A stretch of 64,000 nt of DNA from the IMG/VR virus record IMGVR_UViG_3300046010_009647, positions 1-64,000 of that record; one strand, written 5' to 3'. Positions 1 to 64,000 of the stretch are shown here, in pieces. The first letter of the stretch is position 1. Each line of letters begins with the position of its first letter. The stretch comes from a virus. Below the pieces are notes generated by a model. That model ran no database searches. It saw nothing but the letters and a program-made list of their open reading frames with translations, and was not told the DNA's origin. A program made the translations under genes and the position numbers.

Positions 1-114
1 TACCAAGGTATCGACCAGTCCAAGCTTGTGCCTCTGCTGACGGCTGCGCTGCAGGAGGCTATTGGTCGCATCGAAACCCTTGAAGCTGACGTAGCAGCTC
101 TCAAGGGCGTGTAG
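1..114 (+). CDS. 3' end of a tail fibre gene (intramolecular chaperone, peptidase S74-like C-terminus), truncated by the window edge
   Basis: Frame 1 reads YQGIDQSKLVPLLTAALQEAIGRIETLEADVAALKGV*, nearly identical to the C-terminal region of the fibre at 23683-25137. Confidence 0.85.
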   Translation, partial: YQGIDQSKLVPLLTAALQEAIGRIETLEADVAALKGV

Positions 115-171
115 TCCTACTCACTAATCTCTTTTATTACTGCTAAGGTAAGTAAGTCATTACTCCAAGGA

Positions 172-366
172 ATGAAAACCGTTCCCGTTCCCAAATTGAC
201 CTTGTCATTTGAGGTTGATATTGAAGTAGAGTACAACTCTTTTGGCGGCAAAACTGCCGACGAAATTGCAGAAGCTCTTCAAGATGAACTCCACAACTTA
301 GTCTTTGAGTTGGACCAGGTTATTGGGATGGAATCCCACTGCACATCCATTGCACCCCACAACTAA
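172..366 (+). CDS. small acidic hypothetical protein
   Basis: 64-aa ORF with AAGGA just upstream. Confidence 0.6.
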   Translation: MKTVPVPKLTLSFEVDIEVEYNSFGGKTADEIAEALQDELHNLVFELDQVIGMESHCTSIAPHN

Positions 367-367
367 C

Positions 368-613
368 ATGATGAACACTGATTACCTCGCCGGCTGGGAC
401 GTTAAGGCTGAGCAACGCAAAGCTGATTTTATGGAGCACATGTACCAATGCAGCGGGCGTGCCAAGGGTGGTCCCGGTATTGTTGGCCTTTACACTGGGC
501 TATGGGAAAACTTCTGTCTTCGGGAAGCTGGTCCCATCATGCGGGATCGGTACTTTGAAATGATGGAAGCTGTCCGTCTTTACGAGGAAGGCAAGCTCGA
601 ACCTGTTTCTTAA
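368..613 (+). CDS. hypothetical phage protein
   Basis: ATG at 368 directly after the previous stop; part of track ORF 305..613. Confidence 0.6.
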   Translation: MMNTDYLAGWDVKAEQRKADFMEHMYQCSGRAKGGPGIVGLYTGLWENFCLREAGPIMRDRYFEMMEAVRLYEEGKLEPVS

Positions 614-642
614 GGTTTACACTGAACACACTTTTGTTGTTG

Positions 643-674
643 GACGTGCCACACTAGTGGTACGTCTCTTTTTA
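643..674 (+). terminator. intrinsic terminator-like hairpin
   Basis: GACGTGCCAC-acta-GTGGTACGTC followed by TCTTTTT. Confidence 0.55.
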
Positions 675-677
675 TTT

Positions 678-1040
678 ATGGACACCACACAAGAACCTAT
701 AGACAGCGTTCAAAGCTGGCAAGATTGGTACCGCAAACACCGTATTATTGCTCAAACGGACAAACCTTTGGCAACCAAAGACTTACGCGAAGCCATGCAC
801 GACACCACCAACGCAGTTGAAACTTTGGTTGACACTGATCCAAAAACAATGTGGATTGAAAAAGCACGTGAGCATTTTGCTGACACACTTGCTGAATATC
901 AATACGAATTGAGTGGCAAAGACTTCTACAAAGCTTTTTACCAGGCAGCGGTAGAAGCAATGGACCATTCAGAAAAAGAATATCAACGCACCAAAGAACT
1001 AGTTGATATGCTGCGTTACCACCACCTTGGTCAAGACTGA
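678..1040 (+). CDS. hypothetical protein
   Basis: ATG at 678; stop overlaps the next ATG (TGATG). Confidence 0.65.
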   Translation: MDTTQEPIDSVQSWQDWYRKHRIIAQTDKPLATKDLREAMHDTTNAVETLVDTDPKTMWIEKAREHFADTLAEYQYELSGKDFYKAFYQAAVEAMDHSEKEYQRTKELVDMLRYHHLGQD

Positions 1041-1279
1041 TGTCTCGCTCCAAAGATCCTGAATACCCTCAATGGATATGTCATTGCTGTGGTGAAAACT
1101 ATGGCACGTGGTACAAACGTGGTACTTATGTAGGACCGCCGCATCACTATGCCACCTACCACCAAGGTACGTGTGGTGTCTGTGGAGCAAAAGATGTAGC
1201 GGTTACTGAGCCACGTGATTACGGCCATCTACATGCAAAGTGGAGGACTGCAATAATAAAGAAAGATAACAGTAACTAG
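1040..1279 (+). CDS. small zinc-ribbon protein
   Basis: CHCC...CGVC cysteine pairs. Confidence 0.6.
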   Translation: MSRSKDPEYPQWICHCCGENYGTWYKRGTYVGPPHHYATYHQGTCGVCGAKDVAVTEPRDYGHLHAKWRTAIIKKDNSN

Positions 1280-1283
1280 TGCA

Positions 1284-2603
1284 ATGCCGGTATATAGAGA
1301 AGCAGGTGAACCTCTTCTATATGAAGTAATTAAAGTACAGACATGTAGTGGTCAACCACTTGAAGTAACAACAGCAAGTGGTACGAACATTTACGTCCAA
1401 CCTGCTGGCATGGCAGGTGATGCCTTTGGGCGTACACGTGTATCAGCCCCTCTAACTCTCTTTGATTCAAGCCATCGTTATAACGACAATGGTTTGTGGG
1501 CTACCTCCAGTGGTGCTGGTGGTACGTTTGCATTCAATGCAAACCAAGGTCTTGTTGATCTCAACGTAACCACTACATCTGGTTCCGAGATCATCAGGGA
1601 AACCACTAAGGTTTGCTCGTATCAACCAGGGAAATCCTTGTTGTTTATGTCGACCTTTGTAATGAATGCACCAAAAGCTAACCTGCGGCAACGCGTTGGT
1701 TACTATGGTGCTTCTAATGGTTTGTATCTAGAGGTTAGTGGTACCACGGGGCCTGTCTTTGTTGAACGCAGTGCTGTAACTGGAAGTGTTACTGAGACAC
1801 GTGTAGCACAAACCAACTGGAACATTGACAAACTAGATGGCAATGGACCTTCAGGTTTTACGCTTGATCTTACCAAGGCTCAAATCCTTTGGTTTGATAT
1901 CGAATGGCTTGGCCTTGGTACTGTACGTGCAGGGTTTGTAATCAACGGTGCATTCATTCATTGCCATTCATTCCATCACGCTAACCTAATCACATCTACT
2001 TACATCACAACGGCATCTTTGCCGTTGCGTTATGAAATTACTAATGTAGGTACGACGGCAAGCAGCAGTACATTAAAGCAAGTTTGTTCGACAGTCCTAT
2101 CGGAAGGTGGATACGAACTACGTGGAGCACAGTCTGCCATTGGTACTCCTATCGCATCACCACGTGATCTAACAAACGTATCTACTGAGTACCCTGTTAT
2201 CTCTATTCGTCTTAAATCAACTCGTCTTGATGCAATTGTTATCTTGACCGCCTTATCAATTATGGGTATTACTAACAATGCAAACTACAACTGGAAAGTA
2301 ATTGTAGGCGGTACAACCACAGGTGGATCATGGGATACCACTGGAGCAACTTCTTCCGTTGAGTACAACATCACTGGCACATCCTTTGCACTTGGAACAG
2401 GACGTATCTTAGCCAGTGGTTTTGCTACGGGTTCTAACCAGGGATCCACCGTTATTGATATCCTAAAAGAAGCTTTGTTTTCATTTCAGTTAGAGCGTAA
2501 TGGTCTTACCAGCACTGCAATAGAATTGACCTTGGCATGCAGCAGTGCATCTGCTGGAGCTGATGTCCTTTCTTCCATGGACTGGGAAGAAATATCTCGC
2601 TGA
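1284..2603 (+). CDS. virion structural protein (beta-rich)
   Basis: 439 aa, Thr/Gly/Ser-rich, with a DAFGR motif and a WEE C-terminus typical of phage structural proteins. Confidence 0.6.
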   Translation: MPVYREAGEPLLYEVIKVQTCSGQPLEVTTASGTNIYVQPAGMAGDAFGRTRVSAPLTLFDSSHRYNDNGLWATSSGAGGTFAFNANQGLVDLNVTTTSGSEIIRETTKVCSYQPGKSLLFMSTFVMNAPKANLRQRVGYYGASNGLYLEVSGTTGPVFVERSAVTGSVTETRVAQTNWNIDKLDGNGPSGFTLDLTKAQILWFDIEWLGLGTVRAGFVINGAFIHCHSFHHANLITSTYITTASLPLRYEITNVGTTASSSTLKQVCSTVLSEGGYELRGAQSAIGTPIASPRDLTNVSTEYPVISIRLKSTRLDAIVILTALSIMGITNNANYNWKVIVGGTTTGGSWDTTGATSSVEYNITGTSFALGTGRILASGFATGSNQGSTVIDILKEALFSFQLERNGLTSTAIELTLACSSASAGADVLSSMDWEEISR

Positions 2604-2648
2604 GGGGTTGATTTGTTTTTGGTAAACTAGAACTATTGATTAAAAGCT

Positions 2649-3191
2649 ATGTATACCCCTGGTCCTCAAACGCAACAACCACTCAATTCTGGGGTAACTC
2701 CAGAGCCTCAAGCAAAGCCCAAGGCTCCTGGTAAATCAAAGAACGGTGACGTCGGGGCCTTCATCCAGCAATGCATCTCCCTTTCCTCCTACCTCAAGGA
2801 ACTTGAGACACAAGCCCATCTCATTCACCTGAACCACGAGGGGTCTAACTTCCTCGGGGTGCATGGGTTCCTTAAAGACCAATATGAAGCTCATTTGAAA
2901 CAGTTCGATACGTTAAGTGAGTTCATTCGCAGCATGGACTACCTGATGCCTATGTGCGCCAGGGGGCTAGCTGATGCTGGTCCTGGCATTCAACACGTTA
3001 CCAGCTACAAGGGAACAGAGATGCTCGCCACGTACTACAAGAACCTTGAAGAACTTGGTATGAAGACCAAAAAGCTGGAGCCTGTTGCGGCCAAGGTGGG
3101 TGCCATTGATATTCAAAACTACATGGCTGAGTTGTGTGGTCAAGCCTTTAAGGCTGCTTGGTTTATTAAAGCTACGTTGCGGAATGGCTGA
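2649..3191 (+). CDS. Dps/ferritin-like protein
   Basis: H..HLN..G.NF..VH..L..QYE...FD.LSE.IR pattern of the Dps ferroxidase helices. Confidence 0.75.
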   Translation: MYTPGPQTQQPLNSGVTPEPQAKPKAPGKSKNGDVGAFIQQCISLSSYLKELETQAHLIHLNHEGSNFLGVHGFLKDQYEAHLKQFDTLSEFIRSMDYLMPMCARGLADAGPGIQHVTSYKGTEMLATYYKNLEELGMKTKKLEPVAAKVGAIDIQNYMAELCGQAFKAAWFIKATLRNG

Positions 3192-4111
3192 TGCCTGGCG
3201 TATTTCAACACTTACTTAATCAAGTAAGCCGAGGATACGGTCAACTTGATAAAAAAGTATTTAAAGGCGTGTTGCCAGGGGGAGCATCTATTTCTTCTAG
3301 TCTTGCTCCTGATATTCGGAATATCTCACAGTCCCCAATTTATAAAACCGTACGAGATAAAGTTGCTGTTCCCCTTTTAGATAAAGGAATGGAAGCAGGT
3401 ATTGTTCCTGCTAAAGAAGGGATGTTTGCAAGGTTTCTTTCAGGCACTTCGCAACCTTTAACACGCATTCCTGCTGATACCAAAGCTGCAGAAGCTTTAC
3501 TTAACAAAGAACTAACACAACAAGTAACTGTAAATCCTTTGCGATTAACAGCTGAAAAAACTTTTGGTGATTGGATGAATGCCTCTAGAGCAGTAAACAG
3601 TCAAAACGAAATGTATAACATGTATGGCAAAGGTTCACCTGCAACTCAAGAACAACTAAATCAAGTAAGCACCCTGGACCAAAAAGTAAACGAATACGTA
3701 GCGCAACTAGGATTAAAAAATCGAAATGATTTAGTTGTCCCAACAACAGAGCAAAGCATTAAACAAAGACAGCAAGGATATACGCCATCTAATTACGTTG
3801 TTAGTGATTATGCGAACATTGGTGCACAAGGCTTGGGTTTAAATCAAGAACAAACGGCTCTTGTCAATAAAGGATTGGTTAATACTTTAGGGCGTTATAA
3901 GGTGCAAGACGGTCAAACTGCAGATGAAAGATATGATTTTAATTCCTACAACGTAGGTACACCTTTGTTTGCGCCAGGCTCTATGGTTGGTGGTGTGGTA
4001 GGTGAACAAGACAGCAGCCGAGTACTTGCGGATAGAGCTTTGTCCTTAGCCGATAAGTTTGGTTTTATCCAACCAGGGGCTGGTTATCCTGTTCAATTTA
4101 AATTCCGTTAA
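3191..4111 (+). CDS. hypothetical protein, possibly virion-associated
   Basis: 306-aa ORF translationally coupled to the Dps-like gene. Confidence 0.6.
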   Translation: MPGVFQHLLNQVSRGYGQLDKKVFKGVLPGGASISSSLAPDIRNISQSPIYKTVRDKVAVPLLDKGMEAGIVPAKEGMFARFLSGTSQPLTRIPADTKAAEALLNKELTQQVTVNPLRLTAEKTFGDWMNASRAVNSQNEMYNMYGKGSPATQEQLNQVSTLDQKVNEYVAQLGLKNRNDLVVPTTEQSIKQRQQGYTPSNYVVSDYANIGAQGLGLNQEQTALVNKGLVNTLGRYKVQDGQTADERYDFNSYNVGTPLFAPGSMVGGVVGEQDSSRVLADRALSLADKFGFIQPGAGYPVQFKFR

Positions 4112-4362
4112 CTAGCCCAGTGCTCAAGCCTATGACAGTTGCAGCATAGCGGAATACACTTACTGATCTCTTGCTCAACCCTGCTCCAGGCGTAACCATG
4201 GTTCACCATGGATGAGATGTTATTGTCCTTGTCACCTATGTGGTGGAACTCAAGGACACGATGATCATCCAACCCACACTTCTTGCACTGCAAAGTCTTC
4301 TTGTACTCCAGAAGCTTTTGTCGATTCTTATCGATACGTTTTTTAGCAGTGCTCCAGGTCAC
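4108..4362 (-). CDS. small HNH endonuclease
   Basis: CKKC...LEFHH...C.PLCCNCHRLEH. Confidence 0.75.
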   Translation of the reverse strand: MTWSTAKKRIDKNRQKLLEYKKTLQCKKCGLDDHRVLEFHHIGDKDNNISSMVNHGYAWSRVEQEISKCIPLCCNCHRLEHWAS

Positions 4363-4436
4363 GTATAGTTTTTGTGCACGTGTACCTATAATTTATCAGT
4401 TTTCTCAATAAACGTGGTTTATTGAGATTCTTAATA

Positions 4437-4512
4437 GCACCTGGGTAGGAGTCGAACCTACATCGTCCTGCAGCGGCAGTAACCGTCTTATCCAATTAGC
4501 TCGGACCAGGTG
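4437..4512 (-). ncRNA. tRNA-like RNA lacking a canonical anticodon arm
   Basis: Acceptor stem CACCTGG/CCAGGTG, perfect T-arm GTAGG-TTCGACT-CCTAC, D-loop-like AGCTAATTGGATAAG; the middle arm CTGC-CGCT-GCAG has only a 4-nt loop. Confidence 0.65.
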
Positions 4513-4513
4513 A

Positions 4514-4584
4514 TCGGGATGGAAGGTACTGCCCCTTCTCCTTTGCGTCCCAAACGCAATGTGATACTTTTCTACTACATCCCG
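4514..4584 (-). tRNA. trnP: tRNA-Pro(UGG), atypical D- and T-loops, no encoded CCA
   Basis: CGGGATG/CATCCCG acceptor; anticodon arm TTGCG-TT-TGG-GA-CGCAA; T-arm GAAGG-GGCAGTA-CCTTC. Confidence 0.8.
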
Positions 4585-4585
4585 A

Positions 4586-4801
4586 GTGACCCCCTGGTTT
4601 GTGCATCATCCTGAAAACCATTTTGTTGACGTCAACAAAATGGTCTACGTATAGGAGCTAAGCATAGGAGGTGTTGCTAATAGATGGATGCAGTGTAACT
4701 GGCTTACCGACAATCGGGCTGTGAGTTAACCAGGCGTATCCAGACAGTGACTGCACCTCTATCTTGGGCTCTCCTTCTAGGCTATTTGCCTAACGAGTCA
4801 C
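4586..4801 (-). ncRNA. structured ncRNA abutting the tRNA (manA-motif-like candidate)
   Basis: The ends pair (GTGACTC...GGGTCAC); nested stems such as ATAGA/TCTAT, TGCAGT/ACTGCA and CTGG/CCAG; no credible ORF; ends 1 nt before tRNA-Pro. Confidence 0.55.
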
Positions 4802-4837
4802 CCCAGCTGCCCCATCAGAAAGAGAGGGGGAACAAAA

Positions 4838-5467
4838 TTATTCTACATGCTTTACCTCATACATGTAATGGTCTGATGTCTCCAGCTTCCTTTTGTTTTC
4901 TACCGAATACACCGTCATATCAATCTCATACCCTGGGTTCTGTTTGATACGGTTAAAGGTCCAGGCGTTGTCGTACCAAATGATTCGGTTGTTGGGATAT
5001 GCATAGTAATTACCGCTCTCCATTTTGAAAAGATGGGCGCACTTATGCTCAGGTGTCTCTGAGAAATTAAAGTCGGTCGTACCCTTGTTTTCCCATGACC
5101 AATCAAGCGTAAACATGTAGGAGCCAAGAGCCTTCTCACCGCTGGGCTTGATCAATTCAGCTTGCAACCCGGCAAGTCGTGCACGTTTTTGAACGTCAAT
5201 ATAAGGTGAGAAGCAGTCCCAGTACATCACGTCTTCCAACGGCTCAACGGGTGCATCAGGCTTCCAGCAGAACGCATGTAGGGGACGCCGTGTCCAATTT
5301 ACGCCATTCTCAAGGAAGGCTTCAAAGAGAGGTACACGCTTCTCAATACTGGCAACACAGTGCACATCACACTTGGTCACCTCGCCATGACCTTGCTTGT
5401 GGTTGTAAAGAAACTCGTTGCGGATGTAGCACGACCAATCGGGAAGGTTGTGATTCAAATACGCCAC
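4838..5467 (-). CDS. conserved hypothetical cyanophage-type protein
   Basis: About 209 aa, aromatic-rich globular sequence; GTG start at 5467 is likely. Confidence 0.7.
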   Translation of the reverse strand: MAYLNHNLPDWSCYIRNEFLYNHKQGHGEVTKCDVHCVASIEKRVPLFEAFLENGVNWTRRPLHAFCWKPDAPVEPLEDVMYWDCFSPYIDVQKRARLAGLQAELIKPSGEKALGSYMFTLDWSWENKGTTDFNFSETPEHKCAHLFKMESGNYYAYPNNRIIWYDNAWTFNRIKQNPGYEIDMTVYSVENKRKLETSDHYMYEVKHVE

Positions 5468-5471
5468 GTAC

Positions 5472-5498
5472 AAAAAATCCCGGTTGTTATACCGGGAT
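5472..5498 (-). terminator. intrinsic terminator
   Basis: - strand ATCCCGGT-ataaca-ACCGGGAT-TTTTT. Confidence 0.7.
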
Positions 5499-5593
5499 CA
5501 TACTTCCTTCCCACTCAGACTGTTGCTAAGCACTACATTCGTAACGTGAAGGAGCTTTCGACTATTAGCTCCGGAGCGGTATTGCTCCGTATG
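5499..5593 (-). ncRNA. candidate multibranch structured RNA
   Basis: CATAC/GTATG closing stem enclosing GGAGC/GCTCC, GGAGCT/AGCTCC and CCTTC/GAAGG stems. Confidence 0.4.
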
Positions 5594-5604
5594 TCAGGAT
5601 ATCA

Positions 5605-5769
5605 CTATTTTTTCTTCTTTGCGGCTGCAGCTTTCTTTGCTTCGATCATTGCTTTGAACTTGTCGCGGGCAGCAGCTTGCTTGTCGGTGCCACCTGCTTT
5701 GCCTTTAGCCGGAGCTTCTTTGCCCTTGGGAGGAACAGCTTTGCCTTTAGGGGGAACTGCTTTAGCCAT
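5605..5769 (-). CDS. small Lys/Ala-rich basic protein (histone-like), not in ORF track
   Basis: MAKAVPPKGKAVPPKGKEAPAKGKAGGTDKQAAARDKFKAMIEAKKAAAAKKKK*; TATAAT upstream. Confidence 0.75.
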   Translation of the reverse strand: MAKAVPPKGKAVPPKGKEAPAKGKAGGTDKQAAARDKFKAMIEAKKAAAAKKKK

Positions 5770-5799
5770 AATCGTTAAGTATCTTTATTGATTATAAAG

Positions 5800-6000
5800 T
5801 TACTTACCTTGTTTATAACGACGGGCGGCACGTCCGGCTTTTTTGGCACGTTCAGTGTTAGCTACAAATTGTTTACCTTCTCTACTACCAGCTCTTTTCT
5901 TTTGGTCAGTCTCCTCACGTTCTTCTTTAGACAGTGAAGCCCACGCTTTTTCTGGTAGGTAACGCTTAGTGTAACCCTTTTGAATTGCTTTGTCTGCCAT
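5800..6000 (-). CDS. small basic protein (C-terminal partner of the DUF5872-like protein)
   Basis: RYLPEKAWASLS..E...TD.KKR.GS..GKQFVANT; start overlaps the upstream stop (TAATG). Confidence 0.75.
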   Translation of the reverse strand: MADKAIQKGYTKRYLPEKAWASLSKEEREETDQKKRAGSREGKQFVANTERAKKAGRAARRYKQGK

Positions 6001-6311
6001 TATTTGCTTTCCTTGTACTTCTTAGCAGCAGACTTAGCCTTGCTACGTTTCTCATACTCATCTTTGGTTTGCCACTTTTCTTTGCCCCACTTCTCTAAAG
6101 ACTTTTGTTTATCACCTTTACCCCCTTTATATCCACCACCAGCTTCTTTGTACTCACTAGCAACAAGCTGAGCTTTTCTAGCCGAAATAATTAGTTAGCC
6201 TTACGGCTACGACCATTCTCCCGGTTTGCCACCACGGCCTTCACGCATAACTTTGTTTTTAATGCGCTCACGCAGGTCTGGTTTGGTGTACTTGCTTTTG
6301 TCTTCAGCCAT
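6000..6311 (-). CDS. DUF5872-like basic protein interrupted by a 27-nt coding gap (94 aa if bypassed)
   Basis: MAEDKSKYTKPDLRERIKNKVMREGRGGKPGEWS-[gap]-ARKAQLVASEYKEAGGGYKGG...KYKESK*; removing the gap restores the family motif GGKPG(Q/E)WSARKAQL; GAGG RBS upstream. Confidence 0.8.
6183..6212 (-). other. putative programmed translational bypass element (take-off TCG, stop hairpin, landing TCG)
   Basis: TCG TAG CCG TAA GGC TAA CTA ATT ATT TCG; hairpin TAGCC-GTAA-GGCTA. Confidence 0.75.
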
Positions 6312-6912
6312 AACTTCCTCGCTCTTTAAGATAAGTGACTGCGTTTGTCAATACTTCTATATTATCACCAAATAAACCTAAAGCTCTGTTGCATTCTTTG
6401 CACAACAAACCCCTAAACTCATTAGTTTTATGGTTATGGTCCATTGCTAAAGATTGTTTGTCTTTAGGAGGATCTTGGCAAATTGCGCATAAACCTTCCT
6501 GTGCCTCAAACACAACATCATATTGTGCTTTTGTTATTCCTCTGCGTTCGTATTTTTTGTGGTTGTGATGCAATAAATCTTGCCCTTGTTTTTTAACTTT
6601 TTGATAATGTTCTTTGTTATTATCTACCCATTTATTCCAGGTTATTCTGTTACAGGTTTTGCATGAAGAATGAAGATATAATTTCCCATCTTGTTTGCGT
6701 CTTCTAAAGCAATCCCAATCTAAATAATGAGCACATTTAGAACATTGTTTTTGGCCGTCTGCTCCATACAAAAGCCTAAATCGACGATTGACTAAAGATC
6801 TGCAATCCTTGCATACGCTGTCTCTTTTTATATTGCCGGCTGAGTTGTACCCTTTGTTTGCAAAATTTTCATACGGCTTTCTAGTTCCGCATTCCCGGCA
6901 AAGCTTTTGCAT
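6304..6912 (-). mobile_element. free-standing homing endonuclease, endonuclease VII (His-Me finger) family
   Basis: N-terminal CxxC zinc fingers, then Q.G.CAIC...LAMDHNH..N.FRGLLC..CN.ALG; AT-rich; flanked by duplicated gene starts. Confidence 0.85.
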
Positions 6913-6947
6913 TGGTTGGTTTGTGCTTTTCTTACTATAGCACAAAA

Positions 6948-7046
6948 TCACTGACCAGGCTTGCCACCTTTGGAGCCAGCCATCACGCGATCTTTGATTC
7001 GTTCACGTAACTCAGGTTTTGAGTACTTGCTATCATCCTGCGCCAT
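6948..7046 (-). pseudogene. truncated 5' copy of the DUF5872-like gene
   Basis: MAQDDSKYSKPELRERIKDRVMAGSKGGKPGQ* aligns with 6311-6216 and stops (TGA) exactly at the Trp (TGG) position. Confidence 0.8.
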
Positions 7047-7168
7047 CAGGATCTTTATTACGTTCTTTTAATATTTTAGCCCACTTACATGGACGTGATA
7101 ATACTTGCTCTAGCTCCTTAGCAGTTGGGTAAGGAATAGGAAGACTGAGCAAATATTTTTCGAGGCGT

Positions 7169-7381
7169 TCAGCCTCGGTAACGATTCGTCTTTTCGTCAT
7201 CCTTCTTGGCAAATTGATGCATCAAATCATCAACCTGCTCCAGGGATTCAAGACGGCACAAGATGTCAGAGATGGTTGTAATCGTAATGGGATGCTCTGT
7301 ACGTGCAGCAAATGCCAGGGCATCACGCATACAACTAGCTGCATTCTCAACGGACTCTTTAACTTGAGTAGAAAGAGACAT
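7169..7381 (-). CDS. hypothetical cyanophage protein
   Basis: MSLSTQVKESV...RDALAFAAR.E; likely start at 7381. Confidence 0.65.
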   Translation of the reverse strand: MSLSTQVKESVENAASCMRDALAFAARTEHPITITTISDILCRLESLEQVDDLMHQFAKKDDEKTNRYRG

Positions 7382-7450
7382 CTCTGATTCTTTTGGTGTT
7401 CTTAGTATAGGACCAATCAACAACATGTGTAGAGCATGTACGTGTAACAA

Positions 7451-8707
7451 CTATAGGCTAAAGCCACAGTTGTAACCATCACATGAGATTGGTGTATTCA
7501 CCATAAAAGAATGGATGGTTTCCCCTACATAAGAGATGTCGTCATAGGTAAGGGCTGGGGATGTACCAAGGAAGAAGACACGTTTAAGGACTTCGTACGC
7601 ATTGGGGAAGTCTTTAGCACTGCCCAAGTGCCGATATGCAGGATGGAGCAGCAAGTTACCAGCAAAATAATTTCGAGTTTGTATGCCATTACCTTCGAGA
7701 TGTTGTTGTAAAGCCTGCTTGACATTGGAGTTGTCGCAGACAATAGGCACACCAAACCATGACGTTTCTGCTTGTAATTTTTCGCCTACAATTTGTACCT
7801 CATCGGGATAATCCTGGAAGTAGTTAACAATCGTTTGATAATTCAATCGGCGGATCGTATGTACTTCATCAAACTTTTCCAGTTGAACCAAGCCGACTGC
7901 ACCTTGTAGATCCAATGGCTTGAGGTTGTAGCCAATCTGACTAAAGACATACTTGTGATCAACGACCACATCATAGTCAGGTAGCCACGTATCAAAGCGT
8001 TTGCCACACATGCCCTTAGCCAGCATGTTGCATTCACCAACGCAATAACAGTCGCGCCCCCACCAGGCGAACTGGCGTGCAAGTGAGGTCAAACCGGGAA
8101 GGTTTGAGGACACCATCCCACCTTCAAGAGTAGTAATATGATGCGCCGGATAAAAAGAACACGACGCGGCAACGGCTTCCTTTGTTAAGTAATTGTCATT
8201 CCACTTGGAGCCAAGGGAGTCGCAGTTGTCCGCAATATACTTCAGCGAATGCCGCTCACAGATGTCGAGTAGGCGATCCAAGTCATAACTATTACCCAAA
8301 ACAGGGCTACTAAAAACTGCAACTGTTTTGTCCGTGATTGCATCTTCTACCTGCGATAGATCCCAATTTAAGTCATCCCAGGTGATGTCCACAAACCTAG
8401 GGGTCAATCCATTCTGAATAATGGGATTGATCGTGGTCGGGAAACCGACGACGCTAACAATAATCTCAGCACCATCGGGCCACTCGAAGTATTTCTTCAA
8501 GGCGGCAAGCATCACCAAATTGGCAGAGCTACCACTATTCACCATAAGGGATGAATCAAATCCAAACTTACGAGAAAACGCGCGTTCAAATTTGTCAACC
8601 TCTTTACCGGCTGGATACCAGGCTCCTTCTTTAAGGGTCGTAATCGCTGCTTCTATTTCACGACCGTCAAAGTACGGACCGGAGTACAAAACTTTTGATC
8701 GCGACAT
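7451..8707 (-). CDS. rfbH: DegT/DnrJ family, RfbH/DdhC-type CDP-4-keto-6-deoxyglucose 3-dehydrase
   Basis: NSGSSAN; DNCDSLG; SFYPAHHITT.EGG (His in place of the Schiff-base Lys); GRDCYC...C...CGKRF Fe-S motif. Confidence 0.85.
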   Translation of the reverse strand: MSRSKVLYSGPYFDGREIEAAITTLKEGAWYPAGKEVDKFERAFSRKFGFDSSLMVNSGSSANLVMLAALKKYFEWPDGAEIIVSVVGFPTTINPIIQNGLTPRFVDITWDDLNWDLSQVEDAITDKTVAVFSSPVLGNSYDLDRLLDICERHSLKYIADNCDSLGSKWNDNYLTKEAVAASCSFYPAHHITTLEGGMVSSNLPGLTSLARQFAWWGRDCYCVGECNMLAKGMCGKRFDTWLPDYDVVVDHKYVFSQIGYNLKPLDLQGAVGLVQLEKFDEVHTIRRLNYQTIVNYFQDYPDEVQIVGEKLQAETSWFGVPIVCDNSNVKQALQQHLEGNGIQTRNYFAGNLLLHPAYRHLGSAKDFPNAYEVLKRVFFLGTSPALTYDDISYVGETIHSFMVNTPISCDGYNCGFSL

Positions 8708-9510
8708 AAGTCCTCAAGACCTTCTTGTAATGTCAGCGTTGGTCTGTAACCAAGGTTGTAAAGCTTGGTGCAATCAAGGCTGAATCTAATGGCTTGATTA
8801 TAGTCTTCTCGTGGAGCAATGCGTTTAATCTTGCTGCGTGATTTCAAAATATCTTTGGCATCTGCGATGCAATCAAACAAAAAAGTTTCGATGCCTGTGC
8901 CAACGTTGTAGATCTGGTTGTGTTCACCATAAGTAACGAGGAAATTCAAGGCTCTGCATACGTCAAAGATATGGATGTAGTCGCGGGAAAGGTTTGCGTA
9001 CACATCAACATCTTCATCTTTTTTTAAGGATTCAATAATACGGTGAAGGGCATTGCGCTTTTCTGTGCCCTTATCTGGGCCACCGTAGACATTACCCAGG
9101 CGGAAGATGCGCCACTTCATCCCATGGGCTTGGCAATACTCCATGACCAACTTCTCGGCGGCATACTTGGTCACCGAATAAAAGCCATTGGGATTGCAAA
9201 TGGATTGTTCGGTGGGCTTCACATGAGTGGGGCCGTAAACAAACCAGCTGCTAACGAAGTTAAACGTATCGATGCCAAAGTCACGGCAGTAGTCCAGGCG
9301 ATTGGCAAGCACTGAAAGATTAGTGTGAATATCAAGTTGAGGACTGGTATAGATATTAGTGTTGTCGGTAGTACTAATGAGGTACAGCACGTCCTCTGTC
9401 AATGGACAGCAGTGGTCTCGCTCGACATACTGAGATGGATACATGCCCCTGTAGTATGTCCCAATGATGCCGGTGCCTCCATACAGAGTCAGCTTCACAT
9501 CATTTGACAT
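8653..9510 (-). CDS. NAD-dependent epimerase/dehydratase
   Basis: GGTGIIG; SS.FVYG; YSVTK; RLGNVYG; RDYIHI.D. Confidence 0.9.
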   Translation of the reverse strand: MSNDVKLTLYGGTGIIGTYYRGMYPSQYVERDHCCPLTEDVLYLISTTDNTNIYTSPQLDIHTNLSVLANRLDYCRDFGIDTFNFVSSWFVYGPTHVKPTEQSICNPNGFYSVTKYAAEKLVMEYCQAHGMKWRIFRLGNVYGGPDKGTEKRNALHRIIESLKKDEDVDVYANLSRDYIHIFDVCRALNFLVTYGEHNQIYNVGTGIETFLFDCIADAKDILKSRSKIKRIAPREDYNQAIRFSLDCTKLYNLGYRPTLTLQEGLEDLCRDQKFCTPVRTLTVVK

Positions 9511-10210
9511 ACAAATCTTGGGTGTACCAAAGATCATTGTAGTTGTTTACACCGGTAGCGCCAAGAGTTTCTAGGTCTCCGCCATGGGATGGTTTCTTCA
9601 TGGCAAAGATCATTCCATCAGGTAGCACCAGGGCTTTGTTTTTGTGTGGGTGGTTGGGTGTCAACTCGACTGAATCACCAAAGATCACCTTGTTATCAAT
9701 GTTGCTAACAGCAATTGCCTTGCCCCATGCAGTGGGACCTGTCGGACACAATGGTGTTAAGCCGTAATAATCATCCTCAATGTTGCGAACAATCTGAAAG
9801 ATTGCTTCGTCCAAAATTTCGTTGTCTGCTGGAGCGTAGAAAGCAGCACCATCGCATGCCCACGACACATTGGTGTAACGATTGATGTCGCGGAATGCAA
9901 GCAGCTTGCAATCAAAAGGAACCTTGATTCCTGTCAAGCAACGCAAGCTAATGTCAAAGTACCAACCACCAAGGATGTTGACGATACAGTAACGTGCCAA
10001 GTCGCACTTGTAGGAGTAAGGTTTGACTTTACGGTAAGCACAAAGCACAGCCTCACCGTAGTGTTCCTCCAGGAATTCTTCTACTTCTTTGTTGTTGTAG
10101 ATCTTGTGTTCCCACGTAGGAAAACAATTGACAACACTCTGTGTTGTGTCGGCAAGGAACGGAGGCAGATCTGAATCATTATCCGTTAAGAAGATTTGAG
10201 TGATCTGCAT
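9500..10210 (-). CDS. GT32/DXD-type glycosyltransferase
   Basis: K.DLARY.I....GG.YFD and TGP motifs. Confidence 0.8.
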   Translation of the reverse strand: MQITQIFLTDNDSDLPPFLADTTQSVVNCFPTWEHKIYNNKEVEEFLEEHYGEAVLCAYRKVKPYSYKCDLARYCIVNILGGWYFDISLRCLTGIKVPFDCKLLAFRDINRYTNVSWACDGAAFYAPADNEILDEAIFQIVRNIEDDYYGLTPLCPTGPTAWGKAIAVSNIDNKVIFGDSVELTPNHPHKNKALVLPDGMIFAMKKPSHGGDLETLGATGVNNYNDLWYTQDLYVK

Positions 10211-10212
10211 CG

Positions 10213-10875
10213 TTAGCGATAAACAACAAAGGGAAGCTCTTGGATCTTTTGCTTACCGAAGAAGTGTTCCTTATTGAGAAAGACTGCAGTAAGCAGGCGC
10301 TCCATCAGGAAAGCTGGGCCGCGTTTATTGTACCCTCCACGGTCCAGGAAGTAATCCTTTTCTTCCTCCCAAATTGGTAGCAAGATCTCAAAGACAAGAT
10401 CAAAGTACTTCTGCATGGCAGCGTTAGGACCCATCACTTGAAGAGTTTCAAAAAACTTGGGCTGGCTCCACATCTCAAGTAGCATCTCCTCTGTTAAAGG
10501 AATGCGCTTGTTACGGGCTAGCTCCAGGGACATCTCAACCGTTTCATCAAGACCGCCTCCATGTCCTTGGGAAAACTGCTGCTGAACAGAGAACGGAAAG
10601 GTGACGTGACGTGGAATGTATAAGGTGTCATCCTCCAGTCGAGATAGGTAGTACTCTTCCCAATTGCGACGATAGTTAACGATGCCAAAAAAAGGATGGT
10701 TGCAGTCGTTCCAGAGGGTATACATGCAGCTCATTTCACCCCAATAGGGATTAACGTCGGCATGCTCGCCTTCATCCCCGTAAAACGGTATGACTTTTGC
10801 GTTGGTATCAAAACGTACGTGCAGATCCTTTAAGCAGACTGCATAGAGGACCACATCTTTGGCAGCCAGCTTCAC
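10213..10875 (-). CDS. DUF4422-like glycosyltransferase
   Basis: NPYWGE...Y..W......G..NYRR and R..AFL.ERL. Confidence 0.65.
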   Translation of the reverse strand: MKLAAKDVVLYAVCLKDLHVRFDTNAKVIPFYGDEGEHADVNPYWGEMSCMYTLWNDCNHPFFGIVNYRRNWEEYYLSRLEDDTLYIPRHVTFPFSVQQQFSQGHGGGLDETVEMSLELARNKRIPLTEEMLLEMWSQPKFFETLQVMGPNAAMQKYFDLVFEILLPIWEEEKDYFLDRGGYNKRGPAFLMERLLTAVFLNKEHFFGKQKIQELPFVVYR

Positions 10876-10883
10876 AAAGGAAC

Positions 10884-11045
10884 CTACAGATCTACTCGAG
10901 TATAAGCAATTTCTTTTTCTTGTAATTCATATTCGTACCCATCAGCTTCAATAGTTTCTACATCAGCAAAAGCCAAGCCTTCAAAACAACCGGTACGACG
11001 GTCATCATCAAAGTCAAAATAGAAGCGCGTTAAGTTTGATCCCAT
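10884..11045 (-). CDS. small acidic hypothetical protein (53 aa, not in track)
   Basis: MGSNLTRFYFDFDDDRRTGCF...YTRVDL* fills the gap between hli and the DUF4422-like gene. Confidence 0.45.
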   Translation of the reverse strand: MGSNLTRFYFDFDDDRRTGCFEGLAFADVETIEADGYEYELQEKEIAYTRVDL

Positions 11046-11256
11046 GGGTTGTGCACCAGATAAAGAGGAAGGTTAATCCGAGCATGGCAAGACGACCATT
11101 GACACGCTCGGCATACCAAAGGTGATCATCAAGGTTTGTGTGCCACTTCCAGAAGCGGAGATCAGGTGACATCTCTAGAATCCACTCCCAAAGGGCGGGG
11201 AAGAGCCAGCCAAGGCACGACACATAACCCTGGATGCCAAGCAGGAATTTGTTCAT
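11014..11256 (-). CDS. hli: high-light inducible protein
   Basis: AERVNGRLAMLG chlorophyll-binding motif plus a hydrophobic helix. Confidence 0.85.
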   Translation of the reverse strand: MNKFLLGIQGYVSCLGWLFPALWEWILEMSPDLRFWKWHTNLDDHLWYAERVNGRLAMLGLTFLFIWCTTHGIKLNALLF

Positions 11257-11357
11257 TGACGAGATGCAACTTCCATGAAGAACAGGTAGGCATCCATGCT
11301 AATCACGACGAGCATGGCGCCAAGGATGGAAGCGATTGCGTAATTGAATCCGTCCAT
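11253..11357 (-). CDS. 34-aa single-TM peptide (not in track)
   Basis: MDGFNYAIASILGAMLVVISMDAYLFFMEVASRQ*; ATGA overlap with hli. Confidence 0.5.
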   Translation of the reverse strand: MDGFNYAIASILGAMLVVISMDAYLFFMEVASRQ

Positions 11358-11408
11358 TACACACGGTTGATTCATCTGTTAAACTAGCAGCAATATACAA
11401 AACCATCA

Positions 11409-12263
11409 ATGGTTGCTAAGATAAATACATCGGATCCTTGGATCAAAGCCAAGGACGAGCAACCAAAAATCATGCGGGACCTGAACAGGACCGCAGCCAG
11501 AATTACGCTTAACGGAAAACGTCACTATACAACTCCGTTACCCACTGGGCCTGCACCATCCGTAACTACTATTATTGGTGAGACAGCTTCCGAAGCAAAC
11601 AAGCGGAAGCTCGAAATGTGGTCCAAAAATAATCCAGGTGTTAAAGAAGCTGCTGCCGAAAGGGGTACCGCCATCCACTATGGCATGGAACAGTACCTCA
11701 AAGGGAATAAAACCCCTGAAATCAAAGAGGATTATGCGGACTTTTGGGCGGGTATGCCAGCAATTCTTGATCAGTTTCAGGAAGTTCTCTGGGCTGAATC
11801 TCCCGTGCTGGACAAATTTAATTTTACTATTGGTGCTGATGACGTGGCTCGCGTCTGGGGTTGCGATTCCGAGGGCCGTGCTTGGGCTGGTGCTCCTGAT
11901 ATTATTGCTGTCGCCAATAACAAACTGACGCTTGCTGACCTGAAGACCAGCGTTAAACCATATAGCCGCAAGTGGCCAAAAGATTTGGAAAAGGGGTCCC
12001 AAGAGTGGAGGGATCTATTGGGTGGTCACATGAAGTTTAAAAAAACCTGTAAACAACTCGCGGCATATGACATTGCTATCGAGCAGACCCTTGGCATGAC
12101 CGTACAACAAGCGGCAATCTTGGTGTCGACGCCTGTCCGCACGCAGATTTTTAAAATCTCCAGGAGATTCTTAGATTCGTTGCGGGAAGATTGGTACAAA
12201 ATTGTAGATGAGTACTATAAACAAATTGAAAATTGTAACGTTTATGATCCGGATCTTATTTAA
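11409..12263 (+). CDS. PD-(D/E)XK exonuclease
   Basis: PSVTTI; RGTAIH; AG.PD...LADLKTS; QLAAY. Confidence 0.85.
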   Translation: MVAKINTSDPWIKAKDEQPKIMRDLNRTAARITLNGKRHYTTPLPTGPAPSVTTIIGETASEANKRKLEMWSKNNPGVKEAAAERGTAIHYGMEQYLKGNKTPEIKEDYADFWAGMPAILDQFQEVLWAESPVLDKFNFTIGADDVARVWGCDSEGRAWAGAPDIIAVANNKLTLADLKTSVKPYSRKWPKDLEKGSQEWRDLLGGHMKFKKTCKQLAAYDIAIEQTLGMTVQQAAILVSTPVRTQIFKISRRFLDSLREDWYKIVDEYYKQIENCNVYDPDLI

Positions 12264-12555
12264 CGACATCATCCAAGCCGCAATCAAGTGGTGGAAACAA
12301 GTTTGGTTTGAAGCTAAACTGAAGGCCAGGCTTACCATGATTGAGTGGGATAATCGGATTGAATCCGAGTTAGAACGGAAAATTGAACAAAAACCGATCT
12401 ACAAGGAACATCCGATTGATCCCGTGCTTCAGACCGGTGAATCCCAGAAGTTGGGTGGAGCCATGCAACTAACCGCACCTTGGTACAATGATGGCCTACA
12501 ACCCCCAAGGAACGATGGAGTGTCGGAAGCGCCTAGCATGGACGATCGCCTGTGA
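12244..12555 (+). CDS. hypothetical protein
   Basis: Track ORF, co-oriented with the replication genes; start uncertain. Confidence 0.45.
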   Translation: MIRILFNDIIQAAIKWWKQVWFEAKLKARLTMIEWDNRIESELERKIEQKPIYKEHPIDPVLQTGESQKLGGAMQLTAPWYNDGLQPPRNDGVSEAPSMDDRL

Positions 12556-12679
12556 GCGCGCTGTTGTCACAAAAGAAGATGCCGTTGATTTATATCACAA
12601 GATGATGAAAGAATTTGATGCGATAGATAAACGAAATGAATACAAAAGGACTGAGTCTAATAAGACTCAAGTAACTTAA
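12488..12679 (+). CDS. hypothetical protein
   Basis: Track ORF. Confidence 0.5.
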   Translation: MMAYNPQGTMECRKRLAWTIACERAVVTKEDAVDLYHKMMKEFDAIDKRNEYKRTESNKTQVT

Positions 12680-12746
12680 GGATTGCTTGATGGCCTCCAT
12701 GGATTGGGCAGCGTAGGATTAAGAGACACACAACCAGGCCCTCCCC

Positions 12747-12932
12747 ATGGACGTACACGTCGGCTTGGGTGAGTGGATGAATAGTCTCACGAGTCGCATG
12801 CTAAGTGCGATGGACGGGGACTGTTTTTATCTGCCCACCCTTATGCATCTTCATGCGTACACAATCTTAAAAGAGGCCTCCTTCCCCGACCGGGACTTTA
12901 AAGTAGTAATCAAGAACTCCACAGAAGTATGA
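12747..12932 (+). CDS. hypothetical protein
   Basis: Stop overlaps the primase start (ATGA). Confidence 0.6.
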   Translation: MDVHVGLGEWMNSLTSRMLSAMDGDCFYLPTLMHLHAYTILKEASFPDRDFKVVIKNSTEV

Positions 12933-15583
12933 CGAACCAGAATTTGAAAGCTCTTAAGCCAGGCGAAATCCGACTAGATTACATCCCACTTGATTGGCCC
13001 CTTACTCCCCTTGGACCCAACAAAGATCCCTACATCCAAGGTTGGCAGAACAAACCATTCAGTGTACGTGAAATTGAAGAAGAGCTGGCAACAGGGGATT
13101 GTCGTGCAATTGGCCTATTGGGAGGTCCTGCTTATAACCATCCCTATGGCTTGGTTTGGGTTGATGTTGATGGTCCTAGCGTCTACCCCCTCATCGAACA
13201 AATCTCTGAACTCCCCCTCCAAGACGCGCTGCCTGCCACCCTTACCATCTTCAGTGGTAAAGTCGGCCGCGAACGTAAGCTCTACAAATTAAACCGCGAT
13301 AAACACAAGCATTTCCTACGCAATAAATACACCTGGCACGGGGAAGAAAACAAAGAAAAGCTTGAGATCCTTTGGAAGAAACACCAAGGTGTCTTGATGG
13401 GTGTTCACCCAGAGACCGATGGTTATTACACAGGTGAGGGGCTTGGGTTTGAGTGGTCTGATTCGCTGCCCGAACTACCGGACTGGATCCTCAATAACAT
13501 CATCACCAAGAACGCCAAGCAAGGAAGTCCCGCACAAGAAGTATCACGTGTGATCGGCGGTAACTTCGCCATCCAAAGTGTCATTGGACTGGATCGTGAT
13601 ATCCAACTTGCGTCCGAAGCAATGTGGGGTATGCCTCCAGAAGCGACGGATGACTATGACATCTGGATCATGGTTGGTCAGTCGCTCCATAGTTTGGATG
13701 AATCGTTGCTGGATGAATGGGATGAATGGTCCAAGCAGAGCGATAAGTACAAAGATGGTGAATGCCACAGGCGTTGGCTCTCCTTTAGTAAAGGCGGTGG
13801 TCGTGGTATCGGATCACTCGTTCATATTGCCAAAGAGAACGGGTGGGTTCCTTCTCAAGACTACCGAGTACAAAGCCCTGATGATGCAACGCTAGAAGCT
13901 GTTGCTGCCATCCTACCAAACCTTGAACAAGATATCTTAGATCATATGGAAGGCCTCGCATCCCTTGGTTCTGCTGCAGTAACAAACGTAAAAACACCAC
14001 CTAAAAAAACAACGTTTACTCAGAAACCAAAAGAAAACGTTGATGAGGAAGAAATAAAAGATTCCAAAGGTCGTAACCAGCCTTCCCATATCATTGCTGA
14101 TCAAGTGCTTGGTATGTACGCCGGCAACCTGTTGTTTAGTCAGCCGCACAACCAGTTTTTTCTCTATGACGCACGCAAAGGTCTGTGGGAGAAAAAGACC
14201 AAGATCGAGATGTATGGCAGCATCCGAGAAAAAATGAAAGTACTGACTTTCTCTGATTGGCTGCCCAAAGGTTTTAACCACGCCATGATGGAAGACATTT
14301 ACAAACAGCTCCAAGCATTGGTGCCGTTTGATGAGTGGTATGACGATATGGATTACCTCTTGTTTACCAATGGTTTGTTAGAGGTCAGCACCAGGGAACT
14401 GCAACCTTTCCAACGGGATCTGTACATGACGCAACAGATGCCGTACGAATACGATCCATCGGCTACTTGTGAAGAAATCATTAAGTGGTTGAAGCATACA
14501 CAACACAATTCCTGGAACCGTACGCAAGTACTTAGGGCATGGCTTAGAGCAACACTGCTTGGTAACTACGAAATCCAAAAGTTTCTGGAGATTGTTGGCC
14601 CAGGTAAGTCTGGTAAATCAACCTACGCAAACCTGGCGGTGGCATTGGTAGGACGTAGTAACACCTACTCCACAGACTTTGAAAACATGGAGAAAAACAG
14701 GTTTGAAGCAGCAGCCTACATGGGTAAAAAACTTCTCCTGTTCCAGGATGCTGATCGTTGGGGTGGTTCCGTATCAAGACTGAAAGCAATCACTGGTAAT
14801 GACTGGATTCGTTCTGAGCGCAAGTACCAAGGCGAAGCGTTAGATCCATTTCAATACCATGGAATGGTCATTATTACGGCTAACGAAGCTATTCAGTCTA
14901 CCGACTACACTTCTGGTTTAGCTCGTCGCCGTCTCACTATTCCGTTTGATCGTCCATTCACTGGAGGACAAGCGGAACAAAAGGAACTAATCAAGTTTGA
15001 TAACAAGGGCAATCCGCAAGGTGAGTTTGCGCCTCTACTGCCAGGGCTGGTGAACTGGCTACTGGATATGCCAGAAGCTGATATGCGTTCCTACCTGATG
15101 GAGACCGCACAACATGTGGACTTCTTCCAGAAGTATGAGAAGGAACAAAGCCTGCGTTCTAACCCTGTCTTGGATTGGATGAGTCAACATGTGGTCTACG
15201 ATCCTGGGGCTAAGTCTGTTGTTGGTACCTGTAAAAGTGCGCAAGGTTCCAATAACTTCTATCAAAATTGGCAACAATGGCTTTATCCGAGCTATGCCGA
15301 ATTCTGCCGTAGCTGTAATGTCGGATTCGTTGGACGTGGTCGATTTGAAGTTCTCTTCTTTGATATCTGTAAGCACCAGCTAAAACTTAATGTCTTTAGT
15401 AAGAAGACCAATAAGGGCCTACTGGTGTTTAATGCGGTTAATCGTGAATCCAATCCCAAGTACGAGACCTATCCATCCATTGTTGAGGTCGCCTCTAACC
15501 CACAAAAATACCTTCCTCTTTACGGAATGGACATTACTACGTCCACTAATGCGACAATGGAGGATATTGCGGAAGTCATGTGA
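12929..15583 (+). CDS. primase-polymerase / PriCT-2 / D5-like SF3 helicase fusion
   Basis: VWVDVDG prim-pol motif; DYD.WI.VG..L...W..WS (PriCT-2); GPGKSGKST Walker A; K.ITGND...ERK; RRR. Confidence 0.9.
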   Translation: MTNQNLKALKPGEIRLDYIPLDWPLTPLGPNKDPYIQGWQNKPFSVREIEEELATGDCRAIGLLGGPAYNHPYGLVWVDVDGPSVYPLIEQISELPLQDALPATLTIFSGKVGRERKLYKLNRDKHKHFLRNKYTWHGEENKEKLEILWKKHQGVLMGVHPETDGYYTGEGLGFEWSDSLPELPDWILNNIITKNAKQGSPAQEVSRVIGGNFAIQSVIGLDRDIQLASEAMWGMPPEATDDYDIWIMVGQSLHSLDESLLDEWDEWSKQSDKYKDGECHRRWLSFSKGGGRGIGSLVHIAKENGWVPSQDYRVQSPDDATLEAVAAILPNLEQDILDHMEGLASLGSAAVTNVKTPPKKTTFTQKPKENVDEEEIKDSKGRNQPSHIIADQVLGMYAGNLLFSQPHNQFFLYDARKGLWEKKTKIEMYGSIREKMKVLTFSDWLPKGFNHAMMEDIYKQLQALVPFDEWYDDMDYLLFTNGLLEVSTRELQPFQRDLYMTQQMPYEYDPSATCEEIIKWLKHTQHNSWNRTQVLRAWLRATLLGNYEIQKFLEIVGPGKSGKSTYANLAVALVGRSNTYSTDFENMEKNRFEAAAYMGKKLLLFQDADRWGGSVSRLKAITGNDWIRSERKYQGEALDPFQYHGMVIITANEAIQSTDYTSGLARRRLTIPFDRPFTGGQAEQKELIKFDNKGNPQGEFAPLLPGLVNWLLDMPEADMRSYLMETAQHVDFFQKYEKEQSLRSNPVLDWMSQHVVYDPGAKSVVGTCKSAQGSNNFYQNWQQWLYPSYAEFCRSCNVGFVGRGRFEVLFFDICKHQLKLNVFSKKTNKGLLVFNAVNRESNPKYETYPSIVEVASNPQKYLPLYGMDITTSTNATMEDIAEVM

Positions 15584-15936
15584 GCAATGGCCGGCACCTG
15601 ATCCTGGATCTTTACGACTGTGATCAAGAAATCCTGAATGATTATGAGGAGCTTCAACGATTGCTTGAGGCTTCTCTCGTCATGGCAAAAGCAAATGTCC
15701 TACGGATCTTTGGGGAAAAGTTCCAGCCACAGGGTGTAACGCTCTTGGCATTACTGTCTGAATCACATGCATCAATCCATACATGGCCAGAGATTGGCTA
15801 TTGTGCTATCGATCTTTATACATGTGGTAATACGACACAGACGCATCGAGCGGCTGAGTTTTTGAAAACAAAACTTAAGGCAAAAACATCAGAAGAAAAA
15901 GAGTTGGTAAGGTCAATAACACCTACAGCTGTCTGA
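15580..15936 (+). CDS. speD: S-adenosylmethionine decarboxylase proenzyme
   Basis: G.HLILDLY.C; F.PQGVT; LSESH.SIHTWPE; D.YTCG. Confidence 0.92.
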   Translation: MSNGRHLILDLYDCDQEILNDYEELQRLLEASLVMAKANVLRIFGEKFQPQGVTLLALLSESHASIHTWPEIGYCAIDLYTCGNTTQTHRAAEFLKTKLKAKTSEEKELVRSITPTAV

Positions 15937-15996
15937 GTAATAGTGTTAACAGGGCTGAGCAATTTATAATAAAGAAATCAAAGTAGTTGTAAAAAG

Positions 15997-17568
15997 ATGG
16001 CGGGCACTCTACGGCTCAGCAACACTGGTACTGGTAACGGTCAAAGTACAATCACCACTGCAGCATCAGGTGATACCACGTACACCTTACCCAGTGGTGG
16101 TGGTACCTTTGTAACAACTTCTTCTACACAAGCATTAACCGTACCTTTTGCTTCTGGTACTGTTAGTGCACCTTCTGTTACATTTCTTGGGGATAGTAAT
16201 ACTGGTATTTATTCCCCAGCTGCAGATACAATTGCATTCACAGAAGGTGGTGTTGAATCCTTAAGGATTGACTCCTCAGGCCGAGTAGGGATTGGCACTA
16301 CTAGCCCTTTGGCTCCGCTTCACATAAATAGCGCTGGCGCTGACAACATTGCAGTTCGCATGTCGAACTCGCTGAACACTTGTGTAGTAGGGCCGATCGC
16401 CGACGGCACTCTAAATGTTTTTAGCAACTCTGCGCTTCCAATTGTCTTTTCTACAAGCGCAATCGAACGCGCCCGCATCGACAGCTCGGGACGCCTGTTA
16501 GTTGGCACGTCTACAAGCATTACCTCGGCCGGCACAAGCGGTGGTGGTGCTGGATCTACCCCAGCTTTGCAAGTAGTTCACCCTTATCAAAACATTAATC
16601 TTGCTGGTATTAGTCTTTCTCGCTTCCAAGCGTCCAACCCGTACGGAGCCGTTTTTACCATACAAAAAAGCAAAAATGATACTATTGGTAGCCATGCAGT
16701 AGTTGCTAGCGGTGATGAGCTAGGTGTCATTTCCTTTGATGGAAGCAACGGCACAGCTTTTAATACGGCAGCCACTATTAGCGCTGTTGTAGACGGCACC
16801 CCCGGCGCCAACGACATGCCGGGCAGGTTAGTGTTCTCCACTACCGCCGACGGAGCGAGCAGCCCGACGGAGCGGATGAGGATTGATAAAGATGGAAACG
16901 CAGTTTTTAAGACGGACAACTTTAGTAGGACTCGTTTTGACAATATTAGCGGGAATGTTTACGGTATTCTGCTCGGAGCGTCCACTAGTGGTATTATTCA
17001 GGCCGCAAAGAATGACGGCCCTGTTATCTCATTAAACCGCACAAATTCAGACGGAAGTGTTGTAGACATCATCCAAGACGGCACAGTTGAAGGCACAATC
17101 TCTGTATCCGGCACCACCGTCAGCTACAACGGTGCTCACCTCTCCCGCTGGTCACAACTCCCCGGTGGCACAGAGCGCACTGAAATCATGCGCGGCACTG
17201 TACTAAGCAACATCGACGAGATGTGCGAGTGGGGCGAGGAAAACAACGAACAGCTCAACCGCATGAAGGTGAGTGACGTTGAAGGTGATCCCAACGTGTC
17301 CGGTGTGTTCCAAGTCTGGGACGATGACGGCGACACTTACACCGACGACTTCTACTGCGCGATGACGGGTGACTTCATCATCCGCATTGCCGAAGGTGTC
17401 ACCGTGCAGCGTGGACAGCTTCTTATGTCAGCGGGTGACGGAACTGCAAAGCCACAAGGTGATGGCTTTGTTCAAGACAAAACAATAGCCAAAGTCACAT
17501 CAACTCATGTCACATGTACCTACGATGATGGCAGCTACTGCGTGCCTTGCGTGCTGATGGCTTGCTAA
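15997..17568 (+). CDS. tail fibre protein
   Basis: DSNTGIYSP; RIDSSGR.GIGT repeats; GRLVFSTTADGASSPTERMRI. Confidence 0.85.
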   Translation: MAGTLRLSNTGTGNGQSTITTAASGDTTYTLPSGGGTFVTTSSTQALTVPFASGTVSAPSVTFLGDSNTGIYSPAADTIAFTEGGVESLRIDSSGRVGIGTTSPLAPLHINSAGADNIAVRMSNSLNTCVVGPIADGTLNVFSNSALPIVFSTSAIERARIDSSGRLLVGTSTSITSAGTSGGGAGSTPALQVVHPYQNINLAGISLSRFQASNPYGAVFTIQKSKNDTIGSHAVVASGDELGVISFDGSNGTAFNTAATISAVVDGTPGANDMPGRLVFSTTADGASSPTERMRIDKDGNAVFKTDNFSRTRFDNISGNVYGILLGASTSGIIQAAKNDGPVISLNRTNSDGSVVDIIQDGTVEGTISVSGTTVSYNGAHLSRWSQLPGGTERTEIMRGTVLSNIDEMCEWGEENNEQLNRMKVSDVEGDPNVSGVFQVWDDDGDTYTDDFYCAMTGDFIIRIAEGVTVQRGQLLMSAGDGTAKPQGDGFVQDKTIAKVTSTHVTCTYDDGSYCVPCVLMAC

Positions 17569-17646
17569 GCCGCGTAGTCCTACTCACTAAAAACTGTCAT
17601 ATAAACTCTCGATTTGTGTATAGTAAATCGAGAGTATTTTATTACC

Positions 17647-18924
17647 TTGAAAAAGAAGACTAAGGTGTTGTGGTGTGGTGATATCGTCGCCATGACCGGT
17701 TTTGCTCGTGTAACTGAAAATGTCATCTACCGTCTAAAAGACGACTTTGATATCGTCGTACTTGCTCACAACTGGTGGGGTGATCCATGTGAGCAGCAGA
17801 AGGACTTCAAGATGTATCCTTCTTCTAATCGTTTTCAAACCGCACCATTTGGTGAACAACGCATTCGTGAGATCGTTGAGCGTGAACAACCCGACATCGT
17901 CTTCACGATCAATGACATGTGGATCATTAACGCACAGTACCAGCAGATCCAAGACCTTCATAAACAAGGTAAATTCAAGTTCGTGGGTTATGCACCCATG
18001 GATTCGTATGGTTGGATTGGTTGTTTAGCAGATACAGCCAACGAGTGGGATGCCATCATTTCTTACACGGAATTTGGTGCGCACGAATTTGTGAAAGGTG
18101 GTATCCGTAAACCAATCGCCGTCATCCCCCATGGTGTAACACCAGGGCAGTTCTATCCCATGGATAGGGATGAGTGCCGCCGCAAGCTTGGGTTGGATGA
18201 AGACCTGTTTATTGTGTTCAACGGGAATAGGAATCAGTTTCGGAAACGACAGGACATTACGATCCAGGCCTTTGCCAAATTTGCAGTTGGTAAACCAGAA
18301 GCACGGTTGTACCTCCATATGGGACTGAAGGATCAAGGTTGGGATGTGATGGGTGTTTTCGGTAGGGAGATGTCAAAGGTGGGGCTCGATCCCAATGGAC
18401 GCATCATCATGACCACGCAGACGGATGGTCCGCCAAACGTATCGGTGGAAATGCTCAATATCATCTACAACGCATGTGATGTGGGCGTTAATACCTGCAA
18501 GGGTGAGGGATGGGGGCTTGTCAACTTTGAACACGCCGCATGTGGTGTGCCGCAAGTGGTGCCCGACCACACGTCTTGCAAGGAGATCTTCGAGGGCTAT
18601 GGCGAACTGATCCGTTGCGACCACGTTGATGTGGACACCAACTACGCAAGGGAGATGCCATGCCCATCCTCCGAGCACCTTACCGAGATCTTGGAGTACC
18701 TGTACCAAGACAAGGGTATTCGTGAATGGGTTGGCACACGCTGCCGGGAACGCGTGATGGATCCACAGTTCTCATGGGACACTGTTGCGTCTCAATTTGG
18801 TGGCATCTTTGAGGACGTGATGAACGAAGTGGATCATTCGGTCCCAACTGAGATCAGTGAGAAGCCACGAAAGCAGAAGAAAAGCAAAAGTCTGCGGAAG
18901 GAAAAGGCAAGTGCGATAGCCTGA
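17647..18924 (+). CDS. GT4 (GT-B) glycosyltransferase
   Basis: TGFARV; PHGV; N.NRNQ.RKR.D; EGWGL...EHAA.G.PQ; TTG start assumed. Confidence 0.85.
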   Translation: MKKKTKVLWCGDIVAMTGFARVTENVIYRLKDDFDIVVLAHNWWGDPCEQQKDFKMYPSSNRFQTAPFGEQRIREIVEREQPDIVFTINDMWIINAQYQQIQDLHKQGKFKFVGYAPMDSYGWIGCLADTANEWDAIISYTEFGAHEFVKGGIRKPIAVIPHGVTPGQFYPMDRDECRRKLGLDEDLFIVFNGNRNQFRKRQDITIQAFAKFAVGKPEARLYLHMGLKDQGWDVMGVFGREMSKVGLDPNGRIIMTTQTDGPPNVSVEMLNIIYNACDVGVNTCKGEGWGLVNFEHAACGVPQVVPDHTSCKEIFEGYGELIRCDHVDVDTNYAREMPCPSSEHLTEILEYLYQDKGIREWVGTRCRERVMDPQFSWDTVASQFGGIFEDVMNEVDHSVPTEISEKPRKQKKSKSLRKEKASAIA

Positions 18925-18944
18925 TCAAGCGTCAAGGGGAACCA

Positions 18945-18971
18945 GGCCTCTGCTTCGGCAGGGGCTTTTTT
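18945..18971 (+). terminator. intrinsic terminator
   Basis: GCCTCTGC-TTCG-GCAGGGGC-TTTTTT. Confidence 0.85.
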
Positions 18972-19268
18972 GTGCCCATAAGTAGGTATGTGCAGCCAGT
19001 AGATGCGACAACCGTCTTCTAGACCCTTTTAACAGGTGCTACTACGTCCGTATTTATCTTACGTAAGCCGTGCGCGGTTTTTGATCAAAAGTGTCATTGT
19101 TGAGAACAGTTCTCAGTCTTATGTAAGACAAAAATAAGACAATCAAGAGAGTGAGACACTTTTAAACAAAACATGCTCATGACTTAGATATAGTAAATAA
19201 GTATGTAGTAGCACCTATCTCAAGGTGATTTGACCGTGCATACCTTGCATATATGTGCTTGATGGTCT

Positions 19269-19721
19269 ATGCTGCCCTGGTACGCCCTGGTCCCAATGGC
19301 CCGCACATATCAAGAGATGCCACCCCTGTGGTGGGTCCAGGAAAATTTGGAGCTTGGCTCTGATCATCCTTGTGGTCTCAAGTGGAAAACGTCTGACCGC
19401 TACCACGATGCCGGTGATGCTGCGGGAAAAACCACTAGCCACGGCAGGTTTTACACCGTATCCATGCTTGGTATTCGGTATCCAGCGCACCGTGTGGTGT
19501 ATTACTTGCGTACTGGTGACGACCCAAAGGATGCGGATGTTCTTCACGACAAAGACAACATTGCTCGTGACAACCGTTTAAACCTGACGTTGTATAAACG
19601 ACGTACACGCCCAGCGCCTAAGTACAGGCGTCGTGTCCGGGACGAAGAAGGTAATCTTGTCTTCAGAGATCCCCATACCAATTACCGCTTTATTGACAAA
19701 GGAGATTTCTCAAATGGCTGA
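19269..19721 (+). CDS. HNH-like protein (degenerate)
   Basis: Y.AHRVVY.L..G......V.H..N...N pattern. Confidence 0.6.
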   Translation: MLPWYALVPMARTYQEMPPLWWVQENLELGSDHPCGLKWKTSDRYHDAGDAAGKTTSHGRFYTVSMLGIRYPAHRVVYYLRTGDDPKDADVLHDKDNIARDNRLNLTLYKRRTRPAPKYRRRVRDEEGNLVFRDPHTNYRFIDKGDFSNG

Positions 19722-20454
19722 TATCACCAAGCAACTTCTTAATGCAGCAAAATCAATTTCCATTATTCCTTTTATTCCCAACATCAATGAACTATCTGAT
19801 GGTGAACTCGCCCTTCACGGTTTATATCGTGGGTATTACTGTGCTCATGGACACCGCATCCGTGATCAAGACAAGCATTGGTGCTATGAATGCGTCCGTA
19901 AAATCCAAAACAACAACTGTGGATTTGACATCAACTACCTCAACAAAAACTACAAGTCCAGATTGTTTATGCTCTGGAATCAAATTTCTGTTGGTGAGTG
20001 GGATGACTGCTGGGAAGTACCTTGGCTTGCTACAAAACGTACGAGGTTTCCTTCTTACCGCACATTAAACAACTCAAAGACCAATGACAATGTCAATATC
20101 CACAAGGTGATCTACCAATGTGCCTGGGGAGACGTTGGCAAGATGTTTGTCACACGCACGTGCAAAAACAAGAACTGTCTCAATCCTCTTCATTTAGTTT
20201 CAAGTTGGAATCGCACATTCCCTCCTAAGACTATCCATCCATTCTGTGTTGAGTTTGATCCAGCAAAGGCAATGCAACATGCGCAGAATCAACTGAGAAA
20301 TAAACCCATCCCTATTATTGAGCAGCAATACAAAAACACAATACAACATCCGTTGGTACACAAAAATACCCCGGATTATGATGATATACAGGAGTTGTAT
20401 TACGGTTCATATGTCCAGGAGTTCGGTAAGTCAGCCACAAAGAACTCAGAATAA
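19714..20454 (+). CDS. HNH/zinc-binding protein
   Basis: C.HGH...C..C; DDCW; IHKV.Y..AWG......TC.N..C.NP.HL; AGGAG RBS. Confidence 0.65.
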   Translation: MADITKQLLNAAKSISIIPFIPNINELSDGELALHGLYRGYYCAHGHRIRDQDKHWCYECVRKIQNNNCGFDINYLNKNYKSRLFMLWNQISVGEWDDCWEVPWLATKRTRFPSYRTLNNSKTNDNVNIHKVIYQCAWGDVGKMFVTRTCKNKNCLNPLHLVSSWNRTFPPKTIHPFCVEFDPAKAMQHAQNQLRNKPIPIIEQQYKNTIQHPLVHKNTPDYDDIQELYYGSYVQEFGKSATKNSE

Positions 20455-21349
20455 TCCTTTAAATCTCGGTACGTTTAGTCAAACGTCACTGCGTTATCTC
20501 AAAGGAACTCTTGGACCTCAGTGGAAAGTCATTGGTCGCGCTGATACCAGCCAAACATCTAATGGTGGTATTGGCGGAGGGACCTTCAATCATTGGTTCC
20601 TGATCAATATCACGAGCCCTGCTTGGATTATCTTGACAAAAGGACCGCCGCGTCCTCAGTACATTCAAGTATCTGCTTATGACCTAAATAAATCACCTAT
20701 CCAAGGTGATTCAATTTTTGATGCGGATTCGGTCCAGGTTGTTTCTGGTAATGAAATCTACATCCCGTATTTAGATACGGTGATGAATACACAATCAGAT
20801 CTATACAATACATTTTCACGTTATCGTTTAGATCGAGGAGATGATCGTTACTATCCTTTATCTGCAGGTAGCTATCTCATTTGTGTTTCATCTACACGTA
20901 ATGAAACGCTTAACTACGAACTTGGTGTTGTCATTGAGTTTCCTTCCAACGAAGTTTTTATTGCACTAGAAGATTTTGACGGCAGTGTCTTTTTAACCGA
21001 GACACAACCTGACCCAGATAAAGAAATTTTAATTAAATCTCCTATTACAACAAATACAACAATTAGTACAGATCCAGAGCGCCCCAATGCTTATAGCCCA
21101 TCACTTGCATCAATCGATGCAGGCGTTATTGTCACCGTCCTCAATGGATCAACCTGGTTTGTAGGCGTGCCTATTCCAGATGACATTGCCCAAGACGACT
21201 CAAAAATTATTGCAGAACCAGGAAATGACGTTTATTATGATACATTCCATGATCATTCATTATCAGAATGGCGTACTGCATGGGAGCGTGAACACCAAGA
21301 TACCGATAAATTCCCCGATGTATTTGTTCCTTTAGTTAATAGACCATGA
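20411..21349 (+). CDS. hypothetical, likely virion protein
   Basis: About 312 aa, beta-rich. Confidence 0.55.
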   Translation: MSRSSVSQPQRTQNNPLNLGTFSQTSLRYLKGTLGPQWKVIGRADTSQTSNGGIGGGTFNHWFLINITSPAWIILTKGPPRPQYIQVSAYDLNKSPIQGDSIFDADSVQVVSGNEIYIPYLDTVMNTQSDLYNTFSRYRLDRGDDRYYPLSAGSYLICVSSTRNETLNYELGVVIEFPSNEVFIALEDFDGSVFLTETQPDPDKEILIKSPITTNTTISTDPERPNAYSPSLASIDAGVIVTVLNGSTWFVGVPIPDDIAQDDSKIIAEPGNDVYYDTFHDHSLSEWRTAWEREHQDTDKFPDVFVPLVNRP

Positions 21350-21468
21350 TTAAACAACTCCTTGCTTTGTTTCGTAAAACTCCACCCAAGCATTCCCCGC
21401 AAGTTGCTTGGTTGCGTTATTGTATAGAAAATCCTGAAGCCCCAGGATGCCGCATTTATGACGTATGA
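21346..21468 (+). CDS. cp12: CP12-like mini-protein (C-terminal Cys pair only; not in track)
   Basis: MIKQLLALFRKTPPKHSPQVAWLRYCIENPEAPGCRIYDV*; YC..NP....CR.YD matches the CP12 C-terminal motif; ATGA coupling on both sides. Confidence 0.65.
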   Translation: MIKQLLALFRKTPPKHSPQVAWLRYCIENPEAPGCRIYDV

Positions 21469-21605
21469 CAAAAACAAACGACAAGCCTGAAGAAAAAAAG
21501 AAAAAATGTCAGGAAAATAACACACGGATTTACGCTGCTACCGAGAAAGATTGGGAAGACTTCTTTGCTGCACAAGAAGATCTAGATTATTTATTTGATC
21601 GTTGA
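21465..21605 (+). CDS. small hypothetical protein (46 aa)
   Basis: MTKTNDKPEEKKKK...DWEDFF...DR*; ATGA coupling. Confidence 0.45.
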   Translation: MTKTNDKPEEKKKKCQENNTRIYAATEKDWEDFFAAQEDLDYLFDR

Positions 21606-21641
21606 TATCCCGTTTTACAATAAAAGAAACGGGAGATACCC

Positions 21642-21806
21642 ATGTCTAAACTTAACGAATACATTGAAGTGGCTCTTGCCATTCACGCAGCTGCGTCTGC
21701 TATCTGTGCATTGACTCCTACACCAAAGGATGATGACATCCTGCGTAAAGCCTATAAAGTCCTGGAGTTCCTGGCACTGAACATTGGTCGTGCCAAAGAG
21801 CGTTGA
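21642..21806 (+). CDS. holin-like small membrane protein (not in track)
   Basis: Hydrophobic helix plus TPTPKDD; GGGAG RBS; next to the endolysin. Confidence 0.6.
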   Translation: MSKLNEYIEVALAIHAAASAICALTPTPKDDDILRKAYKVLEFLALNIGRAKER

Positions 21807-21969
21807 TTAATCAGGCAATGCCTGAAACCAGAACACGCACCCGCCTTGTTCTTCTACCCAATCTCTGGTTTCATATGCGTGCTCCTTTGGTAGGGTCACG
21901 CATTTTTTCTCATCTCCAATTTGCCAGCACATATTGACGCGGATGCGCGGCTCTTTGTATTTTTTCACG

Positions 21970-22980
21970 TCAGTAATCCCAGCGCACGCGTGGCTTGCCT
22001 TCTCTGATGCCAAGATGGATGAATCCTTTTGGTGCACCATAGCCTAGCGAGTAAGGCCAATTTTTGTCACACCAGTCTTGCACAGTGTAGACATCGACTC
22101 CATCCACGTAAAAGTCAACGGCACCTTTAGATGGGGCGTTGTAAGTGTGCTCACTGTTCTTAGCACCTCCTACTTGCGTATTGATGGGTTCCGGACGAGC
22201 AGCACTAGTGATAATCAATGGTTTATTGCCAAACTGTTTACGTACTTTCTCAAGGAATAAACACAGTTCTTTTGCTGTGTCGCATTGGTATTGTTTTGTA
22301 AAACGACGTGCTTCCTGATTTAAAGTTAATTCACCGTACGTGATGTTAGGTGTGATCTTGTACGTGAATGGGCTCCAAGGATTGAAGTTGTTGTTGTGTG
22401 GGTTTTGATCTTCTTTCTCTCCAATGTTTTGGAGCTGTCGATCCATGATTTGAATTAATTTGGTGCTGTAGTCAGGATCTGTGGCGTATCCTTCCTTTAC
22501 CAATAGACGAGCACATTCATTCCTACTAGTAGCACGATTCACACCTTTAAAACGACCGAAGTCTTTGTACCAGCGATCAACGAGGTAACAAACACAGGTT
22601 TGTATGTTGGGAAAATCAATAAAGCCAGCCTTGATTGTGACCCATTGACCATTAATGAATTCTTGAGTACTGACATTAGAGCCAGATCCCTTTAAACCAA
22701 AGTAATTATTGACACCTGATGTGTGCTTGCCCCAGCCTGACTCGAGTGCCCACTGTGCAGCGACACATTCAGGCCATTTAGCGCCAGCTTGTTTTGCGGC
22801 CGCAAGAACACCGTCCCAAGTATTGGAGGTTTCTGGTTGTGGTTTTGGCTTATTGCGATATTTAACGGCAAAAGACTCCAGTGTCTCAGGTGTTAACTGA
22901 GACTGGAGCCATTCCCATGCGTCAATTTGATGCAGCTCTTTCGTAAAGAACTCAGCAGCATCCGTTAGTTTGATTGACAT
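21970..22980 (-). CDS. endolysin: GH73 glucosaminidase plus peptidase M15
   Basis: AQWALESGWG...NNYFGLK...GYATDPDY; SAAR...N..VGG..NSEH...AVD...FIHL. Confidence 0.88.
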   Translation of the reverse strand: MSIKLTDAAEFFTKELHQIDAWEWLQSQLTPETLESFAVKYRNKPKPQPETSNTWDGVLAAAKQAGAKWPECVAAQWALESGWGKHTSGVNNYFGLKGSGSNVSTQEFINGQWVTIKAGFIDFPNIQTCVCYLVDRWYKDFGRFKGVNRATSRNECARLLVKEGYATDPDYSTKLIQIMDRQLQNIGEKEDQNPHNNNFNPWSPFTYKITPNITYGELTLNQEARRFTKQYQCDTAKELCLFLEKVRKQFGNKPLIITSAARPEPINTQVGGAKNSEHTYNAPSKGAVDFYVDGVDVYTVQDWCDKNWPYSLGYGAPKGFIHLGIREGKPRVRWDY

Positions 22981-23021
22981 ATCGACCTAGAGCTTTTTAT
23001 TACTCTAGGTCAGGTCAATAA

Positions 23022-23207
23022 TCAAGCAGGTACGGCTTCTTTTACTTCAGTTTCTTCCACTGCTTCTTCCTCTGGAGCAAACTCAAGAGTATCGATCAGT
23101 TGACCAATGAGGTTAGCAGAGAAGGCAATGAGGTTGCCGTCACCAGTGGCACGTGCAGAACCAAAGGAATTAATGGCCGAAACTAGCTGAGACTTTGTGC
23201 AAGCCAT
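23022..23207 (-). CDS. hypothetical protein
   Basis: 61-aa ORF in the tail region. Confidence 0.55.
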   Translation of the reverse strand: MACTKSQLVSAINSFGSARATGDGNLIAFSANLIGQLIDTLEFAPEEEAVEETEVKEAVPA

Positions 23208-23241
23208 AAAGAACAGATAACTTCAAAAAGTATAACAAAAA

Positions 23242-23565
23242 TCACCAGGGAACGCCAGATTCAGAAGTTGGGTGCAGCTTTGCTTGGATCTGATTGTGTA
23301 GTGCTTCTTCAATTGAAACAACTTGATCAACACCAAGTGCAGCCAAGGTCCACTCAACAACTTGTTCCTTGGTTAAAGAGCTGAAAGGTGTGAAAGAATT
23401 TGGATTCGGTTTACCAAGACCTACGCTGCCATAACAACCGGCAGTTTTACCGTCTTCTTCTAAAGATGCAGTCCAGTGGACAGTGTACACCGCACCATCA
23501 GGATAGGTATCACCATCGGGAAGATGGCGCTCAAGCTGAGCAATATCCCAAATTGCGTTAGCCAT
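23242..23565 (-). CDS. tail-fibre-associated protein
   Basis: W.I..LE...V..VHW...F.PF..LT.E.V..W...GVPW pattern, directly downstream of a fibre. Confidence 0.6.
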   Translation of the reverse strand: MANAIWDIAQLERHLPDGDTYPDGAVYTVHWTASLEEDGKTAGCYGSVGLGKPNPNSFTPFSSLTKEQVVEWTLAALGVDQVVSIEEALHNQIQAKLHPTSESGVPW

Positions 23566-23682
23566 AACAGATGTTTTTTCTTATTCTAGATGCAGTCCAC
23601 TTTGTACCATCCCAGACGTAGTTAACATTACCACTTGAGAAGGTTTGGTTTAATGTTGGTGATGCGGGAAAATTAATAGCCA

Positions 23683-25137
23683 TTAGTTGGTTCCTCCTTC
23701 AAGGGCGGTGAGTCGGTCTGCCAAAGCAGAGATTTGATAGTGCTGCTCATCAATCGTCATGTTGTTGACGGCCACCATGCCTTGTAGGGTTTCGATGCGC
23801 TCCATTGCTTCCTGCAGCGCAGCCGTCAGCAGGGGCACCAGCTTGGATTGGTCGATGCCTTGGTAGACGGGATTGCCGTCAGCATCTACTTCATCCTTGG
23901 TGCCAGTGACACACTCAGGGACTATCGCCTGTACCTCATGGGCCAAAAAGCCGTCAACCGTGGCATCAGACCCGATGAAATTGAATCGATGGACTGGGAT
24001 CTGCGACAGCCGCTCAGTTGCTCCAGCTAATAGCTCGACGTTTTCTTTCAGCCGATAGTCGGACGTTGTGTTGTAGGAGGTAGAAGACGCATTGGTTGTA
24101 ATGCTTCCCCGTGCCGTGCCGCCGCCATCCATGAAGAGGATCTGGTTTATTGTCCCACTTGCTGCGGTGTTCCAACAACGGATTGGCCACTGGCTTGCTC
24201 CTCCAGTGACATTAAACATTGAAAGCGTGCCGTTGCTCCCTTGAAAACTGAACAGCTCATTCTCGGCCGATGGGGCTGTAGCGCCAAAAAGTACACGACC
24301 TGCATTCGTAATCCTCATCCGCTCCGTCGGGCTGCTCGCTCCGTCGGCGGTGGTAGAGAATACTAGTCTTGTCGGAACGTCATTAGCCGATGTCGCCGCA
24401 TCGGCTACAGCTTCTATCCGAGCGCCTTCAACAAACTCAGTTCCATCCGAACCTTGAAAAGAAACAGCGCCTAAGCTGTCCCCATTGGTAACAGCTTGGT
24501 TACCGCCGATAGATCCATTAATTTGGCGGGCCAGCAATAAATACGCGCCATTACCCGCTGCACTTGTATCGCTTGAAATAATTGCGACTCTTCGAGTGTC
24601 GCTACTCGTTCCTTCTACTTGAAACGCTGCTGATACGGATCCGTTAAAGAAGTTGCTACGCGCACTAGACGTGCCAACTAACAGGCGTCCCGAGCTGTCG
24701 ATGCGGGCGGATTCTGAAGGAGATCCACCAGCAACCGTAAAAGCGATTGCCGACTCTGACAGGATTCGGAGATTTCCTGAATCACTGTAAATTGCACCTA
24801 CAGACGATCCGTTTTTATACCAACGAATACGGCTTTCAGTAGAACTATCGGATGAATCAACAATGACCTGTGGGTTGGTACTTTTGACGTGTAGAGGTGC
24901 GCTAGGGCTACTAGTCCCCAGACCTAAGCGGCCACTGGAGTCGATGAACAACCGCCCCGTGCCGTTAGTCGAGATGGCTACTTGGTCTGCGCCGGGGGAG
25001 TAGATGCCGGTGTTGCTATCACCTGTAAAACTAAATGCAGGAGCAGATGCGCTGCCCACAGGAACACCACTAATACCTGGAGCACTAATAGAAGTAAGGC
25101 CAGTAATAGAGCCAGTGCCGTTAAGATTAATTGCCAT
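23683..25137 (-). CDS. tail fibre with C-terminal intramolecular chaperone (peptidase S74-like)
   Basis: SDYRLKEN...GFLAHEVQ...YQGIDQSKLVPLL. Confidence 0.9.
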   Translation of the reverse strand: MAINLNGTGSITGLTSISAPGISGVPVGSASAPAFSFTGDSNTGIYSPGADQVAISTNGTGRLFIDSSGRLGLGTSSPSAPLHVKSTNPQVIVDSSDSSTESRIRWYKNGSSVGAIYSDSGNLRILSESAIAFTVAGGSPSESARIDSSGRLLVGTSSARSNFFNGSVSAAFQVEGTSSDTRRVAIISSDTSAAGNGAYLLLARQINGSIGGNQAVTNGDSLGAVSFQGSDGTEFVEGARIEAVADAATSANDVPTRLVFSTTADGASSPTERMRITNAGRVLFGATAPSAENELFSFQGSNGTLSMFNVTGGASQWPIRCWNTAASGTINQILFMDGGGTARGSITTNASSTSYNTTSDYRLKENVELLAGATERLSQIPVHRFNFIGSDATVDGFLAHEVQAIVPECVTGTKDEVDADGNPVYQGIDQSKLVPLLTAALQEAMERIETLQGMVAVNNMTIDEQHYQISALADRLTALEGGTN

Positions 25138-25148
25138 TTGTCAGTACC

Positions 25149-26057
25149 TCAAACAATTGCCCAGTTTTGGTCATCACCCACGATGACTTCAACGCCATCA
25201 TTAATTGTGATAGGTCCACAACTTGTGGCGTTATTGCCACTCGGAAGTGTATAACTTGTTGTTACTACTTGTTCATTTAACACAAAAACCTGATCCCCAC
25301 CTGAGCCGGTTGCGCCACCACCTCCGCCAATCTCGGACCAATCGCCGTCTTTATACCCTTCATATCTAATGAGGGTTGTGTTAAAACGCAACATGCCTGT
25401 TAAGGCAGTTGTTGGTCGAGCTGCCGTTGTACCTGTAGGAACTTGAACTGCTCCAGATCCATATGTATATATAGATCCATCTCCACTAACGCGCCAACGT
25501 TCCGTACCCGAAACAGTAATAGATAAGGTATTGGCTGCTCCAGTAAATAAACCAGTATCTGGATCAACGACAAACGTAATGCTTGGATTAGCAGCTGTAC
25601 CGGATGCAAAAATACCTGTTGCAGTGGTGATACTTGCACCGCTAATTGCGTTTCCAGTAATTGAAGCTCCGCTAATTACTTGCCCTGTAATTGTATTCGC
25701 ACTTACATTGGCACCGGTAATCGTTGTTCCGCTAACTGTTTGACCGGTGACAAATAAAGCATTAACAGAGTTTCCGGTAATAGAAGCACCACTGACGGTC
25801 TGTCCAGTTACGTAAAACGCGCTAACACCATTCCCTGTGATTGTTGCTCCGCTTACCGTTTGACCTGTAATATATACTGCATTTACGGATGTACCGGTAA
25901 TAGTGGCGCCAGATAGGGTGCCAGTGACCGTTACATTCCCGCTAAAAGTGGGCGATATAACCAGGCCCGAAACAGGGACAGTTACATTAGCTTCACTTGG
26001 GGCAACGCCTGTTGTGAAGGTAATAAAATCTAAGCGAACTTCGCCAAATTGGGCCAT
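25149..26057 (-). CDS. tail fibre/structural protein with SGxTITG repeats
   Basis: Repeated GQTVSGATITG; GMLRFNT..RYEGY. Confidence 0.75.
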   Translation of the reverse strand: MAQFGEVRLDFITFTTGVAPSEANVTVPVSGLVISPTFSGNVTVTGTLSGATITGTSVNAVYITGQTVSGATITGNGVSAFYVTGQTVSGASITGNSVNALFVTGQTVSGTTITGANVSANTITGQVISGASITGNAISGASITTATGIFASGTAANPSITFVVDPDTGLFTGAANTLSITVSGTERWRVSGDGSIYTYGSGAVQVPTGTTAARPTTALTGMLRFNTTLIRYEGYKDGDWSEIGGGGGATGSGGDQVFVLNEQVVTTSYTLPSGNNATSCGPITINDGVEVIVGDDQNWAIV

Positions 26058-26098
26058 GCGTTTTTAATTTCACCCGCTAGCGTTATTAGTATTTTAAC

Positions 26099-27502
26099 TC
26101 ACGATCCCCAAATAGTGAGTATCATACCATTTACACCTGAGGAAATGGTTACTCCACGAGAGCCGCCAATGGCAACACTAAAAGTATCAGTTGTATCAGA
26201 GTAAGCACCTGTATTTAAATCAGCAACAAAAACAACCGAGGGATTGCTTACGGTTCCCGATGCAAACACACCAGTAGCTGTCCTTAAAGAAGCGCCACTA
26301 ATTACACCTGTAACATTAATTCCCGAACTAAAGTACCCGGAGCCAGAAACAATTAAATTGCCATCGTAAATAACAAAATCACCACCGGCATATCCTCCGC
26401 CACCACTGTTTGCTACCCAAGTAGTCGTACCATCCCCATTAGTACTTAAAATACGGCCTGATACGCCAACAATAGTGGGAAAAGAAAACAGACCATAAGG
26501 ACGGACATCTCCCGATCCACTAACAAAAGTAACTCCGCCTGCACGATAAGTATTACCTGAAACAGTTCCAAACGTACCGCTGGTTGCTTGTATCGTTACA
26601 CCAGAAATATCGCTTGTAAAAACGCCGCTAACTCCAGTGATGGTTGTTGCTTGTACCGTGGTACCTGTTATTGTTGCTCCGCTAAGAAAACTAGTAAATA
26701 CACCTGATACTCCTGTAACAGAAGTAAAAATACCTCTTTCTCCAGTGATTGTCTGCCCAGATAATTGGCTTGTAAAAACACCTGTAATTCCTGTAACAGT
26801 ACCAAAGCTGCCGGTATTTCCTGTTATGGTACCTCCGCTAAGAGATGTAAAAGCACCAGAGACAAAAGAGCCGCTTGTGCCTGTGATTGTTTGTCCGCTT
26901 ACCGTGCCAGTAACACTAATACCAGATGCAAAGAACCCTGAACCACTAACGTAAAGATTTCCTGAAACAGTGTGATTCCCTGCTATTAATGTTGCAAACG
27001 TACCTGTTGTAAAACTGGCATTAGTACCGGTTACTGTAGTGCCAGACACCTGGCCAGTGAAAACGCCTGAAACACCAGTAATTGTTGCTGCTTGAACGCT
27101 GTTCCCAGTAATTGTCTGCCCACTTAAAGAGGATGTAAAAACCCCTGTTGCACTGGTTACAGAAGAAAAGGTTCCTGCGTTACCACTGATAGATCCACTC
27201 GTGGTTAAGTTGTTTTGTATAACAACACCACTGAAGGTCGCAAGACCAGAACTGGTTACAGTATTAAAGCTACTGGAACCTAAAACAGTGAGATTGCCAT
27301 TGATCGTTACGTTACCAGTGATTGTTTCACCGGTCACATTTGCGTAATATTGATCTAAATAATTGCGAAATTCTGTAAACGTAATTTTTTTGTTACGCAG
27401 AACAGGGTCCACTTCAAAGACGTGAACCAGGGTCAGTAGATCCTGTTCATCAATCTCGTTCCCATTAATCGCAGGGAACTCACTGATTCTCCTGTTTGCC
27501 AC
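26099..27502 (-). CDS. tail fibre/structural protein with SGxTITG repeats
   Basis: MANRRISE N-terminus; many TGVSGVFTS.LSG.TITG repeats. Confidence 0.75.
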   Translation of the reverse strand: MANRRISEFPAINGNEIDEQDLLTLVHVFEVDPVLRNKKITFTEFRNYLDQYYANVTGETITGNVTINGNLTVLGSSSFNTVTSSGLATFSGVVIQNNLTTSGSISGNAGTFSSVTSATGVFTSSLSGQTITGNSVQAATITGVSGVFTGQVSGTTVTGTNASFTTGTFATLIAGNHTVSGNLYVSGSGFFASGISVTGTVSGQTITGTSGSFVSGAFTSLSGGTITGNTGSFGTVTGITGVFTSQLSGQTITGERGIFTSVTGVSGVFTSFLSGATITGTTVQATTITGVSGVFTSDISGVTIQATSGTFGTVSGNTYRAGGVTFVSGSGDVRPYGLFSFPTIVGVSGRILSTNGDGTTTWVANSGGGGYAGGDFVIYDGNLIVSGSGYFSSGINVTGVISGASLRTATGVFASGTVSNPSVVFVADLNTGAYSDTTDTFSVAIGGSRGVTISSGVNGMILTIWGS

Positions 27503-27547
27503 CTACGTTTATGCTCAATTCTTTCTCTTAATTATAAATCGGCTTAT

Positions 27548-27847
27548 TTAGCGCACCTTAATCTCGACACGAGGCAAAATATTGGTTACAATATTCCAAG
27601 TCCATTGGACTCCGGTGACAATTCCGCAGGAAAGCAAGATAACCAGCAGTACTTCAGCAACCGTAAGATTACGCCTTACGTAAACAACTTGAGGTTGTTG
27701 CTGTGGCATTGCTGCTTGCTGAGCAATGGCTTGTTGAACGGCAAGCTCACGTGCCCTAGCTTTCATCTGAGCCAAAAGCTCAGGCGTAATTTGGCCTTCA
27801 GGAGCCTGAGGCATGGGTTGTTGGCTAGGGGGAATCTGCTCTTCCAT
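27548..27847 (-). CDS. Gln-rich membrane-anchored protein
   Basis: C-terminal hydrophobic helix. Confidence 0.55.
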   Translation of the reverse strand: MEEQIPPSQQPMPQAPEGQITPELLAQMKARARELAVQQAIAQQAAMPQQQPQVVYVRRNLTVAEVLLVILLSCGIVTGVQWTWNIVTNILPRVEIKVR

Positions 27848-27899
27848 GGTCGCAAATTGTTTTCCCAAAGACTAACATACAAGCAAAGGATGTGCAGGT

Positions 27900-28310
27900 A
27901 TGCGGTACGGATTACGCAAAAGCTTAGAGGATATTGCGTACGAGCTTAAAGGGATCAAGAATATCCTTGGTTCCATGTGGCACAGTCGTTACTCAAACGG
28001 AGAAACGGACGCACTAAATCCAGAAGCTTTTGCCGATGAGTACATCTCGACAGAAGAATGCGGTAAACGCCTGGGGGTCTCGGACCAAACCATCCGCAAT
28101 TGGATTGCTATTGGTAGGAAGACCCCAGATAAAGGCTGGGTAGAGGGCATTCATTATGTCAACATCTCCCCTGACGTGCACCGTAAAGCAGTATTACGCA
28201 TCCCCTGGAACCGACTGATCCAGTCCTTTGCCAAAAACGAAAACATTGATTTAAAAAATCTACGCGGAAATTATGACCAATATCGCAATAAACAGGAGTT
28301 CCTGGCGTAA
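27900..28310 (+). CDS. HTH (MerR/excisionase-like) DNA-binding protein
   Basis: ISTEECGKRLGVSDQTIRNWI...W.EGIHY. Confidence 0.75.
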   Translation: MRYGLRKSLEDIAYELKGIKNILGSMWHSRYSNGETDALNPEAFADEYISTEECGKRLGVSDQTIRNWIAIGRKTPDKGWVEGIHYVNISPDVHRKAVLRIPWNRLIQSFAKNENIDLKNLRGNYDQYRNKQEFLA

Positions 28311-28777
28311 TGGCGCATCGTTTCCAGGGGATTGATATTGGTTCTATAACAGTTGAGAACCATGAGGAGCTGTTGCCTGAATCGTTGATCAGGCAAGTAG
28401 AAATGTTCTTGCCTCCTAGTGGATCATTCGATGACGGGTGTCTTCGTCGGTACCTTGAAAATCTAAGGAACTACGAAGAAGAAGACGCTAACTCCGGCAT
28501 GACACTTGCTAATCGGTTGCGTCTTGCGTTCCATGATCTGAGTGCGGATACAATCTGCGGTAAATTCCCACAGGCAGAGTTGCCTTTGAAACGAAGGTTA
28601 CGTTGCGTAGCCGAATACCTTATCCGGTCCGGAGAATTTGATAAGGTAAGGGATGAAAACGGAAAACTTGTCAAAAAACGCGGAGTGCTGGGCAAGTTAG
28701 TTGTACTGTATCAACCAACGCCTAAGCTTCTGGAATCACTACACCGCCAAGGATTATTAAAAGATGGATCGACGTGA
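28310..28777 (+). CDS. hypothetical protein
   Basis: Coupled ORF in the operon. Confidence 0.7.
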   Translation: MAHRFQGIDIGSITVENHEELLPESLIRQVEMFLPPSGSFDDGCLRRYLENLRNYEEEDANSGMTLANRLRLAFHDLSADTICGKFPQAELPLKRRLRCVAEYLIRSGEFDKVRDENGKLVKKRGVLGKLVVLYQPTPKLLESLHRQGLLKDGST

Positions 28778-29147
28778 AAAACTAATTGCTTCTGTTATTG
28801 GTCCTGAGCTGGATCAAACGAAAGCACGGATGCTTGATGCCACAATCAAGTTAATCCTTGGTGATATGGGCGAGCAGTACTGCAAGATGTGGGAGTTAGA
28901 AGGCCCAGGTGTTATGGTGTTCCAACCACGGAACAAAGAACGTTCTATGTTCTTCTGGACTTTAAAAGAAATCCACGCTGCACAAGAAGATTGCGAGCGC
29001 AGCAACTCTGGAGATCTTGCTGAGACTTTTAGGCGCATCCTTGGTGCAGCACAAAAGATTGATCCAACGGAAAAGGCTGGTTACATCATCAATGATGATG
29101 AGGGAATGCGTTATCTCGAGATTGATTACAATAAGGCGGCTGCGTAA
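28764..29147 (+). CDS. hypothetical protein
   Basis: Coupled ORF in the operon. Confidence 0.7.
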   Translation: MDRREKLIASVIGPELDQTKARMLDATIKLILGDMGEQYCKMWELEGPGVMVFQPRNKERSMFFWTLKEIHAAQEDCERSNSGDLAETFRRILGAAQKIDPTEKAGYIINDDEGMRYLEIDYNKAAA

Positions 29148-29743
29148 TGGCTGAGAAAGGACTGCGTGGTGTTGCATCACGTAATGAAGGCGCTGAGCTA
29201 ATCACAAATCAAGACTTGGTTCATGCGGCCAACGAGCTTTTGGGCGGCATTACTCTTGACGTGGCTAGTTCCAGGATTGCAAATGAGTACGTACAAGCAG
29301 AAAACTATTACACACCAACGGATGATGGACTAAATGCACAACAGTGGTACGGAAGCTGTTACCTGTTTCCACCAGCGGGCTCCTACTTTTGGGATCAAAA
29401 GCATGAAAAATGGAAAATGACAAGGGCTTCTTCACTGACCCTTTCGTCATCCCATGCTGTATGGTTCCGGCGAATGTACCATGCATGGCTTGCAAAAGAA
29501 ATAAAGGAAGGTCTTTATTTCAGCAACTGCCCTGACATGATTCGTTATGAGCCAAAAATCTTCAAGTTCCCAATGTGCATTTTGAGAACTGCACCTTTTC
29601 TCATGTGCCATAAAGATGGTGAGGTAAATAAAAAGCAGACGTGCACTTCGTTTGTTGTGTACCTGCCGCCCCAGGATTCCTCGATTGATGCCGTGGATTC
29701 TTTCGTAAAGATCTACGGTGAGCGCGGGCATCTTCTTGTGTAA
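29147..29743 (+). CDS. phage N6-adenine DNA methyltransferase-like protein with a degenerate catalytic motif
   Basis: LDVASS..AN..V.A..YYT..DDGL...W.G..YLFPPA (NPPY expected). Confidence 0.65.
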   Translation: MAEKGLRGVASRNEGAELITNQDLVHAANELLGGITLDVASSRIANEYVQAENYYTPTDDGLNAQQWYGSCYLFPPAGSYFWDQKHEKWKMTRASSLTLSSSHAVWFRRMYHAWLAKEIKEGLYFSNCPDMIRYEPKIFKFPMCILRTAPFLMCHKDGEVNKKQTCTSFVVYLPPQDSSIDAVDSFVKIYGERGHLLV

Positions 29744-29776
29744 TCTCTGTATACTGGAGGACGATTACGGGGATTT

Positions 29777-30364
29777 ATGAGCGTCCTGGCCGATTGGGAG
29801 ATCAAGCAACTGGCAGAAGAAGAGCAGATGATCGAACCCTTTGTGGATCATCTGATTAGCAAGGAAGATGGCCGCAAGCTTCTGAGCTATGGACTCAGTT
29901 CTTACGGATATGACATCCGTTTGTCTCCTGCCCAATGCTTGATTTTTGGCAAGGTACAAGCTGGGGATTGTGACCCAAAGAACTTTGATCCTGACATCTT
30001 GAAACCTGCTGACCTCTTGGAGGACGAACGCGGTCAGTACTTCTTGCTTCCTCCATATGGCTATTGCCTGGGCGTTGCACAAGAACGTCTGAAGCTTCCT
30101 CGTGATGTCACTGTTGTGGCTGTAGGTAAATCTACTTACGCACGTTCAGGCATTCTGGTCAACATCACGCCAGCTGAAAGTGGTTGGGAAGGTTACCTGA
30201 CGCTTGAGATCAGTAATTGCACTGGCCTTTTCAATCGCATCTATGCGAATGAGGGGATTACGCAATTGCTGTTCTATCGTGGTAATCCCTGTCATACCAC
30301 GTATCAAGATCGGAAAGGTAAGTACCAAGACCAACCAAACAACGTTGTGTTCTCGCAGGTCTAG
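29777..30364 (+). CDS. dcd: dCTP deaminase
   Basis: SYGLSSYGYDIRL; GKSTYARSG; TP.E.GWEG.LTLE; YQDRKGKYQ. Confidence 0.95.
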   Translation: MSVLADWEIKQLAEEEQMIEPFVDHLISKEDGRKLLSYGLSSYGYDIRLSPAQCLIFGKVQAGDCDPKNFDPDILKPADLLEDERGQYFLLPPYGYCLGVAQERLKLPRDVTVVAVGKSTYARSGILVNITPAESGWEGYLTLEISNCTGLFNRIYANEGITQLLFYRGNPCHTTYQDRKGKYQDQPNNVVFSQV

Positions 30365-30732
30365 AAACCTTTACCAAACTGAGCAGCCGGTTTACGGGCG
30401 TATCCAATGGCACCGGTACGCCCACCGGAATCACCTGTACTTGGCAGCTCAACCCCAGCAATCTCTGCTCTAGTACGTGGAACTTCACCTCGCACTAATG
30501 GTTCATCAATGCTTGCCCTTTGTCTGTATGCACCAGCGGTCTTTGCTGCACGCATGAACTTGGCAACACGATCTTGATCGTTATTGACGGACTCTGCAGA
30601 AGGACGTGCAGTTTCATCAACACGTCGCATGTCAGTGTCATAAGCCTGTTCAGGCCTTAGGTCCGATACCTCGGCTCCTGAGGTACCAGAGCTGACACCC
30701 TGGTTGTAAGTAGCATTAAATCTATTGGCCAT
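30361..30732 (-). CDS. hypothetical protein
   Basis: Likely start MANRF at 30732. Confidence 0.55.
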   Translation of the reverse strand: MANRFNATYNQGVSSGTSGAEVSDLRPEQAYDTDMRRVDETARPSAESVNNDQDRVAKFMRAAKTAGAYRQRASIDEPLVRGEVPRTRAEIAGVELPSTGDSGGRTGAIGYARKPAAQFGKGF

Positions 30733-30767
30733 AATACAATTGTAGAAGCAGTAAATCAATTATTCCC

Positions 30768-31112
30768 GTGATGCACTCCGCTGCAGGCTTCTTAGATGCC
30801 TTTGTTCAAGACGAGGTTAAGTCCCGCTGCATTGATGAAGGAGATTTCGGTGCTCCTCTCGATAATGAAGAAAATGATGTACCCTTATATGATATGTACA
30901 ACCGAGGTTTGGTCGCATGCGAGCAGGGGCTAGAAAGGAATCCGTTGAATCTCGAGGGAGCACGGCCTGGAATGACGGGCTATATCCCCTCAATGGAGCA
31001 GGGTTTGGCGATGGGAGCGTCTCCGAAACCAAGGACTCTGGTGTTGGAACTGGAGGGACCGGAGGAAAAGGAGCAGATGCTGTCAGCAAAACGTCGTGGT
31101 TTGCTCCGGTAG
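30768..31112 (+). CDS. hypothetical protein
   Basis: 114-aa ORF. Confidence 0.55.
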   Translation: MMHSAAGFLDAFVQDEVKSRCIDEGDFGAPLDNEENDVPLYDMYNRGLVACEQGLERNPLNLEGARPGMTGYIPSMEQGLAMGASPKPRTLVLELEGPEEKEQMLSAKRRGLLR

Positions 31113-31117
31113 ACGAA

Positions 31118-31408
31118 GTGAGTGACTGCCCTGGAGGTGTCTGCCCAGTCCCCTGGGCCACCAAAGAAGAGCCTCCTGTGGTCCAAGAGGATGTGGTTAA
31201 TCACCCATCTCACTACACAGATGGCGGCATTGAGTGTATTGAAGCCATTGAAGCAGCTTTGACCGCCGAAGAATTCCGTGGTTACTGTAAAGGCAACAAT
31301 TTAAAGTACACCTGGCGTGAACGCCACAAAGGCGGTACAGAATCACTGAAGAAAGCTCAGTGGTATCTGGACCGCCTCATTCAACTTGACGAAGCTCAGA
31401 AGGGCTGA
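31118..31408 (+). CDS. DUF3310 family protein
   Basis: VNHPSHY..GGIECIEAI...GYCKGN.LKY.WR...KGG.ESL.KA.WYL. Confidence 0.85.
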   Translation: MSDCPGGVCPVPWATKEEPPVVQEDVVNHPSHYTDGGIECIEAIEAALTAEEFRGYCKGNNLKYTWRERHKGGTESLKKAQWYLDRLIQLDEAQKG

Positions 31409-31689
31409 AGTTCATCGTCATCATCATCGTCGTCGTCTCGATATCCACAGGCGGCGGCGAGTTCTGCTAACTCGAGATCGGTTGGATGATCCCAGTCGAT
31501 CTCAATATTTTCTGACGCCATGATATCTTTGATAGCATGCCACTCCATCAAACGTTGGTGATAGAGACTTAGCAGAGCAAAACGGAGTTCTTCCCAAGTC
31601 ATCTCCTCGGACTGGAGTTCAGCTTTGCGCATGGCAAATTGAAGCTCAAGAGGAAGTTCAAACTCCCGTGGCTCGACCGAACGCTCCAT
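31396..31689 (-). CDS. nblA: phycobilisome degradation protein NblA-like
   Basis: L.LE.QF..R.......M...EL...L..LY.Q matches the NblA two-helix consensus. Confidence 0.7.
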   Translation of the reverse strand: MERSVEPREFELPLELQFAMRKAELQSEEMTWEELRFALLSLYHQRLMEWHAIKDIMASENIEIDWDHPTDLELAELAAACGYRDDDDDDDDELQPF

Positions 31690-31725
31690 TCCACTCTGCA
31701 TTTGCTAGCTGCAATTATTCTAATG

Positions 31726-32385
31726 CTAGCCGTTGAATATCAGATCGATGGACTCATCGGCAAAGTCCTGCCATAGATCGTCATCGATACGAAAACTATT
31801 GGCAAATTCGGAAAGGATATAAGGATTGATGCGCTCTTCCAGGGCACGGATTGCGCGTACTTCATGGGGAGCAGCGCTGTAGTTACGGAATGCAGTCAAC
31901 AAGACTTCTGTTGATGCCCAAGGGCTGGTGTCTACATCACGGAGGAAAAGACCCATCTCTTCCCGCCTGCGTTCCAGGAGACCACCAACGACCTTATGGT
32001 TTTGATCAAAGATCCAACGGCTCATCTCCGTGGTGGCACTAGCAAAATCCTCTGCCTCCACATGATCAATGATGTGGCTGTACAAGAAGGACTCCCAACC
32101 AACGGAATGAATGAACGATACTAGAGCCTGGCGCATGTTGTCGTCAAGCCCAAGGTTCTGCCGCTGGAGCTGGGACTCAATGACGCTGACCTCATGGAAG
32201 AGGTACTCAAGAGCTTTCTCCTGGCTGCAACGCTGACCTTGCTTGACGGGAGAACCATCGGGATAGAATTGGGTTCCAAACCCGATGGTGTATGGCTCTG
32301 CACCAGTGTGTGGATCTGCGTATGCCTTTTCGTTAAACCCTTCGTATTTACGAATTAAGTTAATGGCACGCGAAAGATCCGACAT
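31726..32385 (-). CDS. GH24 lysozyme with C-terminal extension
   Basis: EGF...AY.D......TIGFG; ALVSF; GL..RR..E. Confidence 0.85.
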   Translation of the reverse strand: MSDLSRAINLIRKYEGFNEKAYADPHTGAEPYTIGFGTQFYPDGSPVKQGQRCSQEKALEYLFHEVSVIESQLQRQNLGLDDNMRQALVSFIHSVGWESFLYSHIIDHVEAEDFASATTEMSRWIFDQNHKVVGGLLERRREEMGLFLRDVDTSPWASTEVLLTAFRNYSAAPHEVRAIRALEERINPYILSEFANSFRIDDDLWQDFADESIDLIFNG

Positions 32386-32421
32386 GGAGATAACTATTGT
32401 TATCCCCAATATACATAATTT

Positions 32422-32544
32422 TTATTTACCTTGGCCCCTCATCTTTTTACGGCCGTGGCTAGGCAAGGAGTTTCTGCCCTGCCCTTGTCTGGTGCGCTTC
32501 GGTTTGGACTCAAGTCGGACTGTGGTTGATTTGGGTTTGGCCAT
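32422..32544 (-). CDS. small basic protein (40 aa; not in track)
   Basis: MAKPKSTT...KPKRTRQGQG...RKKMRGQGK*. Confidence 0.65.
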   Translation of the reverse strand: MAKPKSTTVRLESKPKRTRQGQGRNSLPSHGRKKMRGQGK

Positions 32545-32580
32545 GGTGTTGTGAAAGCAACGTCAAAAGCTTAGCCCGAA

Positions 32581-32853
32581 TTACCAGGCTTTGCACGACC
32601 AGTAGCCGGCTGTCAGCTTGCTCTTGGGTTCGTCGCAGTTATGTCTAGCGCGAAAATTTTTACGTCGTTCTGGATTGTCTCGTTTGATTTCCATATTGGC
32701 ATCACCAAAGCGTACGATTTTTTCTTCACCATTTTCACACGCTTTTACGACAGACTTTTTACCGCCTTGGATATCACGGCGCGGCTTATTGCACTCCATC
32801 TTATCCTTAGCAATTTTAGACGCTTTTACAGCTTTCTTATGTTGTTCAGACAT
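32581..32853 (-). CDS. conserved phage basic protein
   Basis: VRFGD.NM.IK..NP.RR.NFRARH.C...AGYWSC..W. Confidence 0.75.
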   Translation of the reverse strand: MSEQHKKAVKASKIAKDKMECNKPRRDIQGGKKSVVKACENGEEKIVRFGDANMEIKRDNPERRKNFRARHNCDEPKSKLTAGYWSCKAW

Positions 32854-35675
32854 TAACTAAATCCTTTAAAGAGAGATGTAAATTCACCAAGAATCTTTTG
32901 ACCAGACTTAGATTTGTAATCTTCGTCTTTTGTTTCATCTTCAAATAGTTTAAAATAACTAGGCGCAGGTTTTTCTTTTGTTCCAGTAGTACTGGTTTTT
33001 TCTGTATCAAGAAGATTTTGAATGGACAGTAAAGATTCAAAAGGATCCTTACTTGTTAATCCGGCATAACCACCACCCAACTCCAATCCTTTACCACTCT
33101 TACTGAGAAGCTCCATCTCACCTCTATCTATGTCGGGCATAAACTCGGTATAAAAATTATCTTCACTACCTTGGTACCCAGCGCCTTTAAATATCTTGTA
33201 AAGATCTGTCTCATATTTTGAACTTGCTTCTTTTTTGTCTTCCGGACGTTCAATGTATTCAACACCCAGCTCTTCTTGGCTAGGTGTAACTTTCTTTTCG
33301 TTCAAATACTTGATTGATTCACGTATTTGTTTGGCAGCTCCTGTCCTAAAAAATTCAATGATGTACTCCTTGACTTGATCAATCCCCATGTCTTTACTAC
33401 TTAAACCTAATGTTTCAAGCAGCTTGTCCCACTCTTCTTTGTGCTGTTCTGGATCAATTCCTTCAAGTAAACGATCTGCAAATTCTTCTGGTGTGACAAA
33501 GTTTAAAAATGTAACGTCACCAATATTCAATTTTTCATTTGTAATTTCTGGAAGGATTTTGTTTTGGATGTAATCATCGGCATCTTTTAAAGTGATTAAA
33601 TCTTTTGCCGGATCAAACCCATTGGCTGCTCCCTTAACTTGATAGTGGAGTTTTGCGAATTGATTTTTGTCATTGATGTTGAGACCATAATGGTACGCCC
33701 ATTGATTCCACGTCCAGTTGGTACCAGGTACCAGGCTGGTAGCACCTTTGTTTCTTGCTTCTTCCCAGTCTTTATTTATTTGTTCTTTTTGCGTTGTATA
33801 TTTTGTTAACTTTGGGTCATCTTTTTCAAAATTACCTGTGGGATTCCAGTAAAAATCAGCATTGAAGTTCAAAGGCGCAGTACTACGGACGCCATCTAGG
33901 TAAGCCTTGGCCCTTACATCAGCAATGTCTCTTAAAGAATCAAGGGCACTTTGTGTTTGGAAAACGTTTTGTTCATTTTGCTTTACATCCATGTAGCTAA
34001 TGAATTCACTCATTGAACGTGAAGTATCAAACCTTGGTTTCAAGTAGCGATCAATATAGTCTTTTGCAAATTCTGCGTCGACAGTATACGTTTTACTTGG
34101 ATCTAATGGATCAGTAACGGTCATGCCTCCTTCATAACCTTTTGTTAGTTCACCATCAAACCATTTTTGCCAGTTATAGACTGCCGTGCTTCTGCTTGGT
34201 ATCCCTGTTGCTCTTTCTAGACTCTTTTCTAAACCTTCTTGAATATCTTCTGGATCTCCCATCCAGCCCAATACGCCACCGATACCAGTGTCACCAAGTA
34301 AAGAATTTGCTAAAGACTCATTAACGGCAACGACTTCTTTTAGTCCAGGCAAATTTGTATACATATCAAACGCCTGTTCTTTTTGTTTTGCAATCCTTAG
34401 TTGATTGGCAGCTTTCTTCAGAGAATCGCTTGTTAAAGAACCAAATACTTGCTGTTGTTGTTGTTCCTTTTCCCCTAAAACGCCGGAGAGTCTTCCTTCT
34501 AAATAGGTTGTTCCTTTGTTGACTTTTATCTTGTCACGTAAACGATCAGGAATATAGTCAAGTGTTGGAACAGCTAATGTTCCATTGTCATATTCTTTCT
34601 TTTGATCGCTGGGCAAAGAGCTGTACCATTCTTTTAAAACAGCAGGGTCTTGCGCTTTAGCCCAGTCTTTTATGTTGTCAAACCTATCTGCTAAGCCAAG
34701 AACTTGATCACGATATTGTTGATAATCAGCATCTGTTAGATACTCTTTATAGTTCTCAGTTATGTTTGGACGTTCTGCAGCATTACCGCGATCTCCTGCA
34801 GCCTTTCCTTGTGTTGTGTAGTACCAGTGCAGGTAAGAATCCCTGTTGAATCTACCAACAACATCTAAATCCGGAATGTATTGACCTGCGACGTATAGCG
34901 ACGTTTGAGCCTGGTCCCATTGACGTTGCGCTTCTTGTCCACCGTTTGTATTTAGACGATAGTAAGAGGCATCAAAACCACCCGTAGGTGGTTGAGCACC
35001 TTGTGATCTGCCGTCCCAAGGCGTTACTTTCTTTTGGTAAGAAGCTGATAAGACATTAATTCCATTGTTCTGTACAAGATCAGCAAATTTAACATCTCCA
35101 AGGGAGGATCCAACTCCTTCCATCAGGGACTTGTAATTCCCTGGTTTAGCATTATTAAACTTTGCTACTACATTGTTATAGCTTGAAAGGGCTCCTTGGC
35201 CGATTAAAGAAGAATTAGCAATGAATACATTACCATTACCATCAACGCTTAGTTTTGCACCAGGGAGTACGCGGTCTTCGTTGGAACCTCCCCTTTTGGT
35301 CCAGTGATCTGACCCGTACGCATCGGAAGCGCTTTCATTACTTGCAGGATAACCATTGCGATCCTGGTAGACCATGACAGTGGTATATGAACCACGGCCA
35401 TTTACGCCTGGTTGATCAGGAAAACCATTTGTATTTACAACTTTGGGAGTCGCTCTTCCCTCTCGTGTGCCATAGTCTTGGTAATGCTTGTAACCCCAAT
35501 CCCATTTAGCTACACCTGTTTTTGCGTTTTCGGCTTGCCATGCCGCACTTAAGTCAGGATTTACATCAACATATTGCGCCCAATGAATATTATTTCTATC
35601 GTTTAACCAGCTATTGTATCCATTCCTAAGATCGCCATAAGTAGATACGTATTCACTAAATAAGCCCATTAGCAC
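32853..35675 (-). CDS. large virion protein
   Basis: 940 aa with repeated Y...NPD / H(Y/W)..G..EGR-type motifs. Confidence 0.7.
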   Translation of the reverse strand: MLMGLFSEYVSTYGDLRNGYNSWLNDRNNIHWAQYVDVNPDLSAAWQAENAKTGVAKWDWGYKHYQDYGTREGRATPKVVNTNGFPDQPGVNGRGSYTTVMVYQDRNGYPASNESASDAYGSDHWTKRGGSNEDRVLPGAKLSVDGNGNVFIANSSLIGQGALSSYNNVVAKFNNAKPGNYKSLMEGVGSSLGDVKFADLVQNNGINVLSASYQKKVTPWDGRSQGAQPPTGGFDASYYRLNTNGGQEAQRQWDQAQTSLYVAGQYIPDLDVVGRFNRDSYLHWYYTTQGKAAGDRGNAAERPNITENYKEYLTDADYQQYRDQVLGLADRFDNIKDWAKAQDPAVLKEWYSSLPSDQKKEYDNGTLAVPTLDYIPDRLRDKIKVNKGTTYLEGRLSGVLGEKEQQQQQVFGSLTSDSLKKAANQLRIAKQKEQAFDMYTNLPGLKEVVAVNESLANSLLGDTGIGGVLGWMGDPEDIQEGLEKSLERATGIPSRSTAVYNWQKWFDGELTKGYEGGMTVTDPLDPSKTYTVDAEFAKDYIDRYLKPRFDTSRSMSEFISYMDVKQNEQNVFQTQSALDSLRDIADVRAKAYLDGVRSTAPLNFNADFYWNPTGNFEKDDPKLTKYTTQKEQINKDWEEARNKGATSLVPGTNWTWNQWAYHYGLNINDKNQFAKLHYQVKGAANGFDPAKDLITLKDADDYIQNKILPEITNEKLNIGDVTFLNFVTPEEFADRLLEGIDPEQHKEEWDKLLETLGLSSKDMGIDQVKEYIIEFFRTGAAKQIRESIKYLNEKKVTPSQEELGVEYIERPEDKKEASSKYETDLYKIFKGAGYQGSEDNFYTEFMPDIDRGEMELLSKSGKGLELGGGYAGLTSKDPFESLLSIQNLLDTEKTSTTGTKEKPAPSYFKLFEDETKDEDYKSKSGQKILGEFTSLFKGFS

Positions 35676-36007
35676 TCACCAAAAATAAAAACAGCTTCTT
35701 GTTTGATCCAGGCTTCAATCCTATCAAGGTTTACAGAAGAAAAGAACTCTTGTCTTTCAAACCAATTCTTCATATCTTCTGATCCTTTGTGTGCGTTGCA
35801 GCGACGACAGCAAGGAAGTAAGTTATGTCGGTTAGAAGAGCCGGACTTAAAGCGTGGGATGATGTGATCCAGGCTTGTGGCAGCATCGCCACAATAACCA
35901 CACTTATGATCCCAGGCTTGATATATACTTTCTCTGAAACGTTTCTTGGCAAGTTTGGGTGTTAATTCAACTAGCAGGGCGAGGGGCTCGTGCTCGTTGC
36001 AAAACAT
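35669..36007 (-). CDS. HNH endonuclease
   Basis: CGYCG...SLDHIIP...G.S...NL..CC..CN..K. Confidence 0.88.
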   Translation of the reverse strand: MFCNEHEPLALLVELTPKLAKKRFRESIYQAWDHKCGYCGDAATSLDHIIPRFKSGSSNRHNLLPCCRRCNAHKGSEDMKNWFERQEFFSSVNLDRIEAWIKQEAVFIFGEC

Positions 36008-36143
36008 GCTCTTCGATTGCCGTTAATTTATTCTAATTTCCCTACACAGTTTCGCGGTCACAACAAAGAGATAAAACTTTTCTTAAGACCGTTGACAGGG
36101 CCTTGACTCGCGATAGGGTATGTAGGTAACGACTGCCACACCA

Positions 36144-36362
36144 ATGGCTAAGCACCCTGGCTGGGTCTCTGCTCAGCAACTTGAAGAACTCCTTGGGGTT
36201 GACCGCAAGACGCTCTTCAAGTACCGCGACGACGGCACCTTGAAGCTTGGTCCACACTACGCGGCATTTCCGGAGACCCGTTCCAGGGACAGCTATCGTT
36301 GGAATGTGACAGCAGTCAGGCGACACCTGCAAAAGCAGGGTATGATGCCGGTAGCCGCTTGA
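36144..36362 (+). CDS. excisionase-like HTH protein
   Basis: WVS..QL.E.LGV.RKTL..YR..G.LK.GPHY. Confidence 0.7.
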   Translation: MAKHPGWVSAQQLEELLGVDRKTLFKYRDDGTLKLGPHYAAFPETRSRDSYRWNVTAVRRHLQKQGMMPVAA

Positions 36363-36738
36363 CCCGCCTATAGTGATTCTTGCGCATTTTGTGAGCAATG
36401 ACTAAGTCAGTAATGTTGAGTTCAACATTCTGAAAAGCCATTGCCTCATACATGGACGAACTGATGGACGGCAAGCAGCTCTGCAAATCGCAGGGCTGTT
36501 TTTCTTTTAGACCAAACAAGAAAACCCACTGTGGATGTAGTGGGCGGACAAGTCGCTTTTTACCGGGGACAGATATGGAAAGATCTGGTCCCCAATCAAG
36601 GTCAATTAGTTCTTCTGGTTTAAGGCCATAGGTTGCAACCATGCCGTAAAGCCAGGCAATCTCTTTTGTTTTTCTGCTGGATGCTAAGCGGAAATATTCA
36701 TCCACAATCCGCTGATCCAGGGGCGGTTGGTGGTTCAT
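36316..36738 (-). CDS. degenerate tyrosine-recombinase fragment
   Basis: WLYGMVATYGLKPEEL...RLVRPLHPQWV resembles cyanobacterial integrase box I (GLRP.E); 140 aa only. Confidence 0.6.
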   Translation of the reverse strand: MNHQPPLDQRIVDEYFRLASSRKTKEIAWLYGMVATYGLKPEELIDLDWGPDLSISVPGKKRLVRPLHPQWVFLFGLKEKQPCDLQSCLPSISSSMYEAMAFQNVELNITDLVIAHKMRKNHYRRVKRLPASYPAFAGVA

Positions 36739-36850
36739 GTGTTGTATGAGCTAAGTACCTGCACCATATCGAACGGTGGGCTTGGCTCGCAAGGGGTAAA
36801 GAAAACCTTAATAAGTCTCGTGAGACTTAAATACAAGTATAACGTAAGTG

Positions 36851-38380
36851 TTATGGTTTGTAAGGAAGGCCGTTCTTGTCGAACATCGTGAAACCTTGCA
36901 TCACAATAAATTGAGTTGGGACATTGAATAGTTTTTGCATCATTGGCATCATCATTGGAGATTGGCAGTTATATGGCGGTACATCCATTTGGGATAATGA
37001 AAAACGATTCAAGTCGGATGCCAGTGCTTCTTTCTGCTCATTCTCTGTTTGATCAACAAGTTTTTGTTCCCACGCTGCCATGCTCCCAACACCTACAGGG
37101 AAATCAGAAGGCTCGGGCGGGAATGTATTATCTGCAAACTTAAGTGCGTAGATGTGTTTGCAATAACGTAATTCATCGAGCAGTGGTTCCCAATTATCTG
37201 TTAAAGATGTGACGGTTCCTCTGTCACTACTGTAATCTTGATAGGCAGGCATTCCATCTGACGCAGTACCAGGGATGGCGGGGTTTGGTGTCTTCCTAGT
37301 GTAAGTTGCGCCAAAATCTCTGTATACACCAGGGTTGTCGCGTGTTGCGTTACGATCCACCTTGGATGGGGCAACGTCAAAAGGAAGTGTAAAACCACTA
37401 GGTGCATAGACAGTCATCTGCCTGTTTACGGCTGCAACCGTCATGGCACTGTTGTTTAAGACACCTGCCAGTGTGGTTTCTTCGTAACGACCGGGCTTGA
37501 TTGAAGAAGCACCACTGCGTGGATACAGTTTCTTGATGGGTTTGGTGATGTCACGCATGAAGGCAAAATCACGGTGCGTAAAGTCTTGACACGAACAACA
37601 AAACCTTGCACCTGTAATGAGATAACGCCCAATCGTAAAGGGCTGTGGAGCAGGGGAAATATACTCTTTGTCTGGTGTAACTTGAACAGATCCCGATTTG
37701 CGTACCGTTAATACACCCGTCGTTGGGTTTGTAGCAACCAAGACGGCCTGGATATAGCCATATCGCTTTTGCGTTTGTGGGTCAATAGTGTCGCGATCAA
37801 TGATTTCTCCGTCAACAGAAATGACACGATCTTCAAGGATCTCACTATTTAACGGTGTCAAACCACCTGGTACCCCTGGAACCGCAACAAAGAATGGCGG
37901 AGGAAGTGGGTTGCCTGCACTCCAGGAACCAGCAAGTTTTACGTACCAGTTATTTGCATCTTCTGTAATTGATTCAACGAATAGCCTTTGATTGGTAATG
38001 GGATCTTTTAGTTTGTCGCTACGCATGGATCCGGCATAACGCCAGCCAGCCCAGTGCATACCCATCTCTTTGTTCCTAGTCGGGAACCCGACAAAAGTCC
38101 CGGATACAACAGGAGATGGATTAACAACAGAACTTGGCGTGCCAGATGGCACGGGAATTTGATATTGGAATGGGTAATTGTATCCGTTGTCGAAGAAAGT
38201 TGCTGTTGCTAGTTCATAGCCACGGCGCCAACGAGACCACGCAGACTCTCTATTGGCAGAGTAAATAGAATCTGGAACTGAGCCCTTAGAGAATTCAGTC
38301 GTTATCGGTTTAACGGACCGTGGATCAAAAACCTCGGACCGACTGAAATTACCAAAAGAGCTTCCACTCTTTTTGGCCAT
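36851..38380 (-). CDS. hypothetical protein with a split SWIM-like zinc motif
   Basis: FCCSCQDF ... YCKHIYAL. Confidence 0.65.
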   Translation of the reverse strand: MAKKSGSSFGNFSRSEVFDPRSVKPITTEFSKGSVPDSIYSANRESAWSRWRRGYELATATFFDNGYNYPFQYQIPVPSGTPSSVVNPSPVVSGTFVGFPTRNKEMGMHWAGWRYAGSMRSDKLKDPITNQRLFVESITEDANNWYVKLAGSWSAGNPLPPPFFVAVPGVPGGLTPLNSEILEDRVISVDGEIIDRDTIDPQTQKRYGYIQAVLVATNPTTGVLTVRKSGSVQVTPDKEYISPAPQPFTIGRYLITGARFCCSCQDFTHRDFAFMRDITKPIKKLYPRSGASSIKPGRYEETTLAGVLNNSAMTVAAVNRQMTVYAPSGFTLPFDVAPSKVDRNATRDNPGVYRDFGATYTRKTPNPAIPGTASDGMPAYQDYSSDRGTVTSLTDNWEPLLDELRYCKHIYALKFADNTFPPEPSDFPVGVGSMAAWEQKLVDQTENEQKEALASDLNRFSLSQMDVPPYNCQSPMMMPMMQKLFNVPTQFIVMQGFTMFDKNGLPYKP

Positions 38381-38382
38381 AA

Positions 38383-39162
38383 TCAGAAGAAGCCGCCTTG
38401 GGCAAGGATATGAGCCCCTGGGATGTAGCCGGAAACGTTGGGACCATCAGGGAACACACCAACGTAAATGCGGTCACCTCGCTCCAGGTAAACACCTTTA
38501 TTGCGTAACGGAGCAGTAGGACCTAATCCAGTGGTATTACCAGCTTGTGCAACAGGAGCGGCAAGTTGTGGCATCAGATCTGAGCAGTCAACTGTGCCAC
38601 TGTTGGCAGGGAGAGTCTTGGCGAAGAGTACGCGGTAATCACCTGACGCAGGGATAGGTACGGTCGTACCACGGGTTTGGTAGAACACAAAAGTTACCGC
38701 CGGCTGGTAGCCGTAAGCAACACCATTGAACAGGAAACCGCTCGATGTACCACCAGAGTACACAAGAGACGTATTAACGCCCGTTAGTGTTGCACCACCA
38801 GTATATGTGTAATAGCCGTAACCACTTGCGGCAGGAGTGGTCAAGACCCCAGTGGCAGCAACAAACACAACCTGACCACTGACAAGAGATACAACAGTGC
38901 CAGAAGTCGAAGCGTTAACGGTGTAATCTGGGCCACGATAGAAATCATTGCGGCTGATCGTAATGGAATCAACAATACCGCCGTTGTTATTATCCTCTTG
39001 CAGAGCAGCATCCATATCGACCAAGATCGATGGAGCCTGGCCGCCCTGTACAAAAAGGGTATTGGCAGTAGAACTACCAACTGTCTGTGTCGTTACACGA
39101 ACCGAATCGAATAACGGACGATCAATAAGCAATGGTTGCTTGTTGGTGCTAGTCGACGCCAA
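38383..39162 (-). CDS. virion structural protein
   Basis: Gly/Thr-rich ORF in the late operon. Confidence 0.65.
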   Translation of the reverse strand: MASTSTNKQPLLIDRPLFDSVRVTTQTVGSSTANTLFVQGGQAPSILVDMDAALQEDNNNGGIVDSITISRNDFYRGPDYTVNASTSGTVVSLVSGQVVFVAATGVLTTPAASGYGYYTYTGGATLTGVNTSLVYSGGTSSGFLFNGVAYGYQPAVTFVFYQTRGTTVPIPASGDYRVLFAKTLPANSGTVDCSDLMPQLAAPVAQAGNTTGLGPTAPLRNKGVYLERGDRIYVGVFPDGPNVSGYIPGAHILAQGGFF

Positions 39163-39204
39163 TGTTCTACTGCGCTTTTACTGATTCGTTTATTCTAACT
39201 TGTT

Positions 39205-39918
39205 TTACTCGTAAAGATTTGTGTTTAAAAACATTTGGAAGGGATCGATTAAAAGATTTGAACGCGGCGGATTAAATGCCTGGCTCATAAGTTCTTGTTT
39301 GAACATATCTTTAACGGAGAGTTCTTTTGGTTGATTAGCAGCCAAGGCTGCCATCAGTCCCTGGAACAAGCCAGATGTTTGTTCGGGTGTACTCTGTGAA
39401 GTAGAAGTGGAAGCAGACGTAGGAGAAGCTTGTGGTGTTTGTCCATAAACTTTCTGCAGCTCGGAAAGCTTTTTAACGGGTTGGCCGTAATAGCTTTGAC
39501 CACTTTCTGTTGGCAGAGAAGCCCACTCAGGTGCTAGGGCAGCAGAAACCTTTGGACTAAAACCTTCCTTTTCTAAAACTGATAAACCACCAATCGGCAT
39601 CAAACGATTGCGCATCAGACGTACTGCAGCAAGATCTTGGCTTTGTTGACCAAAATCAGACAGTCCTAAAGCTTTTGCTTGGGCTTCCCAAGTGAACGGC
39701 ATGAGCTGATAAGCGCCTGCTGCAGCGCTTGAATATTTACCGCCTTTAATGACTTTATCTGGATGGCGCTTTAAGTCTGGAGCAAGACCGCCACCAAACA
39801 TCACGCGATAAGAATCCGGTCCACCACGTTCAGTACCTTCTGCAAAACGAATTACTCGTAAAGCATTCTGAATGGCGGGTTTTGGTACGAAGCTTTGAAG
39901 TAATTCGCGTTCTGTCAT
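39205..39918 (-). CDS. lambda-R-like muramidase, probably virion-associated
   Basis: I..AEGT...Y...FGG...HP...S.AAGAYQ...TW...QD..A...EWASLP. Confidence 0.85.
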   Translation of the reverse strand: MTERELLQSFVPKPAIQNALRVIRFAEGTERGGPDSYRVMFGGGLAPDLKRHPDKVIKGGKYSSAAAGAYQLMPFTWEAQAKALGLSDFGQQSQDLAAVRLMRNRLMPIGGLSVLEKEGFSPKVSAALAPEWASLPTESGQSYYGQPVKKLSELQKVYGQTPQASPTSASTSTSQSTPEQTSGLFQGLMAALAANQPKELSVKDMFKQELMSQAFNPPRSNLLIDPFQMFLNTNLYE

Positions 39919-39928
39919 TTTTATTGCC

Positions 39929-40045
39929 TCATTCTCCTACCCAATTTGAACTCGCTTTGAGACCAGGAATAAATACAGCTTGTAATGCAACAACGAGGCT
40001 GAGCTTGGTCGCAAGGCGTTTAACAAAATTAGGGCAGAGAATCAT
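39929..40045 (-). CDS. 38-aa signal-peptide-like ORF (not in track)
   Basis: MILCPNFVKRLATKLSLVVALQAVFIPGLKASSNWVGE*. Confidence 0.45.
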   Translation of the reverse strand: MILCPNFVKRLATKLSLVVALQAVFIPGLKASSNWVGE

Positions 40046-40131
40046 GGGTCTAAAGCAACAACACTGGCCCCCGTGAATCAAGGATTCGTGTCCAGTAGGT
40101 TGGGCTTACATGCTAAGCAATGCCAAAGATT

Positions 40132-41082
40132 TTACTTATTGGTAAGAATACGTGCAAGCATTGCCTGTCTGTAGGCTTCTGCAAGATCTTGTGCTTGTGT
40201 CTGAGGAGTTGGCGCTGTCTGCGGCATAGGAGTAACCAAAGACCCGCCACCTGTTACAGCATTAAACATAGACTCTGTTGCAGAACCAAAAGAAGGCAAC
40301 TGCCCGGGCATTGGTGTCACATCGGGACGAACACCAAATTCATTAGCGGGAGCAACGGCATTTAACATTGCTTCTGATTCAGCCGGGAGAGCAGGCACTG
40401 GTGCGCCACCAGGGTACAACGTACGTTGTATAGCTTCATAACCAGATTGACCGGGCTTCACTTGCTTGGCAAGACCGCCATATTTTGCAGCCCAAATCTC
40501 CATGCCTTTATCACGTAGATCATTGCGCAATTGACCAACGTTTTGGAACTCAGGATTTTGTGCGGTTAACTGAGCAATACGACTACGTTCTGCGTTATAA
40601 GCTTGTTCTTCTGGTGAAAGTTTGACGGGAGGTGTTACAGAAGGTGGACGTGTCCCACCAGGTGCTGCTGGTTGGCGTGCAGGTTCTGCAGCAGCAAGTG
40701 CTAGTTGATCAGCGGAAAATAAACTACCGTACTGTCCACCGACGTTCCCGGGAGCACGTTTATAAACAAGATCTTGACCACTTTGTGCAGGATACCAAGT
40801 CTGACCGCCTACGTTAATGGGACCAGTTGCTGCAGTCGTTTGATTCCAACCACCTTTGCCTAGTAAAACTTCTTGACCACCAAGTTTAGCGCCATAGAGA
40901 TTAGGCACTGCTCCGCCGCCAACTCCTGAAAGGTTTTGAAGCATTCCAATAAACGGGTTGGCAGGCTTAGCGCCCGTAATTGCCCCTCCTGAACGAAGCC
41001 TGTTGAGGACGGCTTGTTGCTCCCTTGCACGTTGCTGGGCAGCAGCGCTCGTAGTTGGTTTACGATTCATAATTACCTCCAA
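40132..41082 (-). CDS. low-complexity (Pro/Gln/Gly/Ala) virion protein
   Basis: ORF in the late operon; GGAGG RBS before the second Met. Confidence 0.65.
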   Translation of the reverse strand: MEVIMNRKPTTSAAAQQRAREQQAVLNRLRSGGAITGAKPANPFIGMLQNLSGVGGGAVPNLYGAKLGGQEVLLGKGGWNQTTAATGPINVGGQTWYPAQSGQDLVYKRAPGNVGGQYGSLFSADQLALAAAEPARQPAAPGGTRPPSVTPPVKLSPEEQAYNAERSRIAQLTAQNPEFQNVGQLRNDLRDKGMEIWAAKYGGLAKQVKPGQSGYEAIQRTLYPGGAPVPALPAESEAMLNAVAPANEFGVRPDVTPMPGQLPSFGSATESMFNAVTGGGSLVTPMPQTAPTPQTQAQDLAEAYRQAMLARILTNK

Positions 41083-41534
41083 ACCTCATGTAAATAAATG
41101 CGTGATCCCACAGCCGTATCGGCAGGGCCAGGTAAAGCCTGGATAAATTCAGCACCAGAGCGTTCGTAACGATATCTGGCTTGGAACGGATCCTTGTAGT
41201 TGGGAACGTAAAGGATGCCGGCTAAACGGTTGGTTTCGTAGAGATAAATCTCATCCCAAACCTTGAGTGCCTCTTTGGCATTACTGGATCTGATCGTACG
41301 ATCAACGTCACCAACAATACTTTCAAGGCGGGTAGAAGGTGAAGTAGCAACTTCAGTCTTCTTTTCAGCTGTGTCGCAGCGACCAATCTGAATAACGATC
41401 TTGTCGTAAAAGTACGAATCTGGGACCGTATTCATTGCTTCTTCCAGACGGGCATAGTCACCCGCTGGCACGGAAACCGTGAAGTAGCCCAGATGATACC
41501 GGACTCTACTTTTATCAAAGTCGCTGAGCTGCAC
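41073..41534 (-). CDS. putative head completion/adaptor protein
   Basis: Size, position downstream of the MCP, and ..RVRYHLGY N-terminus. Confidence 0.5.
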   Translation of the reverse strand: MQLSDFDKSRVRYHLGYFTVSVPAGDYARLEEAMNTVPDSYFYDKIVIQIGRCDTAEKKTEVATSPSTRLESIVGDVDRTIRSSNAKEALKVWDEIYLYETNRLAGILYVPNYKDPFQARYRYERSGAEFIQALPGPADTAVGSRIYLHEVWR

Positions 41535-41573
41535 AGCTTATTTCCGTATGTTCTCAATTATAAATGAACTGAA

Positions 41574-42206
41574 TTAAGCAAGATAAGGATTCAGCTCGGA
41601 CGAAAGAAGAGTATTGAATAAATCTGGTGTAGCACTTGGGCGCAACATTTGCTGAACCATTTCACGTTTAAATTGTGTTTTGGGACTTTCTTTTTGTTGT
41701 CCCATAAGTAGCGAGCCGAGTAAATAACCAACCATCTGATCTTGTTCATTGGATTGATTGGAAACAGAGCCAGGATTCTCTGACGAGACTGCTGCTGTAC
41801 TTGCTGTCGGCATTACATCGGTTAGCTTGCCATCTGGTGCTTTGTAACGACCAGTAGCAAGCCATTCAAGTTGTGGGTCAGTAATGAATTTTTTCCCTGC
41901 TAGTGCCAGGTGTACATGTGTGTCATGACCAGGATCACCGGGGCCGAGGGCTTCGTTAAATAAACCAAGCTGCTTAGCTCGCCAACTTAATTCACCCGTG
42001 CGCTGCTTCCAAGGGATTGCTTTCCCCCCTTCGTAGGCAGGGGCAACATCTGGACGCCAATCGGTAACGTCAATTGCCAAACCCTTGGGATGATAGCCCG
42101 TAGGTGAATGCCCACTTCCTACACCACCAAAGGCAGGGTTTTCACCAACACGTAAACCAAAACGCTGGAGGTATTTACCAATATCGACAATTGATCTTTC
42201 AGCCAT
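41574..42206 (-). CDS. M15-like zinc peptidase domain virion protein
   Basis: H..G.AIDV ... H..HVH. Confidence 0.65.
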   Translation of the reverse strand: MAERSIVDIGKYLQRFGLRVGENPAFGGVGSGHSPTGYHPKGLAIDVTDWRPDVAPAYEGGKAIPWKQRTGELSWRAKQLGLFNEALGPGDPGHDTHVHLALAGKKFITDPQLEWLATGRYKAPDGKLTDVMPTASTAAVSSENPGSVSNQSNEQDQMVGYLLGSLLMGQQKESPKTQFKREMVQQMLRPSATPDLFNTLLSSELNPYLA

Positions 42207-42234
42207 CGTATGTTTTATTTTTAATTGTAAGACT

Positions 42235-42259
42235 AAAAAACCCCTGGTTTCCCAGGGGC
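42235..42259 (-). terminator. intrinsic terminator
   Basis: - strand CCCCTGG-gaaa-CCAGGGG-TTTTTT. Confidence 0.85.
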
Positions 42260-42278
42260 TTTATGGGGAGATGAGTAA

Positions 42279-42707
42279 TCAAACTCTGATCAGGTCGGCT
42301 GCCAGGACTGAGTCCCAGTCAACACGTTTGATTTGTTTTAACTGTTCGAGATTGTTGAACCTTTCACCCGATAAGGACATCTGAAGATCTTTAATCTCTC
42401 GGGCTGTTTTCAATCCAATACCCTTAATATGATCAGCAATCATTTGGGCGGTAGCTGAATTGATATTTAAACGGTTGTCCGGGGGGAAAGTCCGTGGCTC
42501 TTCCTGTGCAGCTTTATCTTTTACTTGAAGCGTTTTTACCGTTTTGGTAGCAGCTTCATCAGGTGTAAGTTCAGTTCTGTAAGCGGTATAAAGGCGACCG
42601 TCTTGGTCTTCGACCATGTACCAATCGCCGTTATCCCATTCGCTTACAATCTTGACTCTTGCACCTGTTTTTTTGTGTTGATAAAGCATTGCTGCAGTGG
42701 TTGACAT
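42279..42707 (-). CDS. helix-hairpin-helix DNA-binding protein
   Basis: LNINSAT...I...IKGIG.K.A..I...F..LE.L..I. Confidence 0.8.
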   Translation of the reverse strand: MSTTAAMLYQHKKTGARVKIVSEWDNGDWYMVEDQDGRLYTAYRTELTPDEAATKTVKTLQVKDKAAQEEPRTFPPDNRLNINSATAQMIADHIKGIGLKTAREIKDLQMSLSGERFNNLEQLKQIKRVDWDSVLAADLIRV

Positions 42708-42742
42708 AAGACCAGTTTGTTACTGGTCTTAGTTTAACCTAA

Positions 42743-43534
42743 TCAGCTAACAGTGCGGCCCAGGAGGTAGCCATCGATATCTTCGTAGCCGGCAGCGGTA
42801 TCAGGCTGCAGGTAGCACACTTCAACCACGAAGTAACCAGTACGGCCAGCAGATGCATCACCACTGGAGATGTACCAACCACCAGAGGTGGAGGTAGCGG
42901 TCTGCGAACCACGTGCCTGGACGGTATAGGTGGTAGCAGCAGTGATCTGCTTGTACACGTTATTGACGGTCACACCAGCGGCACCGGTAGCAGTCAGGAA
43001 AGGCTGAGTGCTGTAGGCGGCAGCGCCAGCGGTGAAGAAGATTTCACCAGGCTGTGCACCAGAGGTGGTGGAGGTCAGGTTGGCTTGAGCCACGGCTTCA
43101 CCAACGGTGCCGGTGGAAGTAAGGCCAGGACCAAAGGTGATCACGTTGCCAGTGGCAGCGTAGATACCAGAAGCCACACGACCATCACCCCAGCCAGAAG
43201 CCACGGAAGCGGTAGCGCGATACACATAGGCAGGAATGGTGGCATCACCAGAGATCACCATGCCGGTGATGTCGGGACGGGTGTCATCATTCCGATAAGG
43301 GGAAGGAACAATCACACTGCCGGAAGCAACTGCACCACCACCAGAGGTAGCGGTAACAGCCACGTAACCACGCTGCTGGAAATAACGGTAGCCAGGGACG
43401 GCCAGCACAGAAGTGGGGCCACCCTTGGAACCATCATTAACACCTGCATAGTCGGCATCAATATTCTTGTACCAACCGTTCAGAGGTTCTGCCCAGTTAC
43501 CTGGGAAGATTTTTTTAGCGGACAAATAGGTCAT
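42743..43534 (-). CDS. abundant virion protein (decoration or tail)
   Basis: Directly after the MCP, with the same strong codon bias. Confidence 0.6.
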   Translation of the reverse strand: MTYLSAKKIFPGNWAEPLNGWYKNIDADYAGVNDGSKGGPTSVLAVPGYRYFQQRGYVAVTATSGGGAVASGSVIVPSPYRNDDTRPDITGMVISGDATIPAYVYRATASVASGWGDGRVASGIYAATGNVITFGPGLTSTGTVGEAVAQANLTSTTSGAQPGEIFFTAGAAAYSTQPFLTATGAAGVTVNNVYKQITAATTYTVQARGSQTATSTSGGWYISSGDASAGRTGYFVVEVCYLQPDTAAGYEDIDGYLLGRTVS

Positions 43535-43567
43535 TTATCTTTTCCTATGTTGTTTATACGTTAGTTA

Positions 43568-44737
43568 TCAGATAGAGCCGTCATCTTGAACGAAGCTGTA
43601 GGCAGTGGTCACGAAGTCCTTGTTCAGGATCTCGAAGCCAGCGTACAGTTGCCAAATCAGGATGATAAAGCGGCTGAAGTCATCGTTGTTGTTGATCAGC
43701 ACCTGAGCATTCGGGCCGCCGATGCCAACGCCAACAGACTGAGGACCGAAGAAGAAGCCTTGGGCCACTTCTTTCGAGGAGTAGGTGTTACCGGTACCAA
43801 CATCAAAGGATGCAGTAACGCTCTTGGTCGGGAAGTTGGTCGACTCGAAGAACTTCACACCTTCGAACTGAACACCAGTCGGCATCACAGGCTCACCAGC
43901 CAGGAAGTAACCCTGACCAGCTTGGGGACCCATGTAGAAGCTGGAGTTGTTAGGCATCATGGGGTTACCCATGTACATGCCTTGACCAGGATTGCCGCTA
44001 TAACGGGCGATCTCACGGAAGTCGGGATCACGACGCAGGTGCATCATGAAGGTAGGATCGCAGATGCAGCGATACAGACCATCAGCGAAGGTCGGGGTGT
44101 TACGCTTGCGCAGATCCTTAACAACGGTCAGCAGGTCGGTACGCACCTGGAACTGCTGCACTTCATTGCCGTATTCAGTGGCAGTATAGCCAATACGACC
44201 AGAAGCATCTTTGGTCTTACCACCAGCGAAGTAGTAACCGCCTTGGGTGGTAGAAGCAGCGCCATTAGCTTCTGCTTTCGACAGTTCGTCAATGAAGACG
44301 CGGTCACGCCAACGGCGATAGTCGTCAAGCAGCGTCAGGCTACCGATCGACTGGTGGAACATATTCAGGTTACCGGTGTCCAGCAGCAGACGCTGGGCGG
44401 TAATCAGAGTTTCACGAGCGATCTTGAAGGTCGAAGGCTGGGTCGGATCACCCGGATCTGCAGGACCAGTGTATTCCTTAAGCACCACCAGGACTTTCTC
44501 CTTGGTGATGTTACGGCTGTTAGCGGTACCGATGGTTTGGTCGGCAATACGCTCACGGCTGTCCTTAGTACCAGGGGTACCCCAGAACTTATAGCGGTCT
44601 AACTGAACGGTTTGACCAGGCTGACGAGTGAAGTCGTGAACAACCACGGGCTCGACTGCCATTTCTGCGATATACGCAGGGTGGGGACGGTAAAGTTCCG
44701 CACCCAAAATCTTTGGAAAATCGTTATCAATGAACAC
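43568..44737 (-). CDS. major capsid protein
   Basis: 389 aa; position after portal and scaffold; strong codon bias; GGAGG RBS; PGQTVQ..RY, G....GV.F.ES, DDF.R pattern. Confidence 0.85.
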   Translation of the reverse strand: MFIDNDFPKILGAELYRPHPAYIAEMAVEPVVVHDFTRQPGQTVQLDRYKFWGTPGTKDSRERIADQTIGTANSRNITKEKVLVVLKEYTGPADPGDPTQPSTFKIARETLITAQRLLLDTGNLNMFHQSIGSLTLLDDYRRWRDRVFIDELSKAEANGAASTTQGGYYFAGGKTKDASGRIGYTATEYGNEVQQFQVRTDLLTVVKDLRKRNTPTFADGLYRCICDPTFMMHLRRDPDFREIARYSGNPGQGMYMGNPMMPNNSSFYMGPQAGQGYFLAGEPVMPTGVQFEGVKFFESTNFPTKSVTASFDVGTGNTYSSKEVAQGFFFGPQSVGVGIGGPNAQVLINNNDDFSRFIILIWQLYAGFEILNKDFVTTAYSFVQDDGSI

Positions 44738-44841
44738 TTTGTTTTATCCTCCAGTGTCGCAGGAAGTGTTTTATCGGGTGAAAGAGTCAGACATGAGTAT
44801 GTCTTATCTAACACAAATTTTAGCAGTGCGTAATTTATTTA

Positions 44842-45582
44842 TTACACGTACTGCATGGTTGTCATCCCAAGTCCTCGAGGGTTTTGGGAAACGTATGGAT
44901 CCTCAGGGTCAAGTACAGGTTGCTGGACGAAACCTGGGACGCCCGCCATCTGTGCAAGACTAGCCGTACCTCCGCCAACAAGACCACCAAGACCTGCAAC
45001 AACAGGAAGACCTGCCATATACAAACCTTGTTTTACACGATTGCCCTCAACAGCAGATAAAGCCTTTTGCTGGGCAGCCATGATTTGGTTCCCATATTCA
45101 GTGGCTTTATCTAAAGCTGCTCGAGCCGTAGATGTCGCGCCTGCTTCTGCTGCTTTAACTCCACGATTTAAGTAAGGGAGCGCAGCCTCGCCATAACCTT
45201 GGGCAATATCCTGGAAGTTTGCTCTGGCAATATTAGAAGATTGGCCTAAAGCACCAATACGGGATCCTACTAAAGCACCAAGGCCGCCTGCACCTGCTGC
45301 TTCTAGGAGAATACGCCCAGGATCCTTTTCCTCTTCTCCAAGAAGATTCCCGGCTACTGATCCACCGGCACCAATAAGACCATATGCTAAAGGTGCATAT
45401 TGAGTAGTCTTAGTAGGACTCAAATATTCAGGTAACTTACCTAAATACTTGCCAGCAAGGAGGTCTTGCGTTTTATCAAGACCTCCTTCGAGAGCGTTAA
45501 ATAAACGCTCTCTTGTGGATCCTTTGGGAACGGCGGCTCGCGCATCACTGAGTAAATTTGCACCGCGCGTTAAAATTCCCAC
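44842..45582 (-). CDS. Gly/Ala-rich internal virion protein
   Basis: Hydrophobic glycine-zipper segments. Confidence 0.6.
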   Translation of the reverse strand: MGILTRGANLLSDARAAVPKGSTRERLFNALEGGLDKTQDLLAGKYLGKLPEYLSPTKTTQYAPLAYGLIGAGGSVAGNLLGEEEKDPGRILLEAAGAGGLGALVGSRIGALGQSSNIARANFQDIAQGYGEAALPYLNRGVKAAEAGATSTARAALDKATEYGNQIMAAQQKALSAVEGNRVKQGLYMAGLPVVAGLGGLVGGGTASLAQMAGVPGFVQQPVLDPEDPYVSQNPRGLGMTTMQYV

Positions 45583-45586
45583 GACC

Positions 45587-46555
45587 TCACTCCATCACAA
45601 ACAGTTTGTTTGCAACAACTTGAGGCTGCGCTTGGTTAAGGAGACGCCAAGCTTGTGCAGGATCCACATCCATTTGTTGCTTGAAGCTGCCCCAGAAGTT
45701 TTCAGGTTGCTGAGGAGCAGAAGCAGAAGGAGGAGCAGGGAACTGGCCCAGCATCGGATTCACTGCTTCAGTGCGATAACCAGGGGTTTCAAGCTCGGTC
45801 TCGCTTTCGTACACAGGGTACGGACCTTCAGGACCAAAGAACTTCAGGGTGTAATCGCTGAGAACATCGGGGTTCGTCAGGATTTCGTTGTAAGCCAGGT
45901 TCTCTTGGTGCTCGTTGACCGCAAACTCAGCATAGTTTTCGATCAGACCTTTGGCTTGAGTGCCCCAGGCAACAGCACTATCCAGCATGCCTTCCAGTTG
46001 AAGGGCGTAGTTGTTGAGAATAGCTGGTGCTTCAACGCCGTACGCGCTTACCACGTGGCGGGTTTCTGGACTCCACTGGAGCAGGTCCGCTACGTCCTCC
46101 AAGGATTGAACCGAGAAGGTTTGGGAAGAGTTGGGCGAGGATGTCGGGTTGGCTTGCCAAGTCTGCGGAGCCGATTGTGGCGTAACTTGGGGCGCTTGCT
46201 GGCCGTAATTGGCCGGGGCGTACTGTGTCGTCGGAGCTGATGGTTGACCCTGGAACGGGGATTGAACTGGTGCGCTCAGCAGGTTCACCACCTTGTTGAA
46301 CGCCGATTCCCATGGGTTGCCCTGACTCTCCGATGGGGATTGGGGGGCGTACTGAGACGGGGCGGATTGGTAATTGGGGGCCGCCTGAGGTACCGCTTGG
46401 GGGTAGCTCGTACCCACCTGATACTGGACCGGAGCTGCCACTGGAGCCTGGGCTGCTGGTGCTGCCTGGTAACTGGGCACCACGTAGCTGCTGGGAGCCA
46501 CCGCTGCCGGAGTCGGGCTCGTCTGTGGGATCGATTGGACGGTAGCGTCCTGCAT
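45587..46555 (-). CDS. putative capsid scaffolding protein
   Basis: Gln/Pro-rich N-terminal half, helical C-terminal half, GGAG RBS, located between portal and MCP. Confidence 0.6.
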   Translation of the reverse strand: MQDATVQSIPQTSPTPAAVAPSSYVVPSYQAAPAAQAPVAAPVQYQVGTSYPQAVPQAAPNYQSAPSQYAPQSPSESQGNPWESAFNKVVNLLSAPVQSPFQGQPSAPTTQYAPANYGQQAPQVTPQSAPQTWQANPTSSPNSSQTFSVQSLEDVADLLQWSPETRHVVSAYGVEAPAILNNYALQLEGMLDSAVAWGTQAKGLIENYAEFAVNEHQENLAYNEILTNPDVLSDYTLKFFGPEGPYPVYESETELETPGYRTEAVNPMLGQFPAPPSASAPQQPENFWGSFKQQMDVDPAQAWRLLNQAQPQVVANKLFVME

Positions 46556-48302
46556 AACTCATCTCCTTTTGTAGAGCTTCTAATGTTCGATACAGATATG
46601 GAGTTAAGTCCAATCTTGGGTCCGCAGCCATCGGAAGATCCGGTGCTTGCGGGTGGGGAGTCTGCATCATTCCCCCCACTAACCTGGCAAATGCAGAGTA
46701 TGCACCCTGTAATTCATTCACCATCCTGAATGGGAACCCAGATAACATCTCGGCCCGCTCCTCATCCGTCTTAGACGGGAAGAGGTACTTCAATGCTTCA
46801 ATGCTATCAACACCTAATTCTTGTAGGTTTCTTACAACAATTGAGTTGTTGAGAATATCTTGGGTAGAGTCCTCATAAACAGGGCCTAACCAACGCCATA
46901 GAACGGTGACATCTCCATCGGGAATAAGACCCATGACTCCTGGCGGAATCATCTGAGTCTCGATACAAGCCATCATAATCTTTTTGAGCTTGTCGTTATA
47001 CATTTGCATCGCTTGCTTATATGCTTCTTCTTCTTCCGGTGGGGCACCAGGGGCAAGTGACACAGGCTTCTCAAGTCCTGCTGCAGCAGCAAGAGTTGAC
47101 TTAAACAATTGCTCTTCCTGGTAAATAATTAATTCCAGACAACGACAAAGACCATGAGTGTAAATGGCATTTGCTTTTTTCTTCGACGTTGCAGATACAC
47201 GTCCAAACAACGACTTGTACTCTGTTGCTGTTACACCAGCAGAAATAGATAGTTCATCCACGCCGCCAAGGGCAGTACGGATCTCTTCTCGATACTGACG
47301 AGCAAATGCGTTTTGGTCACCAGTAATTGCATCTGGAACAATATAACCAACACGGTCGTTTGGCTCCAGGTTTGCAATAACGCGTGGAACACGGATCTGA
47401 CCATCAATACCACGGCTGACAGGGTCAGCCTTAAACATCGAACGGCTTAACGGAGAAGGACTTGTAAAGCCTGAGTTAGCAGCAATAGAGGGACGTTGTA
47501 CTGTAACATCGCCTCCAGCCTCCATAAGGTCTGTCTTGGGGCGAGACGACAACAGTGTTGGGTTACCAAAGAAGGTGATGTTTTTGCGCATGGTGCGCAT
47601 CAAATCATCATGCGTACAAATATGATTGGCCATTGCATCGAATTCACCGATGCCTTCTGTCGAAAATCCTTGTGGATTATTAAGAATTTCAACGCAAGGA
47701 ATAAAGCCAAGACTATTGGTTAACTGTTTTGTATTTCCTGTCAACGCATAGGTTGGCATATCAAAGTTCATCTCCGAATCGGAGTGAGTTTCTTCAATCT
47801 CAGTTGTTTTGATTGAAAGGCGAATATAGCGCTTAGCTCCAGGGCTATATGTGCTTTGATTCCCGGTCAGGTTTGTTGTATTAATATTCTCGCCAAAGCC
47901 ATTACCACGGCGCACCTTATAGCTGTAGATGATTACAACTTCATCCAGCTCGCCATCAACGTTGTAATAAGCACGATATTCGTGCTCACGAAAATAGTAG
48001 AGACGGTAATTATTTTTGGTTGGACGAATGTAAAAAAGACCTTTGCCATCACAGAGGAAATACTCCCAGATTGAATCCAGGCGCGTATCCATCTTGTTGT
48101 ACTTCATCACGCGATCAAGGAAATCCTTGCGCTGTGCACCGAAGTTGTCTTGAGATGGAAAGAATTCTACCCCTTGGCGAATGCCAAAGAGTTTCATCTG
48201 AGCAATATGAGACGCAACGATGCCCGTATCAACAACAATATTGCTGTCCTTATCCAGGTAAGCGTTGATGATTTCTTGTAAACGGGCCTTAGCGTCAGCC
48301 AT
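46032..48302 (-). CDS. putative portal protein (C-terminal tail overlaps the scaffold gene)
   Basis: Size and position between TerL and scaffold/MCP; GFIPCVEI.N.P...G.GE. Confidence 0.7.
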   Translation of the reverse strand: MADAKARLQEIINAYLDKDSNIVVDTGIVASHIAQMKLFGIRQGVEFFPSQDNFGAQRKDFLDRVMKYNKMDTRLDSIWEYFLCDGKGLFYIRPTKNNYRLYYFREHEYRAYYNVDGELDEVVIIYSYKVRRGNGFGENINTTNLTGNQSTYSPGAKRYIRLSIKTTEIEETHSDSEMNFDMPTYALTGNTKQLTNSLGFIPCVEILNNPQGFSTEGIGEFDAMANHICTHDDLMRTMRKNITFFGNPTLLSSRPKTDLMEAGGDVTVQRPSIAANSGFTSPSPLSRSMFKADPVSRGIDGQIRVPRVIANLEPNDRVGYIVPDAITGDQNAFARQYREEIRTALGGVDELSISAGVTATEYKSLFGRVSATSKKKANAIYTHGLCRCLELIIYQEEQLFKSTLAAAAGLEKPVSLAPGAPPEEEEAYKQAMQMYNDKLKKIMMACIETQMIPPGVMGLIPDGDVTVLWRWLGPVYEDSTQDILNNSIVVRNLQELGVDSIEALKYLFPSKTDEERAEMLSGFPFRMVNELQGAYSAFARLVGGMMQTPHPQAPDLPMAADPRLDLTPYLYRTLEALQKEMSYAGRYRPIDPTDEPDSGSGGSQQLRGAQLPGSTSSPGSSGSSGPVSGGYELPPSGTSGGPQLPIRPVSVRPPIPIGESGQPMGIGVQQGGEPAERTSSIPVPGSTISSDDTVRPGQLRPASAPSYATIGSADLASQPDILAQLFPNLLGSILGGRSGPAPVESRNPPRGKRVRR

Positions 48303-48336
48303 TATTCACCTTGTTCTTTAATTAAATACTAGCAGC

Positions 48337-48696
48337 TCAGGAGACGTACTTAGCATCAAAGCTAGAAGGAACATCAGCCTGTCTACCCAATGGATTTTGT
48401 CTGTTGTAATCACGAATATATTGACGAAAATCACCACGATTTGGGAACATGTTTTTAAAACGTAGCTCCTCTACTTCATTGAGGAATTGTCCTTGTGTCA
48501 TGGGAAGACGAGGGTCTTGTCCCACAGGAATACCCTGGGAGAGCAACTGGACATCCATACCACCACCCTGATAAGGTAACGGCATCATTTGACCAAATCC
48601 GCCACGATAGACGAGATCACTTACTGCACTTCCGTTGCCTGGCATTCCAGGAACTCCATATCCGCCATCTGTTCTAATCATTGCATGCCACCTCAA
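48337..48696 (-). CDS. hypothetical protein
   Basis: Track ORF in the operon. Confidence 0.5.
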   Translation of the reverse strand: MRWHAMIRTDGGYGVPGMPGNGSAVSDLVYRGGFGQMMPLPYQGGGMDVQLLSQGIPVGQDPRLPMTQGQFLNEVEELRFKNMFPNRGDFRQYIRDYNRQNPLGRQADVPSSFDAKYVS

Positions 48697-48706
48697 TCCG
48701 TTTATT

Positions 48707-48889
48707 CTACTCTTCTATAACCTCGTAACCAGCAGCGTCATTAACCTTGGAAATGATAATACCAGTACCACGAACATCCCAATTAAGTACGTCACCTTCT
48801 TGCCAGCCCAGCTCTTCCGTCACCTCATCGGGAAGTACAATGTAAGGCTCTCCGTTCTCGTCCTCCTGGACTTCAAGGATGTAGCTCAT
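48707..48889 (-). CDS. AbrB/MazE-like DNA-binding protein
   Basis: I.LP.E..E.LGW.EGD.L.W. Confidence 0.75.
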   Translation of the reverse strand: MSYILEVQEDENGEPYIVLPDEVTEELGWQEGDVLNWDVRGTGIIISKVNDAAGYEVIEE

Positions 48890-49188
48890 TTTGACTCAAG
48901 TAATTTCTCAACTAGCTTATCAAGCTTTGCGTTGATCTGATTGAAGTTGTCATGCATCTGCTGGATTTCTCTCAGGAAGTCTACCTTGAGAACGTACTCC
49001 AAAGGCATACGTTTTAAATCGTCTTCCAAGACGTCAATCCTTCGTTTTTGCGAACCAATGTAATTAAAAGCTTGTTGAATCTGGTCGTTTTGCCTGCCAA
49101 GGATTTTACCTGCGACCCAACTGCCACCGGTAATGGCTGATACAACGGCCGTCAAACCGATAGCAATGTACTCAGGTCCCACGACCAA
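48886..49188 (-). CDS. TM plus coiled-coil protein (holin-like)
   Basis: N-terminal TM; YV.K.DF...I..KLDKL. Confidence 0.6.
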   Translation of the reverse strand: MVVGPEYIAIGLTAVVSAITGGSWVAGKILGRQNDQIQQAFNYIGSQKRRIDVLEDDLKRMPLEYVLKVDFLREIQQMHDNFNQINAKLDKLVEKLLESK

Positions 49189-49214
49189 ATTTCGCTTTTT
49201 TCTAATTCTAATGT

Positions 49215-50741
49215 TTAGTAATCAAGTTGCAATTTACCTTTGCGCATAAGACCATTAATCATCCAGACAAGGGCATCAACGCAGTCGTCATGGCTACTAA
49301 CGCCAAAGTTAGTCAGCTCTTCAAACATAGCGGTAAAGTTGCGATATCGATTGAAGATGATCTTACGGTCCTCAAAAAGACCCATGCAACCACGGAAGCG
49401 TGCCAATTTATCAGCACGGAATCCTTTGACGGGATGCCAATTTAAGTTGTAAAGACTCTCGTTATTTAGGCATACACGTTTGAAGTCAGCTTCCAGGGAA
49501 GCCTGGTACTGTACAGCTTCTGAATAGATGTCACACGTGGAGTAAGTCGGAAAGTAATTACCGTTTTCATCTCGACCAAGTACCGACCAATCATTAAGCA
49601 GTTCTTTGAGGGCATCTAGTTTTTCTAGGTTGCCCATCACGCGTAAACGACGGTAGTCAATAACGTGAATCTGGTCGCCAATGCGTCCACCAAGAACCAT
49701 CACAGTGTAATCATTCTTCTCTTTGGTACCAGCGGATAAATCAACGCCAATAGCAAGCGTATCAAACTCTGTAGAGATCTCGGCTTTAACAATTAGCTCA
49801 GGCGCAAGCGATAGTTCGTTTTGCCTGATGACTTGATTCATGTACTGGAAAGAGAAAGCAATTGGCGCTTGCCGTTTCTTTTCCTTAAGGTAATCCAGTG
49901 ACCACATATCAGGCCAATAAGATCGTTCATCCCCTGTTTTAGGATCGTTAAGGATTGCAGAAAGAACAATTTGTAACCAGTTGTTTTGCGTGTTGAATGT
50001 TGTTGCATGAATGTCATCATGTCGAAAGCGCGTACCAAGGCAGATTGCCCTAGCTCCTTCAAACATGGTGGGTGCGATCACAGCATTCCAGTTATCCTGC
50101 ATCTGCTTACGAATGTCAGGGTTAGAAATGTCTGCTGCTGATTTGATGGCGTCATCGATGATGACCAAGTGTGAACGCTTGGAGGTCACTGAGCCCTTAA
50201 GACCTGCTGCACAAAGCGTAAATTGTTCTTCACCTGTGGTGTCGATACCAGCAAACTTGTGATCAATAGACCAGTACTCATTACTGGTGACGTTCTTTAA
50301 AAGACGGACCGTTGGAAAAACTTCTTGGTAGCGTTTGCTTTCAATGATACGTTTGATGGTTGCTGACTTGGAACGCGCAATATCAACCGTGTAAGACAAA
50401 TAGAGGATCTGTAGCGGCTTCTTGGCTTGTGTATGGATACCAATGGCCCAAGCTGTAAACAAACCAAGGACCGTACTCTTGGCTGATCCCCTAGGCGCCA
50501 GGAGATCAACGTTTGGTCCTGCAATCTTTAAGAGGCAACTGCTGTCTTCACCTGTCACAAAGTGACGATGCCATTCTTTGTGATGATGAGCCGGAGGTTT
50601 ATCTGCTACATACTCACAGAAAAAACCAAAATCTTCCCTTGCTTTCTCCAGGGATTCAAGATTTCGGGGAACACGAATTTGCTGTCTGCGTGCCGCAGCT
50701 TGTGCATTACGTCGATACGCAAGATGTTGATACGCAGGCAC
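49215..50741 (-). CDS. terL: terminase large subunit
   Basis: APRGSAKST Walker A; IIDD Walker B; GTRF..DD; GVDLS; HDD.VDA. Confidence 0.92.
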   Translation of the reverse strand: MPAYQHLAYRRNAQAAARRQQIRVPRNLESLEKAREDFGFFCEYVADKPPAHHHKEWHRHFVTGEDSSCLLKIAGPNVDLLAPRGSAKSTVLGLFTAWAIGIHTQAKKPLQILYLSYTVDIARSKSATIKRIIESKRYQEVFPTVRLLKNVTSNEYWSIDHKFAGIDTTGEEQFTLCAAGLKGSVTSKRSHLVIIDDAIKSAADISNPDIRKQMQDNWNAVIAPTMFEGARAICLGTRFRHDDIHATTFNTQNNWLQIVLSAILNDPKTGDERSYWPDMWSLDYLKEKKRQAPIAFSFQYMNQVIRQNELSLAPELIVKAEISTEFDTLAIGVDLSAGTKEKNDYTVMVLGGRIGDQIHVIDYRRLRVMGNLEKLDALKELLNDWSVLGRDENGNYFPTYSTCDIYSEAVQYQASLEADFKRVCLNNESLYNLNWHPVKGFRADKLARFRGCMGLFEDRKIIFNRYRNFTAMFEELTNFGVSSHDDCVDALVWMINGLMRKGKLQLDY

Positions 50742-50771
50742 AGTAAGTATTGTTCAGTGTATTACTGAATA

Positions 50772-51131
50772 CTACCTCATTTGCCGTCTTCGTTGCTCTT
50801 CTTCTGTTCTTTGTACTTGCGAGCTTTGTCCAGGGCGGCCTTGCGCTTCTCCTTGTCCGACATCTCGCTGCCGTCCTCGTTCTTGGCCTCTTTCTTCTTG
50901 AAATGTTCCAGGAGTTCTGGAGGCATTTTGTTCTTGCTCATTTTGCTTATTATTACGGATAGCGTTTAAAACTTCAGCACCTTCAGATGCAGGGGATTCA
51001 CCACCAACGGGTGCTCCTTGTAAACGACGAATCCCGCCAAAGCGATTTTTCTGAAGCTGCTGAACAACGTTCATTAAACCACCAGCGAGGTTGGCGTCGG
51101 GAGCAGCTTGGGCTTGTGGTGCTGGGTTCAT
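50772..51131 (-). CDS. Gln-rich hypothetical protein
   Basis: ATG after a TAAAAT motif. Confidence 0.5.
   Translation of the reverse strand: MNPAPQAQAAPDANLAGGLMNVVQQLQKNRFGGIRRLQGAPVGGESPASEGAEVLNAIRNNKQNEQEQNASRTPGTFQEERGQERGRQRDVGQGEAQGRPGQSSQVQRTEEEQRRRQMR
50777..50941 (-). CDS. 54-aa basic protein nested in an alternative frame (not in track)
   Basis: MSKNKMPPELLEHFKKKEAK...RKAALDKARKYKEQKK...GK*. Confidence 0.55.
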   Translation of the reverse strand: MSKNKMPPELLEHFKKKEAKNEDGSEMSDKEKRKAALDKARKYKEQKKSNEDGK

Positions 51132-51146
51132 GAGTTTTATTTTAAA

Positions 51147-51773
51147 TCAACTTTCCTCATACTGCATCTTTGCCCAGATGCTCATCGAGGCTTCTTCCAA
51201 GGGAATCTCAATGGGATCATCTTTGAAGATCACCATTAATTCACGAATGGCGCGGTCAGCACCAGCCATCAATAAACCTTTACGATCTCGACTAGAAGTA
51301 AATTGCTCAATCTGAGCAATCGTACCGCGTAATTCTTTTTGCATACCAGCGATGCGTGCAACGCCTGCATCACGTTTTACGACACCATTATCTACGTCGT
51401 CACGTAATTTACGGATATCTTCTTGCATCTCCTCAATTTCATAGAGGAGTTTCCTACGGTGATCCGGTTTAGGGTAGTGGCTTTTAACCCACTGCTCACA
51501 TGGAACAATACTTCCTTTGTAACCAAGAAACCTGGCGTATAGGTAGCACTCGATTATCGAAAAAGTTTCTTCAGCAAAACTAACGAAAGCGTCTTGTTCA
51601 GCAGAGTCGATATTATCAACCCACTGATCAAACAGCTCAATATCGATAAGCTCGTTGCGCCTGGTTGTAGTCGCGGGTTTCGTCAGCTTGCTTGAACTCC
51701 TGTCCTTGAGAAGCGGAAGTTCGTTGTTCTTCTGCGCCTTTACCGATGGTTTCACGTTCTTGGGTTCCGGCAT
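51147..51773 (-). CDS. helical protein, terminase small subunit candidate
   Basis: Helical, close upstream of TerL; start uncertain. Confidence 0.45.
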   Translation of the reverse strand: MPEPKNVKPSVKAQKNNELPLLKDRSSSKLTKPATTTRRNELIDIELFDQWVDNIDSAEQDAFVSFAEETFSIIECYLYARFLGYKGSIVPCEQWVKSHYPKPDHRRKLLYEIEEMQEDIRKLRDDVDNGVVKRDAGVARIAGMQKELRGTIAQIEQFTSSRDRKGLLMAGADRAIRELMVIFKDDPIEIPLEEASMSIWAKMQYEES

Positions 51774-51885
51774 CTTCTAATTTCTTCTTAGAGAAACTAT
51801 AAGCCACTTCCGCAGCTTGCTTATATTTATCTAGATCAAACCAGTCATCGGCTTCGGTTTGACCTGCAGGCACGCTACTGGTCAT
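51637..51885 (-). CDS. small virion-type protein, paralog 2
   Basis: MTSSVPAGQTEADDWFDLDK; AGGAG RBS. Confidence 0.7.
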   Translation of the reverse strand: MTSSVPAGQTEADDWFDLDKYKQAAEVAYSFSKKKLEDAGTQERETIGKGAEEQRTSASQGQEFKQADETRDYNQAQRAYRY

Positions 51886-51906
51886 GACTCATTTCTCCTT
51901 AAGTGA

Positions 51907-52086
51907 TCAGAAGTTGCTCATCATGCTGGCAAGGCCCTGAGCAAAGATGTTGCGACGACCTTCCGTCGATTCTTGACGCTTTTGACGACCTTTAGAACCT
52001 TCTAGCTTATCAAGAAGTTGTTGAAACTTATCGATATCAAAGTAGTCGTCGGCAGAAGACTGCCCAGCGGGAACAGAAGAAGTCAT
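51907..52086 (-). CDS. small virion-type protein, paralog 1 (59 aa; not in track)
   Basis: MTSSVPAGQSSADDYFDIDK...MMSNF*. Confidence 0.7.
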   Translation of the reverse strand: MTSSVPAGQSSADDYFDIDKFQQLLDKLEGSKGRQKRQESTEGRRNIFAQGLASMMSNF

Positions 52087-52124
52087 TGTAATAACGCTTG
52101 GTTATGTATCTATTTTAAACAGTA

Positions 52125-52811
52125 TTAACCAAAGACTGAACCAATTAAACCATACATGGAGCCAGCTAACTGCATTTTGCCAATACTTTTATCTGCTGAT
52201 GTCCTTTGCTTCATGGATTCCAGACTGTACTTACCTGTTGTTTCGGCGACATCACGAGAAGCCTGGGCCTCAATACCTGCAACTTTTTCAAGCCCCGCAT
52301 TGATAATTGGCTGTAGATCCAGCTTGCCTTTAACTTCAATGTTGGCAACTGCCTGGCGCCATTCAGATTCTTTATCTGCGCCGTATTTAACACCTTCTAA
52401 ACCAAGGCTTGCTGCATATTTCTGTGCATCAGAGTAGGCACGGGCAACTTCTTTATCGGCATCAGCGCGAATACCAGCGGAACTAACTTGTGCGTTAGCG
52501 CCGATCTGCGCAGCGTTTTGAGACCATTGACCTTGGATGTTAGCAAGATTTTCTTGACCTGTTTGAAGGGTTTGAAAAATACCTGCATAGTCAGAAGCAC
52601 TAAGAGGATTTGTTGCAGCAGGATTAAAATCGCTAGGGGTATTGTTACTTTCTCTAGTAGGTTTTCCTATCCATGTATCCCTACCTTGGGAATACGATTT
52701 AATGTCGCCGTAATTAACGTTGTTATACTGCCTTGCAATTTGTTTGGCTTCTTGACGACTTACACCACCATCGGATGATGCAGCTTTTTTAACATCTTGC
52801 TTCCAGCCCAT
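52125..52811 (-). CDS. internal/ejection-type virion protein
   Basis: Ala/Gln-rich helical sequence. Confidence 0.6.
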   Translation of the reverse strand: MGWKQDVKKAASSDGGVSRQEAKQIARQYNNVNYGDIKSYSQGRDTWIGKPTRESNNTPSDFNPAATNPLSASDYAGIFQTLQTGQENLANIQGQWSQNAAQIGANAQVSSAGIRADADKEVARAYSDAQKYAASLGLEGVKYGADKESEWRQAVANIEVKGKLDLQPIINAGLEKVAGIEAQASRDVAETTGKYSLESMKQRTSADKSIGKMQLAGSMYGLIGSVFG

Positions 52812-52813
52812 TG

Positions 52814-53497
52814 TTACGCTCCGTATTGATAGTTAATCGCCTGTACAGGAGAAGGACCCGCAGCTTTTGCAATAGTAGGATAACGATTGGTTAAACGTCC
52901 AGTTGCATCACGTTCTGGTGTTCCAAAGATGTTAGAAAGCATCTCTTGTTGAGGAGTCATCACTTTGCCAGATGAAATCAGATCTCTTTTCAACATGTCC
53001 GCAAATGCCTGAGGACTGCGGATGCCTAAGCTCTCAGCAGTCTTTCCGAATCCACTATATTCATCAGCGGTGTAACCAATACCCTGCTGACCATAAACAG
53101 ATTCTGCAAGATTACGGTAAGAAGGACTTGCATAGTCAACTTCTTTTTTGTAGCTTCTTGCGAGGCTTTTTTCAATAAATTCAGGATTAGAGAAACGATC
53201 GCGGTAAGCTTCTAAAAAGGCTTCAGCACCTCCTCGATTACCACCTTTTACAAGGCTTTTAAACTGCGATTTAATCGCTCTACGGCGTTGCGGAGAAGCC
53301 CTGACTTGATCAAGACCATAAGCGTTGAGCTTCTCCTGAAGAGGCGTCATTTGATACGCAGCAGGACCGCCTCCACTGACAGCACCACCAATGCCGCCAA
53401 GAAGACCACCAGCAACAGCACCAATCGGTCCAAAAACAGATCCTGCTGCTGCGCCGCTTACCCCTCCTCCAAGTAAACCTCCGATATCAAACGCCAT
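52814..53497 (-). CDS. internal virion protein with a glycine-zipper N-terminus
   Basis: GGLLGG...GAVAGGLLGG. Confidence 0.6.
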   Translation of the reverse strand: MAFDIGGLLGGGVSGAAAGSVFGPIGAVAGGLLGGIGGAVSGGGPAAYQMTPLQEKLNAYGLDQVRASPQRRRAIKSQFKSLVKGGNRGGAEAFLEAYRDRFSNPEFIEKSLARSYKKEVDYASPSYRNLAESVYGQQGIGYTADEYSGFGKTAESLGIRSPQAFADMLKRDLISSGKVMTPQQEMLSNIFGTPERDATGRLTNRYPTIAKAAGPSPVQAINYQYGA

Positions 53498-53544
53498 TTG
53501 GGGATACGACCTTATCTAATGACTTTATTTTAACTGTAAGGAAT

Positions 53545-53988
53545 CTAAGCAACAAAGGAAGAGTAACGCCCAGCAAGACCAGGGTTTCTAATGCCTTGAA
53601 GCATTTGAGCCTGACGATAGTTTGGATCATTAACAGAAAATTTAGCTGCCCAACGAGGAGCATCTTTCTGTTCAAAAATATCTTTGTTCTGTGCAAAAAG
53701 ATTTGTACCAAAGTCAAGATCACGCATAATGCCGCCAAGCTGCTGCATCTGTTGGAAGGACTGATTGGTATTACTTGTGCCCATCATGCCAAGGCCAAGG
53801 TTGGCCAAGCCAAGAAGACCAGCCGCTTGTCCCATACCACCGCCAGCGCCGCCATAACTAGGAGCGGAACCACCAAAACCACCGACATTTAAAGACGCGC
53901 CACCAAAGGGATTGGAAGCTAACGAATCCCCAATTCCACCGAACGCACCGGCTGAATCAACGCCAAAGACAGGATTTGTAAAAGACAT
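53545..53988 (-). CDS. Gly-rich internal virion protein
   Basis: Operon ORF. Confidence 0.6.
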   Translation of the reverse strand: MSFTNPVFGVDSAGAFGGIGDSLASNPFGGASLNVGGFGGSAPSYGGAGGGMGQAAGLLGLANLGLGMMGTSNTNQSFQQMQQLGGIMRDLDFGTNLFAQNKDIFEQKDAPRWAAKFSVNDPNYRQAQMLQGIRNPGLAGRYSSFVA

Positions 53989-53993
53989 TTTAT

Positions 53994-54473
53994 TTAGAGG
54001 TTTCCAATGTACTGCCTTTGGGTAAAGGGATTCGCCGCAGTGCGTTGAGACCCTTGTTTAATCATATCGACCATAGGCCCAGAGAAGCGGTACTTCTCTG
54101 ACATAGCCTCCTGCCACTTATTAGGAAGATTAAGCAAGCCAGCAAAGATATTTGATTCCATACCAAGACGCTGCTTTTCGCGTGCAACATCTTTCATGTA
54201 AGGGCCAAGGACTTCGAGTTGTTCACGAAGGCGTTGAGGATCGTTTTCACGTTGACGATTCATTTCACCCCAATAGATCAAGGGGCCATACTCCTCACCA
54301 AAAGCCTCTTTAAACTGTTTTACACCCTCTGGATCGATGTTGTAACGACCAGCTAAATTAGGCTGTGTAGCTTGATTACCAAAGCCCTGTACATTTAATT
54401 GGCCGCCATAGTTGGTATACAGCGAGGGAGTACTAGCTTGTCCTAGGCCAAAGATATTTGGGGCCATGATCAA
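53994..54473 (-). CDS. hypothetical virion protein
   Basis: Operon ORF. Confidence 0.6.
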   Translation of the reverse strand: MIMAPNIFGLGQASTPSLYTNYGGQLNVQGFGNQATQPNLAGRYNIDPEGVKQFKEAFGEEYGPLIYWGEMNRQRENDPQRLREQLEVLGPYMKDVAREKQRLGMESNIFAGLLNLPNKWQEAMSEKYRFSGPMVDMIKQGSQRTAANPFTQRQYIGNL

Positions 54474-55375
54474 CCAAAGCTAATTTGAGGAGCTTGCAGG
54501 GTGGAGCCTGCGTAAGGGTTGGCAGTTAACGCAGTACGTAGGTTGGCACCCGCTTGTTGCTGCGCACCAGTAGCAAGTTGACCAGCAGTTGAAATGGTGC
54601 CAAGCATTGCATAATTCTGACCCTGCGTATTGATCAAAGCTTGTTGACGGGCAAGTTGCTCATTCAAGCGTTGACGAAGAATAGGATCAATCCGCTTTTC
54701 AGATTGAATCATCATATCTACATCGTTTTGACGCAGATCTTGAACGGCTTGCAGAGTGGGCTGGAGATATGCACCACCATACTGCTGTGCAATCTGCGCC
54801 TGAACTTCTGCATCCTTCATCGCTTCTGCGCGTTCTTTCGCACGTTGTCCACGAGAAGCAGAAGAACCACCCTCCCTGCCAGCAATTTCTTCACCGGTTG
54901 CTTCAGCTTTTGCTTTTTCTGCCATGCCACCAAGACCTTGGGCCACAGCAGGAGCAAGTAAGCCGCCAGCTAAACCAATCGCAGCACCGGGGAGGCCGCC
55001 AACGCGAGCACCAAGGGCAGCTGCACCTAAGGCTGTTGGAATACCTACGCCAGCAGTGATGCCTGCTTCCAAGGTGCGTCCTTCTTGTGCTGAACCTACG
55101 GCGCTAAGAATAGAAGGGGCAGCAGCCAAGGCACCGCCTAGCAGTTGACCACGAGGAAATAATGCACCGGCTTGTTGCATAGCTTGAGCGCCTCTTTGCC
55201 CGCCTACGCCAAACATATTTCCAACATTCTGTGCTTGACGTTGCCCGTAAGCAGCAAACGAAGCTCTTGGATCTCGAGCGTAACCTTGAGCTGCGGTTAA
55301 GAGGTCATAAGGAACAATGGCACCGCCCTGTGCAATACGCTCAGAGGGACCGCCAGTAGAGCTGTAAGTCGCCAT
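54470..55375 (-). CDS. ejection-type protein (glycine zipper plus coiled coil)
   Basis: Composition and position. Confidence 0.6.
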   Translation of the reverse strand: MATYSSTGGPSERIAQGGAIVPYDLLTAAQGYARDPRASFAAYGQRQAQNVGNMFGVGGQRGAQAMQQAGALFPRGQLLGGALAAAPSILSAVGSAQEGRTLEAGITAGVGIPTALGAAALGARVGGLPGAAIGLAGGLLAPAVAQGLGGMAEKAKAEATGEEIAGREGGSSASRGQRAKERAEAMKDAEVQAQIAQQYGGAYLQPTLQAVQDLRQNDVDMMIQSEKRIDPILRQRLNEQLARQQALINTQGQNYAMLGTISTAGQLATGAQQQAGANLRTALTANPYAGSTLQAPQISFG

Positions 55376-55411
55376 TAATTTATTGAATGTCTTTTATTTA
55401 AATAAATTCTA

Positions 55412-56308
55412 TCACTGCACGCCTTGTGTATATGCAGTGTATTCATTAGTTGTAGGAAGCGTTGGCCGATTACCCGCAGCAATTGCCTCATTAACAACAT
55501 TTCCTGTTAGTACACCGCCAAGGGATCCTGCAAGGCCCGCAACCACGGCTTTTGCAGCTCTACCTTTACCTGTAGCGGCACGAGCCGCAGCACCTCCTGC
55601 AATGGCACCACCAGCAATACCAAGGGCAGATGGAATCGTAACTGGGTAGCCCAGAAGACGAGCCTCTGGATAACCCTGTAAATTCTCAGGAGTTGCCTTA
55701 AGCACGCCAAGCATACCTTTGTCTTGGTAGTGACTCCTCAAGAAATTACCGTAACGTTCAGGGGTAAGATCTGGAATATCTTTTTTCGCTTCTTCGTAAG
55801 CAAGGGGTCTCCCTGTACGCCCAAGGAAGAAGCGTTCAAATAACTCAGGAACCGGTTGACTTGTTTGACGGCGATCTTCTGATCCTTCCTCTGCATAGGA
55901 TTGCGCAAAACCCTTGGGCCTGAACAGCTCACCAACATTGGTAATGTCATAGGCGCCAGATACAGCAATAGCAGGTGCAACAGCAGCTGCCATTACAAGA
56001 CCAGTACCAAGTACACCCATTTCCTTAGATGCTTCTTTACCGATTGCAACACGAGCTGCTTTATCAGCTAAAGCGTTGGGATGATTGAATGCCCACCAAA
56101 CAGCCCTGGTGCCATCGGTAACAATATCTGTGAGCAGACGTGCTGAATAAGCGCCAAGAAACTCTTGAGGTTTTTGACGAAGAGTAATACCTTCCTGTTG
56201 TAGTTCTTGTTTAAATTGAGGACCAAAGACTGTTACACGTTGATTTGGGCGTTTATCAATTAAACGCAATCCAGTTTTAGCGCCTGAAACAAAAGGAATG
56301 TCAGCCAT
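55412..56308 (-). CDS. internal virion protein with hydrophobic segments
   Basis: Composition and position. Confidence 0.6.
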   Translation of the reverse strand: MADIPFVSGAKTGLRLIDKRPNQRVTVFGPQFKQELQQEGITLRQKPQEFLGAYSARLLTDIVTDGTRAVWWAFNHPNALADKAARVAIGKEASKEMGVLGTGLVMAAAVAPAIAVSGAYDITNVGELFRPKGFAQSYAEEGSEDRRQTSQPVPELFERFFLGRTGRPLAYEEAKKDIPDLTPERYGNFLRSHYQDKGMLGVLKATPENLQGYPEARLLGYPVTIPSALGIAGGAIAGGAAARAATGKGRAAKAVVAGLAGSLGGVLTGNVVNEAIAAGNRPTLPTTNEYTAYTQGVQ

Positions 56309-56309
56309 G

Positions 56310-56825
56310 TTACGCCACTCCTGGTTGTGAGAACAGCGCTAATTCTTCTGGTGAAAGGTAATTAGCTATGTTTGGCAGTTCTTTGTCGACGTAATCATTG
56401 AGGAATTCAATGCCAGCAGTTTGAAATTGTGTACCAGGTGCAACTGCTTGTACGTCAAGTTTATTGATTGCCGCACGTTGACCCATTTCCTGCATGATTT
56501 GCTGGGACTGCGACATATCCGTTGGTACCGGACGGTTCCCATACAAAAGATTAGACGCAGCAACGGTTGAACCAAGGGATGCGCCGATATTAGCGACGTT
56601 TTCTACAGTGCCCCGAACCAAGGGATTTTTAACATTACGCGTCAAACCACGAGCTGCCATGGTTGCAGGAAAAGCAGCTGCAAGATCCATCAAACCATAA
56701 GTAGCAGCGGCAGTTGGTCCTTCCAACAAACCGAAGCCGGCCGCTAGTGCGCTGCCAGGTACAACAGATTTTGCGACATCACCTGCGTTGCGTCCTACAA
56801 AACCTAATAAACGTTGGAAGTTCAC
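56310..56825 (-). CDS. hypothetical virion protein
   Basis: Operon ORF. Confidence 0.55.
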   Translation of the reverse strand: MNFQRLLGFVGRNAGDVAKSVVPGSALAAGFGLLEGPTAAATYGLMDLAAAFPATMAARGLTRNVKNPLVRGTVENVANIGASLGSTVAASNLLYGNRPVPTDMSQSQQIMQEMGQRAAINKLDVQAVAPGTQFQTAGIEFLNDYVDKELPNIANYLSPEELALFSQPGVA

Positions 56826-56856
56826 CTATCTACTCTTTTCTTTTTATTATAAAACG

Positions 56857-57417
56857 TTAGGCTTCTTCAATTTCTTCTGCGCTTGGTTTCTTGGTGTCTT
56901 CACCTTTGAGCAGCTGTGCTACCGAGACATTTCCTTCTGCTTCATTCTCGGCTTTATTTTCAGCTGTTGCCATTAAGTAGCCCTTGGGATCTGGGTTAGC
57001 AGCACGTGGCATTGGATTGCTAATACGATCATCAGGTTTAAGTGTGGGACTTAATGCATACATGTCCCGCCAAATAGGATTAAAGCCTGGTTGATCTTCT
57101 GGACGTTGTTTTGTTAACGCACGTCCCACGTTAAAGTCATAGTCTTCTTTGCGATTAAAACGTCCAATACCAGCAAAGATCTCTAAGTTTTGGGCATCCT
57201 CACCAACAAATTGAAGGCCTGGGTTGAAACGCAGTTTACGTGTCTGAATGCGCCGCAAAAGGTCTGTGTTATCAAACCGGTTTGGGGTCCAGGGTGCAGT
57301 GCCACTATCTGCTTTAGCAGAAAAAAGATCATCAAAATTTAGCTGACGCTTTTTAGCGAATACATCTTTTGTGTAATCAATGTATCTGCCAAGCTCTAAG
57401 CGATGATCTTTTGCCAT
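56857..57417 (-). CDS. hypothetical protein
   Basis: Operon ORF with TAATG coupling. Confidence 0.6.
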   Translation of the reverse strand: MAKDHRLELGRYIDYTKDVFAKKRQLNFDDLFSAKADSGTAPWTPNRFDNTDLLRRIQTRKLRFNPGLQFVGEDAQNLEIFAGIGRFNRKEDYDFNVGRALTKQRPEDQPGFNPIWRDMYALSPTLKPDDRISNPMPRAANPDPKGYLMATAENKAENEAEGNVSVAQLLKGEDTKKPSAEEIEEA

Positions 57418-57650
57418 TAGTCTTCAGATTTACTGGTATCTTTTTTCTTTTTTAACCCTACCAGGGTTTGACGTAACCGTGCTTGCTTTACGGTCTTGTC
57501 ATCATATTTATCTGGACTAGCAAGGACATTAGCCTGGAGCTGAGCAGAGGTAATACCCTTCTTCTTAGCCTTGGCAGTGAAGGCGCCTTCCTTCATCTCC
57601 ATACCTTGAATCCACTTCTTGTCTTTCTTTTTCTTTTCAGCCATGATCAA
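57417..57650 (-). CDS. small Lys-rich protein
   Basis: KKWIQ...K.GAFT..AKK.G...KQARL..TL. Confidence 0.7.
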   Translation of the reverse strand: MIMAEKKKKDKKWIQGMEMKEGAFTAKAKKKGITSAQLQANVLASPDKYDDKTVKQARLRQTLVGLKKKKDTSKSED

Positions 57651-60600
57651 CGACTCCGACGTTTACCAGCACGGCGTCCTGCTTGTGCCATAAGTTGTTG
57701 AGTTACAACTTCAAGGCCAGAGGGAAACCTTTGTGGTGAAAAAACAATTTTTTCTGGTTCAACTTTAGCAAGGGCTTGCCTTGTTGATTGCATCTCAGTG
57801 CCAATACGTTGCGGGTCAAGTGCTTGTAATTGTTGGCCGAGGTCACCAAAGCGAAGCGTCATCGGCTTCGAGGGTTGCTGTGTTGTGCCAAGTCGTGTTC
57901 CAACCGAAACTCCTGCTGGATATTGCTGAAGATTGGTTTCAGGTACCAAGTAGAATTCACGTGTGGGTCCAATAATCGGACCGCCGGTGTAAAGAGGTTT
58001 GTTGGCTGGACTGGTGAGCCTACGCTGCTGTTCTGGTGTTTGAGCAGATTTAAGCTCAACAGAACCGTAATAAGCAGACGGCCCTTCCTCTAAGTATGTA
58101 TCTACATCAACGATATCTTCGGAGCCGTAACCAACACGTTCACCCGTAGGTTTACCAGAAAGATCCTTGGGTGAGAACATGACATCCCTTGGAACAGGAC
58201 CCGAAACCCTACGTGTAAGAGAGGGGTCAGCTTGCGAAACACTCCGATAGTTTTTGGGCATTAAGCCTTCTTGTTGTGCAGCGATAAGATCTTCGTTTGT
58301 AATTGGATAAACTTCACCACTCTTGCCAAGGCTTACCAGGTGCCTTTGGGCTGCTGGATTTCCAGGGCGTCCAATAATGCCTTGGACAAATTCGTAAGCA
58401 GTAGGTGACTCAAGAACAGGAAGTTGAATTCCTTTTTCCGAGCGAAGCTCATTTTGAACACGACCCGCAATGCGCACGTTGGCCTGTGGAACCTGGACGC
58501 CTGCTTGGCGGGCAGCTTTAGCAACAGGATTCTCTTTAAGATTTCCACGGCCTGCGGCCATGTTTAAGAAATTATTAATAGACTGAATACTTTCAGTAGG
58601 TACGCCAATCTTGCTGAGGTTTGAAGCTTCACGTTTAGCTTTTGTCAATTCGTCGTTTAATTGACGTTGTGCGCGGATCATGGCATCTTCCATATCAGCG
58701 CGACGAACGCGAGCGGCATAACTGACAGGGTTACCTTCTGTATCTTCAACCTGGAGAGGAGCCTGAACAATTTCATCGGTTGCCTCATAAACATCCGAAA
58801 GGAAGTTATAAGGTTTGCCGTATTGTGAAACGCCTTGTTTCCTGACTTGGCCAACAGGTTGATTAATGGCTGCATTAAGTGCAGTCATTTCTTGTTCATA
58901 AGCATCGTTAGAAATTAATCCTTGCTTAAGTTGACGCTGTAGATTGCGCTCAGCGCGTTCAACGTTTTTAGATTTAGAAAGCAATCCAGGGATTGCTACA
59001 GGTTGCGTAGTAATGTAATCAGGATCGTAAGGCTTGCGTCCAATTTTGTATAGATACTCACCGGTTTCCTCACCAGTATCCGATAAACGTGTTAAGTCAA
59101 GATCAGAAACAGTTAAGTTCGTAAGCGTTGGTTCAGACTCTCCGGGGGCAAAAGTAACTCCTTGTGCAATTTTAGTTTGACGACCAGCCTTTGTGGTGTA
59201 AGGGCTGTACTGAATGTTGTACACTTCATCAGGAATTTCTATGTCAGGTGCCCCACCAACTAGGCGCCCTTTCTGAGAACCGCGTCCGGATTGGGGAGTA
59301 ATTACCTCACCCGTTGGCGCATCAAAGTACAATCCTTCCTGCAAACCTTCTTGTACATATTTGCTCTGCCCAAGATCACCAACGGTTCTTTCGTATACGT
59401 CGGTTAAAGTACGACCGGTGTCAATGTATTTTTGAGCTTTGACACGAAGTTCCGGCATTTGTTTGCCAAACGCTTCTGCATCTGCAATTGCACGTTCCTT
59501 GTTAACAAGGAAAGGAACTTCAACCTCTACTTTTTCACCTGCTTCAACGCGTCGGATGGTGTCTTCGTCAAGCATTTCGCGGAAGCGCTGTGTTGGATAC
59601 AAGTTACCATCATTGTCGGCTTCAATGCGAGTAGGTATATCTAGGTCATACGCATCAATAGGCCGCACTTCTCGAGAGGGAAAATAAATGCCGGTATCAG
59701 GACCTGCACGATGAAGTGTGTCCCATTCTGTTGCAAATTTATCAATGCCGTATTGATATTGTTCAGAAAGTTTTTCTTGTTTAATTCGACGCGTTTCAAG
59801 GTTTTCTGTCTGACGTGTCAAAAACTCTTGTGGATCAGTTAAAAGAGTTTTTCTAGAGGGGTCGACTGTTTCAACTACCTCAACACCTCCTTCAACGCCA
59901 AACAAATCTTGCAAAGGATCATAGTCGCCCTCTTTAAGTTCAAGAACAGATTCTTTTCCTCCACGGAAAGAACGCCGTACTTCACCTGTGGGATTTACCA
60001 AATCACCTGACACAATACGACCTGTGCGATCAACGTCTGCATTTACAACATTTAGTGCTCTAGCAAAAGCGGTTGGCCCTCCTTCAACAGTTGCAGCATT
60101 GTAAGAAGGATCCAAGAAGTCGCGGTTACCTGTGTTTGCAAAAGCTTCGATACGAGCATTGATTTCAAACTCAGGCAAGCCGGCTTCACTCAGTTGACTA
60201 AGGGCTGGGCTGACATATTGGGCTTTATCACGACGAGTTAATTGAGCTTCTTTAATATCTCGTTGTTCGTTTTCAACTGTGTTCCTGTAATCTTGTTGAT
60301 CAAAACCTGTGTCATTAGCTTTGTTCTGTTGAGACACAACAGAAGGTGCTTCTTTTTGCTGGAGAGTTGTTAAGTCAACTGTAGCTTGAGGAATTGCAGC
60401 GGGAGGTGCTGCAACTTTTGAAGGGGAAGGAGTCGCACGCAGTGGAGGAGTGGCAGCAACAGTAGAAAGATCAGCTTGCTTAACACCTAACCCTGTTTGT
60501 TTTGTTTGAGAAGGACGACGGCCAGCTAATTTCATAGCGCCATACGTACCAGCGCCCAAAACACCTAAGCCTGCTGCTACAGCACCAAGAATCCCTGGTA

Positions 60601-60748
60601 CATTTGACTCCTCTTGCGGTTGACGAAGCTGATTACGGCGGAATTCAAGTACCTGTGGTGCTAACTCAGCCTTTTCTTCCGGATCTTCGGGGTATGGAGT
60701 CCCAGTGGCACGGCTGTATGCGGCAAAATCGGCAGGTGATAACGCCAT
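57647..60748 (-). CDS. large hypothetical (internal virion) protein
   Basis: 1033-aa ORF at the head of the late operon. Confidence 0.7.
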   Translation of the reverse strand: MALSPADFAAYSRATGTPYPEDPEEKAELAPQVLEFRRNQLRQPQEESNVPGILGAVAAGLGVLGAGTYGAMKLAGRRPSQTKQTGLGVKQADLSTVAATPPLRATPSPSKVAAPPAAIPQATVDLTTLQQKEAPSVVSQQNKANDTGFDQQDYRNTVENEQRDIKEAQLTRRDKAQYVSPALSQLSEAGLPEFEINARIEAFANTGNRDFLDPSYNAATVEGGPTAFARALNVVNADVDRTGRIVSGDLVNPTGEVRRSFRGGKESVLELKEGDYDPLQDLFGVEGGVEVVETVDPSRKTLLTDPQEFLTRQTENLETRRIKQEKLSEQYQYGIDKFATEWDTLHRAGPDTGIYFPSREVRPIDAYDLDIPTRIEADNDGNLYPTQRFREMLDEDTIRRVEAGEKVEVEVPFLVNKERAIADAEAFGKQMPELRVKAQKYIDTGRTLTDVYERTVGDLGQSKYVQEGLQEGLYFDAPTGEVITPQSGRGSQKGRLVGGAPDIEIPDEVYNIQYSPYTTKAGRQTKIAQGVTFAPGESEPTLTNLTVSDLDLTRLSDTGEETGEYLYKIGRKPYDPDYITTQPVAIPGLLSKSKNVERAERNLQRQLKQGLISNDAYEQEMTALNAAINQPVGQVRKQGVSQYGKPYNFLSDVYEATDEIVQAPLQVEDTEGNPVSYAARVRRADMEDAMIRAQRQLNDELTKAKREASNLSKIGVPTESIQSINNFLNMAAGRGNLKENPVAKAARQAGVQVPQANVRIAGRVQNELRSEKGIQLPVLESPTAYEFVQGIIGRPGNPAAQRHLVSLGKSGEVYPITNEDLIAAQQEGLMPKNYRSVSQADPSLTRRVSGPVPRDVMFSPKDLSGKPTGERVGYGSEDIVDVDTYLEEGPSAYYGSVELKSAQTPEQQRRLTSPANKPLYTGGPIIGPTREFYLVPETNLQQYPAGVSVGTRLGTTQQPSKPMTLRFGDLGQQLQALDPQRIGTEMQSTRQALAKVEPEKIVFSPQRFPSGLEVVTQQLMAQAGRRAGKRRSR

Positions 60749-60868
60749 TTGGAACTTATGAGCTATAGATTTCTTGTTATCTGTATTTTAACGGGAATAA
60801 TTTAGAAAAAGCTGCGTACGTTAGACTATTACCAAGAGAAAACGCTAAACACCTGGGGAAATACAGAC

Positions 60869-61078
60869 ATGCACCCTAAGAATCGCATGGAAAAAGCAAT
60901 TGCCCTAGAAGCAATTGCTGATGTAGCTGAAAAGATGGAACAATCAGGTGCCAGTGGGATGGATGTTGCAGCATTTACGTCTGGTGCGCGGCAAAAGCTG
61001 ACAGAAGAGCGGCCAGATCCGGATAAATACGCAAAAGCTGCGGTGTCTGCGGCCAAGTGGAGTAAAGCAAACGCCTAA
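60869..61078 (+). CDS. small hypothetical protein
   Basis: ORF followed by a terminator. Confidence 0.6.
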   Translation: MHPKNRMEKAIALEAIADVAEKMEQSGASGMDVAAFTSGARQKLTEERPDPDKYAKAAVSAAKWSKANA

Positions 61079-61106
61079 ATAATAACGTCAAGTAGATTAA
61101 TGTACA

Positions 61107-61133
61107 GCCGGGGCTAAATACCCCGGCATTTTT
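61107..61133 (+). terminator. intrinsic terminator
   Basis: GCCGGGG-ctaaata-CCCCGGC-ATTTTT. Confidence 0.75.
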
Positions 61134-61369
61134 GTCTGTATTCTTGGGCAAAACCTTTGTAACACCTACAAATTTTAGGTGTTATGTACAGTGTGATACA
61201 AAAAGACCGGCCCTATAGAGGTCAAAAAAGGGAAAAAATTTTACTGGCGCTTCTCCAACACCCCACGCGACGTGAATTGCGTATAGAAAAAAAGAAAGGG
61301 TGGGTGGGTTGAAATAGTTATCGGGGGCTGCGCATCCGTAGAACGCAGAGTTCCATTGTATTCGGTACC

Positions 61370-61636
61370 ATGACGACAGTAATGACGACGATTAGCACAG
61401 ATGAGATGACTAGCCGACTTGTCGATGCAGCGTTCGCGCTGCGAGCAGGCAAGAAGGTTGTCATGAAGCCTGGCGTGCTGCGAGCCAGTGGCTGGTCAGC
61501 TAGCCAAGTGATTAAGTTCTTGTTAGAGGAACTGTATGAGTGCGAAGTTTACATGGATAACGACGTGATGTGGAAGGTGTGGATTACACGCCGCCCCGAA
61601 GATCACGGATTAGTTATCGAAGGCAGTTGCCGTTGA
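61370..61636 (+). CDS. hypothetical protein
   Basis: Track ORF. Confidence 0.45.
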   Translation: MTTVMTTISTDEMTSRLVDAAFALRAGKKVVMKPGVLRASGWSASQVIKFLLEELYECEVYMDNDVMWKVWITRRPEDHGLVIEGSCR

Positions 61637-61953
61637 CGATTGTAATTTACCCTGGTGAGAGCCAGGGTTTACTACAGCCCTCAATCCCTACATTCCCCAC
61701 CTAATTACCGTACAATCCTTGTCAATTCACTAGGTATTTATACCTTTTGATACGAATTCGTATCGCGCGCGACCTCATTTAGGCTACAGCTGGGGGTTGG
61801 TCTTACAGAACAGTTGCAGCATATACCCGACCTACAGACTCGGGATTAACCGTCAAGCTGGACGTTAAACGTAGCAGACAACTCGGCGGTCGGTCACGAC
61901 CTTGGCATCCACACTTCAGTGGTTTAAGTCCAAGCTCACCCTACGGAGTAACC

Positions 61954-62151
61954 GTGGACTACACCGTCAACATCATCGAGCGTAACGGTCAGTACTTCCT
62001 CCAAGAAGTCTTTGCAGTTACTGAGTTCCAGTATGTGGAACAAGTGACTGCAGGTCCGTTCCAAGCTCGATGGCAAGCAGACGTGCGACGCTCACAGGAG
62101 TATCCGGCATACCGGGGACTAACTGATGAGTACTGCCGTCTGCAACACTGA
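61954..62151 (+). CDS. early-type small protein
   Basis: GGAG RBS plus GTG; ends in repeat R1. Confidence 0.6.
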   Translation: MDYTVNIIERNGQYFLQEVFAVTEFQYVEQVTAGPFQARWQADVRRSQEYPAYRGLTDEYCRLQH

Positions 62152-62235
62152 TCCGTTAAAGCGGGTTGGGAGGTGCAAACCCTCCCACAGTTATTGCCCC
62201 CAGCGGAGATGGGCACCGCACACACGGAGAACACC

Positions 62236-62316
62236 GTGACCTTCACCGTTACCGAAACACTCGCACTCGCCGCCATCTTTGTGGTGGCATGTGTGATCGG
62301 TTACGTTACCGACTGA
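62236..62316 (+). CDS. 26-aa single-TM peptide (not in track)
   Basis: GGAG RBS; MTFTVTETLALAAIFVVACVIGYVTD*; fills R1-R2 exactly. Confidence 0.6.
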   Translation: MTFTVTETLALAAIFVVACVIGYVTD

Positions 62317-62393
62317 TCCGTCTAAGCGGGAGGCAGGGTGCAAACCCCTGCCCAGTCATTGCCACAATCCCGTGGCATCTACACCAAACGACA

Positions 62394-62573
62394 GTGACTC
62401 AACGCATTGCAACCTACGTGATCATCGCTGCTTCCATCATGGGTATTGGTGGGCAAGCCGTTATCTACTTCACAGATAAGGCAACTGCTCACCAATGCAT
62501 TAACCATGACTGGCCTAAGGAGCATGACACACTCCACCGTAACTGGTGCATCACCAACGGTTACGACATCTGA
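62394..62573 (+). CDS. 59-aa membrane-anchored early protein
   Basis: GTG start after R2; TM plus C..HDWP.......WC...GY. Confidence 0.6.
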   Translation: MTQRIATYVIIAASIMGIGGQAVIYFTDKATAHQCINHDWPKEHDTLHRNWCITNGYDI

Positions 62574-62652
62574 GTCCGTTTAAGCGGCGTTCCAGGGTGC
62601 AATTCCCTGGTTCAGTATTGCCACAACTCAGTGGCATCTCACGACACTACCT

Positions 62653-62814
62653 ATGACTTACTACGTCATCATCAAGAATCACGACGAATTCTCTCAGGCT
62701 TATCTCCAGGGCTGTGAGCAATCATTTAATACTGAGCAACAAGCTCAGGATTACATTCAAACATTTGAGGATTGGGAGCAAGATCTCCTGGAGATTGACT
62801 TCAATCCTTTCTGA
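62653..62814 (+). CDS. 53-aa acidic early protein (not in track)
   Basis: MTYYVIIKNHDEF...LEIDFNPF*; fills R3-R4. Confidence 0.6.
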   Translation: MTYYVIIKNHDEFSQAYLQGCEQSFNTEQQAQDYIQTFEDWEQDLLEIDFNPF

Positions 62815-62893
62815 GTAACAGGCGTGATGCCAGGGGATCAAATCCCCTACTCAGTATTGCCACAATCCCGTGGCATTTACTCAACTCAACACT

Positions 62894-63142
62894 ATGCTGT
62901 GCTACTACCCATACGAAGGTGCAACCGAGCGCATCACCTGGCATGGAGGAGAATCAACCATGCTTCACTACCAAGTGCAGGTTGATGACTACAAGGGAGA
63001 TCCTGACTGGATCGACCGTTACTCCCAGACACTTGGCGGAGGTATCCCTTGTGGTACTAAGGAGTTATTAGCTGCTATGTCTGATTACTATCAGCACATC
63101 AGCCAACTCCATCTCGACACAATGGCTGGAACTATCTTCTGA
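62894..63142 (+). CDS. early hypothetical protein
   Basis: ATG after R4. Confidence 0.6.
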   Translation: MLCYYPYEGATERITWHGGESTMLHYQVQVDDYKGDPDWIDRYSQTLGGGIPCGTKELLAAMSDYYQHISQLHLDTMAGTIF

Positions 63143-63210
63143 TTCCTGCTCTAAGGGGCTTCGGCCCTTTACTGCAGGATTCAACTCCTGCTCCCATACC
63201 ACACAACACC

Positions 63211-63399
63211 ATGACTAAACTCAACATCCGTAAGAACCTTGCGTCAATCCTTGCCAATACTGCAGCAGCAGTTGAGAATGCCAAGGTACCTACCAAGGCA
63301 GGCATGACAGAGAAGCTGAACGAGTATCGTACTCGGGCGGCGGCACTCATCATGCCGAACGACATGGCATTCATCATCCAACCCAAGCAAGGTAACTGA
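63211..63399 (+). CDS. early hypothetical protein
   Basis: ATG after an A/C-rich leader. Confidence 0.6.
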   Translation: MTKLNIRKNLASILANTAAAVENAKVPTKAGMTEKLNEYRTRAAALIMPNDMAFIIQPKQGN

Positions 63400-63402
63400 T
63401 TC

Positions 63403-63618
63403 ATGCGACGCAACTACCAACGTAACTACTTCTCTGACTCCTGTGTTGCTATTGTTCTCGGCACTGGTCTTGGCTTATTCCTATCTGTTGGAGCACAGAA
63501 AGTTCTCAACAGACACTACAAGGCCACGTGCCACAACCAACCAGGACATAACCTGATCTACACCAAGTCTTTCCTTGGTGACACGTACTTTTGCATCAAT
63601 GCAAAGTACATGAACTGA
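63403..63618 (+). CDS. early membrane-anchored protein
   Basis: TM segment plus a Cys pair. Confidence 0.6.
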   Translation: MRRNYQRNYFSDSCVAIVLGTGLGLFLSVGAQKVLNRHYKATCHNQPGHNLIYTKSFLGDTYFCINAKYMN

Positions 63619-63698
63619 TCTCTGCACTTAAGCCTTCTCATCCTTGTGATGCGTGGCTTTTCTGCAGGGTTCTCCCTGCACTACACCAAACAACACCA

Positions 63699-63980
63699 AT
63701 GACAATCACGATCAGCCCCAGAGAAATTACAGATGCTCAACAGATGTTGAACATCGAACCAAACGACTGTTACCTGGAGTTTACGCAAGGTACTGTCTAT
63801 CTTTGTTGGGTTACCGACAAGGAGACAGCTCAGATGTATATCGACAACCTCTTCGAGTGTGTCGATGTCAAGTTGTACGGCAATTGGGTAGACATCTACG
63901 GACAACACGAACGTGAAGTCCCAGTGTCATTACCCGATGTCAAACTGTTTGACTGCCGTTACATCCTCGCTACTAACTGA
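63699..63980 (+). CDS. early hypothetical protein
   Basis: ATG after an A/C-rich leader. Confidence 0.6.
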   Translation: MTITISPREITDAQQMLNIEPNDCYLEFTQGTVYLCWVTDKETAQMYIDNLFECVDVKLYGNWVDIYGQHEREVPVSLPDVKLFDCRYILATN

Positions 63981-64000
63981 CATGAAGACAATCTACTCAA

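Follow-up and report, generated by a model that had tools for sequence, protein, structure and literature searches.

A homing-endonuclease cassette and a candidate translational bypass gap in a DUF5872-like gene of an S-EIVl-like cyanophage

In the window analysed here (64,000 nucleotides, positions 1 to 64,000 of IMG/VR record IMGVR_UViG_3300046010_009647), a short gene on the minus strand is divided by 27 nt that read TAG CCG TAA GGC TAA CTA ATT ATT TCG and contain three in-frame stops. The locus raises the question of how the two parts of this gene, one of which arrived with a nuclease gene, could still yield one protein. The answer that we consider quite probable is that the cassette is a homing element whose 27-nt gap is hopped by ribosomes; the gap may also keep the site of the element's own nuclease split in the DNA of the carrier.

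Insertion site and contents of the cassette

A homing-endonuclease cassette is inserted at the Trp33-Ser34 codons of a conserved DUF5872-like gene in this S-EIVl-like freshwater cyanophage. The target gene encodes 94 aa and has a weak Pfam match to DUF5872. An IMG/VR relative (L123) has the empty site, with the 94-aa gene uninterrupted, and S-EIVl likewise has a single 94-aa gene (L001, 3053..3337). Both sister phages lack the endonuclease and carry the single gene MAQDD...GQWSARK... that the original prediction expected of such phages. The S-EIVl-type gene is incompletely annotated in GenBank.

Alignment with L123 gave 100% nucleotide identity over the N-terminal 99 nt, up to CAGTG. The match resumes at GCTCAG, and the C-terminal half of the gene (C-half) is 93% identical to L123. 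These two points of alignment define the insert (Table 1), in whose place the empty site has 13 nt (GTCTGCCCGTAAG). The left border falls directly after the TG of the Trp codon and the right border 0–9 nt beyond the second, or landing, Ser codon, with an ambiguity of at most 9 nt, so that both borders lie at the W-S site, as had been proposed. Since the flanks next to the junction are 100% identical to the empty-site allele, the insertion in the window is judged to be very recent.

The five elements of the original prediction (stub, nuclease gene, second N-terminus, gap and C-half) were all found on the minus strand, where it had placed them. The stub is the orphaned 5' part of the target gene; its ORF (7046..6948) reads MAQDDSKYSKPELRERIKDRVMAGSKGGKPGQ, followed by a TGA that occupies the position of the TGG codon of S-EIVl and L123, which bears out the claim that it ends at the Trp codon. 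In 24 of the 29 full-length carriers the stub stops at what was once the Trp codon, with TGA or TAA. Several stubs have decayed or been lost, and these serve as an internal control for selection on the replacement N-terminus (N') and the C-half.

Table 1. Positions of the cassette, its parts and the flanking parts of the target gene in the window
Feature	Position	Strand	Remarks
Stub (orphaned original 5' part of target gene)	6948..7046	-	32 codons + TGA made by the junction
Inserted mobile cassette, whole	6174..6948	-	775 nt; from alignment of window and L123
Leader hairpin TTGTGC-13 nt-GCACAA	6921..6945	-	Between stub stop and HNH start; kept in 26 aligned carriers
Free-standing HNH endonuclease gene, Endonuclease VII type	6304..6912	-	202 aa; Pfam PF02945, E 1.5e-22
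Shine-Dalgarno-like GAGGA for N'	6316..6320	-	Inside 3' end of HNH gene; read from the sequence
N' (cassette-borne replacement N-terminus)	6210..6311	-	34 codons; take-off codon TCG at 6210-6212
Coding gap	6183..6209	-	27 nt; UAG stop, hairpin, A/U-rich spacer, landing codon TCG (6183-6185)
Gap hairpin UAGCC-GUAA-GGCUA	6196..6209	-	14-nt motif
C-terminal half of target gene	6000..6182	-	60 codons + TAA; belongs to resident backbone

The cassette contains a leader hairpin, an intact EndoVII-type HNH gene, foreign codons 1–34 with their own Shine-Dalgarno sequence, and the gap. The leader hairpin shows two-arm changes that preserve pairing in three cases (L029/L035, L030 and L033), and is followed by an A/C-rich linker without a Shine-Dalgarno sequence. 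The HNH ORF is open in 29/29 full-length copies, with lengths of 201–209 aa. No Rfam intron family matched at E up to 1 across positions 5800-7200 and Pfam found no Hint domain around the nuclease, in agreement with the description of the element as free of introns and inteins. The ATG of N' at position 6311 overlaps the HNH stop by 8 nt within ATGGCTGA. Whereas the stub and C-half agree with the local backbone, no gapless N-terminus exceeds 74% nucleotide identity with N'. The proposal that the element supplies a new 5' half with its own ribosome-binding site was thus upheld.

The gap and the reading of the divided gene

Gaps of 23, 24, 27, 28, 29 or 33 nt were found across the alleles. The codon before the gap, at which ribosomes would take off, is TCG in 36/36 distinct alleles, and the landing codon at its end is TCG in 34 and TCT in 2 of the 36; Ser34 is TCG in only 4/41 gapless genes. 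UAG directly follows the take-off codon in all 36 alleles. The motif UAGCC-GNRA-GGCUA is present in 35/36, with the loops GUAA, GUGA, GCAA and GGGA, in which only N and R vary; in the allele L024/L080 the hairpin has decayed and the ORFs are intact. The spacer varies between alleles while the 5-bp hairpin stem and the take-off TCG hold. In the window the 14-nt motif occurs once, against 0.09 expected by chance, with no second copy, and among 61 IMG/VR contigs with TCG followed by the hairpin, 49 carry this cassette and 12 show it in unrelated contexts. Because the design recurs in 43 distinct alleles, which come from independent IMG/VR contigs, it is real and neither a chance feature nor an assembly error.

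Folded locally, the hairpin reaches -8.6 kcal/mol (z -2.7) and is thus weaker than that of T4, at -14.7 kcal/mol. A wider fold of 111 nt around the gap was no better than shuffled sequences (z 0.32), and the stem never varies and so is without covariation support. An extended stem (UGGU/ACUA) pairs in the window but is lost in the 24-nt alleles, and an alternative helix of TAGCCG (6209-6204) with CGGCTA (6184-6179) is confined to alleles with GCT AGA after the landing codon; both were rejected. The spacer ahead of the landing codon consists of A and U only, without an SD-like triplet at 5–7 nt; the closest SD-like sequence, (A/G)AGG, is within the loop and 3' arm of the hairpin, 9–19 nt upstream of that codon. 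A phage tRNA-Ser was not found, the window being without tRNA genes.

Taken together with the arrangement of the locus, these features make it most likely that ribosomes hop over the 27-nt gap. The cassette has cut off the original 5' part of the gene, which stops at the junction TGA; the EndoVII-type HNH nuclease would be expressed behind its own leader hairpin, and the foreign codons 1–34, with their ribosome-binding site, are joined to the resident 3' half through the gap. In the proposed mechanism, after Ser34 is decoded at UCG, UAG would enter the A site and the UAGCC-GNRA-GGCUA hairpin would form at this UAG. The peptidyl-tRNA(Ser) would then detach from its codon, the ribosome would slide across the A/U-rich spacer, and the tRNA would re-pair at the second UCG, with decoding restarting at GCN. 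The predicted product, ...GEWS-ARKAQ..., matches the uninterrupted protein. The nuclease recognition site would be kept split in the carrier DNA by the gap while the protein stays whole, and by analogy with MobA/gene 60 the gap may protect the carrier from its own nuclease.

Conventional recoding was also considered. In many alleles the gap length is not a multiple of three, which places N' and the C-half in different frames, and the C-halves are still intact; in-frame gaps contain 2–4 stops. In the compared 28- and 29-nt gaps a TGA just before the landing codon closes the C-half frame. Frameshift or readthrough across the gap is rejected for 5/6 length classes, on account of in-frame stops or a C-half frame closed in the gaps compared; the 23-nt class alone keeps a path open.

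Termination at the UAG after the 34-aa N', with a nearby restart and two cooperating peptides, would make the locus resemble genes split by MobE or MobA insertions. Relatives in marine phages are naturally two overlapping genes, divided further downstream with an ATGA overlap after GGGY, from which it follows that the protein tolerates being in pieces. In family B a native, in-frame Met lies six codons into the C-half, and in the 23-nt alleles GAATGG supplies an ATG that is in frame with the C-half; for these two subsets the C-half could conceivably be made separately. Neither the C-half in the window nor any family-A C-half, however, has an in-frame ATG, GTG or TTG start, and no start-like codon is conserved ahead of the landing site across the gap variants. 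Such a restart also leaves unexplained the matching of TCG with TCG and the exact restoration of WS-ARK when the gap is skipped. We regard it as improbable.

Selection on the two halves bears on whether the gene is simply broken, that is, a dispensable gene killed by the insertion, with the gap as junk at the 3' end of the cassette and the C-halves intact through recency. The very recent insertion in the window and the weak Pfam match of the target would fit such an account, and part of the C-half intactness would reflect recent insertion, since the C-halves belong to the resident backbone. The cassette nevertheless supplies a complete replacement N-terminus together with a Shine-Dalgarno sequence for it. 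Cassette-type N' (GEWS) is present in all 43 distinct gap alleles. Among 27 family-A alleles it shows pS of about 0.5, very little amino-acid change and dN/dS of 0.05; in family B its dN/dS is 0.14. The C-half is intact in all 43 gap alleles, including lineages in which the HNH is 51% identical, degraded or gone, and its dN/dS in family B is 0.08. Moreover, the 14-nt hairpin stays the same, as do the take-off and landing TCG, while the spacer varies and stubs decay. These substitution patterns indicate that N' and the C-half are both under purifying selection, and a broken gene is decidedly improbable.

That a very small intron, or some other RNA processing, takes the gap out ahead of translation could be suggested by the stable hairpin that starts the gap and the same triplet at both of its ends. 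The gap of 23–33 nt is far below the size of group I or II introns, and no Rfam family matched. A metatranscriptome contig of 696 nt (X1 record 1) spans the gap and retains it, which is weak evidence against removal, since contigs drop rare forms and contaminating DNA is a possible source. A gap-less joint was found in none of four RNA runs, which consisted of contigs only, covered small shares of the stretch and had rare forms dropped. Another contig (X7), which on one side extends just 20 nt past the gap, was excluded from the gap-bridging count, and the RNA contigs are uninformative on expression level, strand and rare spliced forms. We consider RNA removal extremely unlikely, and bypassing by the ribosome stays the preferred reading.

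Linkage of gap and nuclease and spread of the cassette

A total of 149 distinct alleles were compared, 43 with the gap and 106 gapless. Among the gap alleles, 31 have an intact HNH, 7 have HNH remnants, 3 are without HNH and 2 are cut by contig ends. An HNH or its remnant thus accompanies 38/41 scorable gap alleles and 0/97 scorable gapless ones, and the HNH is absent from all 106 gapless alleles, which agrees with the predicted co-occurrence of gap and endonuclease. The alleles without nuclease (L227, L247 and L263) and those with remnants retain the gap, with both halves of the gene intact.

Four pairs of carrier and cassette-free backbones are 94–97% identical within each pair. Identity between backbones is 74–87% and identity between cassettes 87–92%. 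As the backbones differ more from each other than the cassettes do, these values indicate that the cassette has homed repeatedly. In one carrier (L002) the block of high identity extends over the stub and C-half, so that flanks travel with the cassette.

Comparison with T4 gene 60 and other systems

The T4 MobA/gene 60 mobile element includes a translational bypass of 50 nt (Huang 1988; Bonocora et al. 2011, cited through Manning & Atkins 2022). Manning & Atkins (2022) have reported that the bypass cassette is still unique and confined to topoisomerase genes (bioRxiv 10.1101/2022.08.31.505936). The parallel with T4 that the original prediction drew is close in architecture. The MobA element has the same order of truncated 5' part of the target, free-standing HNH, homologous N-terminal piece, bypass cassette and resident 3' part, and its nuclease overlaps the next start by 8–32 nt among T4 clades, a range that includes the 8 nt here. 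As in the cyanophage gap, gene 60 has matched take-off and landing codons with UAG right after take-off. Its sequence, GGA-UAGCC-UUCG-GGCUA...GGA, has the same 5-bp stem UAGCC/GGCUA with a stable tetraloop in both, and some MobA clades have GNRA loops like the gap described here. Both elements have an A/U-rich spacer and terminate no more than 9 nt beyond the landing codon, and the same AUUAUU precedes landing in the window's subfamily and in the gene 60 gap. Near-identical empty-site relatives, repeated insertion and retention of the gap after nuclease loss in some lineages are also common to the two; T4 itself, like L227, L247 and L263, has lost the nuclease and retained the gap.

The two elements also differ. 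The nucleases are unrelated (BLASTP against HY03 MobA gave E 1.8; PF01844 in MobA, PF02945 here), with 269–279 aa in MobA (Manning & Atkins 2022) and 202 aa here; with a different nuclease family and a different target gene, the cyanophage element falls outside the MobA family. MobA targets the topoisomerase II large-subunit gene of T4-like phages, whereas the target here is the DUF5872-like 94-aa gene of S-EIVl-like cyanophages. The MobA gap is about 50 nt (20 in one Aeromonas clade) versus 23–33 nt, and the hop codon is Gly or Asp versus Ser UCG. Gene 60 has an SD-like triplet 5–7 nt before landing, which the cyanophage gap lacks, and N' shows no similarity to the gp60 nascent-peptide signal, its cassette-specific residues being D12 and E32. 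The T4 gene has become two working subunits, to which tails have been added; in the cyanophage the element replaces the whole N-terminus, start codon included, so that one predicted polypeptide results and the old 5' part is dispensed with.

Efficient long-range bypassing has so far rested on T4 gene 60 and its MobA-element relatives. From its sequence, the cyanophage element would be a second natural counterpart of the gene 60 bypass cassette, with an unrelated nuclease and gene; what is new relative to T4 is the nuclease family, target gene, hop codon, tetraloop class, gap length of 23–33 nt and host group. If so, either the combination of nuclease and hop arose on two occasions or it is a module that can be transferred, the natural gap variants, numbering more than 20, offer a mutational series for hop signals, including those of cyanobacterial ribosomes, and gene callers mis-annotate such genes as fragments. 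The UAGCC/GGCUA stem and AUUAUU shared by the cyanophage (in the window's subfamily) and T4 gaps raise the further idea, which we think unlikely, that the module of stop, hairpin and spacer is a self-immunity device that can be carried from element to element and that unrelated homing endonucleases share by descent. It is similarly doubtful that such a module moved between nuclease families (MobA-type HNH, GIY-YIG, VSR and EndoVII-type HNH), target genes and host phyla. Were this true, ribosome hopping would be a general strategy of intron-less homing elements and not an oddity of one gene.

Other hops have a partial resemblance. Byps are reported from the mitochondria of Magnusiomyces capitatus (Lang et al. 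2014). The terminase of Streptomyces phage phiHau3 has a UUA hop (PMC10732093). Like the cyanophage gap, both have matched take-off and landing triplets around an untranslated insert in an ORF, and neither is reported with a homing endonuclease, no mention of one having been found. Unlike it, byps are mobile GC-rich mitochondrial inserts and the phiHau3 hop depends on the rare UUA codon. Free-standing phage HNH homing endonucleases with a recoded end of the displaced gene include T4 mobE, I-TevIII-like and seg genes. These elements, free of introns and inteins, share with the cassette a nuclease beside a conserved target, presence or absence among near-identical genomes, and flanks that travel. 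They are usually intergenic or split a gene into two proteins, whereas in the cyanophage the ORF would be repaired across a non-coding gap.

Structure of the locus and its empty site

Read on the minus strand, the locus contains all five parts claimed in the original prediction, each correct in every detail: a stub (the orphaned original 5' part of the target gene), an EndoVII-type ORF, a second N-terminus (N') whose RBS and ATG overlap the nuclease stop, a 27-nt gap and the resident C-half. The IMG/VR record holding the window is 79,499 bp long and rated complete. Around the target gene the window is syntenic with the Synechococcus phage S-EIVl (KJ410740; L001), the closest cultured relative.

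Features of the cassette and the interrupted target gene
Feature	Position	Strand	Basis
Stub ORF, 32 codons, ending in TGA	7046..6948	-	sequence reading
Leader hairpin TTGTGC-13 nt-GCACAA, between stub stop and HNH start	6921-6945	-	alignment A1, kept in 26 carriers
Nuclease ORF, 202 aa	6912..6304	-	Pfam Endonuclease_7 (PF02945), E 1.5e-22
Second gene start, GAGGA ahead, 8-nt overlap with nuclease stop	6311	-	sequence reading
N', 34 codons, last = TCG (6210-6212)	from 6311	-	sequence reading
Gap TAG CCG TAA GGC TAA CTA ATT ATT TCG	6209..6183	-	sequence reading
C-half GCT AGA AAA ..., 60 codons to TAA at 6000-6002	directly past gap	-	sequence reading

Gapless sister phages with one gene had been expected, and both S-EIVl and L123, an IMG/VR contig much closer to the window, carry the gene uninterrupted. 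The S-EIVl gene is a single 94-aa ORF at the locus, MAQDDSSYSKPELRERIKDRIMEGDRGAKKGQWSARKSQ...KKYKESK; it lies at 3053-3337 without a matching GenBank annotation, the record giving a shorter CDS (3116-3337) over the same stretch. The L123 gene is identical to the window stub base for base through CAGTG, and identity resumes at GCTCAG, with flanks 92-93% identical. The window is therefore the empty site plus a 775-nt insert (6948..6174), which stands in place of 13 nt (GTCTGCCCGTAAG). Both borders fall at the W-S site, as had been proposed: with its first base the insert changes the Trp codon from TGG to TGA, and the right end lies 0-9 nt past the second TCG, the landing codon.

Within the target protein family, which is widespread in phages, GQWSARKAQ is the best-conserved part; the gapless protein matches DUF5872 with a weak score. 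Many marine phage relatives carry the family as two genes overlapping at ATGA or TAATG directly past GGGY(T/K)(S/N) (examples are L132, L134, L149, L150, L153, L165, L172, L189 and L205, about 1500-1700), and these parts are fused in the window lineage. A third part of the protein, bearing the RYLPEKAW motif, is a separate next gene (window 5800-6000).

The pairing of the leader hairpin is kept by changes in both arms in other carriers, namely CTGTGC/GCACAG (L029/L035), TTGTGT/ACACAA (L030) and TGCGC/GCGCA (L033). An A/C-rich linker with no Shine-Dalgarno sequence follows it ahead of the HNH start, and ribosomes delivered by the stub ORF may be the source of nuclease translation. The cassette region had no Rfam family match.

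Distribution and spread of the cassette

Searches of IMG/VR with the nuclease, the target gene and the hairpin pattern yielded 149 distinct alleles. Among the 43 with a gap, the HNH gene is intact in 31, present as remnants or with internal deletions in 7, absent in 3 (L227, L247, L263) and cut by contig ends in 2; none was found beside the 97 scorable gapless alleles (n = 106, nine being cut by contig ends). The anticipated co-occurrence of gap and endonuclease was thus observed (intact or remnant in 38/41 scorable gap alleles versus 0/97 scorable gapless ones). All 29 full-length nuclease ORFs of the protein-search set are open. For each of four carriers there is a twin lacking the cassette whose gene backbone is 94-97% identical, and the backbones of the four carriers differ by 13-26% among themselves whereas their cassettes differ by only 8-13%, so the cassette has not simply been inherited. 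The high-identity block shared by the window and the related contig L002 covers stub, cassette and C-half, with the wider flanks outside, an extent expected for co-conversion during homing.

Comparison of the window with L008, L016, L020, L027 and L031 indicates that the cassette is modular and that its modules reshuffle; L008, whose 28-nt gap is of a different subfamily, has a nuclease 92% identical to that of the window and an N' only 65% identical. Among the gap alleles, families A and B are distinguished. In family B the N' copy looks like its own resident N-terminus (RIMAGS.GGK), suggesting that N' was copied anew from the host gene; such re-copying has also been reported in MobA elements, for their HomR region. 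Contigs L227 (4429-4706), L263 (6614-6891) and L247, all from another type of phage, have N', a 29-nt gap and the C-half immediately behind an unrelated ORF of 98-102 aa; nuclease and stub are both missing entirely. Several related contigs have additional EndoVII-type HNH genes, 32-40% identical to that of the window, 1-2 kb downstream (L002 5368-5760, L005 4904-5353, L035 5065-5499, L121 5353-5784 and others), with the cassette present or absent; the neighbourhood of the target gene is a homing-endonuclease hotspot.

Proposed bypass of the gap

Gaps are 23, 24, 27, 28, 29 or 33 nt long and the halves are out of frame in many alleles, yet the C-halves are intact to their normal end in every gap allele. 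All 36 of 36 distinct alleles have TCG as the take-off codon, and the gap closes with TCG in 34 of them and with TCT in the other 2; the equivalent Ser in gapless genes is AGT, TCT, AGC, TCG, TCA or TCC (TCG in 4/41). A skip from the upstream TCG onto the downstream one gives back exactly ...G(E)WS-ARKAQ.... In the window, the gap opens with a 14-nt hairpin, TAGCC-GTAA-GGCTA. Across the alleles, UAG is conserved along with all five stem pairs in 35/36, and loop variation is confined to GNRA, while the spacer is free in sequence and length yet A/U-rich. From these patterns, and from the evidence on reading frames, selection, nuclease loss and RNA given below, we infer bypass, with ribosomes most likely hopping the gap.

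Frameshifting or readthrough was rejected as the route across for five of the six gap-length classes: in-frame gaps contain 2-4 stops, a stop directly ahead of the landing codon closes the C-half frame in the 28- and 29-nt gaps examined, and only the 23-nt class has an open path. Three further readings are, taken together, unlikely. Termination and reinitiation would give two peptides; a sequence scan found no in-frame ATG, GTG or TTG in the window C-half, and possible internal starts in subsets (23-nt gaps; a family-B Met) count against the hop. So does the hairpin, which is weaker than that of T4 (-8.6 versus -14.7 kcal/mol). The gene could also be dead. About half of the synonymous sites in N' have changed, yet its amino-acid sequence has hardly moved (dN/dS 0.05 for family A and 0.14 for family B), family-B C-halves have a dN/dS of 0.08, and N', gap and C-half are all still intact in nuclease-less lineages; orphaned stubs, an internal control, are frameshifted, cut short by early stops or gone altogether in several lineages. 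Counting against the hop is L024/L080, the sole gap allele with a decayed take-off hairpin (gap TAGCTATAATATTAAATAATTTCG), which otherwise retains UAG, the two TCG codons, both halves of the gene and a nuclease 82% identical; this allele is either a natural variant of low efficiency or a gene being lost. Against removal at the RNA level, an aquatic RNA library yielded a 696-nt contig that reads through the gap and retains it, and four RNA runs showed no joint lacking the gap, weak evidence since the libraries may contain DNA. An estuary RNA-library contig is an empty-site allele with a loose end, GTCTGCACGTAAAGCTCAGC.

TAGCCG at the gap start (6204-6209, -) and CGGCTA at the landing (6179-6184, -) are exact reverse complements, and GCCG of the 5' arm can pair with CGGC (landing TCG plus Ala codon GCN) in all TCG-landing alleles. 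An alternative GCCG/CGGC helix drawing take-off and landing together is possible. The TCG-TAGCCG-NRA-GGCTA hairpin also occurs in the unrelated contigs L209, L230, L236 and L266 (and L213/L244), followed by AGGGGAGACGGTTACA... and with no open frame ahead of it; there it is probably a different structured RNA.

Comparison with the T4 MobA and gene 60 element

The MobA element has an HNH gene, an element-encoded N-terminal extension, part of which is homologous to the displaced target, and a bypass cassette, in that order; the nuclease overlaps the next ORF by 8-32 nt, near-identical empty-site relatives and repeated insertion are described, some clades have GNRA loops, the gap is down to 20 nt in one clade, and some lineages have lost the nuclease and kept the gap (Manning and Atkins, bioRxiv 10.1101/2022.08.31.505936). 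The cyanophage element shows every one of these features again. The same authors state that the topoisomerase gene is the only place where the MobA element occurs, and that its bypass cassette is still unique.

The cassette nuclease does not detectably resemble MobA in sequence (E 1.8), Pfam places the two in separate families, and the target gene also differs. With these two defining features different, the cyanophage element falls outside the MobA family; by analogy, it would work like the MobA/gene 60 cassette without being a member. Unlike T4, it hops on a Ser codon and has no SD-like triplet 5-7 nt ahead of landing, and it swaps out the entire N-terminus, so that the product would stay a single polypeptide where MobA/gene 60 gives two subunits. 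Because the gap lies exactly at the insertion site, and given the MobA result of Bonocora et al. as summarised by Manning and Atkins, the gap would split the recognition site of the nuclease in carrier DNA. The T4 sequence, GAT GGA TAG CCT TCG GGC TAT ... ATT ATT GGA, shares the arrangement of take-off codon, UAG and UAGCC/GGCUA stem, the T4 loop being UUCG. Common descent or convergence could account for the shared stem; its identity is only weakly informative, because function dictates UAG and a closing C-G pair fits either class of tetraloop.

Follow-up and report, generated by a model that had tools for sequence, protein, structure and literature searches.

The window analysed here, a stretch of 64,000 nt (positions 1 to 64,000 of IMG/VR virus record IMGVR_UViG_3300046010_009647), carries on its - strand a gene of the DUF5872 type whose reading frame is interrupted by a short insert (Table 1). 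The junction reads GAA TGG TCG / TAG CCG TAA GGC TAA CTA ATT ATT / TCG GCT AGA. A Ser codon is followed directly by a TAG, and two further in-frame TAA codons precede a second TCG. The gap is 27 nt long by the convention used for phage T4, in which one Ser codon is included. The original prediction had described this sequence, its hairpin and stops, the second TCG and a 94-aa frame obtained by skipping 27 nt, all of which were confirmed on the - strand. The window has a single occurrence of the hairpin pattern TAGCCGNRAGGCTA, where 0.09 would be expected.

Read straight through, the gene has 103 codons. This translation, used as a query, retrieved 789 proteins, nearly all of 94 aa and about 75% identical, with PF19197 present. 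The homologues align as GGKPGQW-SARKAQ and are missing exactly the nine gap codons. Removal of the 27 nt restores GGKPGEWSARKAQ and the 94-aa length of the ~790 homologues (34 + 60 residues), and the motif regained in this way is the most conserved one of the family. The assignment to a DUF5872-like family, made in the original prediction, is borne out by the PF19197 match of the 94-aa homologues; the window's own gene pieces score 16 bits against Pfam DUF5872, under the cut-off of 27.5. An AlphaFold2 model of the uninterrupted protein (mean pLDDT 68) has predicted helices at residues 11-23, 35-47, 64-67 and 74-93, with the GGKPGQWS motif in the loop preceding helix 2.

The TAA of the gapped gene (6002-6000) overlaps the ATG of the next gene as TAATG, the coupling that the original prediction had proposed. 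This next gene (window 5800-6000, - strand) encodes 66 aa including KRYLPEKAW, and a motif of the same type lies within the same ORF of longer family members (...GERYLPKK or ...RRYLPAKAW in L066 and L070). Judging from the sequences, two coupled genes may share the DUF5872 domain between them in this phage group.

Table 1. Features of the interrupted gene and the adjoining insert (positions in the window)
Feature	Position	Strand	Sequence or basis
Native 5' stub of the DUF5872 gene, 32 codons ending GGKPGQ, closed by TGA	6948..7046	-	MAQDDSKYSKPELRERIKDRVMAGSKGGKPGQ
Endonuclease VII-type HNH homing endonuclease (putative), 202 aa	6304..6912	-	PF02945, 1.5e-22
ATG start of the gapped gene (copy B)	6311-6309	-	sequence reading
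Copy B, replacement gene start, 34 codons, ends in the putative take-off TCG	6210..6311	-	MAEDKSKYTKPDLRERIKNKVMREGRGGKPGEWS
Putative take-off codon TCG (Ser34)	6212-6210	-	then TAG at 6209-6207
Putative untranslated gap: TAG stop, hairpin and A/T-rich tail	6186..6209	-	alleles compared
5-bp hairpin TAGCC-GTAA-GGCTA, begins at the TAG	6209-6196	-	
A/T-rich tail of the gap	6195-6186	-	ACTAATTATT
Putative landing codon TCG (Ser34)	6183..6185	-	
Downstream 60 codons (ARKAQ...KESK) and TAA	6000..6182	-	opening ARKAQLVASEYK

The gap forms the 3' end of an insert of ~763 nt (window 6948-6186), located between codons 32/33 and 34 of the conserved 94-codon gene. This cassette opens with a stop, which is followed by an endonuclease VII-type HNH gene and by copy B, a 34-codon replacement for the gene start; the gap comes last. 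The codons of the native stub occupy 7046-6951, and the TGA that closes the stub is the first codon of the cassette, in place of TGG. The family consensus is nearer to the native stub than to copy B, and comparison with uninterrupted alleles gave the same result. Homology to naive loci stops on the left at 6949, at the TG of the Trp codon, and begins on the right at the landing TCG or at the following codon. The nuclease stop overlaps the ATG of copy B (ATGGCTGA), with GAGG 7 nt upstream of that ATG. All relatives of the nuclease (72-97% identity) precede a copy B and a gapped allele. No second copy of the DUF5872-type gene was found in the 79.5-kb virus genome record. The nearest cultured relative, Synechococcus phage S-EIV1 (79,178 bp), has an uninterrupted allele, and the cassette was not found in any cultured phage of the 'phages' collection. 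ARAGORN detected no tRNA or tmRNA gene in window 1-64000, so that there is no phage tRNA-Ser there.

Sequence comparison shows the cassette to be mobile between divergent phage lineages. At a single site, divergent genomes have either a naive or an invaded allele, and uninterrupted WSARK alleles are found alongside gap alleles, as had been anticipated. Synonymous divergence of the nuclease was correlated with that of copy B, which is present only in the cassette (r 0.47), as compared with an r of 0.12 between the nuclease and the downstream half. The dN/dS of the nuclease was 0.09 at a dS of about 1.6, a synonymous divergence that makes the cassette old. Native stubs were intact in ~20 of 24 cases and damaged in ~4, with several deletions in addition; since most are intact, many of the insertions may be recent. 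With only about 4 of 24 stubs damaged, stub decay was a weaker clock than hoped. Some hosts have a native N-terminus of 27 codons, yet the cassette keeps a copy B of near-constant length, which is 34 codons in 42/42 uncut IMG/VR alleles (a contig end truncates one further allele) and, of 64 full-length alleles from metagenomes, in 63.

Two sets of natural gap alleles were collected. In IMG/VR, where a looser search pattern brought in nuclease-free gap alleles, there were 43 unique gap alleles representing 21 gap variants, with gap lengths, counted in the T4 manner, of 27 (14 alleles), 24 (13), 28 (7), 29 (6), 23 (2) and 33 nt (1). The pattern used for the metagenomes fixed the TAG but allowed any take-off codon and any base at three of the four loop positions; it yielded 78 real cassettes, 69 of them unique, among which gaps of 25 and 26 nt appeared. 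Together the two sets comprise 31 gap variants; their lengths are 23-29 and 33 nt, and each of the three frame relations is represented. The 33-mer of the window occurs identically in 14 IMG/VR contigs from different samples, and an assembly artefact, which the original prediction had named as a possible source of the gap, is rejected on this ground.

The take-off codon was TCG in all alleles, including 69/69 of the metagenome set, where the search placed no constraint on it. The landing codon was TCG in 41/43 IMG/VR alleles (TCT in 2/43) and at 64 of the 67 resolved metagenome sites (TCT at 2, TCA at 1); AGY never occurred at this site among the IMG/VR and metagenome gap alleles. At the same site in 77 uninterrupted alleles, TCG accounts for only 5 codons (6%), the others being TCT (32), TCC (14), TCA (14), AGC (7) and AGT (5). 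Codon choice is free at the adjacent Gly, Pro, Ala and Arg residues, with four codons used for Gly27, four for Ala35 and five for Arg36. TAG directly follows the take-off codon in 43/43 unique IMG/VR alleles and was preset in the metagenome pattern. The 5-bp stem TAGCC/GGCTA is present in 42/43 IMG/VR alleles, and all loops are of the GNRA type (GTAA, GTGA, GGGA, GCAA and GAAA in IMG/VR, plus GAGA in the metagenomes). As the original prediction had anticipated, gap alleles retain matched flanking codons and, with one exception as to the stem, the hairpin; the TAG is retained as well. In that allele (L038:3683-3737, gap TAGCTATAATATTAAATAATT) the G+C stem is gone, the nuclease is intact and the TCG codons are matched; it is either a natural test of the need for the hairpin or a decaying copy.

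The gap's 3' portion is variable in sequence and restricted in composition. The tails contain 91 A, 82 T, 26 C and 5 G, with G occurring only within TGA. The dinucleotide TC is absent from the gaps of all 31 variants, in which CT is frequent, and none of 5000 tail shuffles gave a count as low (0/5000). There is no mini-Shine-Dalgarno (SD) sequence 5-7 nt before the landing codon, in agreement with the original prediction; the closest AGG is found where loop and stem meet, 9-19 nt upstream. With 5 bp the stem is short, and local folding z-scores were weak (-1.5 in the window). Besides the hairpin, RNAalifold retained nothing but a weak ACCA/UGGU helix and a helix of 3 bp that follows the landing codon. 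As the stem is without variation, it offers no covariation. A helix between the sequence before take-off and the landing site, seen in the predicted fold of the window, was rejected because it rests on non-conserved codons and is absent from the RNAalifold structure. Upstream of the gap, an SD-like GGRGAR formed by the Gly31 and Glu32 codons lies 5 nt before the take-off codon. E32 is invariant, and Gly31 is always GGR (42/42, as compared with 36% in naive alleles); E3 and E32 are the cassette-specific invariant residues of copy B. The original prediction had likened the basic upstream peptide to the nascent-peptide signal of T4 gene 60. The peptide is indeed basic, but this character is native to the family and not specific to the cassette.

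We consider it probable that the 27 nt constitute a programmed translational bypass of the gene 60 kind, which would sit at the 3' end of a homing-endonuclease cassette and shield the gene from the cassette's own nuclease. The nuclease would cut uninterrupted alleles at the conserved DNA encoding GGKPGQW/SARKAQ, and repair templated by the carrier would copy the cassette. That the uninterrupted target is cleaved and the gapped one spared we infer from the insertion in the most conserved DNA stretch of the gene, where the gap would part the two halves of the target site and so protect the repaired allele. During translation, a ribosome bearing a 34-residue peptidyl-tRNA-Ser on UCG would meet UAG in the A site, and the UAGCC-GNRA-GGCUA hairpin would form there. 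The tRNA would unpair, and the ribosome would slide across 20-30 nt of A/U-rich RNA devoid of UCN codons until the tRNA re-paired at the next UCG, with decoding restarting at GCN to give the normal 94-aa protein. Gaps free of TC are what a scanning peptidyl-tRNA-Ser barred from early landing would require. By the wobble rules, a tRNA-Ser with a modified U34 reads UCU, UCA and UCG; the UCU and UCA landings proposed for a few alleles would fit such a tRNA. It may be conjectured that take-off is aided by the GGRGAR that precedes the take-off codon and by the near-constant 34-codon nascent chain.

The downstream half could alternatively be made as a separate peptide, if translation terminated at the TAG and the downstream 60-61 codons were reinitiated near the landing site, the two peptides assembling unjoined. 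This is unlikely, although in several variants of 24 and 27 nt the landing codon is closely preceded by an ATT or ATA in frame. With ATT, ATA and CTG counted as start-like, 10 of the 21 IMG/VR variants have no such codon between the last in-frame stop and the landing codon, and in six of the 21 the landing codon is immediately preceded by TGA. Of the 43 downstream halves, 11, the window's included, are devoid of ATG, GTG and TTG in frame. The 49-aa clade has an in-frame ATG six codons past the landing codon, at codon 7 of the downstream half; SARKAQ, which is encoded upstream of this ATG, is nevertheless conserved with synonymous changes. A split might be tolerated by the protein, as the break falls at the predicted junction of loop and helix (between helix 11-23 and helix 35-47 of the model), and T4 topoisomerase works as a split protein (10.1101/2022.08.31.505936). 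Reinitiation, however, leaves unexplained both the fixed TCG/TCG pair and the absence of TC from 31 gaps. In the 23-nt gaps (L043 and L049), the landing frame is open for 12 codons upstream, with an ATG or GTG inside GARTGG, so that in these variants the downstream half could also be translated by way of a -1 frameshift or an internal start.

It is also conceivable that the gene is dead, with the gap acting merely as a DNA-level shield against the nuclease, loss of the protein tolerated and the intact halves reflecting recent invasions. Homing elements can spread despite a cost (10.1101/2022.08.31.505936), and such a history would agree with the largely intact stubs and the unrelated divergence of cassette and downstream half. 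The downstream halves derive from the host and are saturated at synonymous sites; because their divergence is unrelated to that of the cassette, part, and maybe much, of their conservation may predate each insertion. Against a dead gene, copy B, which is confined to the cassette, has a pN/pS of 0.07-0.13 at a pS of about 0.5 and has kept the invariant residues of the family. Nor did we find a broken coding half in any of more than 100 unique gap alleles, as against at least 10 unique alleles in which the nuclease has been deleted or truncated independently, with differing breakpoints. Each of these nuclease-loss alleles retains an undamaged copy B, gap and downstream half. Three of these alleles are without any trace of the nuclease; about half of their synonymous sites differ, and pN/pS is 0.06-0.11 in both halves. 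The downstream frame reaches its stop in 64/64 metagenome alleles that do not run off the contig, and the downstream half is likewise intact in every such IMG/VR gap allele. The decay of the downstream half that would mark a pseudogene, as the original prediction had pointed out, was thus not seen. On these sequence measures there is purifying selection on both coding halves, and a dead gene is very improbable. In L239, L168 and L205, gapped alleles without the nuclease, an unrelated ORF of ~100 aa (...NPAYYREVIRSHADPVPP...) stands where the nuclease gene would be, which suggests gene replacement at this position.

Events at the RNA level, whether excision of the gap (in the manner of a very small intron, or through cutting and rejoining at the hairpin) or a role of the hairpin as transcription terminator or attenuator, can scarcely be credited: the stable GNRA hairpin at the 5' end of the gap is flagged as minimally terminator-like in a simple scan, but most variants lack a T-rich tail, terminator-like sites are no commoner in the region than in shuffles (3 vs 1.6), RNA removal would need neither matched Ser codons nor the absence of TC, and we know of no bacterial or phage mechanism for excising 20-30 nt from mRNA. 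An intrinsic terminator in particular was rejected, since the window site was flagged only at threshold and its tail is not conserved. Stop readthrough and an alternative genetic code were rejected as well: the gaps contain TAG as well as TAA and TGA, and those of 23, 25, 26, 28 and 29 nt shift the frame, so that the intact downstream frame after non-triplet gaps excludes both.

The proposed bypass shares with T4 gene 60 its matched take-off and landing codons, a UAG immediately after take-off, a hairpin that starts from this UAG and has a stable tetraloop on a UAGCC/GGCUA stem, and an A/U-rich 3' part of the gap. The gene 60 gap, as the original prediction had given it, was confirmed on AF158101 (GGA TAGCC-TTCG-GGCTA TCTATAG...AGATTATT GGA). 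The likeness that had been drawn between the two gaps stands as regards the stem, which is the same, but this identity is largely forced: a hairpin beginning at UAG fixes UA./.UA and leaves two free G-C pairs, so that an identical stem is no evidence of common descent. The terminal ATTATT, another part of the likeness, is present in only a few variants and is not conserved. Common descent with the T4 hop is accordingly unsupported, only the CC/GG pairs being free and ATTATT rare. The gaps differ further in length (23-33 nt here, about 50 in gene 60), in the use of Ser UCG where the T4 and MobA cases have Gly or Asp codons, in the absence here of the mini-SD, and in a nascent chain of 34 residues as compared with 46.

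A closer parallel in organization is provided by the MobA element, which comprises a nuclease, an N-terminal extension with a homologous replacement segment, and a bypass cassette, and which ends at the landing codon (10.1101/2022.08.31.505936). Its nuclease has been lost repeatedly, some of its loops are GNRA and one clade has a 20-nt gap (10.1101/2022.08.31.505936). All cases come from myoviruses and concern their topoisomerase II large subunit; the cassette was called 'unique' (10.1101/2022.08.31.505936). Experiments on MobA and the T4 hop have shown that the gap protects the carrier (cited in 10.1101/2022.08.31.505936). The present cassette resembles the MobA/gene 60 element in having a nuclease, a replacement N-terminal coding segment and a gap at its 3' end, in the overlap of the nuclease ORF with the new gene start, in the repeated loss of the nuclease with retention of the gap, and in ending at or just past the landing codon; its GNRA loops recall those of some Topo2L cassettes. 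It was not, however, assigned to the MobA element, as the nuclease is unrelated, the host gene is different and the C-terminal extension is missing. The nuclease matches PF02945 at its C-terminus, whereas HY01 MobA matches PF01844 near its N-terminus, and the two are without similarity (BLASTP E 2.9). The host gene is DUF5872 and not the topoisomerase II large subunit, and the carriers are S-EIV1-like cyanophages of about 80 kb and not proteobacterial myoviruses. The upstream piece has no C-terminal extension because the cassette begins with a stop, and because the whole N-terminus is replaced the gene is restored and not split into two subunits, as it is in the MobA element.

Three other systems bear comparison. 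Free-standing phage endonucleases that home without an intron, such as those of the T4 seg and mob genes, have the nuclease gene next to or inside the target gene. Here as there, the carrier allele would be protected by a change of the site, and spread would proceed via double-strand-break repair in mixed infections. In intronless homing, however, protection is usually by silent substitutions; here it would be by an in-frame insertion, and a protective insertion inside a reading frame makes recoding necessary. In Magnusiomyces mitochondria, 'byp' elements of 27-55 nt are reportedly bypassed in translation, without RNA removal. They are like the present gaps in being short non-coding inserts of similar length in conserved genes, with matched flanking codons and mobile behaviour; unlike them, they are mitochondrial, G+C-rich and many per genome, with no linked endonuclease and no module of stop plus GNRA hairpin. 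Finally, UUA-associated candidate bypassing in Streptomyces phages (PMC10732093) is, like the present one, a candidate natural bypass in a non-topoisomerase phage gene; the trigger proposed there is a rare sense codon, and neither a stop-plus-hairpin module nor an endonuclease cassette is described in the abstract. No paper dealing with bypassing in DUF5872 or cyanophages turned up in full-text searches.

Efficient long-range bypassing rests on a single bench-tested phage case, T4 gene 60, and the sole published extension that we found, a 2022 preprint, concerns homologues only in the same topoisomerase gene (10.1101/2022.08.31.505936). What is new here is another gene, another nuclease family, another host group and a much shorter gap. 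We lean, with less assurance than for the bypass itself, towards regarding the stop-plus-hairpin gap as a portable device that lets unrelated homing endonucleases make their carrier uncuttable yet keep its protein, with an origin either separate from that of the T4 hop or in an exchange of the module. If so, a GNRA hairpin of 5 bp, a nascent chain of 34 residues and 20-30 nt of UCN-free RNA would be enough for bypassing on cyanobacterial ribosomes, and the 31 natural variants would be a ready-made mutational series for defining the minimal rules of bypassing. Confirmation would make bypassing a general answer to selfish nucleases that break their own target inside an essential motif. It would also provide a compact system of 34 codons and 24 nt, with dozens of natural variants in length, loop and tail, for finding out what the ribosome needs to take off, slide and land. 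At present, genome annotation splits such genes or calls them pseudogenes.

Four of 118 uninterrupted 94-aa homologues (P0056, P0090, P0104 and P0106) read GEWS like the cassette, and not GQWS, and three of the four also carry K30 and G35. These may be cleavage-resistant alleles or 'hit-and-run' products that have lost the gap.
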